64,000 bases of DNA from positions 114,198 to 178,197 of IMG/VR virus record IMGVR_UViG_3300028392_001993. One strand, given 5' to 3'. Each line of letters opens with the position of its first letter. Position 1 is the first letter of the stretch. Position numbers and translations under genes: made by a program. The stretch is from a virus. The notes under the pieces are model-generated. The model was not told where the DNA came from and did no database searches. It was given only the letters and a program-made list of their open reading frames with translations. Shown piece after piece: positions 1 to 64,000 of this stretch.

Positions 1-3000
1 TAGTCCGTGGTTCCCACGGTTAAAATAGTATATGTTGTCCCAATGTTAAACCCTCCAGCAGTAGTTTTGCCAGGAATAGATGTGAATGTAACAATATTAA
101 AGTTATTGTCAATGGTGTAATCAACATTGACTGTTTGTACTTGTCCATTCAAAGTTACCTTGAGTTGGTACTCGTTGTTGATTTGAATAGTACTGTTTAT
201 AGCATAAGAAGTTGTTGTGCCATCAGCAAAAACTTTGATAAACTGACTTTGCCAATCAACATACCCGTAGGCGTGTATACTGTTTAGGCCTGGAGCACCA
301 ATATACATCCAACGTTCATCTAAACTCATTGCTACTGAATAACCAAACTCGCCTGCGCCAGTTAGTAGTGTTCCATAGCCTGCGGGTTGAGTGAGCAACT
401 GCCATTGACCATAAGGAATGACCCCAGGTGCTCCCAGTTGTGGATCACGATAAATCACACAGGCATAACCGTTGTTGGCTTGACTACCGGACCCTAAACT
501 GGCACTTGCACCTGCTACTGCCCAATTTTGATTGCCAAAGTCCACAGCATTACCATATCCGCGTACACCTGTTACATCTAATGTAAGGATAGCATCACCT
601 TGACCCACTGGGCTTACTGGAGTGTATTGATCGCCATAGCTCTTGACATACACATATATTGCACCTTTTGTGGTGCCGGTATTAAATCCATAATTTGGAC
701 TGCCTACCAAGGCGGCCAGTTTATTTCTAGCCTGAGCAACACTTTGGCCGTATTGTTCGTTGGCGTCTAATAGTACAGGATTTAATGCAATGATGCTTGA
801 GAATACATTGTTCTTTTGTAGTACTTCCCATAGCCCTGCACCATTGTCGTCAACCCAAACTTTGGCACCTGGCAAAATATTCAATGCGTACGGCAACGTG
901 TCAACATCGCTGGCCTGACTTATTCTTGTGGTTTGTAAAGTAAATCCAATTCCCGATCCATTGGCCACAGAACGGTTGCTAGTAAATGTAAATGCAATAT
1001 TCACTGTGTCAAGATTTGGCACGCCAAGTACTGTGTATACTCCATTGATTTCAGTATCAAAGAATTTGATGATTAGTTTATCGCCAACACTTAATTTGTG
1101 TTGGTCGTTAAAGATCACACGACTTGTGCCATTTAAGTTATCACAGACGTGCTGGATTTGCCCTGGCACTGCCTGGGCACGATAGATGCCCCAGTCATAA
1201 TTGTTAATCTTGGCAACCCAAATGCTAGTACCTACTTCAATTTTGTCTATATTGGCAGCAAGACTGCTTGGATTTGCAATGTCAAACACTGTGATATCAG
1301 TGTCGTCAAGACTCACATACCCGGCAGTCGGCAATCCAATATCAGTTGGCAGTTCAGTTGTGGTAGGAAGAATGTCAGTACTGGTAAGTTTATAACTTGA
1401 GCGCCACACATCAGTTAGATATATTTGTTGATCTGCTTGACTTGGTTCTTGTGGTACTGTAACTTGTACCAGACTAGGATTAGAACTTAATAGTGCTCTA
1501 TCCAAACGCAACTCAAGGAAACTACGATTAGCATTAGCACCATACACCGCACGTTGCACTGCCCAGTTTTCGTAGATGGTGTAGTCGGCGGCTTCTTTGC
1601 CTAGATTGGCTGCTTTGAAAAGATCAGCGGCTAAGATGGTGCCTTTGGTTCCCAAAAACTGACGATACACGTTTACTTGACTCACATCGTCAAGGTTCAA
1701 TGCGGCTAGATATTGTCGTGGTTTAAATCCTATCAGACCATATGCCAATAAATCATTGTCAGTCTCAATGTTTGCGGCGTTGATGTTGTAACTATTGGCC
1801 AATTGATCGGCCTTGTTGGCCAAGTTAGGTAACAGTCCGAGTTGAATTTGATTGTAGTTGCTTTGTGCCCAGACATTGAAGTCAAACTTTGTGCTAGGCT
1901 GAACAATGGTCAATGCCGACCAATACACATTTTTGTACTTGACAATTTGTCCTTTGGTGTATCGTTTTAGTCCAGTCCACTCTTGGACGTTGTCTTGATT
2001 TAAAATAAATCCTGGAGTATCTACCGATCCATTCCAGTCATTGGTAGTAACTGCCACAAGGTTTAATCTATTTTGTCTTGCCCCAGTTATAGGATCGTAA
2101 ATTAAGTCTCCAAACACACTCTTGTTACTTAATACAATCATATGTTCAAAATTAGTAAATCTTAAGTTGATGTAACTGATACTTTGTGTGCTCAATGGTT
2201 GTATAGTAAAGGTATTGCCTAATCGAACAACGTTCAGAGTCCGGGTGGGGATTTCATTTGAATTTTGGTCTAGCAATAAGTTTTCGCTGGTCTCAGTTAC
2301 AATGCTATCTACTACAGCACCTGGGCGAGTAACAGTCAGCCCCATAGCCAGTGGATTTAAATTAATAATAGCATTAGAACCCCAACCTTGTTGACTCCAA
2401 TACAGGAACTCATTGACCATTCTTGACCAATCAAGAATATAACCATTAACTATATTAGTAAATGTTAAGCCTTGTTTTTCTAATAGTTTTCCGTAACTGA
2501 GCAAGAAATCACTCACCGCAGTTTCGTTTGCAAACACAAATCCATAAGGAACTTGTGTTACGTTATTTGAATAAAAAGTTGGTACTCGTACAGTAATACC
2601 ACCGGCACTGTATTCTTGTAATTTTCCTACTGCTTGACTTTGTAGTATTTCAAAATAGGCCTGTGATGAACCGTATCCAAATACGGCATAGCCGCCGCCG
2701 CCATCTACCTTTTGTACTGCTACACTACTGTACCTAATTTGATCAAATGGTTGGTTTTTGTACAACAAGATGTTGTAACTTTCGTCTGGGATTGTTAGTG
2801 TTGTATTGGTACTGTTAGGACTAGATTTTTCAGTCAACAATTTAATATATTGTTTGTCTGAATAACTGGCCATTCTGTAACACAATCTAACATCCAGCGC
2901 CTTGAGGTCAGCCGTTAACAAATCAGTTGAGTCTATGCCAGTTTGTCTATTGTAATCCACAATCCAGTTGATGTAACTGGCCTTGCTAGTGCCATTGCCA

Positions 3001-6000
3001 TACACTTCAATACCGTTGGCATCTAGTCTATAACGTTGATTGTAAAGGAACTGATTATAGTCAGTATCAAATTTATATAAATCTCGATCAGCAAACAGCG
3101 CAAAGAACTTGGCAGGACGAGTCACTGCCAATACATGCATTACCGAGAATGGATATCCACTAGAGTTCCACCAAGATGCTTCAACTGGGCCACCGTCGCC
3201 AATTGCCCAACTCTTTTGGTATCTAGAACTGATGTTTTGATTTAATGGTACGCCTCCCACAACACTATCTCGTGGGCTCAATAGTTCACCTTCACCTCCT
3301 GTGGGAATAACCGAAGTTAAGCCAGGTCTTGAGTATTTGGGTTTGTAGTAAGGTGCAACCGGATCAGCCACAAGACCAGCTTCTAGGTCATCCCACAACA
3401 CCAAGTTGTCAGCGGTATATGGAGCTGGACCATAACGGCCGACCCACCATGAGGGTTCAACTTCTAATCCCAACATTTCCCAAGGTGAGTAACTGGGTTG
3501 TTGCGTGTCGTAAAAGTAGCGATAGATACCGCGCCAGGCGCCTAGTAAATTTTGCTTATTGAGTTTGTTGGTATCACTGGTATAGTTCCATGTAAATTCA
3601 TTGGTGGCACTAAACACTTGTTCGTTATAGTTTAACTTGTTCCATCCGCAATAACTCAATAGATCTGTGCCAAAAATAGTATTGATTTCTTCAAAGGTAT
3701 ATCCAGTGTCACGGAACTGTCCAGGTAACACATCTTCCACAGTGAGTGGTACAGGATTGCCATCTTGTTTGATGTTGCTGTAAATTCTAGTTTCAAATTC
3801 TAACAACACCTGATCACGAATGTCACCAAACACCGGAGTTTCACTACCGTCGTGGCCGATGATAAATTCACCTGTACCGTTTGAGGTTACCAAGGTTGTG
3901 ATTTCTGGTTGCCATTTTGGATATAACCCCATTTTACTAGGCGTATTAGGTACAAAACTTCCGTAGGTGGCGTTGTATTCGTTGATAATAACAGTATCGC
4001 CAATAGCAAGTGTAGCCGATATTGTCAAACGTGGACCGTCTACCGCCACAACATAATCTTTGTCTCTTGTTAAAATATCATTGTTTAGATATACACAAAG
4101 ACCAAGATAGTTAGATGATGTGTAGTTGTACACCTGTACAGTATCAAATGTGGCCCGAGTTGTTAGGCCCACAGTATAGGTATTACTATAAGTTGTAACA
4201 CCTTGGGGAATCATATCGCCCCAATAGAATGGTTGGGTATCTAATTTTCCTAAAGTGATATCTTGTATGGCCTGATCAAGAATACTAGAGGTAGTTTTAA
4301 GCGCAATGTTATTTTGAATCAACACAGCATCCAGCATCTGTGCTTTGAACTTGATATATTCGCGACTGTTGTATTGTAATGATTCAAATATGTTGTAACT
4401 AGGACTACGCATAAAGTAGCCGGCCAAAGTTAACGGGCTACTTTGTTGTAGAATTTCTAATCCGTAAGGAATGATGTTGCCAAGGTCTCTGCTGTTGTTT
4501 GATCCGTTGATTGGTCCAGTTAAGGTCAATAGATTTTCACAGATACTTTCATAGTGTGTGCGTATGGTGCCCAATGTAAATGCAGGACTGTTTGAATTGA
4601 AAGGATTGCTTTGTAAGTTGTTGGGTACTTGATAAAATCCCACATTGCTGGTTTGGTCGCTTAATGCCAATACTTCAATAACATCTGTGGGTAGATATAT
4701 ATCAGTTAATGTAATAACTGTGTTATCTGTTCCCACAGTATAAGTGTACATACTTGGTTCAATAAACACACTACCAACATAAACTTTTATTACAGGAAAT
4801 GCAATCGATGATTGTGCTAATACTGGAACATCAAGTTTAAGAGTTTGCCCTGTATAGGTAAACTTAAATTGTTGATAAATTTGCTGTGTTACAGCCGCAG
4901 TTTGCCAACCAATCAGTTTATGATATGTTACTCGATCTTCGTACTCTCTAGCGGCACCAGAACTGATAGGATAGGTAGTACTTACATTGTCAATAGTATA
5001 AGTGAACGTGTCAACATACAAGTTATTGTCAAACAAAATATCACCAACGTTGTTGATGTTTAGATATTGTAAGGGGAATTGCAATACAGGATCAAGAATG
5101 GTTGTGTCGCCCACAGCATAACTGAATAATTTTGATCCTGTAAAGTCACTTGATTGGTATTTGACTTTGTTGCCAAAGCTCACACCTTCCGTGTCATACA
5201 CATTGTACAAAGGTGCCTGTTGAACTGCAGTCTTTTGTTGTGCCTGGATCCAAGCAGTTCCATCGTACCAAAATGTTTTTCCAGCAATGGTTTCACCGTT
5301 CAAACAAACAGTAGATTCATCTAGCTGTACTGCACCGTCTGCGGCTTCGGTCAACACGATAATTGGCTGTGATATAAGTGGCGGTATAGTATCTGGGGTT
5401 GCAAAACTTACCACATAAATTTTATCACGCACACTGAGATCAGTGTCCGCGGCAAATATAACTCGCGACCCTTCAACCAATGTGTAACCATTGGTGGTGT
5501 AACTGGTGGTGCCTTCTACGTTTGAAAACGCATCAGTTTCTGCAAAGTCAATGATATCCACTGGTGCTTTGCCTTTGGTACCCATATTCCATAAACGAAT
5601 ACCTGGACGGAACTGTATGATTGGCCGCTTGGCTCTAAAATTATTGTCTAGGTCGGCGACTGTGTTGTTGTATTTGGCTGTGGCATTGATTACATCAATG
5701 TGGAACCAGCGGTTACTTCTTGTCCAGGCATTTAAGTCTCGGCTGGCACGACTAATGGTCAAGTAATCTATATCCCCTGGTTCTACTGCAATTGTGCTGT
5801 CATTGTAATCTGAAGCATAACTTTCGTAGACTGCAAAGTCTTCAACTGGCAATAGATCAATTGCTGAGCCAACACCACTCACATAGTATTCGTGATCGCT
5901 AATGGCAATTGAATTCATTGTGCCTGTGCCGTTTAACAACGTTACCGCTGGGCCATTAGGCACTGCACTTACTGTAAACTTGATTCCACTGGCCGCAATT

Positions 6001-7556
6001 GATCTCACATAGTATGTTGTACCAGCGGTCAAGCCGCCCAGTGTTGGTGTTAAGAATACAACTGCTTGTCCTACATACAAATGAGTAGCATTGTAGTAGG
6101 TGATATAGTTTGTGCCAGCTTCAGTAGCAGTACATTGAAAACTACTAGTTCCCGAAGCATAGCTGGCAGGAACAACATCGCCAGTAAATTTTACTTTGAG
6201 ACCATTGGTAAATGTTACCCCGTTAGGACTTGTATATGTTTTTTTACCAATAATATTATCAATGTCAAGAGTGCTACTATTGCCCGGTTCAACTAGTACA
6301 ATTCGCCCAAAGATTTCTGAGTTAGTTCCAGACTGATAGTACAATGTGTCTTGTACCGCAGTCAGTAAAGGAATCTGTTGAAATGCTCCTACTGCATCTT
6401 TGTACCACTGAGTATTGCTGTATACGGCACCATAGCTGATGTTAAATTTATTAAGATTTGCAATATCTGACGTTTTGCTTAGGTTGATGTAGGTAACACC
6501 GCCATTATCTACATAGGTAATGGTCCAGACTTGATATCTGTCTTCTGGTGGTATGTCTGTTGTTTGACTAAATGTTGTGGTGTCATAACTACCAACCAAT
6601 CCATTGTTGGCTGCACCGGCTGCCAACGGATCAAAAAAAGTAGTGCGTTGCCAGCCGCCTGCTTCGGCATCAGTAATAGGGTTGGTGAATATCAATGTGC
6701 GGTTGTTTAGATTGGTAATGCCATCTATGCCGCCATATTCTAAAATAAAGTCTGTTAGTGATCGATTATTGATTTGATCAAACTGTAAGTTAGTTACCAA
6801 GTCAATGGTGCCAATGCTGTTTAGGTTATAATAAAAACTTTGTGCGTCTTTGAGTGGTGCATTGAATACCACAGTACCAGAACTAGTACCGTTGTCAGCT
6901 ACCCCATAAACATCTCTTGAGCTGATGTTAGGAGTGGCAGGCATGGTACCTGCGATTCCCGGTGCTGCCTGAATCCAAAATTGGTCAGTGACCTGGAAAG
7001 TGTAACTGCCGCCACGCACCAATTCGATTACAGGGTTGTTGCCAATTACACCTGAGAAGTTGTAGGCATTGCCATTGGTTGTGACCACGTAGTTAGCAGT
7101 GGTAGGTATTCCAGTAGAACTAACACTTACTGCCGCAGGGCCGCCTGGAATCCAATAGTATTGACTAAAGTTTATAAATGCATCAAAGTCAACAAACGGA
7201 TCCCAGGTATAATATTCGCTTGAATACAGTCTATCTGGGCGACCACTGTTGCCACCTTGGAACCCCACAGCATCGTTGATGCCAGGATATGTAATGGCAT
7301 TTTTAATAGTGCTAGAATCAGGCACAAGACTGACCACGCCCGGTTCAAGCTGATAGTCAGCTCGTGTCTTGGTGGGTTCAATTACATATTTGTCGTTGGG
7401 GTTTATGCCCGGACCAACAGTACGACCAATAAAGCCTTGTGTTTTTCTAAAGTTAGGCTCTTGAATCAGTTGGTCAAGTGTGGCAGCCAAGAATTGCTTG
7501 TTGGCATCGGTCTGAAAAATTTCAGGAAGAAAATCTACGCTACGTGTGTTGGCCAT
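1..7556 (-). CDS. Very large baseplate wedge-type structural protein (>2,500 aa, 3'-truncated by window edge; T4 gp7-like position)
   Basis: ATG at 7556 overlaps the TAA of the upstream gene (TAATG) and translates as MANTRSVDFLPEIFQTDANKQFLAATLDQLIQEP... The same frame is coding at the left edge (...GFNIGTTYTILTVGTTD). It is absent from the ORF track, consistent with no stop inside the window. Lies directly downstream of the gp6-like gene. Confidence 0.7.
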   Translation of the reverse strand, partial: MANTRSVDFLPEIFQTDANKQFLAATLDQLIQEPNFRKTQGFIGRTVGPGINPNDKYVIEPTKTRADYQLEPGVVSLVPDSSTIKNAITYPGINDAVGFQGGNSGRPDRLYSSEYYTWDPFVDFDAFINFSQYYWIPGGPAAVSVSSTGIPTTANYVVTTNGNAYNFSGVIGNNPVIELVRGGSYTFQVTDQFWIQAAPGIAGTMPATPNISSRDVYGVADNGTSSGTVVFNAPLKDAQSFYYNLNSIGTIDLVTNLQFDQINNRSLTDFILEYGGIDGITNLNNRTLIFTNPITDAEAGGWQRTTFFDPLAAGAANNGLVGSYDTTTFSQTTDIPPEDRYQVWTITYVDNGGVTYINLSKTSDIANLNKFNISYGAVYSNTQWYKDAVGAFQQIPLLTAVQDTLYYQSGTNSEIFGRIVLVEPGNSSTLDIDNIIGKKTYTSPNGVTFTNGLKVKFTGDVVPASYASGTSSFQCTATEAGTNYITYYNATHLYVGQAVVFLTPTLGGLTAGTTYYVRSIAASGIKFTVSAVPNGPAVTLLNGTGTMNSIAISDHEYYVSGVGSAIDLLPVEDFAVYESYASDYNDSTIAVEPGDIDYLTISRASRDLNAWTRSNRWFHIDVINATAKYNNTVADLDNNFRAKRPIIQFRPGIRLWNMGTKGKAPVDIIDFAETDAFSNVEGTTSYTTNGYTLVEGSRVIFAADTDLSVRDKIYVVSFATPDTIPPLISQPIIVLTEAADGAVQLDESTVCLNGETIAGKTFWYDGTAWIQAQQKTAVQQAPLYNVYDTEGVSFGNKVKYQSSDFTGSKLFSYAVGDTTILDPVLQFPLQYLNINNVGDILFDNNLYVDTFTYTIDNVSTTYPISSGAAREYEDRVTYHKLIGWQTAAVTQQIYQQFKFTYTGQTLKLDVPVLAQSSIAFPVIKVYVGSVFIEPSMYTYTVGTDNTVITLTDIYLPTDVIEVLALSDQTSNVGFYQVPNNLQSNPFNSNSPAFTLGTIRTHYESICENLLTLTGPINGSNNSRDLGNIIPYGLEILQQSSPLTLAGYFMRSPSYNIFESLQYNSREYIKFKAQMLDAVLIQNNIALKTTSSILDQAIQDITLGKLDTQPFYWGDMIPQGVTTYSNTYTVGLTTRATFDTVQVYNYTSSNYLGLCVYLNNDILTRDKDYVVAVDGPRLTISATLAIGDTVIINEYNATYGSFVPNTPSKMGLYPKWQPEITTLVTSNGTGEFIIGHDGSETPVFGDIRDQVLLEFETRIYSNIKQDGNPVPLTVEDVLPGQFRDTGYTFEEINTIFGTDLLSYCGWNKLNYNEQVFSATNEFTWNYTSDTNKLNKQNLLGAWRGIYRYFYDTQQPSYSPWEMLGLEVEPSWWVGRYGPAPYTADNLVLWDDLEAGLVADPVAPYYKPKYSRPGLTSVIPTGGEGELLSPRDSVVGGVPLNQNISSRYQKSWAIGDGGPVEASWWNSSGYPFSVMHVLAVTRPAKFFALFADRDLYKFDTDYNQFLYNQRYRLDANGIEVYGNGTSKASYINWIVDYNRQTGIDSTDLLTADLKALDVRLCYRMASYSDKQYIKLLTEKSSPNSTNTTLTIPDESYNILLYKNQPFDQIRYSSVAVQKVDGGGGYAVFGYGSSQAYFEILQSQAVGKLQEYSAGGITVRVPTFYSNNVTQVPYGFVFANETAVSDFLLSYGKLLEKQGLTFTNIVNGYILDWSRMVNEFLYWSQQGWGSNAIINLNPLAMGLTVTRPGAVVDSIVTETSENLLLDQNSNEIPTRTLNVVRLGNTFTIQPLSTQSISYINLRFTNFEHMIVLSNKSVFGDLIYDPITGARQNRLNLVAVTTNDWNGSVDTPGFILNQDNVQEWTGLKRYTKGQIVKYKNVYWSALTIVQPSTKFDFNVWAQSNYNQIQLGLLPNLANKADQLANSYNINAANIETDNDLLAYGLIGFKPRQYLAALNLDDVSQVNVYRQFLGTKGTILAADLFKAANLGKEAADYTIYENWAVQRAVYGANANRSFLELRLDRALLSSNPSLVQVTVPQEPSQADQQIYLTDVWRSSYKLTSTDILPTTTELPTDIGLPTAGYVSLDDTDITVFDIANPSSLAANIDKIEVGTSIWVAKINNYDWGIYRAQAVPGQIQHVCDNLNGTSRVIFNDQHKLSVGDKLIIKFFDTEINGVYTVLGVPNLDTVNIAFTFTSNRSVANGSGIGFTLQTTRISQASDVDTLPYALNILPGAKVWVDDNGAGLWEVLQKNNVFSSIIALNPVLLDANEQYGQSVAQARNKLAALVGSPNYGFNTGTTKGAIYVYVKSYGDQYTPVSPVGQGDAILTLDVTGVRGYGNAVDFGNQNWAVAGASASLGSGSQANNGYACVIYRDPQLGAPGVIPYGQWQLLTQPAGYGTLLTGAGEFGYSVAMSLDERWMYIGAPGLNSIHAYGYVDWQSQFIKVFADGTTTSYAINSTIQINNEYQLKVTLNGQVQTVNVDYTIDNNFNIVTFTSIPGKTTAGGFNIGTTYTILTVGTTD

Positions 7557-10500
7557 TAAACTACTCCGCTACCAGGTGCGGTACGCAAGTTGGTACTGGT
7601 CAATGCTTCAATAACTTCAATGTTGTTGATTGTTGCACCATTTACAAATATTTCGTTTGGTGCTGAACGTATTTCATATAGATCACCAAAACTCTTTTGA
7701 CTGTTGAGTGGTACCAAGACCACTGAACTGATAATTGTTCCAAGCTCTCTATGCAAGTAGGCTGCCAGTTCAGAGAAATAAAATGTGTCACCAAAGTTCC
7801 ACTTGTCTATGCTAAAGTATGTGTTCATTGAGGCTACCACACTACTCTTGATCTCACTGGTACTGGCAGTGCTTCCTTGAGCACGAATCACTTTGATTGT
7901 GGCACGTAATTCTTGTGAGGCTTTCTGGCCAAACAAAGGCTTGAATACTACCGAGTTCAAAATAATATTGTCGCTCAACATTTTGTAATTTTGCAAGCCT
8001 TGGTACTCGGTTGATAGTTCATCAATAGTGGGCACATCAGGTTCCATCACAGTACCTGTTGTGTCACGGATCCAGTTTTGATAGGCAGTATAATAGCTCA
8101 ATGTCACAACATACAGGTCAATGATATTGGTAGTGCCTGGATCAATTCTGGCTGTCAGTGGAGCATTATGTCTATATTGGAAATATAAACTTTGACGCCC
8201 AGTTCTGGCAATCCATTCATTAGTGACATTGATCAAAGTTCTGGCACCAGTATAACTTACTGATAATTGGTAAAAGGCACTTTGCTCATAGGCATAAAAT
8301 ACTTGCCCTGGTGTCCAGGCGCTTTTTTGCAATTCAATTTCGTCGTATGTACCGTAGTCGCTGGTAACCAAGCCCGGCTCTACCAATAGGTAGCGTTGTA
8401 GGTTGTCGAAGTCCACCGTCTTTTGTAAGTACACGTACTTCTGTGTTGGGTTAGTAGTAGGCGCAACAATTTCACTAAAGAAATCTGGATTATCCGGCAC
8501 ACCATCGTTGTCGTTATCACGGTAGCCTACTAACACCTGGAAGTCGTCAACATAGCCATCACTTTCCACCGGTTGTCCAGTAATAGTCATATAGATATCG
8601 CCTGGTAAATGGTCAGTGGAGTCAGGCCGGGTGTTCACTGCCAATACATTAATAAAGTCCTTGATCACCGTGCCTGTACGGCTGTCGTAAATTTGTCCAT
8701 TGCTATAGTAGAAGAAACGTGTTTGGATAACTGATCCAAACGAGTATGCCAGGCCGCGGAAGGTAGTTGTGTAATTTTGATTTTGCACAACAAATTGTAT
8801 TAACCAACTTGCATCTAAGTTAGCGCCCGATGTGTTGCCGGCATACTGTTGACTCCAGGTACTATCTTGTGCCAAGTTAGTGCTAGAAATCAAATACCAC
8901 GAATATGGAGTACCAGTAATATCGCCGTTGTTGTCATAGCCCAAACCAAAGTTGCGATTTAACAAAATTTGTTCGGCAATACTTTGCTCTACCGATACCG
9001 GTAGATCTGTAACAAACAATGGAATAATTGTGTTAACTAATGCACCGGTAGGCACAAAATTATTAAGTGCAACAGGACCGGCGCCTGAAGTAAGATTGCC
9101 AAGACCATTATTATATCCATTACCAACAATGCTGATTGGACTAGCCCAAATTTCTAACTTTTGATCTGCGGCAGTTGGAACACCTTGTTGTAGTTTATTG
9201 TTCTTGTCAAAGTAATAACCAGCAGGAGGAACAAACTTGATCAGGCTACCTACGGCCACATATTTGAATGCTGTGGTTGTGGTTGTACCCACTGGAATAG
9301 GCGAACCGGTAGGCCATTGAACAGAGTAAACATCATTTTTAAAGTATCCTGTGGTTTCGTTGGCCAGTGTGGTACTTTGTGTCCAGCTTGCACCAGGTAC
9401 CCAGACGGTACCACCATATGTGGGCAAGGTAGTGGCTGTGACCCTGGGAAAGTTTTCATAGTAAAACTGCCGCATTGTAGTTGTTGCAATTGATGGCTGT
9501 ACTTGATTAGTAACAAAGTCGGCTATCTCATTGCGGTTGGTCCACGAAAACAACACAGTAGGAAGGATATTCTGTTCCCATAATCCGCCGTCACTACCGA
9601 AAGTATTAGTTGAACTGTATTTGCCAGTATTATCAACCAAATCAAGATAACGACTTGTGCCAATACTAGCACGGTTGAGAGCTTTTGACTTAACAATAGA
9701 ATTGTATTGTGTATATGGAAAAAGGTTGTAATCCTCGCCATTGACCATACGGTCTTGGGTGTAATATCTTGCAGGAGCACGTTGCTTAATAGCTTCAATT
9801 GGCTCACGTGCTTGGCTGTTACTTACTGGTTGAGTAATGCCACAAGTAAACGTTAGTGTTTCTAAGTTGCCAGAACGACTGATGTAACTGATTGGAATAG
9901 TCACTGACTGCATTTCTTCAGGATTAATAATATATTGCAATCCGTTACTTGCGCGAACATACGCACGGAAAGTTCCTACTGGGATTTCTGAGAATACACC
10001 ATCGCCGAACACCATGGTAATCTGATCGTTAGTGCGGCTTGTTACTGAATAGATAGGGCGCAGATCTGTGGCTGTTTGTTCTGCACCAGCTGAGTAAATG
10101 TTTTGAGTATACGCCCACTCTCGACTGACTGTGCCCACATTATCTAATTGAAACAACCAACGGTCTTCGTTGTTGACGCCTTCGATGTTGATGTTCACTG
10201 TGCGGTTGCTGACTTTTTCACTCAAATTAAAGTCTTGATTCTGTAGCACACCTTGCTTGAACATAAAGAAGTAACCGGTGTTGGCTGATTGAAAACCCAG
10301 GCTATCGTTACGGAACAAGATATTGAATGGCACATTTGCTTGTGGTGGCGGCTCATACAAATATGTTTCGCCTGCTGACGTAGATGTCATTGCTTCAAAG
10401 GGCATGTTCACGCCGTCAACAGTAGCAGTATAAGGCACCACTGGCAAGTATCCAGGCACTAGATTAATGCCGTATTCACTGGTAACTACACCTAATAAAG

Positions 10501-11032
10501 TTTGTTTGTTACCTGGTCGACCAACTTTTTGTGTATCAACTAAACTGGCGTTGATGACTGCTGTAAATTGTTCTTGCCAATCTGGATTGGTCTGATCTGC
10601 CCAGTTGATTGTGTAATTTGCTAAATTTACACCTTGATAGTCTACTACATTTTCTGTGGTTTGAACTGAAAATACTTTGAGCAATCCCTGTGCGGCAATA
10701 TTGCGCTTGGCAGTGTAACTAACCAAGTTTGCTAAACGAACTACTGAGTCACGGCGCTCGGCTGTGTCCATGTAGTTTTCACGAGTGTTTAGATCTGTGC
10801 GGAAGGCCAGTGCCTGTCCCATGAACGCAATAACATCCAAGAGAGCAATGTATTCAGATGATTCAATATAGTCATTGAATGTTTCTGGATAATACAAGCG
10901 CAGGTAATCAACAAAACTTTTGCGCAGAGTTTCAAAATCATAACTTTGAAAGTCTGCTTCGCGATAGGTTTGATAGATTTGTTTCCAATCTTGTACACCA
11001 AATATCGCTGTTTGTCTAGTTGTTTTTGCCAT
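7556..11032 (-). CDS. gp6: Baseplate wedge subunit, T4 gp6-like (1158 aa)
   Basis: N-terminal DFETLRKSFVDYLR...FNDYIESSEYIALLD..AF...DTAERRDSVVRLA..VSY and RYYTQDRMVNGEDY match gp6/baseplate-J-type motifs; follows the gp25-like gene. Confidence 0.8.
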   Translation of the reverse strand: MAKTTRQTAIFGVQDWKQIYQTYREADFQSYDFETLRKSFVDYLRLYYPETFNDYIESSEYIALLDVIAFMGQALAFRTDLNTRENYMDTAERRDSVVRLANLVSYTAKRNIAAQGLLKVFSVQTTENVVDYQGVNLANYTINWADQTNPDWQEQFTAVINASLVDTQKVGRPGNKQTLLGVVTSEYGINLVPGYLPVVPYTATVDGVNMPFEAMTSTSAGETYLYEPPPQANVPFNILFRNDSLGFQSANTGYFFMFKQGVLQNQDFNLSEKVSNRTVNINIEGVNNEDRWLFQLDNVGTVSREWAYTQNIYSAGAEQTATDLRPIYSVTSRTNDQITMVFGDGVFSEIPVGTFRAYVRASNGLQYIINPEEMQSVTIPISYISRSGNLETLTFTCGITQPVSNSQAREPIEAIKQRAPARYYTQDRMVNGEDYNLFPYTQYNSIVKSKALNRASIGTSRYLDLVDNTGKYSSTNTFGSDGGLWEQNILPTVLFSWTNRNEIADFVTNQVQPSIATTTMRQFYYENFPRVTATTLPTYGGTVWVPGASWTQSTTLANETTGYFKNDVYSVQWPTGSPIPVGTTTTTAFKYVAVGSLIKFVPPAGYYFDKNNKLQQGVPTAADQKLEIWASPISIVGNGYNNGLGNLTSGAGPVALNNFVPTGALVNTIIPLFVTDLPVSVEQSIAEQILLNRNFGLGYDNNGDITGTPYSWYLISSTNLAQDSTWSQQYAGNTSGANLDASWLIQFVVQNQNYTTTFRGLAYSFGSVIQTRFFYYSNGQIYDSRTGTVIKDFINVLAVNTRPDSTDHLPGDIYMTITGQPVESDGYVDDFQVLVGYRDNDNDGVPDNPDFFSEIVAPTTNPTQKYVYLQKTVDFDNLQRYLLVEPGLVTSDYGTYDEIELQKSAWTPGQVFYAYEQSAFYQLSVSYTGARTLINVTNEWIARTGRQSLYFQYRHNAPLTARIDPGTTNIIDLYVVTLSYYTAYQNWIRDTTGTVMEPDVPTIDELSTEYQGLQNYKMLSDNIILNSVVFKPLFGQKASQELRATIKVIRAQGSTASTSEIKSSVVASMNTYFSIDKWNFGDTFYFSELAAYLHRELGTIISSVVLVPLNSQKSFGDLYEIRSAPNEIFVNGATINNIEVIEALTSTNLRTAPGSGVV

Positions 11033-11079
11033 TATACTGAGCCTCTTCTTTTATTTATGGGATTCAAAAACCGCTCAGT

Positions 11080-11457
11080 TTATACGTATGATGCCGAACG
11101 TTGCTGTAAGTCAAAGAAAATACTTAAACGTTGAGCATTGTCACTGGGTATTACTTGTAATTCAAGTTCAATTAGTATGCCATTCTCTTGTGGGAACACC
11201 TGGGTATCACTGATATAGATGCGTGGATCGCCGCCGGCTACCCGTTGTACTTCAGTTATGATAGAATTTTGTAGTTCTTCCAATTGGTTCTCAAACAAGA
11301 AGTCCCATAGCACAGTACCGTATGCAGGACGTCCTGGCAATTGGCCTTGACGTATGTTAAAGGCATTTAGCAGGTCGCGTTTGATCAAGGCAAAGTCCGT
11401 GAGTGTGAACTTTTTGTATTGATTTTGTGTGTTAAATCCAATGAATGTTTGTGCCAT
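11080..11457 (-). CDS. gp25: Baseplate wedge subunit, gp25/GPW-like (125 aa)
   Basis: LIKRDLLNAFNIRQGQLPGRPAYGTVLWDFLFE...DPRI is the gp25 family signature; size and position fit. Confidence 0.8.
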   Translation of the reverse strand: MAQTFIGFNTQNQYKKFTLTDFALIKRDLLNAFNIRQGQLPGRPAYGTVLWDFLFENQLEELQNSIITEVQRVAGGDPRIYISDTQVFPQENGILIELELQVIPSDNAQRLSIFFDLQQRSASYV

Positions 11458-11475
11458 AATGATATTTATGGGTGC

Positions 11476-12492
11476 TTAACCAGCGGTATATTTGGGAATA
11501 GGTATTTTTGGATCGCCAACAATTCTGGTAACAGCCGCATCTAGTGTGGCACGATTCACTGTGTCAATCTTGGGAATAGGAACGTCTTGTTCTTTGAATA
11601 TTGTAGGGATTTTGTCAGCAACCAAGTTTACTGCGTATGCACCATCACGAACAGCACTAGAGAATGCTGATTGTATTGCACCTGTTGCATCACCTGGTAT
11701 GGGTAATCCTTTAGCAAATGCTTCTGCACTGGGCAAACTTTTGGCCGCATTCAATGCCATGCCTGCAATGCCTTGGCTTGATAAACCGGCTACAGGAATA
11801 CCCACGGCTGCTAGTCCTGCTACACCTTTGGTCATAAGATCTTGTTGTATCAAACTTTGTTTGGTATCACTGCCCAACAAATCACCCACACCTTTGATGC
11901 CATCTTTGCCGGTCCAGGCTGCTGGGCTTTTAACCACATCTGACAGCACACTTCCGGCGGCTGCCATTAACGCATTTGTGCCAGGTTTAACATAGCCTGC
12001 TGTTTCTAATTGTTTTACATCAAAACCAAATGAACCAACGCCTTTGCTGTTGCTGATCACTGACGAGGCCTGGCCCACTAGATTTTTGGCCTGGGCTAAT
12101 ACGCCATTTACTTCGGGTATGCTCATGGCCGCGATGCCACTTACAGCGCCTGACCCAGTGATACTGCTGGCAACCTTTGTAAAGTCTGCGGTGTTGATAG
12201 GATTAGTAACTGGATAATCAGCAATGGTTTTTGTAATAGTTTCAATTGATTTTGTTGAAGTTGACCCTGGGAAGTAAAATCCACCTTTTGGCAAAATTGC
12301 GTTTTGAAGTCTAGATAGACCGCTCAAGTCGGACGTGGGCGCAGACAAAATAGTACCAGATGCAAGACCTACCAATGCACCAGTAGATTGTTGTTTATCA
12401 AAGATTGCTTGAGCTTGATCTCTTGTGAGACTTTCGGGTCCTTTAATAGTAAATGTTTTTCCGTCAGGAGCAGTAAATGTAAATTCAGCCAT
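11476..12492 (-). CDS. Hypothetical baseplate-associated protein (338 aa), possible degenerate lysozyme-like core
   Basis: Long ORF between the gp5-like and gp25-like genes with GGAG RBS. Central segment GVGSFGFDVKQLETAGYVKPG...WTGKDG is only weakly suggestive of a fold. Confidence 0.45.
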   Translation of the reverse strand: MAEFTFTAPDGKTFTIKGPESLTRDQAQAIFDKQQSTGALVGLASGTILSAPTSDLSGLSRLQNAILPKGGFYFPGSTSTKSIETITKTIADYPVTNPINTADFTKVASSITGSGAVSGIAAMSIPEVNGVLAQAKNLVGQASSVISNSKGVGSFGFDVKQLETAGYVKPGTNALMAAAGSVLSDVVKSPAAWTGKDGIKGVGDLLGSDTKQSLIQQDLMTKGVAGLAAVGIPVAGLSSQGIAGMALNAAKSLPSAEAFAKGLPIPGDATGAIQSAFSSAVRDGAYAVNLVADKIPTIFKEQDVPIPKIDTVNRATLDAAVTRIVGDPKIPIPKYTAG

Positions 12493-12493
12493 G

Positions 12494-14050
12494 CTATACT
12501 CCTTCCTCTGGTGGTGGATTTTCTGCAGGGGCGTCCGCTTGTACTTCTACCCCGTCCGGTAACGCTTCTGATCCTGGGGGTGGGCTAGGTATGCCTTCTT
12601 CAAACTTGACCGAGACATCCACACCTTTGTTGTGGTAAGGATAAGGTTCGTGTGTGGGTGCTCGAGTCACAATACTTTCAAGTCCTTCAGGCACAACCTT
12701 CCAACCTATACTAGTGTCCCATTCGGTATCATCTAACAAGGTTGTTGTTAACGGTTGTGGGTTTTCAACTTCGTCTGCGGCCGGGCCGTTTAGGTCAATT
12801 CCGTCAGCTTCTAATACTAGTGCAGAGCCAGCGCCCCAAGAACCTGATGCGCTGTTTAGTGTAAGTGTGCCATCTGCCTTGACTCCAATGGTGTCTTTGC
12901 TGTATAAAGTAATATCTTCCTGAGCCTGTATACTCATAAATGTATCAGTTTCTATCTGCATATCTTCCATACTTTTCATTTTTAAATAACGTCCAGCAAA
13001 CATATTGATGTCACGATCAGCATGCAAGTTGATATCGCCCTTGGTACGAACGTTCACACTGTTTGTAGCGTATACATCTACTGTGCCTTCTACTCCAAAC
13101 TCTAACCAGGTTTGTCCGTTAGCGTGAATGATATAGAAAAAGTTTCCGGTGTCGCTCATGGTAATTTGATGACCTTTACTGGTACGCAATCGTATCAGCG
13201 CATCGCCGCCTTCAAGATCGCCGTCGTCCATTACTAGGCTATGGCCGCCCACACGACCAATAACTTGTGCATCGCCTGGCTTGAGTGTTCCTGCGTTTAG
13301 TTTAGTTTTGATGTCATTGGGTTTCATGCCGCCAGAATAAATTGGTGTTCCGGGTGTGCTTACACCAAATACTGCGCTGGGAGTTTCTCGTTGACTACTG
13401 GAATTTATAGTGCCACGTTCGTTGTCTGTTATAAGTCCTTGTTGTAGTAAGGCCTGTGCTACTACACTTTGAACAGGTTTTATACCATCAAAAAATCTTG
13501 GATTGTTAAAAAGTTTTGTGCTGTTGGTATTAATTTCGGCTACAGGCAAGCGCGAGGCACCTGCAAAATATATTGCTTGATTTTGATTTTGTATTTTTGC
13601 TTGTGCCTTGGGAACCGAGCCAAGAGCCGGCACCATTCTACCTAGGCCTTGATCTGGAATTGTACCGATATAGTATCCTTGGCTACGGTCGCCATTGACA
13701 AACACACACATGACTGTGATCCCCACGTCAGGTGGAGTAAACCACATACCGTAACTGTTTTGATTGCCTGGGTACTTGCCATATTCACCTGCATTGGCTG
13801 TGCCTTGCAGTGGTGTTGATCCATAGAACGACGGCAAATAACTTACCGTGGTCCAGGTTGCTTCATCTTCCATATTTTGATCAGTACCGGCTGCAAATGC
13901 ATCAATGTATACCCGCAGGCGGCCGGCACGTACAGGATCCACTGTGCTCATAACTATTCCAGCAAATGGGCCAAACTCTGCGGGTACCCCCCCGCGATCC
14001 ATTTTGTAATTACTGGGACGCCCTTTACTGCGTTGTACACTTTCTGCCAT
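12494..14050 (-). CDS. gp5: Baseplate central spike/hub, gp5/VgrG-like, no evident lysozyme domain (518 aa)
   Basis: OB-fold motif DPVRAGRLRVYI...W...YLP...YGMWFTPPDVG..V.C.FVNGD, then GHSLVMDD...IRLRTSKGHQITMSDT and short beta-helix repeats. Confidence 0.75.
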   Translation of the reverse strand: MAESVQRSKGRPSNYKMDRGGVPAEFGPFAGIVMSTVDPVRAGRLRVYIDAFAAGTDQNMEDEATWTTVSYLPSFYGSTPLQGTANAGEYGKYPGNQNSYGMWFTPPDVGITVMCVFVNGDRSQGYYIGTIPDQGLGRMVPALGSVPKAQAKIQNQNQAIYFAGASRLPVAEINTNSTKLFNNPRFFDGIKPVQSVVAQALLQQGLITDNERGTINSSSQRETPSAVFGVSTPGTPIYSGGMKPNDIKTKLNAGTLKPGDAQVIGRVGGHSLVMDDGDLEGGDALIRLRTSKGHQITMSDTGNFFYIIHANGQTWLEFGVEGTVDVYATNSVNVRTKGDINLHADRDINMFAGRYLKMKSMEDMQIETDTFMSIQAQEDITLYSKDTIGVKADGTLTLNSASGSWGAGSALVLEADGIDLNGPAADEVENPQPLTTTLLDDTEWDTSIGWKVVPEGLESIVTRAPTHEPYPYHNKGVDVSVKFEEGIPSPPPGSEALPDGVEVQADAPAENPPPEEGV

Positions 14051-14053
14051 TTA

Positions 14054-17000
14054 TTAACCTCCGTCTGTAGCAATTTCTTGATTGCTTGGATTTGTTGGAC
14101 TGTCAGGATAGTCCCCGCCAGCTGGAATACCGTCTTCCAGTTGCGCCATTTGGGTATCTGTCAATGTGTCTTCTCCAGGCGCCACACCCGGCAACTTGGG
14201 TGGACCTGTACCAACTGATTGAGATAGATCCAATGGATTGCCGTAATCATCTGTCACCGGCTGTGGTGGTCCAGCACGACCAACAGGTACTATTTGTCCA
14301 TTCTCGTCTATTGTTGTTTGCCCTGTTGTAGACGAAGGAATCAAAGGTGACGCTTGTTTTCCAGCGGACTGTTGTGCGCCCATCATGGCCGCTGTTCCAC
14401 CGTCAGCACTCAACAACGAGCGTGGATCGGTTGTGCCTGTACCTTGTATTCTATTTTGCAAAGCCTGGGCAGTTCGAAGATTACTGGCAGGATTAGCGTT
14501 TGTTCTTGCACCGGCAGCACTTAAATTTCCAGCCTGAGTAAGTGCCCGTGCATTATCTAATTCAGTGCTGTTAGTACCGCCATTGGATGCTTGAACTGTA
14601 TTTTTCTTGCTAGGCAATGGGAATTGATATAGAGTACCTTCAACAGTTTGATAGAATGCACCTTGTCTGAATTCACTAATAACTTTAACCACTTGATATA
14701 CTCGGCTCTGGATAGGCTCTCGTGACTTGTTGGCACGGCCACTGTACCCGCCACCGTAAGGATCTGCTACACCTGTATTGAGATCATAATCTTCTGGGCG
14801 CTGCCATACTATTTCAAACAGTACATCTCCGGTTTCAAAACTGATACTACCGTCTTCTCCAAATCCAGTAGCATCGGCCACTTGACTTTCACCTGCTTTG
14901 ATTTCTTTAAACAAACTGCCTTGTTGTATCCAATCAGGATCGCCAAGGATTTTTACTTTTGCATTGGCTAGATCACCAGGGCTGAACAAATAATCAGCCG
15001 CATTGGCTGAAACTTCATTGAGCCTAGTATCACTAGAACCTTGAGTGCTTTGTCCACTGGTCACAGCGTAATTGTATTTGGCAATATCACGCAGGCTCGA
15101 AGTGGCGGCTTCGCGTATTTTTGCTGCCGCACTATTTTTAGGATCACTACCGCTCACAGTGATACTATACAAAGCATTCATAGTTTCTTGATATTCGACC
15201 ACCGCGGTATTTTGTCCCGTGAACCAATATGGATAACTCTTGTGTACTCCAGCAAATCTGCTAGGTGGAAAATATTTGCTGTTGAAATTTTGCAATCGGT
15301 AAGGCTTAATAATATAGGTAATGTCAAACGCATGATCGTTGCGCTTGGGATCGATACCACCCGGGCGTGGTGCGGCACTCATGATAATGTTAAACCATGT
15401 CATAGGCGAATTTCTTTTGTCAGGATTTGGCACTTGATATCCGTCACTGTTTTCCATTACTAGTGCTTGGTTTTTAATATAACTGCTGTTACGAATAGCA
15501 AGTTCAATAGCCTGTGTGATCATTTGTCCGGCAGTGATACTAAAAGTGTGAGATGCATTGTCTATTGCTTGTTGGTTGCCATTGAGATTTTTAGCATCGC
15601 CGTTTTTACCAGCGGCTGGTTGTCCAGACGCGGTAGTTGTATTGTCTCTTTTGGGGCTTTGTGGTAAAATTTCAGCATTTTCAATTGCTGATGCAGGAAT
15701 TACCTTGCCATCATAACCGATACCATCAACAAATTTAATGAAGTATCTGTCGGCTATGTTGAATATAGCTTCGCTTTGTCCTTTTTGTGGCAGAGTTAAT
15801 TCTTCTTGAAACTTGGTGAGTGCGCCCATCAGTCCTTGTGTAATAGTTTTTTTAGAAGTAGGTGCGGCCTGGGCAGTTGGCGGTGCTAGATTAGCGGCTG
15901 CAATTTGTTCAGCATCACTTATATAACCTACAGAACTGTTTGTAGTTGATTGTCCTGGATTGGCTGCCGCAGACGCAGTACCAGCATAGGCCACTGTGCC
16001 TCCCAACAACTTGCCCACGGTGGTGCTGGCAATTTGCATATCGTGCGGAATAGATCCACGAGCAGTATACCCTGCAATCAGTTGTCCTTGCGGCACACAG
16101 TCCCACTCATAGGTAACCATCTTGCTACCAATACTCCAGTTGATTGCGGCCAACTTGAATGGTATAAATTTTTCAATTGCAGGGCCACCGCTGGCGTGTA
16201 CCTGTACAGGATTGCCGTCAGCACCTTGTCCATAGAATCGTATCACAGCCAGGTAGTCAGCCGCAGTATAATTGACTTTGCCGCTGCCATCTTTTTGTTG
16301 TAGATTGGCCACAGCTGAATACAAGTTGTCAATTAGTGTAATACCGTTGGGTTCGTTTACAACTAGTTTCATTGTGGCAGTCATGTGACTGGCACCAGTG
16401 GCTTTGCCTAGTGGGCTAGTATCTAGTGTGAGTGAATCAATATAGTAGTCGTATGGAAAGAATGGATTACGTCCACTATCACCAGCAGAGATGTCTGCAG
16501 TCCCCATGCCTTGTTTTTCACCACCGCGGTTGACAGGTGCTCCGCCATCTTGGAATAGCAAAAAGTATCCGTCAATCTTTTTTGTTTTGCTACGCAATAG
16601 TCTTTCGTACTGTGTGGCACTCAGTAGGTACACTGATATAGAATAAGTGTAACTGGCAAATTGATCTAGTGGGTTAGGACGCGGTTGTATTTTTAATGCA
16701 TTGCCGGCTGCATTTGTGTCAGCCTGAGTATTTGCTTTACTGGGCATCACCCCATCTTCTGGGGGGGCCGCGGCACCTGGCTGAGTTTTTAGGTCGACTC
16801 CACCAGGCAAGCCGCCTGGATCATACAATTCGCCTGTTTCAGGATTTATTCTAGAGTTAGACAGTGTGCCATCTTCGGCTCTGACATTGATACCTTGTGC
16901 ATATGGATCTGTGGCTTGCGTTTGTTCAGTAGTGCGCACTGGTCCATCAGTACCTGTGGTACCACCTGTATCAGACGTTGTGACAGTATCTGCGTTGGTA

Positions 17001-17116
17001 GGTGCAGTATTGTCTGATATTGGTACTATGCGGCCAAACTCATCAACTTGGGTCTGCTCGGGTGCATTAGGCCCTTGCGGTGCATCATCTTGTGCGGCTT
17101 GACTAGCTGTGGCCAT
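14054..17116 (-). CDS. Putative baseplate hub/tail protein (1020 aa) with low-complexity termini
   Basis: RPNPLDQFASYTYSISVYL start of core and ILGDPDWIQQ / YQVVKVISEFRQGAFYQTVEG end resemble hub (gp27/gpD-like) proteins; immediately upstream of the gp5-like gene. Confidence 0.5.
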   Translation of the reverse strand: MATASQAAQDDAPQGPNAPEQTQVDEFGRIVPISDNTAPTNADTVTTSDTGGTTGTDGPVRTTEQTQATDPYAQGINVRAEDGTLSNSRINPETGELYDPGGLPGGVDLKTQPGAAAPPEDGVMPSKANTQADTNAAGNALKIQPRPNPLDQFASYTYSISVYLLSATQYERLLRSKTKKIDGYFLLFQDGGAPVNRGGEKQGMGTADISAGDSGRNPFFPYDYYIDSLTLDTSPLGKATGASHMTATMKLVVNEPNGITLIDNLYSAVANLQQKDGSGKVNYTAADYLAVIRFYGQGADGNPVQVHASGGPAIEKFIPFKLAAINWSIGSKMVTYEWDCVPQGQLIAGYTARGSIPHDMQIASTTVGKLLGGTVAYAGTASAAANPGQSTTNSSVGYISDAEQIAAANLAPPTAQAAPTSKKTITQGLMGALTKFQEELTLPQKGQSEAIFNIADRYFIKFVDGIGYDGKVIPASAIENAEILPQSPKRDNTTTASGQPAAGKNGDAKNLNGNQQAIDNASHTFSITAGQMITQAIELAIRNSSYIKNQALVMENSDGYQVPNPDKRNSPMTWFNIIMSAAPRPGGIDPKRNDHAFDITYIIKPYRLQNFNSKYFPPSRFAGVHKSYPYWFTGQNTAVVEYQETMNALYSITVSGSDPKNSAAAKIREAATSSLRDIAKYNYAVTSGQSTQGSSDTRLNEVSANAADYLFSPGDLANAKVKILGDPDWIQQGSLFKEIKAGESQVADATGFGEDGSISFETGDVLFEIVWQRPEDYDLNTGVADPYGGGYSGRANKSREPIQSRVYQVVKVISEFRQGAFYQTVEGTLYQFPLPSKKNTVQASNGGTNSTELDNARALTQAGNLSAAGARTNANPASNLRTAQALQNRIQGTGTTDPRSLLSADGGTAAMMGAQQSAGKQASPLIPSSTTGQTTIDENGQIVPVGRAGPPQPVTDDYGNPLDLSQSVGTGPPKLPGVAPGEDTLTDTQMAQLEDGIPAGGDYPDSPTNPSNQEIATDGG

Positions 17117-17119
17117 AAA

Positions 17120-17419
17120 TTAGAATCCCAGAGCTGACTTCAGCGTGGTAATTTTTGGCAAGTAGATCATGGTGCCTGATTTGAAATCCATGGGAGGTGC
17201 TTGTAGTGTGTTAGGGTTGCGTTGATAAAACACCCACCACAGGCCAGCAATGCCATACAGGTCAAATGCCAACAGGTCTGGTCTATACTGGTAGGTAGTA
17301 TTAATAACAAAGGTCAAATCGTCACTTTGTTTGGGTATGGGCCTATTGACCATACTGTCAAGAAAAAATTGACTGTAAGGAGTTTCAAAATATGGACTGG
17401 TTGCGTCGTATTGTGCCAT
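17120..17419 (-). CDS. gp53: Baseplate wedge protein, gp53/LysM-like (99 aa)
   Basis: YQYRPDLLAFDLYG...LWWVFYQRNPN.L..P..DF..G..IYLP is the gp53/LysM-type pattern. Confidence 0.7.
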   Translation of the reverse strand: MAQYDATSPYFETPYSQFFLDSMVNRPIPKQSDDLTFVINTTYQYRPDLLAFDLYGIAGLWWVFYQRNPNTLQAPPMDFKSGTMIYLPKITTLKSALGF

Positions 17420-20400
17420 TACCAGAATCCTCCTTTGAGTAGGTCACCGTTGGCAAAGCCTTTGAGGCTGAACTGCTGGCTAACTTGACTGCGTGATTGT
17501 ACAGGTATCAATGTAACGTCTATTTCCATCTTGGTTGGTACGTAGCTGGCTGGCACATTGTTTGTGACACTGCCTGCCACTGTGTTAGGTGCCGGAGTTC
17601 TTGGCAATGCGCCTTTTGATAATCCCCCGGGTATGGCATTTAGCAATCTATACACACCAGCCAGTGCACCGCCTGCTGGCAAACTGGCACCTGATGGGTT
17701 GTAGCGATTGGCCAAATTCAAACCAAAGTTGTTGGGATTGGTTGTTCTTATGTAGTCCACATCATTGGGCAAGGTGTAATTAAACGAGCTTACCACAACT
17801 GGGTGATCCGAAAACTGGTATCCACCAAAGCCGTTCAACAAACAGATTGGGGGAGGTGTGCCGCGTTCGGCATCTTGACCATAGAACATTTTGGTCACAC
17901 TTCTAAAGAAATGTATCACTGCCAACAGGTAGTTGGCTTCGGTAGTGTCTTGTGCTGTGAATGTTCCACGCAATTGAATATCGCCCACACGAGAGTTTTT
18001 GTAGAACAATCCACGATAGTTTGAGTGTATCAAATCATACTGTTCGTAGTTGGCTGAATAAGTTGTGGTAATACTTGGTGTGTAAGGAAATATCACACCG
18101 TCAGTACCACCATTGGCCTTGAGTGGTGCCAGTGGCCCAGCTGGGGTAGCATTATACAAATATTGGGCGCCTGGACCAAGGCTCAATCTCACACGCCAGT
18201 CGGTGTTGCCTGGTTGCTTGTAACGTGCTTGAACTGTGGCTTGTTTTTGTGCCGATGTTCGCATTGCGGCAGTCTGGGCACCTTCTTCAGCCACAGCATT
18301 GTTAGCGCCTTGGCCAAGATCTACAGTAGCACCATTTTCTTGGACACCAACTCCGTCGATTGCAACATCTGCTGGTGGGTAGGTTGTGGGTTGTACAGCC
18401 TCTATAGGCATGCCAAATTGATCAACTGGGTTTCCGGCTGCATCTGTGTATCCACCATTGCCATCTGGGGTAACTGAAAAACCTTCGCCGCCAGTACCAG
18501 GGTCAACCAGTGCGGCTGATTGGGTTACATTATCACCGGTAGGTATTAACGATCCATTGGCGTCAACTGGCTGACCATCGCCATTGACAAATCCACCAAA
18601 GCCATCTGGAAATACATTGCCAAATCCTTCGCCACTGTTGTTTGTATCAACTGGTGGGGGATATTCAACAAAATTTTCTGATGCCAGTTGATCTCTTTGA
18701 TCTTGTTGGTATGCTTCTTGTACTGCAAGTTCATTGTCAGTCTGTGGATCAACATCTAAATTAGTATCAGCAGGTTGGTCGTTGGCCAACTGTGCTTCAA
18801 ATCTTGCTTGTTCAAATGGATCAGTGTTGGGATCAACTCCTGCAGGATCAAATACACTTTCTTCTCCAGCATTAATTGTTTGTCCTGGGTCAAATACACT
18901 TTCAGCGGCTGCCGCCGAAGGGTCTGTTAGGGCACTAACTTGTGCAGGTGCCCGACCGTCGCCTTCGTTGCCGCCGCCAGCCGCATACACATTGGCATTT
19001 TGTTCAATAACGTTTTGTTGGATTGCTGAATTTTCTGTAGCCACCTGGATGTATTGTTGTTGTGCATCATTGTTGGCCAATAACTCTGCTCGACGTGCAT
19101 CCGAAGTGGCAGGGTCAGCTAGTTCAGCATTGTTTGCAGCCACAATCTTTTCAGCATTGGCGATACCTGCTGTGTTTTCTTCAATGGCCGCATAACTTTT
19201 ATCAATGTTCAATAATGCTTTGTTTTGTGTGCCGGGATACAACTTGGCAGCATCTGTAGCCAGTTCCTTGTCTTGTGCCTGTACTTGTGCGGCAGTAGGT
19301 GTTCCTGTGCCATTGTAGAATGCATCTGCTTGATCAGCATTGAGAGTGGTACTACTGTTACTAATACCTCTTGTCTGTAGTGTAGCCTGAACTCCGTATC
19401 CCTCTGTAGTGGTTGGATCAACAGGTGCTTGTACTCCAAAGCCTTCCAAGGTTGTTGGATCAACAGGTGCTTGTACTCCAAAGCCTTCTGTTGTGGTTGC
19501 GTCAACTGGTGTAAGAGATGTAGAAGGAGTCGTAGGTGCTACCAAGGCCGCTGTGCCTGATCCTGTGGTTGCGGCAGTTGTTGTAGCAGTAGGTGTGCCA
19601 CCAAATAGGCCGCCTACGGTGGCAGAAAAATTAGTAAACAACGAACTTAGCCCTGACCCGCCGCCGGTGCCACCACCTAGTACACCACTGAACAAACTCT
19701 TGATGGTACCTAATGCATTGTCTATGCTGGGCAAGTTTGTGGTAAGGTTACCAAAGCCAAAACCCGAGGTAGCATTCAGTGTAGAACCCGGCAGTTGTGG
19801 TATGCCTAGTCTAGCACGAATGTAAGGATCTGTAGGATCAGCACCGCCAAGGTCTTGCAATTGTTTTGGTGTTAGTCCAGCAAGAGGATCGTTAACTGGA
19901 CTGGAGTATTTTGTAGGTGGTACTCCTGCAATGGGTGTTCCGTTTGAATCAACCGGGTCGCCTTGTGCATTAACAAAGCCGCCATTGCCATCAGGTGTAC
20001 CTAGGTTAAACCCTTCACCGCCGGTGCCTGGATCAACTGCGGCCTTTGACGTTGCGGGCCCAACGCCAGCATAGTATGTCTGACCTGTTTCATTGTTGAT
20101 TTTAAAACCAGGTTGTAAATTGCCGTTGTCATCATATGCTGGAAATTGGCTGGGATCACTTGCTGGTTTTACTGCGGTATCTTTTGTACCTGAGCCTACC
20201 CCGGCATAATATGTTTGACCAGTCTCTTCGTTGATTTTAAAACCAGGTTGTAAATTTCCAGTATCGTCGTATGCAGGAAACTGACTGGGGTCACTTGCTG
20301 GTTTTACTGCTGAGTCTTTTGCGGCAGTTTGATACACAACTTTTTTAGTATTAGTAGTGGTATTAGGTACTGTGTTGGTCGTAGGAGGGTTAGGTGGATT

Positions 20401-20490
20401 TGATACCACTGTCGTTGTGCCACCGTTGCTACCAGAACCGGTGTTGTCTTCGCCTGCATAGTTGCCGTTAGCGTCGTAAATTGCTGCCAT
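17419..20490 (-). CDS. Tail-tube initiator-like protein (gp48/gp54/CIS-tube-like C-terminal ~270 aa) with a ~750-aa repetitive acidic N-terminal extension
   Basis: C-terminal DWRVRLSL...GVIFPYTPSITTTYSANY...FTAQDTTEANYLLAVIHFFRSVTKMFYG...PPPICLLNGFG...PVVVSSFNYTLPNDVDY; AGGA RBS. Confidence 0.55.
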   Translation of the reverse strand: MAAIYDANGNYAGEDNTGSGSNGGTTTVVSNPPNPPTTNTVPNTTTNTKKVVYQTAAKDSAVKPASDPSQFPAYDDTGNLQPGFKINEETGQTYYAGVGSGTKDTAVKPASDPSQFPAYDDNGNLQPGFKINNETGQTYYAGVGPATSKAAVDPGTGGEGFNLGTPDGNGGFVNAQGDPVDSNGTPIAGVPPTKYSSPVNDPLAGLTPKQLQDLGGADPTDPYIRARLGIPQLPGSTLNATSGFGFGNLTTNLPSIDNALGTIKSLFSGVLGGGTGGGSGLSSLFTNFSATVGGLFGGTPTATTTAATTGSGTAALVAPTTPSTSLTPVDATTTEGFGVQAPVDPTTLEGFGVQAPVDPTTTEGYGVQATLQTRGISNSSTTLNADQADAFYNGTGTPTAAQVQAQDKELATDAAKLYPGTQNKALLNIDKSYAAIEENTAGIANAEKIVAANNAELADPATSDARRAELLANNDAQQQYIQVATENSAIQQNVIEQNANVYAAGGGNEGDGRAPAQVSALTDPSAAAAESVFDPGQTINAGEESVFDPAGVDPNTDPFEQARFEAQLANDQPADTNLDVDPQTDNELAVQEAYQQDQRDQLASENFVEYPPPVDTNNSGEGFGNVFPDGFGGFVNGDGQPVDANGSLIPTGDNVTQSAALVDPGTGGEGFSVTPDGNGGYTDAAGNPVDQFGMPIEAVQPTTYPPADVAIDGVGVQENGATVDLGQGANNAVAEEGAQTAAMRTSAQKQATVQARYKQPGNTDWRVRLSLGPGAQYLYNATPAGPLAPLKANGGTDGVIFPYTPSITTTYSANYEQYDLIHSNYRGLFYKNSRVGDIQLRGTFTAQDTTEANYLLAVIHFFRSVTKMFYGQDAERGTPPPICLLNGFGGYQFSDHPVVVSSFNYTLPNDVDYIRTTNPNNFGLNLANRYNPSGASLPAGGALAGVYRLLNAIPGGLSKGALPRTPAPNTVAGSVTNNVPASYVPTKMEIDVTLIPVQSRSQVSQQFSLKGFANGDLLKGGFW
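19385..19500 (-). repeat. Coding tandem repeat, 42-bp period (T-EG[F/Y]GVQAPVDP x ~3)
   Basis: ttggatcaacaggtgcttgtactccaaagccttc occurs identically at 19413 and 19455. Confidence 0.9.
20069..20320 (-). repeat. Coding direct repeat, 135-bp period (45 aa; KD-AVKPASDPSQFPAYDD-GNLQPGFKIN-ETGQTYYAG x2)
   Basis: gattttaaaaccaggttgtaaatt at 20098 and 20233; protein-level duplication is visible in the translation. Confidence 0.9.
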
Positions 20491-20547
20491 TTGTGTATTC
20501 CTATCACTTATTTACCCATTTCTAAAACGGCGTATTTTACAAAGAGG

Positions 20548-20575
20548 TTGACAAATGTTGTAAAAGTGCTACAAT
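20548..20575 (+). promoter_or_regulatory. Sigma70-type promoter upstream of the gp55-like gene
   Basis: TTGACA (20548-53), 16-nt spacer, TGc-TACAAT (extended -10, 20570-75); AGGAG RBS downstream. Confidence 0.7.
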
Positions 20576-20602
20576 AAATACATATAGGAGATCCAGTCAC
20601 TC

Positions 20603-21499
20603 ATGACTTTACTACCCAAAACGGCACCACGTGTCAACTATCTCAACAACAGAGATATCTTAAAAGAAATTCACCTTAGCAAAAACAACTACTGCTGGTT
20701 CCAAGACAGAGCAACGGATCACCAGTTTGATATTATTTTGCCGTCAATAGACAAGATCAATCAGCGCACTGTTGCAGAAGCCCGACGCAACCGAGCAGAT
20801 CGGCTCAAGCGAGAAGGTACCATTGTAGACCCTAAAAAAATACCCAATACAGACATTGTGTTCCGTATCACGTGTTGGGATCACATACCCATGGCGCCCA
20901 AAAAAATAACCAAGGCCGAAGCCAAACGTCGTAAACTGGAAGACATTTTGGACCTGGACGATGCCACAGAAGAGGATCCCTTGGCAGATATTGTGGATGC
21001 ACCCGTACTGGACTTGAACCATGTGCGTGTGAACTTTCCTCCGTTTGAACACTATCGCATAGACGAAGAAAAGAAGCCGTTTATTGTGGGGCGATCGCAC
21101 TGGAAAGGTGACCTGGCCACTGGAGAGTTTTCCAAAGATCACGGTAACATGACCAAAAAACTGGCCATGATGTTTATGAAATTATGCGAAAGATATGCTA
21201 CAAGGAGTAACTGGCGTGGATACACCTACAACGAAGAAATGCGGGGACAAGCCCTGTTACAACTCAGTCAAATCGGACTCCAGTTCGATGAATCAAAATC
21301 GCAGAACCCTTTTGCGTATTATACTGCCGCTATCACTAATAGTTTCACTCGTATCCTAAACATTGAGAAAAAGAATCAAAACATCCGTGATGACATTTTG
21401 GAAATGAACGGACTCAATCCGTCATGGACTCGCCAGAACTCAGGCAAACACAGCATGGCTGCCATGTCCGGACCGGTTGTGTCTAGCCTTGATGAGTAG
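20603..21499 (+). CDS. gp55: Phage late-transcription sigma factor, T4 gp55-like (298 aa)
   Basis: NYLNNRDILKEI N-terminus and YATRSNWRGYTYNEEMRGQALLQL...FDESKSQNPFAYYT..ITNSFTRILNIEKK match gp55-type region 2; adjacent to gp47/gp46 as in T4-like phages. Confidence 0.75.
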   Translation: MTLLPKTAPRVNYLNNRDILKEIHLSKNNYCWFQDRATDHQFDIILPSIDKINQRTVAEARRNRADRLKREGTIVDPKKIPNTDIVFRITCWDHIPMAPKKITKAEAKRRKLEDILDLDDATEEDPLADIVDAPVLDLNHVRVNFPPFEHYRIDEEKKPFIVGRSHWKGDLATGEFSKDHGNMTKKLAMMFMKLCERYATRSNWRGYTYNEEMRGQALLQLSQIGLQFDESKSQNPFAYYTAAITNSFTRILNIEKKNQNIRDDILEMNGLNPSWTRQNSGKHSMAAMSGPVVSSLDE

Positions 21500-21505
21500 T
21501 ATAAT
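21477..21505 (+). promoter_or_regulatory. Sigma70-type promoter for the gp47 operon, probably giving a leaderless mRNA
   Basis: TTGTGT (21477-82), 17 nt, TATAAT (21500-05), then 6 nt to ATG 21512 with no SD. Confidence 0.5.
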
Positions 21506-21511
21506 AGCGGG

Positions 21512-22528
21512 ATGACTAACCTATTTCGTAAAGCCGCGGTGTTCACAGACATCCACTTTGGCCTGAAAAGCAACAGCACTCAACACAATGAGGACTGCCT
21601 AAATTTTGTAAAGTGGGCAACCGCTAAAGCAAAGGCCGAAGGCTGTGAGACCTGTTTGTTCCTGGGCGATTGGCACAACAACCGTGCCAGCCTTAACATT
21701 GTTACCTTAAACTACAGCCTACGTGCATTGGAGCACATGAATGACAACTTTGACAGCGTGTACTTTATTCCTGGTAATCATGATCTTTACTATCGAGATA
21801 AGAGAGATATTCAAAGCGTTGAATGGGCAAAACATTTACCTAACGTCCATATTTGCAACGATTGGTTTAGCAGTGGCGACGTGGTTATCGCTCCTTGGTT
21901 GTGTGGTGATGACCACAAGCGTATTCCCAAACTAAAAGGCCGGTACATGTTTGGACACTTTGAACTGCCCGGATACCTGATGAATGCCATGGTAGAGATG
22001 CCAGACCACGGCGAAGTACGCAGAGAAGATTTCACGAACTTTGAACACGTTTTCACCGGACACTTTCACAAACGTCAGACCAAGAAAAATATCACCTACA
22101 TTGGCAATTGCTTTCCACACAACTATGCTGATGCTGGCGACGACGATCGCGGCTTGACCATCATTGAGTGGGGGCAGGATCCTGTGTATCATGCTTGGCC
22201 CGATCAACCACGTTATCGTGTGTTGGGTCTGGCCAACATCATTGACAACGCACCTAGTTTGCTTGCTACAGGTATGCATGTGCGGGTACAGTTAGACATC
22301 GAAATTAGTTACGAAGAGGCCAATTATATTAAAGAAACTTATATCAAAGAATACAGCCTTAGAGAAATGGCCTTGATACCCAACAAAAATAGTTCAGTAG
22401 ATACCGACATGGCCCCCGGTGAAGTCAAGTTTGAGTCAGTTGACCAAATTGTCACAGACCAAATTACTAATATTGAAAGTGAATTCTACGACAACAAATT
22501 GCTGTTGAAGATTTATCAAACTTTATGA
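21512..22528 (+). CDS. gp47: Recombination endonuclease subunit, gp47/SbcD/Mre11-like (338 aa)
   Basis: Metallophosphoesterase motifs FTDIHFG, FLGDWH, IPGNHD, GHFE, TGHFH, YIGN. Confidence 0.9.
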   Translation: MTNLFRKAAVFTDIHFGLKSNSTQHNEDCLNFVKWATAKAKAEGCETCLFLGDWHNNRASLNIVTLNYSLRALEHMNDNFDSVYFIPGNHDLYYRDKRDIQSVEWAKHLPNVHICNDWFSSGDVVIAPWLCGDDHKRIPKLKGRYMFGHFELPGYLMNAMVEMPDHGEVRREDFTNFEHVFTGHFHKRQTKKNITYIGNCFPHNYADAGDDDRGLTIIEWGQDPVYHAWPDQPRYRVLGLANIIDNAPSLLATGMHVRVQLDIEISYEEANYIKETYIKEYSLREMALIPNKNSSVDTDMAPGEVKFESVDQIVTDQITNIESEFYDNKLLLKIYQTL

Positions 22529-23658
22529 CGTCGGAAACATTTTGTGTTAATCCTTGGCTTACTTTACACACAAAATTTACACATGGCTACAGTCCATGCT
22601 GTAGATTTCGAGGTGTAGTGGCCAGCCATGACATACAACAATATGTTCACAGCGATCAACTGATCAAGATCAAACAAGACTTACTTGCAGGTCATGCTGT
22701 GCCAGAATGTTCAGATTGTTGGAATCATGAAGCCCGGGGCTATGTTAGCAAACGTCAGCGAGACAATCAGACCTACAAACAAATTTTTCAAGCCTTGTAC
22801 AAAGATCCGCATACACCCGTGGATCGATTTGTTGAATACTATGTGCGACTGGGCAATCATTGTAATCTGCGATGTACCAGTTGTGATGACACCCTAAGCT
22901 CGGGCTGGATCAGCGAAAACAAAAAATTCAATATATCAACCAAATCAGTTGAAATACTAGATGACGATCACGAAGTGTGGAATCATATGAGATCACATGC
23001 TGCCACCATTGGTACAATTGAGTTTGTCGGCGGCGAACCATTTATGATGTGTCAAGATGCACAACGAGACCTATTTAATTTTTTGGTTGACACTGGACAT
23101 GCATCGCACATCCGAATCAAATATAATACCAATGGCACACGACTGCCTACCGAGCAGTTGGAATACTGGAGCAGATTCAAAGCAGTAGAAATCAATGTGA
23201 GTGCAGACGGTGTAGGCAAACGATTTGAATATTTGCGGTATCCTGCTGAGTGGTCTGCTGTTGAGCAAAATATTGAATTTTATAAAAATCTTCAAAAGAC
23301 TTCGATTCCACAATTGGAGCTTACCATAATGCATACTATCAGTATCCTAAATATTGGATATGTGCAAGAAATGTTGGATTACTGCAATCAACACAATCTC
23401 AAAATTTTCATAAACATGCTGGAGTATCCTGAAGTTTTAAATATGTTTGCTGTGACCGATGATATCAAGCAGTGGATCCTGAGTAGAATCAAATCTGTTG
23501 ATCACCCAGTGATTGCAAGCATGAGCAAAAACTTGCAGTTGGGGTCTGTGACAGGATCCGACATCATGAATTTCTTGTTGCCGTTGGATCAGCGTAGAAA
23601 TCTAAGTGCAGAAAAAACTTTTCCTGAATTGATTGAATGCTTAAAGTCAGTGACATAA
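22525..23658 (+). CDS. Radical SAM protein with N-terminal Cys-rich (twitch/SPASM-like) segment (377 aa)
   Basis: CNLRCTSC (CX3CX2C), GGEPF, YNTNGT, SADG; N-terminal FCVNPW...SPCC...CSDCW. Confidence 0.85.
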   Translation: MTSETFCVNPWLTLHTKFTHGYSPCCRFRGVVASHDIQQYVHSDQLIKIKQDLLAGHAVPECSDCWNHEARGYVSKRQRDNQTYKQIFQALYKDPHTPVDRFVEYYVRLGNHCNLRCTSCDDTLSSGWISENKKFNISTKSVEILDDDHEVWNHMRSHAATIGTIEFVGGEPFMMCQDAQRDLFNFLVDTGHASHIRIKYNTNGTRLPTEQLEYWSRFKAVEINVSADGVGKRFEYLRYPAEWSAVEQNIEFYKNLQKTSIPQLELTIMHTISILNIGYVQEMLDYCNQHNLKIFINMLEYPEVLNMFAVTDDIKQWILSRIKSVDHPVIASMSKNLQLGSVTGSDIMNFLLPLDQRRNLSAEKTFPELIECLKSVT

Positions 23659-24614
23659 CAACCATTGATATTGAAACTATTAACAATTGCAATGCTCGGT
23701 GTCCATTGTGCTTGCGTGGTTCTGGCATGCGTACCAATGACTCTTTGAACTGGGATCAAGTGGTGGCAAACACGTCATTGAATTTTTGGCACAACCTCAA
23801 AGTCATAAACTTCAACGGTACCACTGGCGACAATATCATGCATGCCAACATTGAGCGCATTGTGCAATGGTGTGCCGAAAACACCACGGCCGACATAAAC
23901 ATTCACACCAATGGATCTTTACGCAGTACGGATTGGTGGCAACAGTTTGGTTCCATGCTAGAGTCTTGCCCACACAAAGTCGTATTTGGCATTGATGGAC
24001 TAGAAGACACCCATTCCATCTATCGCATGGGCACTGACTACGCCAAAGTTATAGCAAATGCACAGGCGTTTATGGCAGGCGGTGGCAGAGCCGAGTGGCA
24101 ATTTATTGTGTTTGAGCACAATGCACATCAGATCGACGCGGCCAGACAACTGGCTGATCAACTAGGATTTGCTAGATTCTTTGTGTTGTATCAAGATCGT
24201 TTTGATGAATCGGCAGACATTCCTGTCAAACGGTACAACAAAGGTCTAGAAAAAATCAACGCCGAAATTGTTTCTAATCCTTCGTCCAACAGTATCACTC
24301 GACGCATTGCCGATTCCGATCGCAAGATCACTTGTAGAAGTCAACAGATTGGCTGGTTGTCAATCTATGCAGACGGTACTGTGTGGCCCTGTTGTTGGCT
24401 CATGGGCTGGCACCGTGCTCAGCATCAGGCACAGGCCGCCTTGGTAAATTATCACTTTAAGAAGATATTGAATATAGACTTTGATCAAATTTCCCTGTAC
24501 AATTGCACACTAGAGAGTATTGTAAACAGCGATCTTTGGCAAAAAAGATATCCAAATAGTTTTGAACACAACCCAAATGCTATTTGTTTACAGCAATGCT
24601 CAGGTAAAAAATGA
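23637..24614 (+). CDS. Radical SAM/twitch-SPASM protein (325 aa)
   Basis: CNARCPLC, HTNGSLR, FGIDGL, WQFIVFEHN; C-terminal IYADGTVWPCCW...C.QQC. Confidence 0.85.
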   Translation: MLKVSDITTIDIETINNCNARCPLCLRGSGMRTNDSLNWDQVVANTSLNFWHNLKVINFNGTTGDNIMHANIERIVQWCAENTTADINIHTNGSLRSTDWWQQFGSMLESCPHKVVFGIDGLEDTHSIYRMGTDYAKVIANAQAFMAGGGRAEWQFIVFEHNAHQIDAARQLADQLGFARFFVLYQDRFDESADIPVKRYNKGLEKINAEIVSNPSSNSITRRIADSDRKITCRSQQIGWLSIYADGTVWPCCWLMGWHRAQHQAQAALVNYHFKKILNIDFDQISLYNCTLESIVNSDLWQKRYPNSFEHNPNAICLQQCSGKK

Positions 24615-26374
24615 TACACATTAAAAACTTAACTGTTAAAAACTTTATGAGTGTAGGCGCGGCTACCCAAGGCATTGACTTTGACCGCAACGACCTTACA
24701 CTGGTGTTAGGTGAAAACTTAGACTTAGGTGGAGACGGATCACGTAACGGTACAGGCAAGACCACAATCATCAATGCACTGAGTTATGCATTGTATGGAC
24801 AAGCACTTTCAAACATACGCAAAGATAACCTAGTAAACAAAACCAACGGAAAGAATATGCTGGTTAGTTTAGACTTTACAGTCAACGGACAAGAATACAG
24901 AATCGAACGTGGTCGCAAGCCTAATGTGCTCAAGTTCTATGTTAACAACGAGCACAAGGCCGCCGAAGATGAAGCACAAGGCGATTCAAGAGAAACACAG
25001 GATGCTATCGAGCATGTGATGAATATGAGCCACGACATGTTCAAACATGTGTTGGCATTAAACACTTACACCGAGCCGTTCCTGAGCTTGAAGGCCAACG
25101 ATCAACGCACTATCATTGAACAATTGTTGGGCATTACATTATTGAGTGAACGTGCTGACGCGATCAAAGAACTCAATCGTCTGACCAAAGATGCTATTCA
25201 AGCGGAAGAATTTCGTATACGTGCTGTACAAGAAGCCAACAAACGTATTGAAGAACAGATTGAAAGTCTGCGTAAACGTCAACGTCTTTGGATTGCCAAA
25301 CGTGACGAAGATGTGGGCAAACTAGAACAAGCCATTGGTGACTTGGAGCACATTGACATTGATGCTGAAGTACAAGCACACAGGAACCTAGAAGAATTCC
25401 ATGTCAAGAAAAAAGCCTTAGACGAAGCCAATCGGTATATTCGTCAAATTGACACAGATGATACCAAACTAACAAAACTGTTGAGCAAACTCAAGACAGA
25501 AATTGAAGCACTGGATGCTCACAAGTGTCACAGTTGCGGGCAGGACTTGCATGATGACAAACAGGATGAGTTAAAACAGGCCAAACAGGCTCTAGTGCAA
25601 GAAACAGCACTACAACTCTTGGCCAACAATACTCAACGTACAGAACACGAAGATACCATCGCCACAATTGGCTTGTTGGGTACAGCACCCTCTGTGTTTT
25701 ATGATTCATTAGAACAAGCACTTAACCACCGTAACACAGTAGAAACCTTACGAAAAGATCTAGCCACACGATCTGCGGATGCGGATCCTTACGGAGAGCA
25801 AATAATAGACATGCAAGGACAGGCGTTACAGGTTGTAACATATGATGCTCTAAACGAACTCACCAGAGTACAGGATCATCAAGACTTCTTGCTCAAACTA
25901 CTCACAAGCAAAGATAGTTTTGTACGTAAAAAGATTATTGATCAAAACTTGAGTTATTTGAATGCAAGACTCACACACTACTTGGATCGTATTGGATTGC
26001 CACATACTGTGAAGTTCCAAAACGACTTAACAGTTAGCATTGAAGAATTGGGTCGTGAACTAGACTTTGATAACTTATCGCGTGGTGAACGCAACCGATT
26101 GATTCTATCAATGAGCTGGGCATTCCGTGATGTGTGGGAAAGTTTATACTCACCTATCAACTTGTTGTTTATTGACGAGTTGATTGACAACGGTCTAGAC
26201 ACGCAAGGCGTAGAGAATGCATTAGCATTGCTCAAGAAGATGAGTAGAGAACGCCACAAGAGTATTTGGCTAGTAAGTCATAGAGACGAACTAGCAGGAC
26301 GAGTAGAAAATATTCTCAAGGTAATCAAAGAGAACGGGTTTACAAGTTACAACACGGATGTTGATCTTGCGTGA
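24611..26374 (+). CDS. gp46: Recombination ATPase subunit, gp46/SbcC/Rad50-like (587 aa)
   Basis: Walker A NGTGKT, coiled coil with zinc-hook CHSC, signature LSRGE, Walker B LLFIDE, H-loop VSHR. Confidence 0.92.
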   Translation: MIHIKNLTVKNFMSVGAATQGIDFDRNDLTLVLGENLDLGGDGSRNGTGKTTIINALSYALYGQALSNIRKDNLVNKTNGKNMLVSLDFTVNGQEYRIERGRKPNVLKFYVNNEHKAAEDEAQGDSRETQDAIEHVMNMSHDMFKHVLALNTYTEPFLSLKANDQRTIIEQLLGITLLSERADAIKELNRLTKDAIQAEEFRIRAVQEANKRIEEQIESLRKRQRLWIAKRDEDVGKLEQAIGDLEHIDIDAEVQAHRNLEEFHVKKKALDEANRYIRQIDTDDTKLTKLLSKLKTEIEALDAHKCHSCGQDLHDDKQDELKQAKQALVQETALQLLANNTQRTEHEDTIATIGLLGTAPSVFYDSLEQALNHRNTVETLRKDLATRSADADPYGEQIIDMQGQALQVVTYDALNELTRVQDHQDFLLKLLTSKDSFVRKKIIDQNLSYLNARLTHYLDRIGLPHTVKFQNDLTVSIEELGRELDFDNLSRGERNRLILSMSWAFRDVWESLYSPINLLFIDELIDNGLDTQGVENALALLKKMSRERHKSIWLVSHRDELAGRVENILKVIKENGFTSYNTDVDLA

Positions 26375-27212
26375 TATAAAAGTAATACACTTAGAACCCA
26401 CAGACGTGTGTCAGGCTGCCTGTGCGTTGTGTGCGAGAGAAGTTGATCCGAGCTTTAGAAAAGATCGTCAGCATCATCTATCATTAGGACAAATACTAAA
26501 AGTGTTTGATGAAGAAAAAATCAAACAACTGGATAAAATGTTCATGTGCGGCAACTATGGAGATCCAGCTGCCGGTAAAAACACACTAGATATTTTTCAA
26601 GAATTTAGACGTATTAATCCCAATATTGTATTAGGCATGAATACCAACGGTGCTATACAAACTACATTCTGGTGGTACGAATTAGCAAAAATACTAAATC
26701 AACCACAAGACTATGTGGTGTTCTCGATTGATGGACTGGAGTACACCAACGCCACTTATCGTCGAAATGTAAACTGGGCCAAGCTCATGGCAAATGCTCG
26801 TGCATTTATCGATGCTGGCGGTTCAGCACACTGGGATATGCTGGTATATCGACATAATCAACACGAAGTTGATGCGTGTGAACAGCATGCTAGAGATTTG
26901 GGATTCTCTTGGTTTAGAGCCAAAGTTTCAAAACGTGGATTTACTGAATCGTTGCAATTTCCTATTGGATGGCAACCAATAGCTGTTGACTCTAGTGTTA
27001 TAAATTGTCATGCATTGAGAGAACAAAGTGTTTATATAGATGCACAAGGTCATCTTGGACCTTGTTGTTGGCTAGGAGCACGACAACAAAATTTTGTTAC
27101 AGATGCTGATGCTATACCTACTCAGGATCCAGTATGCGCTATCACTTGCGGATCGACTGCCGCAGGCACAGCGTTTGATCAGCAGTGGCAAAGAGAAGTA
27201 GCATTATGTTAG
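26358..27212 (+). CDS. Radical SAM/twitch-SPASM protein (284 aa)
   Basis: CQAACALC, MCGNYGDP, MNTNG, FSIDGL; IDAQGHLGPCCW...CAITC. Confidence 0.85.
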   Translation: MLILRDIKVIHLEPTDVCQAACALCAREVDPSFRKDRQHHLSLGQILKVFDEEKIKQLDKMFMCGNYGDPAAGKNTLDIFQEFRRINPNIVLGMNTNGAIQTTFWWYELAKILNQPQDYVVFSIDGLEYTNATYRRNVNWAKLMANARAFIDAGGSAHWDMLVYRHNQHEVDACEQHARDLGFSWFRAKVSKRGFTESLQFPIGWQPIAVDSSVINCHALREQSVYIDAQGHLGPCCWLGARQQNFVTDADAIPTQDPVCAITCGSTAAGTAFDQQWQREVALC

Positions 27213-28213
27213 CCAACTGGCATTTCCATATTGAAGTATCCAGTAAGTGTACCTTGCGGTGCCCTCGTTGTGCTAGACAAGAAGTTCCCAACGGCCTTGT
27301 GAATACCGAACTAGATTTAGAATTTTTTAAACGTAACTTTACTCCAGAATTTGTTTTGGCAAATGTAGAAAAAATTACGTTCTGTGGTGACGACGGTGAT
27401 CCTATTTATGCACACGACTTGATCCCAATAATTAGCTATCTTAAAAGTATAAAATCTATTGAGATTGTTATTGTCACAAACGGCAGTCACAAAAAACCCG
27501 AGTGGTGGATAGACTTAGGTTTTGTATTAGATGCTAAAGATACTGTACACTTTAGTATAGATGGGTGGGACAATGCCAGCAATAATCAGTATCGAGTGAA
27601 TAGTGACTTTGACAGCATAGTACAAGGTATATCTGCATTACGCAAAGCCAGTACTTGCCAACTAGTATGGGCCGCAATTGCATTTCAATTCAATGAAGAT
27701 CAAATTGATTACATGCGAGATTTTGCTGTGTCAATTGGCATGGATCGATTTCAACTGACTAAGAGTACAAAGTTTGGCAGTATCTATTCTAGTTATGGAG
27801 TAAACGATCCACTAGAACCCAGTGTAAAATTTGTCAGCAGTAGTCATAGATTTGAGCGAGACGTTGTTGAGCTAACCGATCGGTTGACAACTCCTGTACA
27901 CAGTAAAAATATCGAATTATACAATCAAACAAAAAGTCGTAACGGTGTTACTCCGTTATGCGAAATAGGCAACAAAGGTTTGTACATTGATGCTCGCGGC
28001 AGGTTATTTCCTTGCTGTTGGGTGGCCAATAGATACAATCACAATTCACAATGGCAACAACTGGCAGAAAACTTCGATTTACATACAAAAACTTTAACAA
28101 ACGTACTGGCAGATCCTTTTTGGAACAACGAATTTCAAGCGTTTAAATGGCAGGAATGCCAGACAAAATGCTCAAGTTCACAGGTAGACAGAAATTACGC
28201 AACTTCTTGGTGA
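27206..28213 (+). CDS. Radical SAM/twitch-SPASM protein (~335 aa; ATG 27206 preferred over GTG 27185)
   Basis: CTLRCPRC, FCGDDGDP, VTNGS, FSIDG; IDARGRLFPCCW...CQTKC. Confidence 0.85.
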   Translation: MLANWHFHIEVSSKCTLRCPRCARQEVPNGLVNTELDLEFFKRNFTPEFVLANVEKITFCGDDGDPIYAHDLIPIISYLKSIKSIEIVIVTNGSHKKPEWWIDLGFVLDAKDTVHFSIDGWDNASNNQYRVNSDFDSIVQGISALRKASTCQLVWAAIAFQFNEDQIDYMRDFAVSIGMDRFQLTKSTKFGSIYSSYGVNDPLEPSVKFVSSSHRFERDVVELTDRLTTPVHSKNIELYNQTKSRNGVTPLCEIGNKGLYIDARGRLFPCCWVANRYNHNSQWQQLAENFDLHTKTLTNVLADPFWNNEFQAFKWQECQTKCSSSQVDRNYATSW

Positions 28214-28253
28214 AAGAGATAACTATAACGCAAGGATAAATCGCATACAACAC

Positions 28254-28682
28254 ATGACATGGCTATATCAAGATACCCCAATTGAGACGTTGCCAGAAGA
28301 ATGTGTTGGATTTGTTTACTTGATCACAAACAATCTCACTGGACGCAAGTACATAGGCAAAAAATTAGCAAAATTTAGCAAAACCACATACAAGACTGTA
28401 AAACAAAAAAACGGCATTAAAAAGCGGAAGAAGATACGCTCCAAGATCGATAGTGATTGGAGAGAGTACTATGGGTCAAGCCCAGAATTAACCGCAGATG
28501 TAATCAAACTAGGCACCAAAAACTTCACCAGAGAAATACTTTACTATTGCAACTCCAAGTCAGAATGTTCATACATTGAGGCTAGAGAACAATTCAGTAG
28601 GCGAGTATTAGAGTCACGAGATTATTACAACGGCCATATTCAAGTTAGAGTACATGGCTCACACATCATAAACAAAATTTAA
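28254..28682 (+). CDS. Short GIY-YIG family endonuclease (Seg-like, 142 aa) with a Lys/Arg-rich insert
   Basis: GFVYLITN...GRKYIGKK motif, WREYYGSS, FTREIL...E; no C-terminal DNA-binding extension. Confidence 0.75.
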   Translation: MTWLYQDTPIETLPEECVGFVYLITNNLTGRKYIGKKLAKFSKTTYKTVKQKNGIKKRKKIRSKIDSDWREYYGSSPELTADVIKLGTKNFTREILYYCNSKSECSYIEAREQFSRRVLESRDYYNGHIQVRVHGSHIINKI

Positions 28683-29140
28683 CAGGCAGCGATCACGACA
28701 ACGTGCTGAGTGTATTGGCTCAGCCCCATTGAGGATATGTGAGATACCATATTTAGACTTGGGCGTCAAAGGCAATTGCTAACTTAAGGCAACAAATGGT
28801 TTGGGCTCTGTGAAACAGATACACCCCTTGCTCGTAGAACTTGGATCTAATATCGGGTTACTAGGGTTCCGTTGATATGTGAAGCTTGAGTAGGGGGTAC
28901 CGGTCAACCGCCTCCGTTGTGCTTTTAAAAAAAGATAATTTCGCAAGAAGTTGTACTTTTAAAAAGTATAAATCTCATTACTATTAGATGACTGTGCTAC
29001 TCAGATGATGCTCTCTCATTTTCACCGTGCGTACGGTGAATTATGACCAATTAATCTAGATGATACTTAATTCAAGTAACTTAAAAAAACAATCAGTTGT
29101 TGAGCGATAGCGAAAACAACAGACTTACGTAGTAAGTCTT
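28683..29140 (+). ncRNA. Candidate large structured non-coding RNA (family unassigned; strand inferred from GNRA loops and gene context)
   Basis: ORF-free ~470 nt in a gene-dense genome, with many hairpins and long-range complementary segments (see findings). Confidence 0.55.
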
Positions 29141-29154
29141 TTAAACATTCTAAC

Positions 29155-29215
29155 TAAATATAGGTGTAGTTCGCGGAATTGGCGTTCCCAACTACTCTAA
29201 CATTAAATAGGAATG
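29155..29215 (+). promoter_or_regulatory. Late promoter TAAATA, 5' hairpin and RBS of the homing endonuclease gene
   Basis: TAAATA 29155-60; stem GTAGTT(29166-71)/AACTAC(29190-95) with inner GGAA/TTCC; AGGA ~8 nt before ATG 29221. Confidence 0.5.
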
Positions 29216-29220
29216 TCAGC

Positions 29221-29811
29221 ATGAATATTTACAATAAAAAGAATCCTCCTGGTGGCTTTTACGTATATGCCTATCTACGAGATGATGGAACTCCCTATTA
29301 CATTGGCAAAGGTAAGGGAGTACGAGCATGGAAACAACATTCTATCAAGGGTAAAGGTGCTCATACTCCTAAAGATAATTCTCGTATTTTTGTTTGTGAA
29401 ACGAATCTCACCGAAGTTGGTGCTTTTGCTCTTGAACGTAGATATATTCGTTGGTATGGACGAAAAGATTTAGTAACAGGTATTTTGGTTAATCTGACAG
29501 ACGGAGGAGAAGGTACTAATAATACTCAAAGAAATATTACTGAAGAAACAAAACGTAAAATTGGGCAAGCCAACAAAGGGCGTATCCAGTCTGCTGAAAC
29601 AAAACTAAAACGTAGTCAATCGTTAGCAGGACGTAAACCTTCAGAGGAATCAAATGCAAAACGTCGAGCAAAAGCAATTGGTAGAGTGTTAGGCCCTCAC
29701 GATGCAGAAAGACGTGCTAAAAATAGCGAGGCAGTTCGTCAGTGGTGGGCTAACCGTAAATTAGAATTGGTCAGGCCAGTCACGCCAGAGTGCGTGTTGA
29801 ATGTTGCCTGA
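29221..29811 (+). mobile_element. Free-standing GIY-YIG homing endonuclease with NUMOD3-like repeats (~196 aa; ATG 29221 preferred over TTG 29179)
   Basis: FYVYAYLRDDGTPYYIGKG...R; ERRYIRWYGRK...LVNLTDGGEG; ITEETKRKIGQANKG, QSAETKLKRSQSLAG, PSEESNAKR repeats. Confidence 0.8.
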
Positions 29812-30093
29812 AACAAATTGATTAAAACTTTTGTGTTTGACTTCAAGATCACCTTCAAGTGGTGCAACTCGCTTGAATGCTGAATCCATTTGAGCCATGT
29901 CTCGAAACTCCATAATAATGAGCCATTCAGGCATGTCGGCTATGCTACGGAATCCCATCTTGCAACGTGTGATTCTGTAGGATTCCATTTTGCCTTCTGA
30001 AATCAAGTGATCAAAGAAACTTTTCATACCGTTGACCCAGTCCAAGTCTGAGATGTCGCCTTCTTTGTCTGCCCAAATTGTATATAAATCCAT
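29761..30093 (-). CDS. Small dimeric alpha/beta-barrel-like protein (DUF6614-like, 110 aa)
   Basis: MDLYTIWAD...FFDHLISEGKMESYRITRCKMG...PEWLIIMEFRDMAQMDSAF; family recalled, needs an HMM check. Confidence 0.55.
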   Translation of the reverse strand: MDLYTIWADKEGDISDLDWVNGMKSFFDHLISEGKMESYRITRCKMGFRSIADMPEWLIIMEFRDMAQMDSAFKRVAPLEGDLEVKHKSFNQFVSGNIQHALWRDWPDQF

Positions 30094-30095
30094 AG

Positions 30096-30530
30096 TTACT
30101 CCAGTGGTCCTAGTATTTCAAATCCTTCTATTTCAGATTTGTACAGATGTGCTTGCTCAAGGTACAAGTATTTAAATCCTCGTTCCCTGTAGATAGCACA
30201 TTCTGTCTTCATTGTTTCTATTCCCAAACGTAGCCTGGGATTGTTGTAGTTCCATGCAAACTGATCACACAGCGCATTATGATTGTCGTAGCGTCGGATC
30301 AAACTGAACGCTACTAGTTTATCATGGTCATAGTAACCAATTACATCAGTCATTGGATCAGTGTAACGACTATCAAATATAGGCATCACACTGGCAAAGT
30401 GTTTGTAGATACAATAGTCTCTGTAGATTTTATTCAAAGCAGGGATATCTGGATCACGCAAGTATGCCCACTTGACTGTTGATTTGTAATTGGTTTTTTC
30501 TAAATCAATTCTAGCAAACTGATAACTCAT
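30096..30530 (-). CDS. GNAT-fold protein resembling the ATE_C half of Bpt/arginyl-tRNA-protein transferases (144 aa)
   Basis: YYDHDKLVAFSLI...FAWNYNNPRLRLGIETMKTECAIYRERGFKYLYLE parallels the ATE_C pattern Y.D.KLVAV..D...YDP....SLG....EI..A...G..Y.YLGY. Confidence 0.55.
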   Translation of the reverse strand: MSYQFARIDLEKTNYKSTVKWAYLRDPDIPALNKIYRDYCIYKHFASVMPIFDSRYTDPMTDVIGYYDHDKLVAFSLIRRYDNHNALCDQFAWNYNNPRLRLGIETMKTECAIYRERGFKYLYLEQAHLYKSEIEGFEILGPLE

Positions 30531-31027
30531 CTTGGATCCTGTCTGTGGCTGAACAGGCCTTGTAAATATTCTTCTGGCCAGTTGTGATAAAATCCTTTGA
30601 CAGCCATTTGTTTTGCTTTGGTATTGAGATCACCTAAAGCCTGTATCAGTGCAAGTGCATACGTGCCTTGATTCATACAAACACCGTTGACAATTTCTGG
30701 GTCAGCAGGGTGATCTTCCATGGCAATCAAGTCTCTGGGTATGAGAGTTTCCTGATTAGCAAGTTCAATGCTGTTGGCAAACAGTTCACGTGGCCATTCA
30801 GTAGGATCGTAAGCATAGATAACAACTTCATACTTCTCCATGCCATACCTAGCACGATTTTTAAGATCGTACAAGGGATCGGCACCCAGGAACACGCCAT
30901 AAGTGCGTTTGAGTCTGGCCTGTCGTGCAAACGGACAAGGGGGCCAACCTCCTAGACTAGGATGTGGAACTTCCACAAAGTTCTCAATCCATGATTCAAT
31001 ATCTTGTTTGACTTGTTCTAGTTCCAT
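30527..31027 (-). CDS. Hypothetical protein, DUF1415-like N-terminus (166 aa)
   Basis: WIENFVEVPHPSLGGWPPCPFARQA and DHPADP; CPFA motif; translationally coupled on both sides. Confidence 0.45.
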   Translation of the reverse strand: MELEQVKQDIESWIENFVEVPHPSLGGWPPCPFARQARLKRTYGVFLGADPLYDLKNRARYGMEKYEVVIYAYDPTEWPRELFANSIELANQETLIPRDLIAMEDHPADPEIVNGVCMNQGTYALALIQALGDLNTKAKQMAVKGFYHNWPEEYLQGLFSHRQDPR

Positions 31028-31203
31028 TAGAAGAAAGGTAATTTTGATTTTTGTGTGGTTTCAAGGTTGCTCTTGATTAGTTCTGCAACCATACTGCGTT
31101 CACTAAAACTCATGTTAAGTACATCTTCGTATGTGCCGCCGCCACGTAGATGCCAACTCATTTTTAAGCATTGAGCCTTCAAGTCGTTAGCCTCCTTTTC
31201 CAT
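31027..31203 (-). CDS. Small tail/hub assembly chaperone C-terminal unit (58 aa; gp51/lambda-T-like), not in ORF track
   Basis: Hand translation MEKEANDLKAQCLKMSWHLRGGGTYEDVLNMSFSERSMVAELIKSNLETTQKSKLPFF*; its TAA overlaps the next ATG; frame is open upstream to the slippery site at 31257-63. Confidence 0.7.
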   Translation of the reverse strand: MEKEANDLKAQCLKMSWHLRGGGTYEDVLNMSFSERSMVAELIKSNLETTQKSKLPFF

Positions 31204-31241
31204 ACGATCAACAGTAGCGGAAATTTCCTCAGCTGCCTGGG

Positions 31242-32084
31242 TTAGGAGGCTTGATCGAAAAAACTTGTTTGGTCCAGTGTTACTGTTTGTTTGTATTCGT
31301 GTTTACATGCCGCACACGTGATCTGCACGGGTTTGAATTCGCTAGTGTTGCGTTTTTCAATAATCATGTCGCGAATTTTAACAAATAATTTTCTATCACT
31401 ATTGCGTAAGAATTCTTCAATGTGCTCAGGTTCTGTTACCAACACCTGTGGCGTTCTGATGCTGGCAACGTTCCATTTTAATGCACTCACTGTTAGTTCT
31501 GTAATTTTTTGCAAAGCCTGATTTAGCATTTCGAGTTTTTGTTCATCGGGTAAATCACTGCCGGGCACCGATTGCAACACACGCTGTTCTTCAAACTGTT
31601 TTAGGTTCACATCGTTTTGATCACGATAGTTCATGGGCTGAAAAGAGATCTCCAAATCACCTTCTCGGAGCGGAGTCACATAGTCTGGCATTTGCAAACC
31701 GTCTAGTACTATTCGTAAATCAATAGTATACTCGTCTTGATTTTTGCATTCTGGGCACTGGCTGTTGATCTCCATATCGTGCCCGTAGCTGGCAATTCTA
31801 ATTGCTACCAAAATAGAATTAAGATCAGTACCAGGTGCTGACCAGGCGTCCTTGATGTCAGGAATACAACTTTGAATCACGTTGACTACTGCTGATCCGT
31901 TAAACAGCGCATCAGGGGTGCGATATGTAATTTCATCAATTGCAGTCATGGGTAATACTGGCAATTCTTGATTTGGGGGCATCGTGATAGAGCCTTTGGG
32001 CCAGAAGTTACCATTAGAGGGCAAGCGCAGGTAAACTGACGGTTGTCTAAAATATTGTTTTAACGGATTCGCAATTTGGGACAT
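31242..32084 (-). CDS. Baseplate hub / tail assembly chaperone, T4 gp26-like (280 aa)
   Basis: NPLKQYFRQP.VYLRLPS; ELPVLPMTAIDEI; D...ILVAIRIASYG; two CxxC pairs (CPEC, CAAC); divergent from the tape measure gene. Confidence 0.7.
   Translation of the reverse strand: MSQIANPLKQYFRQPSVYLRLPSNGNFWPKGSITMPPNQELPVLPMTAIDEITYRTPDALFNGSAVVNVIQSCIPDIKDAWSAPGTDLNSILVAIRIASYGHDMEINSQCPECKNQDEYTIDLRIVLDGLQMPDYVTPLREGDLEISFQPMNYRDQNDVNLKQFEEQRVLQSVPGSDLPDEQKLEMLNQALQKITELTVSALKWNVASIRTPQVLVTEPEHIEEFLRNSDRKLFVKIRDMIIEKRNTSEFKPVQITCAACKHEYKQTVTLDQTSFFDQAS
31257..31263 (-). other. Putative programmed -1 ribosomal frameshift site T TTT TTC
   Basis: X XXY YYZ heptamer in the correct phase five codons before the stop; the -1 frame reads FFRSSLLTQAAEEISATVDR directly into MEKEAN... 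Confidence 0.65.
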
Positions 32085-32092
32085 AAATCACC

Positions 32093-32112
32093 TATAAATA
32101 TAGTTCTACTTA
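32093..32112. promoter_or_regulatory. Back-to-back late promoters (TATAAATA plus strand 32093-100; TAAGTA minus strand 32107-12)
   Basis: The 40-bp divergent intergenic gap contains a perfect T4 late box and a one-mismatch variant on the opposite strand. Confidence 0.55.
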
Positions 32113-32124
32113 TGGGTAATAAAC

Positions 32125-34698
32125 ATGGCTGAAGCAAATATTGAATTAGAACACATGGCTCGATTGTTGGAACAAGCCAACGGCGAAGTACAACGTTACG
32201 GTAAAGTAACCAAAGAAACTCAAGAAGCCATGACTGATGCCCAAATGAAGGCCAAGTTTGGTGTTGAGAACTTTACAAAAAGTACCAACACAGCAGGACA
32301 AGCGTTGGCTGCCTTGGCAGGTGCGGGCATCGAAAGTACCAAGGCCATGTACGAAGGCAAAAAAGGTGCTGCCGCTTTTAATTCCAGTTTAGATGAAATG
32401 TCTAAAGCAGCCGCACTGGCAGGCACAGCACTCACACTGTTGATTCCTGGCGGCATTGTGATGAAGGCCGTGATCGGCGGCCTGACCATGGCAGCCACAG
32501 CGGCCATTGCTTATACCAAAGCCGCCAACGACATGGCAGACAAACTGTATCAAGGCTACAGCAAACTGCAAGAATCAGGTGCGGCAGCCAGCGATGGCAT
32601 GACTGGTGTGTTTGAAGATGCTAAGAAACTGGGCTTGAGCATGAACCAGTTGGACAGTATGGTTGGACTGGTGGCAGCCAACAGTCAAGAACTTGCCTTG
32701 ATGTCTGGATCTGTTGCACAAGGCCGCAAAGAATTTGCTAAAGTAGGCGAAGCACTAGAATCATCTAGAGAAGGCTTCTTCAAGATGGGTATTAGTCAGG
32801 AAGCGCAAAACGAAAGTATGATGCGTTATGTTAAAAACATGACTCTGTCGGGTCGTGCTCAAACCATGACAACCAAAGAGTTAGCAGATGGTGCTAGATC
32901 TTACATTATGGAACAAGATCGATTGACCAAACTTACAGGTTTAAATGCTCAGGCACAACAGCAATTATTGGATCGTGCTAAAGATAGTGAACAATTTAAT
33001 TCCAAGATCCGTGCCTTAGAAATGGAGAACACAGTTGAATCTCGAAAGGCTGCTGATGGATTGAGAGAAGGTTTAAAAATAGCTGCCATGGGCGGCGAGA
33101 AAACCGCCGCCGGCTTTATGGCCTTAGCCACTAATAATTTGAGGAGTGCAGACGCCCAGGCATTATTCACCACATCATATGGTAAAGCCATGCAAGCACC
33201 ATTGGACATAATTGCAGGCATGGATCCTGCCAAAGCACTACAACCCATGTTTGACGGTATTGCTGAGTTTGAAAGAACACAAGGTAATCAAATCAGTCAA
33301 CTGGATGCCAGTAACGGTCGTTTTCTTGCATCAAAAGAACAGGAGAGGGCATCTATAATTTCTAGTATGGGTATAGAAAAAGGCATGGCAAAAATCAAGG
33401 CCGATCAACTATTGCAACAGAAAGGTCTTGGTGACGAAGTCGCCAATGAATATGGCAGTATGATCAAAGAACAGCAAGATGCCAATAAGAAACTAGAACA
33501 ATCAGTATTTAAAGGTGTATTGGGTTCTGTTACCAGCATGAGAAAATTAACCGGCGCTACTGATACTCTGGCAGATGGATTTAGTTTGCTTACTGACGGC
33601 ATTAACAAACTGTTGAGCATAGTTGGTCTGGGCCCAGAAGAAGACAAAGTGGCTGAGAAAGACAAAGAAATCAAAGACGTCAGGAAAGAACTAGCAACGG
33701 CTTATGCCAATCAAGCAATCGCAAAAACACCTGGAGAAAAAGCCACAGCAGATCGAGAAGTTGCATACTATACTGAAAAACAAAAATTACTTGAAGCCGA
33801 GAAGAAAAATCTATTAGAAGATGAGAAGAACGCTGCCTACGAGAAAGAAGTAATAAAACGTGCTGAAGATGATGCCAAACTGAAAAAAGCAGAGCGCGAT
33901 CGTCAAATGAAGACTGCTACAGTTGCGCAAAAAATGGGTATTGGCCTAGACAAACCAATGAAAGAGGCTAAAGAGGCATACGAAGCCGCGGACATGAAGG
34001 CCGCTCAACTGGGCATAGTGGGTAGTCCGACTCGAAGTGCGGCGGTGCAAGAACTCAAAGGATCAGGATGGAAACCAACTGAAAAGAAAAGAGCAGGTGC
34101 TTCCCAAAGCGGTACGTCAAGAGAGAGTCTTGAAGAGCAAGGACTCAAACTGAAAAAAGGTGATGTGCAGGCTGAAGGTGCTGACCTTAGCCCTAACATA
34201 ATTGAACTGGCCAAAAACATACAAGAAAATATCAAAGGGTTTGGGCATTTTAGTGCATTCAATGATAATTTTCATAATGAGAAAGCATCTTCAAGCAAGC
34301 ACGTAAAAGGACTTGCTGCCGACTTCACACTAGATAAAAAGCCCAGTCCTGAACAAGGAAAAGAACTTGTTACTTGGTTAAACAAGCAAGGTGCTAGCCT
34401 TGCAATCGATGAATACAACAATGCCACTAAAGGTGCCACAGGTGGTCACATTCACGTGGAAATTCCTACCTTTGCTGAAGGTGGCGACCTGGCTGCAGGC
34501 AAACTGGGCATTGCCGGTGAAGCAGGCCCGGAATTTGTCGAAGGCCCGGCTAGCATTACTCCAATGGGTGACATAATGGGGGTGTTTAACAACATGGCCA
34601 TGATGATGGGTAAACAAGTGGGTGCAATTGATGAATTGGTCAGAATTGCCAAGAACGGCAACGACATACAAACTAAGATCCTGCGTGTGCAACAGTAA
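32125..34698 (+). CDS. Tape measure protein with C-terminal M15-type zinc peptidase motif (857 aa)
   Basis: Ala/Gly/Met-rich helical heptad-like sequence; SSKHVKGLAADF...GGHIHVE motif; ends in FAEGG..G..GIAGEAGPEFVEGP, typical of TMP tails. Confidence 0.7.
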   Translation: MAEANIELEHMARLLEQANGEVQRYGKVTKETQEAMTDAQMKAKFGVENFTKSTNTAGQALAALAGAGIESTKAMYEGKKGAAAFNSSLDEMSKAAALAGTALTLLIPGGIVMKAVIGGLTMAATAAIAYTKAANDMADKLYQGYSKLQESGAAASDGMTGVFEDAKKLGLSMNQLDSMVGLVAANSQELALMSGSVAQGRKEFAKVGEALESSREGFFKMGISQEAQNESMMRYVKNMTLSGRAQTMTTKELADGARSYIMEQDRLTKLTGLNAQAQQQLLDRAKDSEQFNSKIRALEMENTVESRKAADGLREGLKIAAMGGEKTAAGFMALATNNLRSADAQALFTTSYGKAMQAPLDIIAGMDPAKALQPMFDGIAEFERTQGNQISQLDASNGRFLASKEQERASIISSMGIEKGMAKIKADQLLQQKGLGDEVANEYGSMIKEQQDANKKLEQSVFKGVLGSVTSMRKLTGATDTLADGFSLLTDGINKLLSIVGLGPEEDKVAEKDKEIKDVRKELATAYANQAIAKTPGEKATADREVAYYTEKQKLLEAEKKNLLEDEKNAAYEKEVIKRAEDDAKLKKAERDRQMKTATVAQKMGIGLDKPMKEAKEAYEAADMKAAQLGIVGSPTRSAAVQELKGSGWKPTEKKRAGASQSGTSRESLEEQGLKLKKGDVQAEGADLSPNIIELAKNIQENIKGFGHFSAFNDNFHNEKASSSKHVKGLAADFTLDKKPSPEQGKELVTWLNKQGASLAIDEYNNATKGATGGHIHVEIPTFAEGGDLAAGKLGIAGEAGPEFVEGPASITPMGDIMGVFNNMAMMMGKQVGAIDELVRIAKNGNDIQTKILRVQQ

Positions 34699-34717
34699 AC
34701 ACGGTAAATAAACTACT

Positions 34718-36502
34718 ATGGCAGATACAAAACAAGGCTCCTGGCGCAAGTACTTCAAGGTTGCAGACAACTCTGGAGCTCAAAGTCCTATTTCAGGATC
34801 AAATCAATTTGGTTTACCAAACTACCCCCGCAACGACGGCAGTGGTAGTGCATCACAAGCAGACTTTGTGTTTCGTAACTATGCCAGCAGACTACCGGAA
34901 GTTTACTCGGGCCACCCCAATCGTGTGGAACGCTACAACCAGTACGAGAACATGGACATGGACTCAGAAGTCAATGCATGCCTGGACATCATTGCTGAGT
35001 TTTCCACACAACTGAGTGAAACCAACGGCACACCGTTTGATGTAAAATACAACGACAAGCCCACTGATCACGAAATTGAAATTATCAAGAAGCAGATGCA
35101 ACAGTGGGTCAAGCTGAACAAGCTGGATCAACGCATCTTTAAACTGTTCCGCAACACCATCAAATACGGCGATCAAGTGTTTGTGCGTGATCCAGAAACA
35201 TTTGAAATGTACTGGGTGGACATGAGCAAGGTCATGCGTATCATTGTGAACGAAAGCGAAGGCAAGCGTCCTGAGCAGTATGTGATTCGTGACATCAACC
35301 CCAACTTCCAGAACATGACTGTGGCAGCCAAGACCACCACAGACTACATGACAAACCCTGTGACAGGTACTATCAGCGGCAGTTCAAACTACACCATGCC
35401 CAATGGCGGTGCCGGAGGCGGTGTGGGCAACAGTCGCTTTATGCAGGCCATGAACGAAGCCACAATTGATGCCAAGCACGTGGTACATTGCAGTTTGAAC
35501 GAAGGCCTGGATGTGTTCTGGCCCTTTGGACGCAGTATACTGGAACAGATTTACAAGGTTTACAAGCAGAAAGAACTGTTAGAAGACGCTATTCTTATCT
35601 ATCGTGTGAGCCGGGCACCTGAGCGCAGAGTGTTCAAAATTGACGTGGGCAACATGCCCAGTCACTTGGCCATGCAGTTTGTAGAACGTGTGAAAAACGA
35701 AATGCATCAACGCCGAATCCCTACCATGACCGGTGGCGGTCAAAACATGATGGATTCAAGTTACAATCCACTATCAATTAATGAAGATTACTTCTTTCCC
35801 CAAGGCCAAGACGGCCGTGGCTCTAGTGTAGATGTACTGCAAGGCGGTGCAAACCTAGGCGAAATTGACGATTTAAAGTACTTTAACAACAAGATGGCAC
35901 GTGGTTTACGTGTGCCTAGCAGTTACTTGCCCACTGGACCTGACGACTCAGACCGTGCTTTGAGCGACGGAAAAGTAGGCACAGCACTGATACAAGAGTA
36001 CAGATTCAACCAGTATTGTGAACGTTTACAGGCGTTAATTGCACAAAAACTGGACGACGAATTCAAGATGTTCTTGAAGTGGCGCGGCTTTAACATCGAC
36101 TCCGGCTTGTTCAGTATTGGATTTAATGCACCACAGAACTTTGCAAGTTACCGTCAAAGCGAATTGGACAACACACGTATCCAGGCATTTATGCAGTTGG
36201 AACCCTTGCCTTACATGTCGAAACGTTTCTTGCTTGAACGCTTCTTGGGTTTGACCGAAGGCGAAGTCAAAGAAAACGAAGATATGTGGCGTGAAGAACG
36301 TGAAGATCCACAACTCAAAGTTGCCGGCAGTGATTTACGTGCTGTGGGTATTAACCCAGGTGCTATGCAAACAGACATTGATACTGGTGAAGAAATTGGC
36401 CAAATGGAACCAGCAGGGGTAGGCACACCTGAAGTAGGATCAGCTCCAGCAGGTCCTGTAGTACCAGGTGGCGTGGGTGGCGCAGGTGCCCCTGCTGTAT
36501 AA
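34718..36502 (+). CDS. gp20: Portal vertex protein, T4 gp20-like (594 aa)
   Basis: YNQYENMDMDSEVNACLDII; LLEDAILIYRVSRAPERRVFKIDVGNMP; NEDYFFP; GEIDDLKYF.NK..RGLRVPSS. Confidence 0.92.
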   Translation: MADTKQGSWRKYFKVADNSGAQSPISGSNQFGLPNYPRNDGSGSASQADFVFRNYASRLPEVYSGHPNRVERYNQYENMDMDSEVNACLDIIAEFSTQLSETNGTPFDVKYNDKPTDHEIEIIKKQMQQWVKLNKLDQRIFKLFRNTIKYGDQVFVRDPETFEMYWVDMSKVMRIIVNESEGKRPEQYVIRDINPNFQNMTVAAKTTTDYMTNPVTGTISGSSNYTMPNGGAGGGVGNSRFMQAMNEATIDAKHVVHCSLNEGLDVFWPFGRSILEQIYKVYKQKELLEDAILIYRVSRAPERRVFKIDVGNMPSHLAMQFVERVKNEMHQRRIPTMTGGGQNMMDSSYNPLSINEDYFFPQGQDGRGSSVDVLQGGANLGEIDDLKYFNNKMARGLRVPSSYLPTGPDDSDRALSDGKVGTALIQEYRFNQYCERLQALIAQKLDDEFKMFLKWRGFNIDSGLFSIGFNAPQNFASYRQSELDNTRIQAFMQLEPLPYMSKRFLLERFLGLTEGEVKENEDMWREEREDPQLKVAGSDLRAVGINPGAMQTDIDTGEEIGQMEPAGVGTPEVGSAPAGPVVPGGVGGAGAPAV

Positions 36503-36510
36503 ATACTGGT

Positions 36511-36732
36511 ATGATACTAAACGAATTTTGGCACAAAGACCCCGAAGCCTATCAGGATCTAGATCAAGACAACAGCCAAACACAACTGGGCGATTTGCGT
36601 AAAACGCATCTAACCTTGCGTCAGTTAAACAAACTGCGCAAGATGAACGATGTGCGTACAGTTGAATACAAAGAGAAACTCAAATTGGTGCGTCAGCAGT
36701 ATGCACCTGCTCCAGAAGCACCGGCGATGTAA
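36511..36732 (+). CDS. Small head-module protein (73 aa)
   Basis: ORF between portal and core genes, preceded by TATAAATA; RKTHLTLRQLNKLRKM. Confidence 0.65.
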   Translation: MILNEFWHKDPEAYQDLDQDNSQTQLGDLRKTHLTLRQLNKLRKMNDVRTVEYKEKLKLVRQQYAPAPEAPAM

Positions 36733-36817
36733 TTTATCGCCATTTCGACCCCATAAACCGCTAGTTTTTCTCCTAGGGTGTAAATAACATTACACTTTAA
36801 CCTATAGGAGTTTCCTT

Positions 36818-37666
36818 ATGAACAGATTTGAACAATTGATCGAATACGTGATCAATGATGAAGAAGCAAAAGCTCGCGAACTTTTCCATGACATCGTTGT
36901 GGCCAAGAGTCGTGAAATTTACGAGAACTTGATGCAAGAAGAAGCCGAAGAGGACCTTGACGAGGCCGCTGAGGAAGAACTTGATGAAGATTCAGAAGAA
37001 GAAGACCTAGACGAAGGCGCCATGGGCGGCGACGCTAGTGACGACTTGATCGACAATATCGAAGCTGATGAAGAGCAAGATATGAGTATGGAAGGCGAAG
37101 AAGACGAGTTTGGCGGAGATCACGACGAGCCAGATGCTGATAACATGGGCGGCCCAAGCGATATGGATGCTGACAACGAGCCAGCTACTAAAGACGACAT
37201 TCTTAACTTGGAAGACAAATTGGACCAGTTAATGGCTGAATTTGAAGACCTAATGGGCGGTGACGACATGGGCGGTGACGGCGACGGTTTCGGACCAGAC
37301 GAAGGCGGCGACGCTATTGAAATGGACGACACAGACGAAATGGAAGGCATGATGGAAGCAATTTCATTGAAAGCCGCTCCAAAGCCAGTGACTTCTGAAG
37401 AAGGCGGCGTTAACAAGAAGTCCACAGTATCTGCTAACTCAGGTGCTAAAGGACCAATTGGTAGCACAGTCAAGCCAGTACACGCTGGTGGCGAAGGTGG
37501 CGGCAAGCATGATGCAGCCGGTGCTTACAGCAACCAAACTAAAGACTTGATCGGCGATTTCCAAAACAAAGCCGGTGGAAGTATGAAAGGCCAAAAGCCT
37601 GCTACTAAGCCACACTTGGCACAAGCAACAGGTGTTAACACAAAGAGCCCAGTAGCTCGCGGTTAA
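36818..37666 (+). CDS. Highly acidic prohead core-type protein (282 aa)
   Basis: Asp/Glu-rich low-complexity sequence, AGGAG RBS, located between portal and protease (T4 gp67/68 position). Confidence 0.6.
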   Translation: MNRFEQLIEYVINDEEAKARELFHDIVVAKSREIYENLMQEEAEEDLDEAAEEELDEDSEEEDLDEGAMGGDASDDLIDNIEADEEQDMSMEGEEDEFGGDHDEPDADNMGGPSDMDADNEPATKDDILNLEDKLDQLMAEFEDLMGGDDMGGDGDGFGPDEGGDAIEMDDTDEMEGMMEAISLKAAPKPVTSEEGGVNKKSTVSANSGAKGPIGSTVKPVHAGGEGGGKHDAAGAYSNQTKDLIGDFQNKAGGSMKGQKPATKPHLAQATGVNTKSPVARG

Positions 37667-37669
37667 TAC

Positions 37670-38305
37670 ATGAAAACACTAAGAGAACAACTTACCTTTA
37701 ATCAGGCCAACATCCAGGTTCTAGAAGAATCTGGACCCGATGGCCATGGTAAGCACCTCTATTTGAAAGGCATTTGTATTGAAGGCAACAAGCGCAATGC
37801 AAATGACCGCGTCTACCCATTACATGAAATCAGCAAGGCAGTTAACACAATTAATGAGCAAATCAAAAGCGGTAACTCAGTGTTAGGTGAAGTGGATCAT
37901 CCGGATGATTTGAAAATTAATCTAGATCGTGTGTGTCACTCAGTTGAAGGTATGTGGATGGATGGCGATACTGGATGTGGAAAGTTAAAGATTCTACCAA
38001 CCCCAATGGGTGAGTTAATCAAGACACTGTTAACATCAGGTATAAAACTCGGAGTTTCGAGTCGTGGCAGCGGCAACGTTGACGACAGAACTGGACATGT
38101 AAGTGACTTCGAAATAGTCACTATAGATGTGGTTGCTCAACCCAGCGCACCCAATGCATACCCTAAAGCAATATATGAAAGTCTCATGAATATGAAGTAC
38201 GGTCATAGACTGTTAGAGGTAGCCAAGGAAGCGGGCGAAGACAACAAAGTGCAGAAGTATCTCAAGAATGAAGTTGTAAAACTCATCAGAGAACTCAAGA
38301 TCTAA
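37670..38305 (+). CDS. gp21: Prohead core protease, T4 gp21-like (211 aa)
   Basis: LYLKGICI...RNANDRVYP; LGEVDHP; GVSSRGSG; DFEIVTIDVVAQPSAPNAYP. Confidence 0.92.
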   Translation: MKTLREQLTFNQANIQVLEESGPDGHGKHLYLKGICIEGNKRNANDRVYPLHEISKAVNTINEQIKSGNSVLGEVDHPDDLKINLDRVCHSVEGMWMDGDTGCGKLKILPTPMGELIKTLLTSGIKLGVSSRGSGNVDDRTGHVSDFEIVTIDVVAQPSAPNAYPKAIYESLMNMKYGHRLLEVAKEAGEDNKVQKYLKNEVVKLIRELKI

Positions 38306-38318
38306 GGAGAATCTACTA

Positions 38319-39407
38319 ATGTTAGATGCAATCAAACCATTGTTAGATAGTGACCTGATCACCGAGGAAACTCGTACAGAGATCACAGAAGCTTGGGCAG
38401 CCAAGTTAAGTGAAGCTCGTGAACAGGCTCGTGCAGAACTACGTGAAGAGTTCGCACAACGCTATGAGCATGATAAGTCAGTGATGGTAGAAGCTTTGGA
38501 TAAAATGGTAACAGAAGGTTTAGCCGCAGAAATTGCACAAGTAGCCGCTGAGAAGCGCAACTTGAGTGAAGATCGCGTCAAGTTCCAACACAAGATCAAA
38601 GAGTCAGCACAGAAGTTTAACGGCTTCTTGGTGACAAAACTTGCAGAAGAAATTGGCGAATTGCGCAAAGACCGTAAGATGCACACAGAAGGACTAGCCA
38701 AACTAGAAAACTTCATGGTGCATGCATTGGCTCGTGAAATTCAAGAATTTGCCGCAGACAAGCGTGATGTAGTGGAAACAAAAGTCCGCTTGGTCCGTGA
38801 AGCTCGTGGTAAACTTGAAAGTCTCAAAGCACGTTTCGTAAAAGAATCTGCTGAGAAAATGAGTCAAGCTGTTAGCCGTCATCTAAAGACAGAACTTTCA
38901 CAATTGCAAGAAGACATCAAAATTGCTCGCGAGAACAATTTCGGTCGTCGTATCTTTGAAGCATACGCAAGTGAATTTGGTGCTACTCACCTAAATGAGA
39001 AAGCAGAAGTTCGCAAGTTGTATAGTGCATTGTCACACCGTGACAAGCAATTGGCGGAAGCCATTAAACTCGCACAACGAGCCAAAGTCGTTGTAGAGTC
39101 AAAAGAACGTGAAATACGTATAATCAAAGAATCCAATGAGCGCGAAAGCACCATGGAGATGTTGCTTGCCCCTCTCAACCGAGAGAAGCAAGATGTTATG
39201 CGTAATTTGCTTGAAAGCGTACAAACAACCCGTTTGAAAAACGCATTCGAAAAGTATCTGCCAGCCGTATTGGAAGACCGCTCTGTAAAAGCCTCAAAAG
39301 TGATTACAGAAAACGTTTCAGTAGCAACTGGGGATAAATCTGTTCCAAGTGGTCAGCAGGAAGATCGTAGTAATGTGATCGACCTCAAGCGCCTGGCAGG
39401 GTTATAA
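38319..39407 (+). CDS. gp22: Prohead scaffolding protein, T4 gp22-like (362 aa)
   Basis: Coiled-coil Glu/Lys/Ala-rich sequence between protease and capsid genes; AGGAG RBS. Confidence 0.75.
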   Translation: MLDAIKPLLDSDLITEETRTEITEAWAAKLSEAREQARAELREEFAQRYEHDKSVMVEALDKMVTEGLAAEIAQVAAEKRNLSEDRVKFQHKIKESAQKFNGFLVTKLAEEIGELRKDRKMHTEGLAKLENFMVHALAREIQEFAADKRDVVETKVRLVREARGKLESLKARFVKESAEKMSQAVSRHLKTELSQLQEDIKIARENNFGRRIFEAYASEFGATHLNEKAEVRKLYSALSHRDKQLAEAIKLAQRAKVVVESKEREIRIIKESNERESTMEMLLAPLNREKQDVMRNLLESVQTTRLKNAFEKYLPAVLEDRSVKASKVITENVSVATGDKSVPSGQQEDRSNVIDLKRLAGL

Positions 39408-39425
39408 TTAAATAAGGAGACTTAA

Positions 39426-40622
39426 ATGTCACAAGAACTATTAGAAAGCCGCTGGGGCGAGACCAAAGAAGCATTGCTCGAAGGTCTTAACGGCTCAAAG
39501 CGCAACAGCATGGGCGTTATCCTTGAGAATACACGTAAGTATTTGAAAGAGAACGCATCAGCTGGTTCCACAGCATCTGGCAACATCGCCACACTTAACC
39601 GTGTGATTCTGCCAGTTATCCGTCGTGTTATGCCAACCGTTATTGCTAACGAATTGGTAGGCGTTCAGCCAATGACAGGCCCAGTTGGTCAAATTCACAC
39701 TCTGCGTGTTCGTTACGCACAGTCATTGACTGACACATCAGCAGCCGCTACAAGCGTGTCAGCTGGTCAAGAAGCATTGTCACCATTCACGATTGCTCAG
39801 GCATATTCAACTGTACCACAGGCAACTACTACTGCTACCAACTATACTGGTAACAATACAGCGACCATGGAAGGTACAGGCGGTAAGCAAATTTCTGTGC
39901 AAATCTTGAAACAAGCCGTTGAAGCTCGTACACGTAAGTTACAAGCTCGTTGGACTTTTGAATCTGCACAAGATGCACAAGCCATGCACGGTATTGACGT
40001 TGAAGCAGAAATTATGGCTGCTTTGGCTCAAGAAATTACAGCTGAAATCGACCAAGAGATTCTCTTGTCACTACGTTCATTGGCTGCAACTGAGTTCACA
40101 TACAACCAAGCAACCGTTTCAGGTACTGCTACATTCGTTGGTGACGAACACGCCGCATTGGCTGTTTTGATCAATCGTACAGCAAACTTGATCGCCCAAC
40201 GTACACGTCGCGGCGCAGGTAACTGGGCTGTTGTTAGTTCAGCTGCCTTGACAGTGTTGCAATCTGCAACTACTTCAGCTTTTGCACGTACTACAGAAGG
40301 TACTTTCGAAGCACCTACAAACACCAAGTTTGTTGGTACATTGAACGGCGCTATGCGTGTGTTCGTTGACTCTTATGCAAGTGACACAACACCAGTGTTG
40401 GTCGGTTACAAAGGTTCTTCAGAAGCAGACGCTCCAGCATTCTATTGCCCATACATTCCTTTGATGTCTTCAGGCGTTGTGTTGGATCCAACAACATTCG
40501 AACCAGTCGTGTCATTCATGACACGTTATGGCTACATCGAATTGACAAACACTGCATCGTCTTTCGGCAATGCTGGTGACTATGTTGGTGAGATTGCTGT
40601 ATCTAACTTGTCATTCTCCTAA
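39426..40622 (+). CDS. gp23: Major capsid protein, T4 gp23-like (398 aa)
   Basis: VILPVIRRVMP..IA.ELVGVQPMTGPVGQI..LR; VEARTRKLQARWT.E.AQD..A.HG.D.E; FYCPYIPL; FMTRYG. Confidence 0.95.
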   Translation: MSQELLESRWGETKEALLEGLNGSKRNSMGVILENTRKYLKENASAGSTASGNIATLNRVILPVIRRVMPTVIANELVGVQPMTGPVGQIHTLRVRYAQSLTDTSAAATSVSAGQEALSPFTIAQAYSTVPQATTTATNYTGNNTATMEGTGGKQISVQILKQAVEARTRKLQARWTFESAQDAQAMHGIDVEAEIMAALAQEITAEIDQEILLSLRSLAATEFTYNQATVSGTATFVGDEHAALAVLINRTANLIAQRTRRGAGNWAVVSSAALTVLQSATTSAFARTTEGTFEAPTNTKFVGTLNGAMRVFVDSYASDTTPVLVGYKGSSEADAPAFYCPYIPLMSSGVVLDPTTFEPVVSFMTRYGYIELTNTASSFGNAGDYVGEIAVSNLSFS

Positions 40623-40662
40623 TCAGAGAACGCAAACTTTCTCAGGGATGGGAAGGAAAAAC

Positions 40663-40687
40663 AAAAAGGGCCGAAAGGCCCTTTTTT
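40663..40687. terminator. Bidirectional rho-independent terminator
   Basis: AAAAAGGGCC-GAAA-GGCCCTTTTTT between the convergent capsid and TPR-glycosyltransferase genes. Confidence 0.9.
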
Positions 40688-40706
40688 GTTGACGGTACAA
40701 ATGTCT

Positions 40707-41861
40707 TTAAACTTTATACCACGAGAGAAATTGAGCAATCTTCTTGGTGACACTAGTCCAATCACCTCGTGTGGGCTGTCTGAACAGTGTGGCGGTTGAA
40801 TACCAAGGACTGTTGTTGCGATCCAACAACCAACGCCAGTCTTGACCATACTGGTTTAACATAATCCAAGTGGGCCTTCCTAATGCGCCACTCAGGTGAC
40901 TGATAGCAGTATCAACTGATACCACAACATCCATGTGCATGATCAGTGCGGCAGTGTCAGCAAAACTGGTGATTGATCCAGGATATCTGGTGACACCTAC
41001 TGCACTTAGTTGATCTTCCTCTTCAGGACTAGCATCAATCTGTAAATTGATCCATTCGTACTGAGGATTTGTTTTGATCATATCAAGTATCACTGGAAAT
41101 GGCACACTCTTGTGTTGATGGATCCAAGAATCTTTGCGACCACTCCAACTAACTCCCACACGCATACGCTTCTTGGGCCCTAGTCTATCCTGCCAACCTT
41201 TCATCAAATCTGGTCTAGCAGTAAGATAATTTTGTAGTTTTGGAAGATTGTCTATGGTAATACCTAGTATGCCAGGGATACTCATGATAGGAACCCAGTA
41301 ATCAAATTCTCCCATGTCTTCATTGTATCTGCCTGTGTGTTCGATAATATTACTTTGATTCAGCAAAGGGATCAGCCCATCTGTGACTTGTAGTTTAACT
41401 CGAGCACCTGCGGCATGCAGATTAAAAATAAATCTTGAGAACTGAATACAGTCCCCGTGTCCTTGTTCTCCTACGACCAAGATAGTTTTGTCTCGGATAT
41501 CTTCCCCGCGCCATCGTGGTTGATCAAACTTGGGCTCAGCACCATTCAAGTGTTCAAACTGCCAGCGAGCTTCGTACTGTGCCCAACCACGCTGATAGTC
41601 GCCCATCAACAAGTATGCCACGGCTAGATTAAATTGTGCAGTGGTGTTTGAAGGATCCAACAAAATAGAATGTTGCAAGAAAGGTATAGCACGTTGGGGA
41701 TGACCCAGTTCACGCATGACATTGCCGTAGTTGCAAAATGCCGCGGCATTGTCGGGATCGTCGACTAGTACCTGTGCATAGCATTTTAGTGATTTTTCAG
41801 GTTCGTGGTCAGCACGATATTGATTGCCTTGTTCTATCAGATCGATTTGTTGTTGATTCAT
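40707..41861 (-). CDS. TPR-repeat glycosyltransferase (GT-B, GT9/heptosyltransferase-like C-terminus; 384 aa)
   Basis: Three TPRs (AAAFCNYGNVMRELG..., AQFNLAVAYLLMGDY..GW..YEARW); EQGHGDCIQFSRF; D..VP.MS.P; FADTAALI..MDVVVSVDTAISHLSGALGRPTW. Confidence 0.8.
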   Translation of the reverse strand: MNQQQIDLIEQGNQYRADHEPEKSLKCYAQVLVDDPDNAAAFCNYGNVMRELGHPQRAIPFLQHSILLDPSNTTAQFNLAVAYLLMGDYQRGWAQYEARWQFEHLNGAEPKFDQPRWRGEDIRDKTILVVGEQGHGDCIQFSRFIFNLHAAGARVKLQVTDGLIPLLNQSNIIEHTGRYNEDMGEFDYWVPIMSIPGILGITIDNLPKLQNYLTARPDLMKGWQDRLGPKKRMRVGVSWSGRKDSWIHQHKSVPFPVILDMIKTNPQYEWINLQIDASPEEEDQLSAVGVTRYPGSITSFADTAALIMHMDVVVSVDTAISHLSGALGRPTWIMLNQYGQDWRWLLDRNNSPWYSTATLFRQPTRGDWTSVTKKIAQFLSWYKV

Positions 41862-41910
41862 AGGGATATTTACGCTGTGGTAGTAGTGTATTTTACATTT
41901 TCGCTAAATA

Positions 41911-41980
41911 CTTGTCAACACAATACGGTGTTTTATGCAGGTTTCCCCTGCGTAGTGCCTAGAACGCACATCGGGCTTCT
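41911..41980 (+). promoter_or_regulatory. Structured 5' leader with three hairpins between late promoter and RBS
   Basis: AACAC/GTGTT (41917-32), ATGCAGG/CCTGCGT (41935-53), GTGC/GCAC (41955-69); TAAATA 41905-10 upstream, AAGGAG downstream. Confidence 0.45.
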
Positions 41981-41995
41981 ATAAGGAGAAATCAA

Positions 41996-42835
41996 ATGGG
42001 AAGAGCTCTTAAAATTCAAAAAACAAACATTGGCGCCGGCACCAGTGTATCTGGATCTAATCCAGTAGTTACCTCATACAATCAAAACGTCTTGACAGAC
42101 GCTGGTTACCCAAACTTTGGATCATTAACTGATCCAGTTTATAACTCGCCAGTTCAAACATTGGATAGCACACAGTATCTAGGCGTAGTTGGTGGCTCAC
42201 CTACTACCAGTACCGCAAGTGCAACCAATCCAGAAATTGCCGCATTGGTTAACATCTTGCTGGCAGATGGCACAAACACCTATTCAGTAGCCAGCAGTTA
42301 CACCGGTCGTATTATCCGCCAAAAAGGTTCACACAAGTTCCTGGTTGCCTACACAGGCGCAACTACAGCACTCAGTGTAGGTCTCATTGTCGGACAAGCA
42401 TATCAAATTGTGTCATTGGGAAACAGTGATTGGTCCACAGTATTAAGCGGCACAGCCGCAGTGGGCAGAGTATTCACTGCATTGTCGGTAGGTGCTGGTA
42501 CTGGTACAGTATATCCAGTGGGACAATGTGTGTTGTCAAACACAGCCACTCCTTCGGCAGGCAACATGAGTATCTCTTATTCAGTAGGCGACTCAAGTGC
42601 TGTGTACGCCAGTTATATTACCAACAAGTGGGTACGTGACTGGAACGGCATGACTTATGGCAACTACAGTAACAGTAACCTTGGTACAAACACTCAATCT
42701 GCTGAAAACTTCTACCCTGTGAACTTCTTTACAGACGAAGGAACGGTCACATGGTCTGGTGCTGAAGTTATCAACAGTTCACAATCACAAAACGGTTCAT
42801 TGCAATTGGCACAAGTGGACAGCGTTACAAGTTAA
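41996..42835 (+). CDS. Hypothetical virion structural protein (279 aa)
   Basis: MGRALKIQK start; IIRQKGSHKFLV; late promoter and strong RBS; followed by a terminator. Confidence 0.6.
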   Translation: MGRALKIQKTNIGAGTSVSGSNPVVTSYNQNVLTDAGYPNFGSLTDPVYNSPVQTLDSTQYLGVVGGSPTTSTASATNPEIAALVNILLADGTNTYSVASSYTGRIIRQKGSHKFLVAYTGATTALSVGLIVGQAYQIVSLGNSDWSTVLSGTAAVGRVFTALSVGAGTGTVYPVGQCVLSNTATPSAGNMSISYSVGDSSAVYASYITNKWVRDWNGMTYGNYSNSNLGTNTQSAENFYPVNFFTDEGTVTWSGAEVINSSQSQNGSLQLAQVDSVTS

Positions 42836-42850
42836 TTTGTAACCCCTAAC

Positions 42851-42883
42851 AATCCTCTCAGCTACATACTGGGAGGATTTTTT
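42851..42883 (+). terminator. Rho-independent terminator
   Basis: AATCCTCTCAG-ctacata-CTGGGAGGATT followed by a T run. Confidence 0.75.
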
Positions 42884-43468
42884 ATGGCCGCGGCATTTGT
42901 ATTGGGTAACGGTGTAAGCCGACAAGCAATAGATTTAACTGTGTTAAAAACATTAGGGACCACCTATGGATGCAATGCTATCTATCGTGAGTTTGAACCT
43001 GATGTGTTGATCAGCACTGATGTACCCATAAGCGAACGCATACAACACGATAGGTATAGTCAAACACATACACATTATACTAGAAAACCTTTTCCAGACT
43101 CTGGTGCAAGGCGTATAGCACAAAAGTATTTTGGATTTAGTTCAGGCCCCGTGGCGGTTGGCCAGGCCGCACTAGATGGTGCTGTTGCTATCTATCTTAT
43201 AGGATTTGATATGGGTCCAACTCGCAATGGTAGATTCAACAACATCTATGCTGACACTGAGTTTTACAAAAAAAGTTCTGCTAATCCTACTTTTTCAGGC
43301 AATTGGGTTAATCAAATAAAAACTATCGCTCGAGATTTTCCCAAAACTAGTTTTTTTAGAATAGTCGGGGATACCACAGCAGAAATACGCGACCTGTTGG
43401 CAATACCTAATCTAACACACCTTCAAATGGCGGATTTTCAAACTCGCCTGGCCCATAAAGAAATTTAG
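42884..43468 (+). CDS. DUF115/MptE-like (sialyltransferase-type Rossmann) protein (194 aa)
   Basis: AFVLGNGVSR...TYGCNAIYR...DVLISTD; FSSG..A...A; IYLIGFDM motifs. Confidence 0.6.
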   Translation: MAAAFVLGNGVSRQAIDLTVLKTLGTTYGCNAIYREFEPDVLISTDVPISERIQHDRYSQTHTHYTRKPFPDSGARRIAQKYFGFSSGPVAVGQAALDGAVAIYLIGFDMGPTRNGRFNNIYADTEFYKKSSANPTFSGNWVNQIKTIARDFPKTSFFRIVGDTTAEIRDLLAIPNLTHLQMADFQTRLAHKEI

Positions 43469-43524
43469 TCAAAAACCCCAACTTCTATCTTTAGCTAAAT
43501 ATCACAAGAGGATACGGTTTACCT

Positions 43525-46500
43525 ATGACGCAACAGATAATAGATGTGGGGGCAGCGGCCAACGACGGCACAGGTGAGCCCTTACGCAACGCCTTTACCG
43601 GAGTAAATGATAATTTTACGCAGATTTGGACTGCTGGACCAGTTGGTAGCCAGGTACAGATCACTGGTAACATAGTCACAACCACAGTTACTAATCTGGG
43701 TCTTACCCTGGCAGGCAACGGCATTGGCAATATCACAGCCAACAGCAGTATTGTACCTGGCACAGCTGGTGTGTACGATATTGGTGCACCGGACAATAAG
43801 TTTCAGTACATTTACGGTGACTACCTAGTTGGTAATGGTGCATTAATCACCGGGATCGTTGCTAACACCAGTTACAATAATTCAAACGTAGCGGCGTTCC
43901 TTCCTACATATACAGGCAATCTGGTCAGTTTAACTGGTCCAGTTAGAACCACAGCCAATGTCATAGCCGGCAATATTATAACCAGCGGATTCCTGGGAGT
44001 TTCAGGTGCTATCTCCGGTGGCAACATCACTGGTACTAATTTAATCAGTTCGGGCTATGTCTCTGCTGTAGGTAACATAACCACCACTGCTAATATATCT
44101 GGAAATTACCTACTTGGTAATGGCGCATTCATAACAGGCATCACAGCAACAAATATTGCAGCCGGCGCATTAACTGGAACAACACTCAGTTCAAACGTAT
44201 TATATTCAAGTCTACAAGTTGTTGGCAATTTGGTTTATGTCAATGTTGATGGCAATATAACCACAACAGGTAGATTTATAGGTTCAGGTGCTGGCTTGAC
44301 AAATATTCCAGCGGCAAACATTGTTGGTACAATAGCCAATGCCTCATATGCCACTACTGCAGGCATAGCATACTCAGTATCGGCCGCAAATGTTTCTGGC
44401 ACAGTGGCCAACGCCACATATGCTACCACAGCTGGTAGCGCCACCACAGCAACAATTGCTAACACAGCAAATGCTGTAGCAGGTGCAAATGTAACAGGTG
44501 TAGTGGCCAACGCAGCCTATGCTATTACTGCAGGATCGGCCACCACGGCTAACACAGCCAATACTTCAGCCACAGTCACAACTGCCGCACAACCAAACAT
44601 TACCAGTGTTGGTACGCTAACTTCAGTCTCAGTCTCTGGCAATGCCACCGCAGGAAATATATTAACCGGTGGTCAGATCAGCGCAATTGGAAATGTTTCT
44701 GGCAACTACTTTATCGGTAATGGTGCATTACTAACTGGTATTGCATCTAATGCAAGTGCTAATGCTGGTGCATTAGTAGGATCAACTCTTAGTAGCAATG
44801 TTGTATTCTCAAGTTTAACAACAGTTGGTAACCTGGTATCTGTCAATGTTGATGGCAATGTAATCACTGGTGGCAGATTCATTGGATCAGGCGCTGGTCT
44901 AACCAACATACCTGGTGCCAATGTTTCTGGCAATGTGGCCAATGCCAATGTTGCGGCTACAGTTACTACTGCGGCACAACCAAATATAACTTCAGTTGGT
45001 ACGCTAACTTCTTTAACTTCAACCGGTAACGTAACAGCAAATTACTTTATTGGTAACGGATCTTTATTAACAGGTATAGCCGCATCAAATGTCAATGCTG
45101 GTGCGTTGGTAGGATCAACACTGAGTGCAAATGTATTGTACTCGAGTCTGCAAACTGTTGGTAATTTGGTATCTGTTAATGTTACTGGTAACATCACTAC
45201 AACAGGTAGATTTATTGGATCTGGTGCTGGACTAACAAATATACCAGCAGGTAATATTTCTGGCACAGTGGCCAATGCCGCTTATGCTACCACAGCCGGA
45301 CTAGCAACCACAGCAACAACTGCTAACACAGCAACCACAGTTACCTCTAATGCACAGCCAAACATTACTAGTGTTGGTACACTGACATCAGTCAGTGTTA
45401 CAGGCAACGCCGGTGTTGGACGTTTGAACATCGGACAAGCCAACCTGTATATTACCAATACAAACCCGCCTGTACTGGCAGTTCAAGCAGACACCACTCA
45501 GTTTAGTGCTAATATTGATGTTGCTACAAATATCAGAACATATTCAGTTACTGCCAATGCTACAATTAGTGCCATTGGTAATATAACAGGTGGAAACTTA
45601 GTTACTGCTGGTAACGCAACTGCGTCTTACTTTATTGGTAATGGCCGACAACTAACTGGCATTGTGGCTACCAGTGTTGGTAACCTAGATAGTTTAGTTG
45701 TAATCGGCAATACCACAACAGGCAACTTGCTCACTGGCGGGTTGATCAGTGCAGTAGGCAACATCAAAACAGTTGCTAACGTTTCGGGCAATTACTTTAT
45801 TGGTAACGGTGCATTACTAACTGGTATCACAGTATCAGCAGGCACTAGCATTGTTAACGGTAACAGTAATGTTGTGGTTGGTGCCAATGGCAACGTCACA
45901 GTTGGAGTAACCGGAACAAGCAATGTTTCTGTGTTTACTCCTGCAGGAGTCGAAGTCAAAGGCCTGGTATCGGCCACTGGTAATATTGCCGGTAACTATC
46001 TATTAGGCAATGGTGCTCTCATAACTGGATTACCTGCAGGATATAGCAATGCAGATGTAGCCAACTACTTGCCAACCTATACAGGTAACTTGGTTAGTCT
46101 AACTGGCCCAGTAACAACCACATCAAACATCACCGGTGGCAATTTGCTCACTGGTGCACAAGTTATTGCCAATGGTGAAATACAGACAGGAACAGGATTC
46201 AGCACAGGCGGATATTTAAGTGTTAACGGTAGTACTGATTTACACAATACTAATGTAACTGGATATCTTTCAGCAACTGGTAACTTAACAGGTAATTATA
46301 TCCTGGGTAACGGTGCGTTACTAACTGGCGTTATCACAAGTGTAGCCAACATCAACAATGGCACATCAAACGTAACTGTTGTAAGTTCGGGCGGTAATAT
46401 CACAGTTGGAGTTGGCGGCACGGGCAATGTAGCGGTGTTTGCATCAACTGGTGAATACATCACAGGTTTATTAAGTGCAAGTGGCAACGTAACTGGCAAC

Positions 46501-49500
46501 TACTTTATTGGTAACGGTAGTCAGTTAACAGGTGTTGCAGCCTCTAGCGTAAACGCTGCCGCATTAGTTGGTAATACCTTAAGTTCAAATGTTTTATACT
46601 CAAGTTTAACCACAGTTGGCACCTTGGCCAACTTATCTGTAACAGGTAACGTTACAGGTGGTAACGTACTAACAGGCGGTGTGATCAGTTCGTCAGGAAC
46701 TGTAACTGGTGGCAATGTTTTAACTGCTGGCCTAGTATCAGCCGCTGGCAACGTAACTGGCGGCAACATCAATACTGCTGGCCTAGTATCAACCAAAGAC
46801 TTTGGCATAACTGGCAATATCATTGGTAACTTGATACCCAGTGCCAACGTCACTTACAACATTGGTAATCCCACACACGCTTTCAAAGATTTATATCTAA
46901 GTGGAAACAGTATCTACCTAGGACCACAGGTAATCAGTTCTAACGCCACTGGCATCACAGTAGGAGGAGGTGACCTAGCAGGTAGTAATGTTGTTGCATC
47001 TAATGCTATCACAGCCGGAACTACAATCTCAGCAGTTGGTAATGTAACTGGTGGCAATGTTTTAACTGCTGGCCTAATTAGTGCTACAAGTACAATTACA
47101 TCGGCAGCAAATATTACAGGTGCTAATTTAGTCACTACTGGGTTGGCCACAGTATCAGGGAACATTACAGGTGGTAATGTATTAACAGCAGGTCAAGTAA
47201 GTGCTACCGCTAACATCACTGGTGGTAATGTATCAACTGCTGGATTAATCACAGCCACTGGTAACATTACTGGTAGCAATGTAAGTATCACTGGCGGCAC
47301 ACTGGCATTTGCCAATGCTAATATTGTACAAACTAATCCATTAGATTTAGCAATCACTGGCGCCTACCAAATCTCAGTAAAACCAGCAGGCGGATCTTAT
47401 CAGTGGACTTTTGGCAACGACGGTGCATTAACTGGATCAACTGGAGTAGGCGTTACTGGATATCTATCAGCAGGTGGTAACGTAACTGGTGGAAACTTAT
47501 TAACATCAGGATTGGTTAGTGCCACCGGCAATATCATTGGCGGTAATGTTAATACCAGTGCAATTCGACCAGTCAGTGGCGGCCTAATAATCAGTACCGC
47601 ATCTGGAAATTTAACACTACAACCTTCGGGTAACATTGTGTTGGCCAACACTATTATCAATAGTGTAGCATATCCACAACAAGACACAGACGCCGCAAGC
47701 AAGATATACGTTGATAATATGATATCAACTGGTTTAGCATACCACACTCCAGTTGCGGCAGCCACTACCACAACCCTGGCCACTACCACAGGTGGTACAA
47801 TCACCTATACCCAACCCAATGGTGTATCAAATGGTGTGGGTGCATTGCTAACAACTACCGGCTCGTTCAACTTGATTGACACTGCCAATGTGCAGACTGT
47901 TGGCACACGTATCCTGGTCAAGAACGAAGGTAATGCGGTATACAATGGTGTGTATACCTGGGCCAATGCCACAAATATTATCCGTTCAACTGACACAGAC
48001 ACATACGGACCAGACAGCACAACTGACTTGAGTTTAAATGATTACTTCTTTGTGCAAGGAGGTAACGTCAACAAAGGCGGCGCCTATGTGGTCAGTGCAC
48101 CTGCAGGTACAATTACCTTTGGCACAAGTAACATCACGTTCAGCCAGTTCAGTTCAAGTCAAACTTACACAGCCAACACTGATGCTGGCATAAGTCTAAC
48201 GGGCACTCAGATCAATGCCAAGGTAGATCAAAATACCACAGCATTTGACGGCGGCGGCAATATCATTGTCAAAGCCAATGCCAATCTCACAACACCAAAT
48301 ATTGGTGCGGCAACTGGTACAAGTCTAAGTGTTACCAGTAACGTAACCGGCGGCAATATTAACACTGGTGGCGCAGTCTCAGCCACTGCCAACATTACAG
48401 GTGGTAACGTATTAACTGGTGGTGTGGTATCAGCCACTGCCAACATAACCGGTGGCAACTTAACAACCGCTGGACAAATATCAGCAACCGGCAATATAAC
48501 TGGCAACTACTTTATTGGTAATGGCTCGGCCCTTACTGGAGTAATTGCATCTGGAGGCTCAGGCAACACAATCACATTAGGTACACCCACAGATGGTAAC
48601 CTTACTGGCAATGATGTTGCGTATCAAGGATGGACCACAGCAACTTATGTCACAGACGGCTTGGATGATTTGAACCAAGTGGCCTTGAACATCGCTGGCA
48701 ATACATTTGTGGGCAACACCTATATCACTGCTAACGTAAGTTCAGGACCCAGTCCATTAAGTGTAGCACTAACCGGACGTTACATCGGTAATCCCAACGC
48801 TTATTTGTGGCAATTTGGTGATGGCACAGCCAACGTCACAACTGCCAATGCCACACATACATTCAGCAACACATTGGGTGGAACATTTACTGTGACCTAT
48901 ACTGCGTACAACACCAATGGCACTCACGCAGGCAATGCGGCTAACGGAGCCAAAGGATCAACCAGTACAGCATCTACCACAATAACATTGTACACACCTA
49001 CTCCAATACCATCTTTTACTGCCAACAGAACAAGTTTGGACACCCCAGGCGGCGTGTTGATAACTAATACCAGTCAGTATGCAGAGACTTACTCAATCAA
49101 CTGGGGCGACGGCACTATTGTGATTCCGGCCAACAACTGGACCACAGCAAGCCATACCTTCACCAACGCCACAGCCAACACTGATGTGTTGTACGGAGTC
49201 AACTTAACTGGCAACAGCGCCAACGCAGGTGCAAGTCCAGTTAGTGTGACATCATCCAACACCAATGTTAAAGTTTATTCGTCACAGTCCGGCAATGTGT
49301 TTGTCACTGCTAACGTTGCCAACGTGATCAACGGTGTGGGCACAATAAGTTTCCGCAACGATTCAAACGGCACACCTGGTAATACCGCAAGTTTTGGCGC
49401 ACAACAATTGTACAGTTTTAACTATGGCGACGGTAACATCAGCAATGTCAATATTCAGGCAGGTCTTGCTGGCAACCCAAGTGCGGCCAACGTCACACAC

Positions 49501-51615
49501 TTGTTTGCATTGAGTGCAGCCAATCAGTCGGGCAACAAATACGAACAATACACAGCAAACTTGTCCTTGTATACCGGTTACAGTACTAGCCCATTCAAGA
49601 GTGGCAACATCACAATCACCATTGAACCACAGACTCGTGCCAACTACGTTGGAACCACTGCTAACGTCACCACCAATGCCACTGCCAACACAGGCAACGC
49701 CAGAGTGGGCTATCTCTACACTGACTACAATGGTGCCAACCGATCGACATTCACATTCCAGAACACCAGTGAGAACAGCAACATTGCCAACTGGACCTGG
49801 GGCGATGCTACATTCAGCAATGGCGTGAGCAACGTGGGCAACGTGTTACATACCTATAACAGTACTGGAGCCTTTACTGTGTCACTCCAGGCCAATGGCA
49901 CACCAAATGGTATAACTAGTACCGCACAAAGCAATACCTTTAGCACTACAGGTTACATTTTCATTGCCGCCAACCCAACTGCACCTACTGCACTGAGTGG
50001 CTTTGCCAATTTGACCATTGCCAATGCCAGTCAAGGCACAAGTCCATTGCTGGCTGCTGGCGCCACAGACGCATCAGGTGGCAACATTCCAGCCAATGGC
50101 ACCAGTGTCACACGTTTTGCAACAACAGCAACTATCACAACCAGTGCCAACGTTCAACTGGCAAACACAGCCGTAACAGGCACGTTGTATGCTTATGTGA
50201 ACAATGCCAACGCAGGTAGTGTGACATTTAGTAATGTGAGCAACACTGTTGGAACATCGGGTGCCTTGGTGGTGTCAGCAGATCAAGACTTGCACGTGGC
50301 CAATGCCGCGGTACCTAGTTACTTCTACAAAGTGTTCAGTGCCAATGTAAGTTGTGCTTTGAGCAGTTTGAGCACAGGTTACAACAATTACAAAATGGTA
50401 CACTCAGTATCGGGCAACACCAACTATGTGGGCTTTGTCAAAGACAATTTGAACACAGCACCCGGTCTAGTTACCAGCAACGTGGCCATGGTGGAGGCCA
50501 CAGCAGGAACCTACAGATACATTTCAGGCATTCCTTACTACAACACAGGATCACCCACAATTACAATTGCCAACCTGCAGGTGGCAAACTTGGCCGGACA
50601 AACATTTACCAGTACCAATCCGTTCATACTTGATAGCGGAACAGTATACGAAGGCTCAGGCGCAGTAGTGGCAGCAAGCCAAACTAAATCTTTGGCAGGG
50701 ATTGACAATGCCGGCAACAGTATGTTGACCGGCAGCAACGTCAAGGCCAATATTGGTGTTAGTGCAAACTATACTTTTGGTAATCTAACTGCCAACCTTG
50801 GCGGTAGCAACAACAGCGTGAGTACATTGCAAGCCAACATACTCAATGTGATTGGAACCAGTGCCACAATTCAATTACCAACCAAGATACAGATGTATGC
50901 TGGTGCAAACTCTGGAGTGAATGAGCAGTCAATTACTTGCACACCCACTGCCAACACACAAGCAGCCATACGTATTGTGATGAGCACAGCAGGCAACACT
51001 CCTGCGTTCTCCAATTCTACCAACTTCTACACTGCCAATGCTTGGTCAGGAGCACAGACAATTGCTGGTACACCAGAGTCAGTGGTGCGATATGGCGTAC
51101 TCACACAGTATGCAGTTGACTTGAGCACAGGCTACTTGCCAGCAGGACCAAACTTGTCAGTCACTGGCAGCAGAACAAGCACACAGTATTTTACTTTTGC
51201 ATTTGCAAGACCAAGCCTGGCCAACTTTGATGTTAGATTAACAACCACCACAGGTGTTGCAGGAGTTTGGGTAGCGGCACCGGGCACAACCATAGACAAG
51301 AGTGGATTTTCATCACCCACTCCTGGATTCCCTGGACCCACTAGTAGTATCAACGGATGGCTGGAAGCATTTACACAGTATGCTGGATCAGGAGTTCCTG
51401 GTGCGGCTAGTGGCACGGGCGGCAACGGCTCAAACGGGTGTGCTTTAACTGGTGCCGATGTAATACCGTTAAATACAGCAATTGCCAATGTAGGATACAC
51501 AATGACTCTGGGATCTCAAAACGCTGCCAACAGTACTGGCAACAACATTTTAATTAGAATTGCACTGGCAACGGGTCAATCTATCACAGCCTTGTCAATA
51601 GGAGTAGCCGCTTAA
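43525..51615 (+). CDS. Giant tail-fibre/baseplate-attached protein (2696 aa) with gp9/10-like N-terminus, G/N/T/S repeats and PKD-like domains
   Basis: IIDVGAAANDGTGEPLRNAF..VNDNF (T4 gp9/gp10 N-terminal motif); 17-aa SATGNITGGNLLTAGLV repeats; four W.[F/W]GDG-type PKD motifs at ~48760-49900. Confidence 0.75.
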   Translation: MTQQIIDVGAAANDGTGEPLRNAFTGVNDNFTQIWTAGPVGSQVQITGNIVTTTVTNLGLTLAGNGIGNITANSSIVPGTAGVYDIGAPDNKFQYIYGDYLVGNGALITGIVANTSYNNSNVAAFLPTYTGNLVSLTGPVRTTANVIAGNIITSGFLGVSGAISGGNITGTNLISSGYVSAVGNITTTANISGNYLLGNGAFITGITATNIAAGALTGTTLSSNVLYSSLQVVGNLVYVNVDGNITTTGRFIGSGAGLTNIPAANIVGTIANASYATTAGIAYSVSAANVSGTVANATYATTAGSATTATIANTANAVAGANVTGVVANAAYAITAGSATTANTANTSATVTTAAQPNITSVGTLTSVSVSGNATAGNILTGGQISAIGNVSGNYFIGNGALLTGIASNASANAGALVGSTLSSNVVFSSLTTVGNLVSVNVDGNVITGGRFIGSGAGLTNIPGANVSGNVANANVAATVTTAAQPNITSVGTLTSLTSTGNVTANYFIGNGSLLTGIAASNVNAGALVGSTLSANVLYSSLQTVGNLVSVNVTGNITTTGRFIGSGAGLTNIPAGNISGTVANAAYATTAGLATTATTANTATTVTSNAQPNITSVGTLTSVSVTGNAGVGRLNIGQANLYITNTNPPVLAVQADTTQFSANIDVATNIRTYSVTANATISAIGNITGGNLVTAGNATASYFIGNGRQLTGIVATSVGNLDSLVVIGNTTTGNLLTGGLISAVGNIKTVANVSGNYFIGNGALLTGITVSAGTSIVNGNSNVVVGANGNVTVGVTGTSNVSVFTPAGVEVKGLVSATGNIAGNYLLGNGALITGLPAGYSNADVANYLPTYTGNLVSLTGPVTTTSNITGGNLLTGAQVIANGEIQTGTGFSTGGYLSVNGSTDLHNTNVTGYLSATGNLTGNYILGNGALLTGVITSVANINNGTSNVTVVSSGGNITVGVGGTGNVAVFASTGEYITGLLSASGNVTGNYFIGNGSQLTGVAASSVNAAALVGNTLSSNVLYSSLTTVGTLANLSVTGNVTGGNVLTGGVISSSGTVTGGNVLTAGLVSAAGNVTGGNINTAGLVSTKDFGITGNIIGNLIPSANVTYNIGNPTHAFKDLYLSGNSIYLGPQVISSNATGITVGGGDLAGSNVVASNAITAGTTISAVGNVTGGNVLTAGLISATSTITSAANITGANLVTTGLATVSGNITGGNVLTAGQVSATANITGGNVSTAGLITATGNITGSNVSITGGTLAFANANIVQTNPLDLAITGAYQISVKPAGGSYQWTFGNDGALTGSTGVGVTGYLSAGGNVTGGNLLTSGLVSATGNIIGGNVNTSAIRPVSGGLIISTASGNLTLQPSGNIVLANTIINSVAYPQQDTDAASKIYVDNMISTGLAYHTPVAAATTTTLATTTGGTITYTQPNGVSNGVGALLTTTGSFNLIDTANVQTVGTRILVKNEGNAVYNGVYTWANATNIIRSTDTDTYGPDSTTDLSLNDYFFVQGGNVNKGGAYVVSAPAGTITFGTSNITFSQFSSSQTYTANTDAGISLTGTQINAKVDQNTTAFDGGGNIIVKANANLTTPNIGAATGTSLSVTSNVTGGNINTGGAVSATANITGGNVLTGGVVSATANITGGNLTTAGQISATGNITGNYFIGNGSALTGVIASGGSGNTITLGTPTDGNLTGNDVAYQGWTTATYVTDGLDDLNQVALNIAGNTFVGNTYITANVSSGPSPLSVALTGRYIGNPNAYLWQFGDGTANVTTANATHTFSNTLGGTFTVTYTAYNTNGTHAGNAANGAKGSTSTASTTITLYTPTPIPSFTANRTSLDTPGGVLITNTSQYAETYSINWGDGTIVIPANNWTTASHTFTNATANTDVLYGVNLTGNSANAGASPVSVTSSNTNVKVYSSQSGNVFVTANVANVINGVGTISFRNDSNGTPGNTASFGAQQLYSFNYGDGNISNVNIQAGLAGNPSAANVTHLFALSAANQSGNKYEQYTANLSLYTGYSTSPFKSGNITITIEPQTRANYVGTTANVTTNATANTGNARVGYLYTDYNGANRSTFTFQNTSENSNIANWTWGDATFSNGVSNVGNVLHTYNSTGAFTVSLQANGTPNGITSTAQSNTFSTTGYIFIAANPTAPTALSGFANLTIANASQGTSPLLAAGATDASGGNIPANGTSVTRFATTATITTSANVQLANTAVTGTLYAYVNNANAGSVTFSNVSNTVGTSGALVVSADQDLHVANAAVPSYFYKVFSANVSCALSSLSTGYNNYKMVHSVSGNTNYVGFVKDNLNTAPGLVTSNVAMVEATAGTYRYISGIPYYNTGSPTITIANLQVANLAGQTFTSTNPFILDSGTVYEGSGAVVAASQTKSLAGIDNAGNSMLTGSNVKANIGVSANYTFGNLTANLGGSNNSVSTLQANILNVIGTSATIQLPTKIQMYAGANSGVNEQSITCTPTANTQAAIRIVMSTAGNTPAFSNSTNFYTANAWSGAQTIAGTPESVVRYGVLTQYAVDLSTGYLPAGPNLSVTGSRTSTQYFTFAFARPSLANFDVRLTTTTGVAGVWVAAPGTTIDKSGFSSPTPGFPGPTSSINGWLEAFTQYAGSGVPGAASGTGGNGSNGCALTGADVIPLNTAIANVGYTMTLGSQNAANSTGNNILIRIALATGQSITALSIGVAA

Positions 51616-53459
51616 TGGCCGCCTCGTTTAACGAATCACAAAAGATTGACTACCTTTGGAAAAAGGTCGGCTACGGGGTAACCAAAACTGCCGAGCCTGC
51701 TTCCAAAGAAGCCTTCAACGAAAGCATACCCAGTCCACTGCTGTATCGTGGCGACCTTATTTGGACACAGAGTGGAGACATACCTGCCACACCTCCGGCT
51801 AATACCACGTCACTGGTGCAAGTGTACAAAGATGGTGGCGGCGCTGGATACAGTCCTACAATACAATGTACTGAAGACCTAACAGCACCTGACAATCAAA
51901 CCTGGAAAACAAACCTAATCAACTGGATTCCCACACAGTTTGGTGACAACTACCTGGTGCAAGTGTACGCTGGCGCCGCAAACATAAGCAATCCTCAAAC
52001 AGCAGGTACTAAACTGTTTGGCGCAGGTTCTGGCAGTGATGACACTTGGTTCTTTGATTATCAATCTGGCGTTCTAAACTTCAATGGCGCAACTATACCA
52101 ACTGCTATTGGTACCGGAACAGCCAACACAATTTATGTTGTGGGCTACAGATATGTTGGCGAGTTTGGGGTAGACACAACATTTATCAGCAACGGCACAA
52201 GTAATGTGAACATTGCCACTGCCAATGGCAACATCACCATGGGTGTGAATGGCACCAGCAATGTTGCTGTAATTTCTAACACAGGTGCATACGTTTCGGG
52301 TGTGGTTAGCGCCTCGGGCAACATAACTGGCAACTACTTCATTGGTAATGGTAGTCAGTTAACTGGTGTTGCCGCAGCCAGTGTAAATGCCAATGCATTG
52401 ATTGGTAACACACTAAGTTCGAACGTACTATATTCAAGCCTGACTCAAGTTGGTACACTGAGTAATGTATCCGTCTCTGGCAATGTAGTTGGCGGTAATG
52501 TTTTAACAGGTGGTGTAGTATCAGCCACTGGTAACGTAACCAGCGGCGGCGTTGTTACTACCGGACCCAGTGGCAACATCAGTGGTGCCAATGTAGTTTC
52601 GGCCACCACGTTTACTGCCACTGCCAACATCACTGGCGGTAACATACTAACAATTGGTAAGGTTAGTGCAACAGGTAATGTATATGGCAATGCAATATTG
52701 TCAGACAACTATTTTTATGCCAATGGTCAACCAATTCCTACAGGTATTGTTTATACTGCCGCATCGTCTCCGCCTGCTGGCCCAGATGTTGGAGATCAAT
52801 GGTATGATATTATCAATGATGTGTTGTATGAATTCCTTAATGACGGCACAAGCACATACTGGGTAGATTCAAACTCTCCAGCATTTGCCGGCGGTGTTGT
52901 GGCCAATGTGGCAATTTCTGGAGTGCTACTACCAGTTGCAAACGTCACATATGATATTGGTAGCAGTACTGTATATTTCCGCAACACCTACACACAGAAC
53001 CTCTACACCAACAATAGATTGCCTGCATACAATATGCCCCTGGGTGCTGTGGTACAAACAATAATGAGTTCAACACTGGGTGGTAGCGTAACAAACAGCA
53101 CCAGTTATGCTGACATCAGTTATGCAAATGTAACAATCACACCATCTAGTGCAACAAGTAAAATATTAATTTTGGCCACAGGAACCAGTGAATTTAGTGC
53201 TGTGTCAGGTTTTGGCGTTACTTCCTATACTCAATTGGTTAGAGGTGCTAGTACTAGTTTGCAAGTTCAAAGCACCGGAACATCAGGGACAGGTGGCACA
53301 GATGCAGGCGCAACAGGTGCTATTTCTTACAGTTATATTGATAGTCCGGCAACCACAGGTGCTGTGACTTATAAATTACAGCAAAAAGTGTCTACTGCCA
53401 GTAGCACACTGACCAGTACAAATATTTGGCTGATAGCAATGGAGATAACCGGATCATGA
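51615..53459 (+). CDS. Tail fibre-like protein (614 aa)
   Basis: Same repeats as neighbouring genes; GDQWYD...YWV motif; C-terminal VVQT...ITPSSATSKILI...DSPATTGAVTYKLQ...AMEI distal-tip-type domain. Confidence 0.65.
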   Translation: MAASFNESQKIDYLWKKVGYGVTKTAEPASKEAFNESIPSPLLYRGDLIWTQSGDIPATPPANTTSLVQVYKDGGGAGYSPTIQCTEDLTAPDNQTWKTNLINWIPTQFGDNYLVQVYAGAANISNPQTAGTKLFGAGSGSDDTWFFDYQSGVLNFNGATIPTAIGTGTANTIYVVGYRYVGEFGVDTTFISNGTSNVNIATANGNITMGVNGTSNVAVISNTGAYVSGVVSASGNITGNYFIGNGSQLTGVAAASVNANALIGNTLSSNVLYSSLTQVGTLSNVSVSGNVVGGNVLTGGVVSATGNVTSGGVVTTGPSGNISGANVVSATTFTATANITGGNILTIGKVSATGNVYGNAILSDNYFYANGQPIPTGIVYTAASSPPAGPDVGDQWYDIINDVLYEFLNDGTSTYWVDSNSPAFAGGVVANVAISGVLLPVANVTYDIGSSTVYFRNTYTQNLYTNNRLPAYNMPLGAVVQTIMSSTLGGSVTNSTSYADISYANVTITPSSATSKILILATGTSEFSAVSGFGVTSYTQLVRGASTSLQVQSTGTSGTGGTDAGATGAISYSYIDSPATTGAVTYKLQQKVSTASSTLTSTNIWLIAMEITGS

Positions 53460-54130
53460 TAACATTATTTCATGCTATTCAAAGTCTAGTGCCCGGAGCA
53501 GAAGTCAGTGTGGGCATATTTGACCAATCAATAGAATGGCACAAGCCTGACACTGCCCCAGTGTCTTTGGAACAAATATTGCAAGAACAACAGCGTTTGC
53601 AACAGGCCTATGACTGGAATGAATACCAAAGAAATCGTGCTAGAGAATATCCTAGCATCCAAGAGCAATTAGATGCCTTGTATCACGCTGGTGTGTTTCC
53701 ACCGGCTATGGCTGCTAGAATACGGGCAGTAAAAGCAAAATACCCACGCTATTCTCTAGAACAAACACAAACACAAACAGTAGAGCAGTCAGCGCCCAAA
53801 ATGTCAGTTGATGAGTGGCTGGCAGAAGAAACAACAAAAATGACTGCCGAAGAATGGCTAGCAAAACAAAACTCGGCGACTCATATGACTCGAGAAGAGT
53901 GGCTGGCATCACAGGCCACTGTAAAAATAGAACACAACACCGGGCCCGCAAATACTGTCACTGTTACTCGAACTATGACTACAGAAGAGTGGTTGCGAGA
54001 GCAAACTGCCCAAGAAAATAATCAAATGATGACCCGCGAACAGTGGCTAGAACAACAAAAAACACAGGCCCAGCCGCGACAAATGACCCGTGAAGAATGG
54101 CTTGCACAGCAAGCAAACGTAGGAAATTAG
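53456..54130 (+). CDS. Tail-fibre assembly chaperone-like protein with novel MTxEEWL repeat extension (~224 aa; ATG 53456 preferred)
   Basis: ATGA overlap with the upstream stop; EYQRNRAREYPSIQEQLDALYH...IRAVKAKYP; six M[T/S]xE[E/Q]WL repeats follow. Confidence 0.65.
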   Translation: MITLFHAIQSLVPGAEVSVGIFDQSIEWHKPDTAPVSLEQILQEQQRLQQAYDWNEYQRNRAREYPSIQEQLDALYHAGVFPPAMAARIRAVKAKYPRYSLEQTQTQTVEQSAPKMSVDEWLAEETTKMTAEEWLAKQNSATHMTREEWLASQATVKIEHNTGPANTVTVTRTMTTEEWLREQTAQENNQMMTREQWLEQQKTQAQPRQMTREEWLAQQANVGN

Positions 54131-54198
54131 TATAAAAATGCTAGAAATAGAAAAGTTTAGTCTGGCATAAGTAGTGTATAAGACCAACAGGAGAAATT

Positions 54199-57100
54199 AT
54201 GGCCTTCCCAGTATCACCCACAAATGGACAAACCACAGTAGTTAATCAGATAACCTACCAGTATTCTAGTGCAACCAATTCATGGACTAGACTTGTAAGT
54301 ACTGCCAACGTTATCACAGCCAACACAATTGCTGTAAACGGTGCGCTCACAGTTGGTACCACAATTAGTGCTACTGGTAACGTAAGCACAGCAGGATTTT
54401 TCATTGGTAACGGTTCACAACTGACTGGCTTAGCAGCCGGAACAGCCAACTCAGCATTGGCATTGGTCAATGGAACCACAAACCTTACCACAGCAAGCGG
54501 TGGTAATGCTAACTTAACCATTGGTGGAACTTCAAACGTTGTTGTTTGGGCCACAACAGGTGAATACATTACAGGTGTACTAAGTGCAAGTGGACAAGTA
54601 ACTGGCTCGCAGTTCAATGGTTCTGGTGCTGGATTGACGTCAATTCCTGGTGCTAACGTTACTGGTACTGTGCCAAGTGCAACTTCAGCAACCACAGCAG
54701 GTACGGTGACAACTGCCGCACAACCAAATATTACATCAGTTGGTACATTAACAAGCGTATCTGTAACTAACAACGTTACCGGTGGCAACTTGCTCACAGG
54801 TGGTCTTGTTTCAGCAACTGGTAACGTAACTGGCGGTAATGTATTAACAGGCGGAGTAGTCTCTGCAACTGGTAACGTGAGTGGTAATTATATTCTTGGT
54901 AATGGCGCATTGCTAACAGGCGTTATTACAAGTGTGGCCAACATCAACAGTGGAAATTCAAACGTAACAGTAGTAAGTGCTGGCGGCAACATTGCCGTGG
55001 GCGTGGGCGGTGTCGCTAACGTGGCTGTGTTTGCCACAACAGGCGAATATGTAACTGGCGTTGTGAGTGCAAGTGGTAATGTAACTGGTGGTAATTTGTT
55101 AACTGCTGGTTTAATATCTGCAACTGGCAACATTTATGGCGGTAACGTACTCAATTCGGGTATAAGTTCAGTTACTGGCAACATTACAGGTGGTAACTTA
55201 CTCACTGCTGGACAAGTATCAGCAACTGGTAACGTGACTGGTAATTACTTGCTTGGTAATATTACTTCTGCAACTGGCGCTATGGCCAAGATTGCAAATG
55301 GTACAAGTAGTGTAAACGTTGCGGCTTCTGGCGGCAACGTTGTAGTGGCAGTTAGTGTTGACCCAGTGGTTACCTTCACAGCCACCAGCCTTTTGGCAAA
55401 CAGTGTATCCAACTACGGTATTGTTGCAAGTGGTAACATCAGCGGCAATAATATATCTGCAACCAATGCGTTGTCAGCAGGCACCACAGTCAGTGCAGTT
55501 GGTAACGTCATTGGCGGCAACGTCACTACAGCAGGTCAAGTAAGTGCTACTGCCAATATCACAGGTGGTAACGTATTAACTGCTGGCATAGTCAGTTCAA
55601 CTGGTAATGCCATACATGGCAATATCTTAACAGGTGGTATCGTAAGTGCCACAGCCAACATCACTGGTGGTAACGTATTAACTGCTGGATTAATCTCGGC
55701 TACATCAACAATTACAAGTGCAGCCAACGTAATTGGTGGCAACTTAACCACAGCAGGTCAAGTATCTGCAACAGCCAACGTAACTGGTGGTAACGTATTA
55801 ACAGGTGGCCTAGTAAGTGCCACTGCCAACATCACTGGTGGCAATATTTTAACTGCTGGCATTGTAAGTGCTACAGGCAATGCTGTATTTGGTAACATCA
55901 GTACCAGTGGTTCAGGCGGCAACATTTCTGGTGCCAACGTAATTTCTGGAACCACACTCAGTGCAACTGCCAACATCACCGGTGGTAATATACAAACTGC
56001 TGGACAAGTATCAGCAACTGGCAACATCACAGCAGCCACAGGTTCGTTCTTTATTGGTAATGGTTCAGCACTGACAGGTGTTACTGCCACAAGTGCTGGC
56101 TTCCCAATCACATCTGGTAACTCAAACATTGCGGCCACTATCAATGCCAACATTGCAGTCACAGTAGGTGGAACTGCTAACGTGGCAGTGTTTGCCACCA
56201 CAGGTGAATATATTACTGGTGTACTAAGTGCTACAGGTAACATCACTGGCGGCAACGTATTAACCGCAGGACTGGTAAGTTCAACTGGTAACATCACTGG
56301 CGGTAACATATTAACTGCTGGCTTGATTTCGGCTACATCAACAATCACAAGTGCGGCCAACGTCACAGGCGGCAACTTGTTGACAGCAGGTTTGATAAGT
56401 GCTACTGCTACTATAACTGGTGGCAACTTGGCCACAGGCGGTACATCAAGTGCCGCAGGCAACGTAACCGGTGGTAATGTACTCACAGCAGGATTAATAT
56501 CTGCCACAGGTAACGTAACTGGTGGCAACTTGGCCACAGGCGGTACATCAAGTGCCGCAGGCAACGTAACCGGTGGTAATGTACTCACAGCAGGATTAAT
56601 ATCCGCAACTGGCAACTTAAATGCCGGTAACGTAAACACCAACCAACTGCGTAATGTGTCGGGTAACCTGACCATTGGTGTCACTGCTGGTAACTTGATT
56701 TTAGGCCCAAGCGGCAACGTGGTGATGAGTGCCAACACATACATCAATAACGTGTTGGATCCAGTACAAAACCAAGACGTGGCAACCAAGGCTTATGTTG
56801 ATAACTTTGCCACAACTGGTATTGCCTATCACCAACCAGTGGCCGCGGCAACTACTACTACCCTGGCTACTACCACAGGTGGTACAATCACCTACACACA
56901 ACCCAATGGTGTTTCAAACGGCGTTGGTGCGCTGTTGACCACAACTGGTACATTCAACTTGGTTGATACTGCTAACATTCAAACACTTGGCACACGTGTC
57001 TTGGTCAAGAACGAAGCCAATGCAGTATACAACGGCGTGTACACCTGGGCTAATGCCACAAACATCATACGTTCAACTGACACAGACACATACGGACCAG

Positions 57101-60100
57101 ACAGTACAACTGATTTGAGTATCAATGACTATTTCTATACCACAGGCGGTAACGTCAACGCTGGCACGGCATTTATTGTCAGTGCGCCTGCAGGTACTAT
57201 TACCTTTGGTACTTCAAATATCACGTTCAGTACATTTAGTACCAGCCAAGTTTACTCGGCCAATACTGCGGCTGGTATCAGTTTAAATGGCACAGTAATC
57301 AACGCCAAGACAGACGGCATCACAACGGCATTTGACGGCGGCGGCAACATTATTGTCAAGGCAAGTGCAAACTTAACAACACCAAACATTGGTGCGGCAA
57401 CTGGCTCAAGTTTAAACACTAGTGGTAACTTAACCGGTGGCAACTTGCTCACAGGCGGATTGATAAGTGCAACAAGCACTATCACTAGTGCAGCCAATGT
57501 CATTGGTGGAAACATTACTACTGCTGGTCAAGTGTCAGCAACTGCCAACGTAACAGGCGGCAACTTGTTAACAGGTGGATTGATCAGTTCGGCTGGTACA
57601 ATAACTGGTACAAGTCACCTAGGTTCAGTTGTTTCAGTCACAGCAAACGTAACTGGTGGCAACTTGTTAACAGGTGGTTTGGTTAGTTCAACAGGCAACA
57701 TCACAGGTGGCAATGTATTAACAGGTGGCTTGATTAGTGCCACTGCCAACATCACCGGTGGTAATATACAAACTGCTGGACAAGTATCAGCAACTGGCAA
57801 CATCACAGTAGCCGCAGGTTCGTTCTTTATTGGTAATGGTTCAGCACTGACAGGTGTTACTGCCACAAGTGCTGGCTTCCCAATCACATCTGGTAACTCA
57901 AACATTGCGGCCACTATCAACTCTAACATTACAGTCACAGTAACATCGGCAAACGTGGCGGTGTTTGCTAATACAGGTGCATATGTAACTGGTGTTGTGT
58001 CAGCAACTGCCAACATCACAGGTGGTAACGTATTAACTGCAGGTTTGATGAGTGCCGTTGGCAACATTGACGCTGGAAATTTACGCACAGTTGGCGATGT
58101 TTTTGCTAATGTCAACGTTGGAGCGGCTGGCAATGTTTCAGCCACAGGTAATGTGATGGGCGGCAATCTTAAAAGTTCTAATGCTATCACTGCTGTAACT
58201 ACCATTAGTGCCGGCGGCAACGTAATAGGCGGTAACATCACTACTGCTGGTCAAGTGTCAGCAACGGCCAACGTAACCGGTGGAAACTTGTTAACAGCAG
58301 GCTTAATATCTGCTACTAGTACAATCACAAGTGCAGCCAACGTTGTTGGTGGCAACATCACTACTGCTGGTCAAGTGTCAGCAACAGCCAACGTAACAGG
58401 CGGTAACTTATTAACAGCCGGCTTGATTAGTGCTACATCAACGATCACAAGTGCAGCCAACGTTGTTGGTGGCAACGTCACTACAGCAGGTCAAGTAAGT
58501 GCTACTGCCAATATCACAGGTGGTAACGTATTAACAGGTGGTTTGATTAGTGCCACTGCCAACATCACAGGTGGTAACTTACTCACTGCTGGACAAGTAT
58601 CAGCAACTGGTAACTTGTATGGTGGCAACATACTCAATTCGGGTATAAGTTCGGTTACTGGCAATATCACAGGTGGTAATGTATTAACTGCTGGCTTGGT
58701 ATCAGCAACTGGTAACGTGACTGGTAACTACATTTTGGGTAATGGCGCTTTGCTAACAGGCGTTATTACAAGTGTAGCCAATATCAACAACGGAACATCA
58801 AACGTTACTGTTGTGAGTTCAGGTGGTAACATCACTGTTGGTGTTGGCGGAACTGGCAACGTGGCAGTGTTTGCTACCACAGGCGAATATGTAACTGGTT
58901 TAATCAGCGCAAGTGGCAACATCACAGGTGGTAACGTACTCACTGCTGGTTTGATATCAGCTACTTCGACTATCACAAGTGCTGCCAATATTACAGGTGG
59001 TAACGTACTCACTGCTGGTTTGATATCAGCTACTTCGACTATCACAAGTGCTGCCAATATTACAGGTGGTAACTTGTTAACCGCTGGATTAGTAAGTGCT
59101 ACGGCCAACGTAACTGGTGGTAACTTGCTCACAGCAGGTATCATAAGTGCAACAGGCAACATCCGCGGTGGCAACGTTGCAGGCGCAGGTTTCTACTATG
59201 CCAACGGTGTGGCAATTATCAACTACACAGCGGCCACAACACCTCCTGCAAGTCCAAGCACAGGATGGCAGTGGTACAACACCACAACAGACGTGTTGTA
59301 TGAATACATCACAGATGGCACAACACCATACTGGGTTGACGTATCAAGTCCTGCATTCAGCAATGGACCAGCAGGTAACTTGGCCATAGGCGGCAGTTTG
59401 TTACCAAGTGCTAACATCACATACGATCTAGGCTCTGCTACACAAATGTGGCGTTCACTGTATGTGAGTGGCAACACAATTTATTTGGGCGGCGCAACAC
59501 TCAGTGCTTCGGGCACTAGTGTTAGCATGGGCACTGGTAACGTAACAGGTGGTAACGTTACAACGGCTGGCCTGGTATCTGCTACAGGTAATATTACTGG
59601 TAACTACATCCTTGGTAATGGTAGCCAACTGTCTGGCATTATCACAAGTGTTGGCAACATCAACAACGGAACATCAAACGTTACTGTTGTAAGTTCGGGT
59701 GGTAACATCACAGCATCAGTTGGTGGTACAGCCAACGTGGGTGTGTTCTACAACGGTGGATTGAGCATTACAGGTGACTTGACTGTGACTGGTAACGCTA
59801 CATTAACTGGTAACATTGTAGCCGATCGTATTCAGAACGGCACTACATTGATTGATATTCAGTCAGCCAGTGGTAATGCCAACATCACAATTGGTGGAAC
59901 TTCAAACGTTGCGGTATTTGCCACAACTGGTGAGTATGTAACTGGTTTGTTAAGCGTAAGCGGTAACGTAACTGGTGGCAACATCTTGACAGGTGGATTG
60001 ATTTCTGCTACTGGTACAGTTACCGGCTCAAGTTTCTTGGGTGCAGTAGTATCAGTCACAGCCAACGTAACCGGTGGTAACGTATTAACAGGTGGATTGA

Positions 60101-60633
60101 TTTCTGCAACTGGTAACATTACTGGTGGTAACTTGACAGTATCAACTGGTACAGTTACTTTAGGTAGCATTGTCAACGCCAATGGTAACGCTGTGGGCAA
60201 CATTGGTAGTTCAAGCAACTACTTCAACACCATATTTGGCAAAGCAACCACAGCACAATACGCTGACTTGGCTGAAAATTACCTGGCTGATGCGGCTTAT
60301 GCACCTGGAACTGTGTTGGATTTTGATGGTGCTCAAGAAGTCACACTAAGTACACGTGATTCCAGCAAGCGGGTCGCAGGTGTAGTATCTACTAATCCTG
60401 CTCACTTGATGAACTCCACATTGGATGGGGCTCACGTAACGGCAGTGGCATTGGCCGGACGTGTGCCCACTCAAGTAACTGGTAAAATTGCCAAAGGCGA
60501 TTTAATGGTATCTGCTGGAAATGGACGTGCGCGAGCCGAAGCCAATCCTGCAACAGGTACTGTAATTGGTAAAGCATTGGAGAACTTTGACGGCGGCGAA
60601 GGCACTATCGAAATCGTGATAAGTATGCAATAA
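54199..60633 (+). CDS. Giant repeat tail fibre (2144 aa) with C-terminal intramolecular-chaperone/autoproteolytic domain
   Basis: Dozens of 17/23-aa SAT-NITGGN repeats; ends AQYADLAENY...GVVSTNPAHLMN...VALAGRVP..V.G.I.KGDL.VS...G..IGKALE (Peptidase_G2/S74-type). Confidence 0.78.
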   Translation: MAFPVSPTNGQTTVVNQITYQYSSATNSWTRLVSTANVITANTIAVNGALTVGTTISATGNVSTAGFFIGNGSQLTGLAAGTANSALALVNGTTNLTTASGGNANLTIGGTSNVVVWATTGEYITGVLSASGQVTGSQFNGSGAGLTSIPGANVTGTVPSATSATTAGTVTTAAQPNITSVGTLTSVSVTNNVTGGNLLTGGLVSATGNVTGGNVLTGGVVSATGNVSGNYILGNGALLTGVITSVANINSGNSNVTVVSAGGNIAVGVGGVANVAVFATTGEYVTGVVSASGNVTGGNLLTAGLISATGNIYGGNVLNSGISSVTGNITGGNLLTAGQVSATGNVTGNYLLGNITSATGAMAKIANGTSSVNVAASGGNVVVAVSVDPVVTFTATSLLANSVSNYGIVASGNISGNNISATNALSAGTTVSAVGNVIGGNVTTAGQVSATANITGGNVLTAGIVSSTGNAIHGNILTGGIVSATANITGGNVLTAGLISATSTITSAANVIGGNLTTAGQVSATANVTGGNVLTGGLVSATANITGGNILTAGIVSATGNAVFGNISTSGSGGNISGANVISGTTLSATANITGGNIQTAGQVSATGNITAATGSFFIGNGSALTGVTATSAGFPITSGNSNIAATINANIAVTVGGTANVAVFATTGEYITGVLSATGNITGGNVLTAGLVSSTGNITGGNILTAGLISATSTITSAANVTGGNLLTAGLISATATITGGNLATGGTSSAAGNVTGGNVLTAGLISATGNVTGGNLATGGTSSAAGNVTGGNVLTAGLISATGNLNAGNVNTNQLRNVSGNLTIGVTAGNLILGPSGNVVMSANTYINNVLDPVQNQDVATKAYVDNFATTGIAYHQPVAAATTTTLATTTGGTITYTQPNGVSNGVGALLTTTGTFNLVDTANIQTLGTRVLVKNEANAVYNGVYTWANATNIIRSTDTDTYGPDSTTDLSINDYFYTTGGNVNAGTAFIVSAPAGTITFGTSNITFSTFSTSQVYSANTAAGISLNGTVINAKTDGITTAFDGGGNIIVKASANLTTPNIGAATGSSLNTSGNLTGGNLLTGGLISATSTITSAANVIGGNITTAGQVSATANVTGGNLLTGGLISSAGTITGTSHLGSVVSVTANVTGGNLLTGGLVSSTGNITGGNVLTGGLISATANITGGNIQTAGQVSATGNITVAAGSFFIGNGSALTGVTATSAGFPITSGNSNIAATINSNITVTVTSANVAVFANTGAYVTGVVSATANITGGNVLTAGLMSAVGNIDAGNLRTVGDVFANVNVGAAGNVSATGNVMGGNLKSSNAITAVTTISAGGNVIGGNITTAGQVSATANVTGGNLLTAGLISATSTITSAANVVGGNITTAGQVSATANVTGGNLLTAGLISATSTITSAANVVGGNVTTAGQVSATANITGGNVLTGGLISATANITGGNLLTAGQVSATGNLYGGNILNSGISSVTGNITGGNVLTAGLVSATGNVTGNYILGNGALLTGVITSVANINNGTSNVTVVSSGGNITVGVGGTGNVAVFATTGEYVTGLISASGNITGGNVLTAGLISATSTITSAANITGGNVLTAGLISATSTITSAANITGGNLLTAGLVSATANVTGGNLLTAGIISATGNIRGGNVAGAGFYYANGVAIINYTAATTPPASPSTGWQWYNTTTDVLYEYITDGTTPYWVDVSSPAFSNGPAGNLAIGGSLLPSANITYDLGSATQMWRSLYVSGNTIYLGGATLSASGTSVSMGTGNVTGGNVTTAGLVSATGNITGNYILGNGSQLSGIITSVGNINNGTSNVTVVSSGGNITASVGGTANVGVFYNGGLSITGDLTVTGNATLTGNIVADRIQNGTTLIDIQSASGNANITIGGTSNVAVFATTGEYVTGLLSVSGNVTGGNILTGGLISATGTVTGSSFLGAVVSVTANVTGGNVLTGGLISATGNITGGNLTVSTGTVTLGSIVNANGNAVGNIGSSSNYFNTIFGKATTAQYADLAENYLADAAYAPGTVLDFDGAQEVTLSTRDSSKRVAGVVSTNPAHLMNSTLDGAHVTAVALAGRVPTQVTGKIAKGDLMVSAGNGRARAEANPATGTVIGKALENFDGGEGTIEIVISMQ
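58924..59073 (+). repeat. Perfect coding tandem repeat, 69-bp unit x2 plus partial third
   Basis: acaggtggtaacgtactcactgctggtttgatatcagctacttcgactatcacaagtgctgccaatatt at 58924 and 58993. Confidence 0.9.
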
Positions 60634-60643
60634 AGGATAGAAA

Positions 60644-63600
60644 ATGGCCTTCCCAGTATCGCCGACGAACGGCCAGATTACTGTCGTCAACAACATAACC
60701 TATCAGTTCTCCAACGTTGGGAATACGTGGACACGACTTGTGTCCACGGCCAATACCATAACGGCCAACATAATAACGGCCAACACTCTCAATATCAACA
60801 ATGCCTTTACTGCGCCATCATTCAGCACCACAGGCAACGTAACCGGCAACTACTTTATTGGTAATGGCGCCTTGCTTACAGGAGTGGCCACAGGTAGTAG
60901 TTCAAACATTACCAACGGCACGTCCAACATTGTTGTTGCATCTAGCGGCAACATTACCGTGGCGGTGGCTGGGACGCCAAACATAGCAGTATTTGCCACC
61001 ACAGGCGAATACATTACAGGTGTGGTCAGTGCAAGTGGCAACGTCACTGGCGGCAATATCTTAACGGCTGGATTGATATCGGCCACTGGAACACTCAGTG
61101 TAAGTGGCAACACCACAGTGGCCAATGTCAGTGCCGGGGCCATTTCAGCAGGCAGTCTGAACACCAGTGGATTGATTTCGGCAACAGCCAACGTAACTGG
61201 TGGTAATTTGCTTACTCCTGGCGTGGTAAGTGCGGCCGGTAATATTACAGGTGGCAACTTGTCAGGTACTAACATTGTTGGCACACTGACCACAGCCGCT
61301 CAAACCAATATCACAAGTGTTGGCACATTGGGCTCTTTGGCTGTTACCGCGAACATCACAGGCGGTAACTTGTTAACAGGTGGACTGATCAGTTCAACAG
61401 GAACCATCACTGGCACAAGTCTTTTGGGTGCAGTAGTATCTGTAACAGGCAACATAACCGGTGGCAATGTACTAACCGGTGGATTAAGCATTAGTGGAAA
61501 CGTTATTGGTAATATATTACCGGCCGCTAACATCACTTATGATCTAGGTTCAAATACTCAACGTTGGCGAGATTTGTGGTTGAGCAACAGCACAATCTAT
61601 TTAGGTAATGCTCAAATATCAGCTAATGCCACTGCCATTGTGATGACTAATCCAGCAGGTGGACAAACAGTATTGGCCGGGGCAAGTGGCGCAAGTTCTA
61701 TAACTGGTGCAATAGTTAGTGCAAGTGGTAACATCACTGGTGGTAATGTATTGACAGGTGGCTTGATATCTGCAACTGGTAACGTCTCTGGTAACTTCTT
61801 TATTGGTAACGGTAGCGCACTTACCGGAGTTGTTGCTACAGGTGTAGGAACGCTCACTACTCTAAGTGTAACAGGAAATACCACAACCGGTAACTTGCTC
61901 ACAGGAGGATTGGTCAGCGCCACAGGTACTGTAACTGGTTCATCGTTTAGTGGTGCTGGTACTGGATTAACTGGAACAGCGGCGTCATTGACTGTGGGCA
62001 GTGCTACCACAGCGGGTACAGCAGGCTCAGCAACCACAGCGGGTACAGTGACCACCGCCGCACAACCAAATATTACATCAGTTGGTACACTAAGTTCTTT
62101 AACTGTTAGTGGCAACACCACTAGTGGTAACTTGTTAACTGCCGGTCTAGTATCAGCAACCGGTAACCTGTATACCTCCAACGCTGTGACCTACAGTGAC
62201 ACTTCCAACATCCTGGGTTGGTGGTATAGCAACAGCGTAAGCGTTGCCACACAAGAAACCAACAGCACTGATGTGCAGTTTAATGCAACTGGTAACATCA
62301 TGTACATTGTGGGTACCAGTACTCGTACAGTTTACCAATATGGCCTGAGTACTCCATGGCAGGTGGCCACAGCCACTTATGCCAGTTTGAGTTCAAACGT
62401 TGCCGCTCAAGCAGCCAGCCCACGAAGTATAAGTTTCAACTCCAGTGGCAACACCATGTTTGTGTTGGATCAAACCACACGAGCAGTGTATCAGTATTCA
62501 ATCAGCAACACAGCCAACATTGCCACAGCCACTTATGCCAGTTTGAGTGCCAACATTTCAGCGCAAGAAACCACAACGCCTGAAGGCATGGCATTCAGCC
62601 CAGACGGCGCCAACATGTACATTGTGGGTACCACACTGGATACCATATATCAGTACTCAATCAGCAACACAGCCAACATTGCCACAGCCACCTATGCCAG
62701 CAAGTCTTTGAGTGTTACTACTCAAGAAGGTACTGCCACTGGCCTGGCATTCAATGCCACTGGTAACGTGTTGTACCTGGTAGGAACCAGCGCACGAGTA
62801 GTATATCAATACAATCTTGGCACACCCTATGATATATCAACTGGCTCGTACTCGGGCAACAACTTGTATGTAGGTTACCAAGACAGCACTCCACATGGAA
62901 TTTATGTCAATTTGGCCAACAACGCAGTATACATCAACGGCTTGACCAATGACCGAGTTTATCAATATGATACGGGTAACAGTACCATTGTCAATAGTAA
63001 CTCACTAGGGGTCACAGGATATGCCCACTTCTCAGGCAATGCACAATTTGCAAATGTGTACATGCCATACAACAGTACTTTTAGTACGGCTGGATCAGTG
63101 ACTACTGGCACCGCAACATTCAATGCTGGTATCACTGCTGGTGCCACAACTTCTACTATAAACCTTGGCACGAGTCTAACCACAGGCACATTCACAATTG
63201 GTGGTACTGCCCAAACATCAAACATCAACATTGGCAGATCTGCCAACACTTCTGCCATAGTGATTGGCAACGGTGCGACCCTGAGTGCCAACGTCAAGAC
63301 TATTGATATTGCATCAAACGGTCTTGCAAACTCTGTCAGCAATGTGACTATTTTTGGCAACGTAGCCGGTAACAGCACAATGACCATTGGCGCAAACGTC
63401 GGTAACACCACAGTGAGTTACACTGGTAATACCATTGTTGCTATTGCCAATACCAGCGGCTCGGCACTGAGTGTGGCTGGTAATGTAACTGGTGGTAATA
63501 TCTTAACAGGCGGGCTGGTTAGTGCAACTGGTAACGTAACAGGCTCGACCTTGATTGGATCAGTAGTCACAGCAAGTGGTAATATCACTGGTGGTAACCT

Positions 63601-64000
63601 ACTAACTGGTGGATTGATTAGTGCTACTTCGACTATTACTAGTTCAGCCAATATCACTGGCGGTAACTTACTCACAGTTGGATTGATATCAGCCACATCG
63701 ACAGTAACTGGATCTACACTAATCGGTTCAGTAGTTACAGCAACTGGTAATATCACCGGTAGTAATGTTCTAACAGGTGGATTGATATCAGCAACCGGTA
63801 ACATCACTGGTGGTAATATCATCGGTACCATAATAGCCACTTCGTTCTCCACTGCAGGTAACATTACAGGTGGTAACTTGTTAACTGGTGGATTGATATC
63901 GGCTACAGGTAACGTGACTGGTAACTACATTTTGGGTAATGGCGCATTGTTAACTGGTGTTATTACCAGCGTAGCAAACATCAACAACGGCACATCAAAT
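60644..64000 (+). CDS. Paralogous giant repeat tail fibre with internal beta-propeller-like segment (>1,119 aa, 3'-truncated by window edge)
   Basis: AGGA RBS, ATG 60644, MAFPVSPTNGQITVVNNITYQ (near-identical to the 54199 N-terminus); same frame is coding at 64000 (...ITSVANINNGTSN); absent from the ORF track, consistent with no stop in the window. Confidence 0.75.
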   Translation, partial: MAFPVSPTNGQITVVNNITYQFSNVGNTWTRLVSTANTITANIITANTLNINNAFTAPSFSTTGNVTGNYFIGNGALLTGVATGSSSNITNGTSNIVVASSGNITVAVAGTPNIAVFATTGEYITGVVSASGNVTGGNILTAGLISATGTLSVSGNTTVANVSAGAISAGSLNTSGLISATANVTGGNLLTPGVVSAAGNITGGNLSGTNIVGTLTTAAQTNITSVGTLGSLAVTANITGGNLLTGGLISSTGTITGTSLLGAVVSVTGNITGGNVLTGGLSISGNVIGNILPAANITYDLGSNTQRWRDLWLSNSTIYLGNAQISANATAIVMTNPAGGQTVLAGASGASSITGAIVSASGNITGGNVLTGGLISATGNVSGNFFIGNGSALTGVVATGVGTLTTLSVTGNTTTGNLLTGGLVSATGTVTGSSFSGAGTGLTGTAASLTVGSATTAGTAGSATTAGTVTTAAQPNITSVGTLSSLTVSGNTTSGNLLTAGLVSATGNLYTSNAVTYSDTSNILGWWYSNSVSVATQETNSTDVQFNATGNIMYIVGTSTRTVYQYGLSTPWQVATATYASLSSNVAAQAASPRSISFNSSGNTMFVLDQTTRAVYQYSISNTANIATATYASLSANISAQETTTPEGMAFSPDGANMYIVGTTLDTIYQYSISNTANIATATYASKSLSVTTQEGTATGLAFNATGNVLYLVGTSARVVYQYNLGTPYDISTGSYSGNNLYVGYQDSTPHGIYVNLANNAVYINGLTNDRVYQYDTGNSTIVNSNSLGVTGYAHFSGNAQFANVYMPYNSTFSTAGSVTTGTATFNAGITAGATTSTINLGTSLTTGTFTIGGTAQTSNINIGRSANTSAIVIGNGATLSANVKTIDIASNGLANSVSNVTIFGNVAGNSTMTIGANVGNTTVSYTGNTIVAIANTSGSALSVAGNVTGGNILTGGLVSATGNVTGSTLIGSVVTASGNITGGNLLTGGLISATSTITSSANITGGNLLTVGLISATSTVTGSTLIGSVVTATGNITGSNVLTGGLISATGNITGGNIIGTIIATSFSTAGNITGGNLLTGGLISATGNVTGNYILGNGALLTGVITSVANINNGTSN

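Follow-up and report, generated by a model that had tools for sequence, protein, structure and literature searches.

What does a phage encode in the one long stretch of its DNA that holds no open reading frame, and does this have anything to do with the small nuclease whose gene ends immediately before it? The locus that raises these questions lies in a 64,000-nt window (i.e., the whole stretch of DNA analysed), itself part of a 178-kb IMG/VR virus record estimated by CheckV to be 51% complete. An initial annotation, made by eye, described there a large, ornate phage RNA that was not assignable to a class and that might work as the partner of the nuclease. The first of these propositions has stood and the other two are not supported: the locus is a real, unusual structured RNA gene, a sister form of which has already been catalogued in part. 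Few non-coding RNAs are both large and knotted, and every class solved so far has given new biochemistry.

Among the genes of the record are those for a T4-type late sigma factor, for gp47 and gp46 (SbcD/SbcC-like) and for portal, major head and baseplate proteins, and some of its close relatives are complete genomes, ~346 kb long and bearing terminal repeats; the source is therefore an uncultured T4-like jumbo phage. Within it, the RNA forms the 3' end of a rightward gp55-gp47-gp46-radical-SAM-nuclease gene block, and leftward baseplate genes face it from the other side. (At window positions 20603-28213, four radical-SAM genes are interspersed among those for gp47, gp46 and a gp55-like late sigma factor, all in one rightward block, which terminates with the nuclease gene and then the RNA.) Elsewhere in the window, at 41916-41998 (+), lies a 'freshwater-2' RNA (RF02980, 71.6 bits), with a 384-aa gene reading leftward on one side of it and a 279-aa gene reading rightward on the other; the phage thus has a second RNA motif that is catalogued, and this one fits a lake origin.

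A structured RNA gene behind the nuclease gene

With both strands checked, positions 28680-29169 are the window's only stretch of at least 200 nt without an 80-codon open frame, and at these thresholds the description of the locus as the window's only long ORF-free stretch holds. The + strand folds better than its shuffled versions, with a z of -3.0 as compared with -1.5 for the - strand. To characterize the locus comparatively, 80 related IMG/VR loci were collected using the 142-aa nuclease as a handle and 119 further loci through a scan with a 19-nt pattern from the RNA core (15 specified bases). The conservation downstream of related GIY-YIG genes on which the initial annotation had staked its RNA is indeed found: dozens of contigs from related phages keep the region with 70-86% identity, and their alignments display obvious compensatory changes. 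An nhmmer profile locates it in ~180 IMG/VR loci, comprising 134 distinct extended sequences; the carriers are uncultured freshwater T4-like jumbo phages, and the family thus numbers more than 130 distinct sequences. A pattern scan of bacterial and archaeal genomes yielded at least 120 matches, of which those listed were all due to chance as judged by nhmmer.

Of the 85 pairs that RNAalifold predicts, 45 have changed on both sides. Combining this prediction with an unbiased mutual-information scan led to a hand-built model of 93 pairs, including one pseudoknot, which is 96.7% paired across 32 relatives, as compared with 87.3% for shuffles and 33-45% when the partners are slid; among these 32 sequences 49 pairs show compensatory (i.e., both-sided) changes, versus 23 ± 2 for shuffles and 8-14 for slid partners. 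That the RNA is on the + strand follows from its many G-U pairs. Positions 28683-29143 (+) are almost certainly the gene for a stand-alone structured non-coding RNA of ~440 nt, and it is just as nearly certain that this RNA consists of about 16 helices, at least one pseudoknot, a GNRA-capped hairpin and, near its end, a GA-motif hairpin followed by a terminator. The elements of the model are as follows.

28683-29143, + strand: whole RNA gene (twin-box RNA, type A), from the upstream gene's stop codon to the terminator T-run; blastn and nhmmer conservation
28697-28863, + strand: 5' domain (RNAalifold and mutual information), differing from the Polynucleobacter-1 domain of sister RNAs
28697-99/28765-67, + strand: helix P1, 5' domain
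28705-11/28718-24, + strand: helix P2, 5' domain
28725-28/28760-63, + strand: helix P3, 5' domain
28733-39/28748-54, + strand: helix P4, 5' domain, covarying
28776-80/28788-92, + strand: helix P5, 5' domain
28802-05/28825-28 with 28809-10/28822-23, + strand: helix P6, 5' domain
28835-44/28853-63, + strand: helix P7, 5' domain
28864-29066, + strand: 3' domain, common to all subtypes (profile conservation, mutual information, structure model)
28864-69/28881-86, + strand: helix P8, 3' domain
28871-75/28904-08, + strand: pseudoknot GUUGA/UCAAC, 95-100% paired
28887-90/28974-77, + strand: helix P9, 3' domain
28893-98/28910-15, + strand: helix P10, 3' domain
28918-28970, + strand: P11, a long AU-rich hairpin capped by GCAA (alignments, MFE fold)
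28992-94/29002-04, + strand: helix P12, 3' domain
29021-28/29033-40, + strand: helix P13, 3' domain
29096-29120, + strand: T1 hairpin, with a 6-bp covarying stem, a GA/GAA internal loop, GC/GC and a GNNA loop (GAGCGAUAGCGAA)
29121-29143, + strand: T2, an 8-bp covarying hairpin followed by a T-run, terminator-like on both strands

The general picture of a large, ornate, structured phage RNA is thus borne out by conservation and by a consensus structure strongly backed by covariation, whereas the details drawn by eye survive only in part, four of the six helices first proposed having failed the covariation test. An 11-bp helix between 28823-33 and 28888-98 is at some positions paired in merely 16-63% of sequences, and is replaced by three others: its CCCC pairs with upstream 28802-05, its GGGGGT with downstream 28910-15, and TGAG (28887-90) with CTCA (28974-77). 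The CCATT/AATGG helix shows mismatches without compensation, and CCCA at 28725-28 instead pairs with TGGG at 28760-63; 28706-12, assigned to a long-range helix, belongs to a local hairpin with 28718-24; and the supposed pseudoknot TGAGAT/ATCTCA is paired at three of its positions in 48-58% of sequences. The two that remain are the GCAA-capped hairpin at 28918-28970, which exists as a lineage-specific expansion of a short GNRA hairpin (4-5 bp in most relatives), and the hairpin at 29016-46, for which the support concerns the core, TTCACCGT/ACGGTGAA at 29021-29040, a conserved hairpin; in sister types the stem at this position (P13) is made of other complementary sequences, such as GCCC.../...GGGC. 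Similarly, of the repeats noted by eye, YAGATGAY is real, its second and third copies being the twin boxes discussed below, and the first copy of GATATGTGA is not conserved, since it is merely one strand of the covarying helix P4. Within the pseudoknot of the model, the pair 28875/28904 undergoes compensatory changes from AU to UA or CG. The T1 motif occurs once in the 178-kb record; its hairpin, kept by almost every member of the family, might serve as a protein-binding or K-turn-like module.

Kinship with the Polynucleobacter-1 RNAs

A cmscan comparison with Rfam, also suggested by the initial annotation, finds no family for the window RNA at gathering thresholds, nor at E ≤ 10 over positions 28400-29400; in particular, the covariance models for ROOL, GOLLD, HEARO, RNase P, group I and tmRNA give no match at either level, and ARAGORN predicts neither a tRNA nor a tmRNA in the RNA region. 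Nor does the window reach the gathering score (37 bits) of RF01718, the Polynucleobacter-1 model, or match it at E ≤ 10. The RNA is assignable nonetheless: its 3' half is homologous (nhmmer E ~1e-28) to the 3' extension of RNAs that bear the Polynucleobacter-1 motif. In ten such sister loci (type B) RF01718 scores 75-122 bits directly behind the nuclease gene, and the type-A profile matches ~100 nt further downstream with E-values of 1e-20 to 1e-28 (for example, at positions 3676-3861 of locus L048, E 1.4e-28). Hence what Rfam catalogues, a motif of 141 nt, is no more than the 5' domain of a longer RNA, whose 3' domain is, by sequence comparison, homologous to window positions 28864-29066 plus the T1 and T2 hairpins. 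There is little doubt that the window RNA is a 'type A' sister of the Polynucleobacter-1-headed RNAs and that what the two types have in common is confined to the 3' 'twin-box' domain; members more distant than either type also exist.

As defined here, a member of this family possesses a core, GGUAC-N-G-NNN-AACCGCCUC, a pseudoknot, two identical AYYY-N7 boxes spaced 48-59 nt apart, T1 and a terminator. All of these are present in the window RNA, with the core at 28895-28913.

A blastn search of 50,697 cultured-phage records matches neither the window RNA nor a type-B RNA. In the literature searched, the Polynucleobacter-1 motif is named only by Weinberg et al. 2010 (Genome Biol 11:R31, PMC2864571), where it appears in a table alone, as 'Burkholderiales, fresh water/estuary', with no function given. 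The locus is absent from the main text of the phage structured-RNA catalogue of Fremin et al. 2023 (PMC10690425).

Twin boxes and what they may recognise

The 3' domain is an internal duplication in which the series RUGRC, loop, AYYY-N7, hairpin occurs twice over. At the end of each of the two near-identical units, a word of 7-9 nt, here AGAUGAU, comes directly after a tetranucleotide that is constant, being ACUC at 28999 and AUCU at 29054; the resulting boxes, ACUC-N7 and AUCU-N7, lie ~55 nt apart:

28999-29011, + strand: twin box copy 1, ACUC + AGAUGAU + GC, matching copy 2 in nearly every RNA
29054-29066, + strand: twin box copy 2, AUCU + AGAUGAU + AC, changing in concert with copy 1

Within nearly every RNA the two words are the same, and between RNAs they differ; divergent members carry, each twice per RNA, such words as ACGAAAU, AUAGCAG, AUGAAGAG and AGGUAAU. 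In an unbiased alignment of 64 type-A RNAs, columns 29003 and 29058 are both A in 42 and both G in 19 (3 discordant, so that the copies agree in 61 of 64), and columns 29007 and 29062 are both G in 37 and both A in 25 (2 discordant; 62 of 64 agree). These column pairs are among the strongest signals in the alignment, and they have no Watson-Crick character. When changes are counted on a tree inferred from the RNA outside the boxes, both copies change at box position 1 on 12 branches, versus one single-copy change in each, and at box position 5 on 7 branches, versus two single-copy changes in each. Because the columns that vary between the boxes are uncorrelated with them, block recombination does not explain this agreement. 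Two short words that change often, yet change together, constitute an unusual evolutionary signal and offer a handle for a partner search.

The predicted pairing probability of the boxes is only moderately low (0.24-0.48), and a search for an internal partner (8 of 8 Watson-Crick or G-U pairs) finds no consistent site in the RNA; this lack of a complement inside the RNA points to a partner outside it. Within the phage's own 178-kb record there are just trivial antisense sites, with nothing outstanding, and none of its 23 tRNA genes contains a complement. (These genes, predicted by ARAGORN, lie outside the window at positions 39481-62556 of the genome, designated G000, most of them between ~57 and 63 kb; two have a CAT anticodon.) A comparison of four genomes whose boxes read AGATGAT, AGATAAT, GGATAAT and AGATGAA found covarying exact complements at homologous positions for 0 of the 42 sites that have homologues. 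An anti-Shine-Dalgarno element, a tRNA anticodon-loop element and a translational hopping element in the style of gene 60 were also considered and rejected: by eye, the divergent words misfit, and no reading frame enters the boxes.

From these patterns it is possible, though on balance not probable, that the RNA acts in trans and independently of the adjoining nuclease, with the twin 7-9-nt boxes as its specificity element. Both boxes would then recognise one and the same partner sequence, which might take the form of two copies of a site, of a palindromic site or of two copies of one molecule. It would not be part of the RNA and probably not of the phage genome either, being located in host RNA or DNA; selection would hold the two boxes identical while the word drifts between phages. 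Against this proposal stand the failure of the above searches to find a partner, the only moderately low pairing probability of the boxes and the shortness of a 7-mer for specific pairing in trans. Alternatively, the boxes may be kept identical by a symmetric requirement, either structural or for protein binding. A bolder and rather doubtful version treats the boxes as a reprogrammable recognition element, that is, as one 7-9-nt word shown twice by a conserved, knotted scaffold, which would pair with two identical (or palindromic) sites in the nucleic acid of a host or competitor. If true, this would be a new kind of phage-encoded RNA, a guide or sponge that evolves its specificity by changing two copies in coordination.

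The boxes can also be read as serving the RNA itself. On one variant they are cleavage or ligation sites, two equivalent positions that release or circularise a ~55-nt unit containing P13; on another they are symmetric RNA-RNA contacts within an RNA-only multimer like those of ROOL or GOLLD (ROOL, GOLLD and OLE form homo-oligomers according to a bioRxiv preprint, 10.1101/2024.12.08.627333, which counts in favour of self-assembly). The internal duplication of the 3' domain suits either variant, as do the size, the pseudoknot and the GNRA loop, which are typical of ribozymes and ornate RNAs. Even taken together, however, the two variants are unlikely: Rfam contains no ribozyme or ornate-RNA family that matches; sites read by a fixed catalytic core would have no need for their sequence to drift; and antiparallel self-pairing of the boxes works only for words of the AGAUGAU type and fails for the divergent ones.

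A trans-acting RNA also has to be weighed against a cis-acting 3' element, i.e., a structured 3' UTR that terminates, stabilises or processes the gp47-gp46-nuclease mRNA. The arrangement of the locus agrees with this in that the RNA begins at most 14 nt past the upstream stop codon, in that its end carries a terminator at a boundary with convergent genes, and in that no conserved promoter was found upstream, so that the RNA may arise by processing from the 3' part of the operon transcript (the ends given here for the RNA are those predicted from sequence). Such an element is nevertheless quite improbable, for sixteen covarying helices, a pseudoknot and concerted boxes exceed what termination or 3' protection needs, the RNA sequence is kept whichever gene lies upstream, and the T1 motif, being unique in the genome, is no general terminator module.

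The neighbouring nuclease and comparison with known systems

The genes that flank the RNA in the window both encode GIY-YIG proteins:

28254-28682, + strand: gene for the upstream 142-aa GIY-YIG protein (PF19835, E 6e-33)
29221-29811, + strand: downstream insertion, a gene for a 196-aa free-standing GIY-YIG/NUMOD3 homing-endonuclease-like protein

A structural model of the 142-aa protein (pLDDT 92) consists of a GIY-YIG domain with a long basic beta-hairpin (residues 40-66), which corresponds to the 'very basic arm' seen by eye; the accompanying remark that it has no usual DNA-binding tail is likewise correct, there being no NUMOD, IENR or HTH domain. The best structural match of this model is I-TevI (1LN0) with a probability of 0.98, at an E of 0.07 that misses the 0.001 cut-off. 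Identity with T4 endonuclease II (DenA) was rejected, since there is no PDB sequence match, I-TevI is preferred and endonuclease II is absent among the matches listed. Homologues occur in 462 cultured-phage records, and in the present clade the gene has a fixed slot. (The label 'NAD synthetase', which this family bears in PHROGs (phrog_447) and throughout many phage records of GenBank, looks like a propagated misannotation.)

That the RNA scaffolds or guides this nuclease, with the twin boxes as guide-like words, is very improbable. The idea draws on three observations: where a locus has a close GIY-YIG homologue, the two genes are, with few exceptions, adjacent on the same strand; the protein has the basic beta-hairpin arm; and in four of the nine divergent loci tested (L125, L191, L102 and L109) the RNA comes directly after the gene for another small nuclease, PDDEXK_15 (PF24608), which is readable as 'some nuclease plus RNA'. 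Yet GIY-YIG homologues are widespread in phages without the RNA (the four neighbourhoods inspected, in Melnitz, S-SRM01, P-HM2 and C48C1, leave no room for it), and the RNA of divergent phages is found behind the PD-(D/E)XK nuclease, a phosphorylase-like gene or an unassigned gene. Moreover, although the gene order of the clade is nuclease, RNA, convergent genes, unrelated genes of 240-360 aa separate the nuclease gene from the RNA in several phages, and if those that follow the RNA are counted too, such genes occur in many loci. Nor does any GIY-YIG residue covary with the state of the boxes: mutual information reaches at most 0.19-0.32 of ~0.98 bits, and the top protein columns are all hypervariable. 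No IscB/TnpB-like protein was found by the RNA, and the variable guide segment anticipated across homologues was sought without any long one being found. Because the GIY-YIG and PDDEXK_15 genes both follow gp46/gp47, shared synteny suffices to explain why a small nuclease recurs in this slot, without any functional link. No RNA-guided GIY-YIG or PD-(D/E)XK enzyme is known. The link to the nuclease thus comes down to neighbourhood, and a false claim of an 'RNA-guided GIY-YIG' is avoided.

The four PDDEXK_15 genes (L125, 9348-9854; L191, 5043-5549, - strand; L102, 3893-4423, - strand; L109, 8302-8835) come directly after a ~590-aa open frame of gp46 size, and their occupation of the GIY-YIG slot looks like a non-homologous replacement of small nucleases. 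The downstream 196-aa gene of the window is missing from the closest relative (L003), and its 3' end overlaps that of a convergent DUF6614 gene (29761-30093, - strand) by 51 nt. Across loci, a hotspot for variable 240-360-aa genes without a Pfam family lies on either side of the RNA (among others, L007, 3440-4453; L039, 536-1606; L008, 3820-4914, - strand; L013, 3842-4873, - strand). Pfam identifies no family in the genes inserted beside the RNA in other loci, except for one phosphorylase-like protein, and a homing-endonuclease nature of these inserts was rejected for want of Pfam support; only the window's own insertion can therefore be called endonuclease-like.

That the locus is not an RNA at all, and is instead a decayed gene or a DNA-level element (e.g., iterons or a homing-endonuclease target), is barely credible: variable genes, including the window's homing-endonuclease-like gene, do insert on either side and the twin boxes are direct DNA repeats, but the compensatory and G-U-preserving changes are specific to the + strand, the longest open frame (median 60 codons in 63 relatives) is not conserved, indels are not multiples of three, and as a sole explanation this is refuted by covariation. 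Least credible of all is a template for a reverse transcriptase, with the boxes as template-jump repeats like those of DRT2 or telomerase RNAs; identical short repeats do flank a ~50-nt segment, but five phage records, three of them 95-100% complete, contain no RVT_1 (PF00078), and with no reverse transcriptase encoded a template-jump role is unlikely.

How, then, does the locus compare with known systems? The 142-aa protein shares its GIY-YIG domain with the Seg proteins and I-TevI (PF19835 being the GIY-YIG domain of SegE). Unlike the homing endonucleases of T4-like phages, it is syntenic and has no DNA-binding tail; neither the DNA-binding domain nor the sporadic distribution characteristic of GIY-YIG homing endonucleases was found for it. 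Its synteny and conservation across 462 records mean that it is not a sporadic mobile gene, and only the downstream 196-aa gene behaves as an insertion.

OMEGA/HEARO systems likewise place a structured RNA beside a nuclease gene, but their RuvC/HNH IscB/TnpB protein, transposon ends, long variable guide and Rfam match are all missing here, and the pairing of RNA and nuclease gene, unlike theirs, is not obligatory. The ROOL, GOLLD, OLE and raiA RNAs are, like the twin-box RNA, long, multi-helix, pseudoknotted and often associated with phages or prophages, but have no sequence or structure match to it; ROOL and GOLLD are larger than its ~440 nt, and no RNA of these four classes is known to carry concerted twin boxes.

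With Polynucleobacter-1, on the other hand, the twin-box RNA shares both a genomic slot (behind a small nuclease gene, facing gp26-like baseplate genes, within the same freshwater T4-like clade) and, in the sisters that bear RF01718, a 3' domain with the pseudoknot core GGUAC...AACCGCCUC, the twin boxes, T1 and T2. Rfam models no more than the 141-nt 5' domain, in place of which the window RNA has a different, non-matching one. In other words, what has been catalogued so far of an RNA that is abundant in giant freshwater phages is a 141-nt piece of its sister form.
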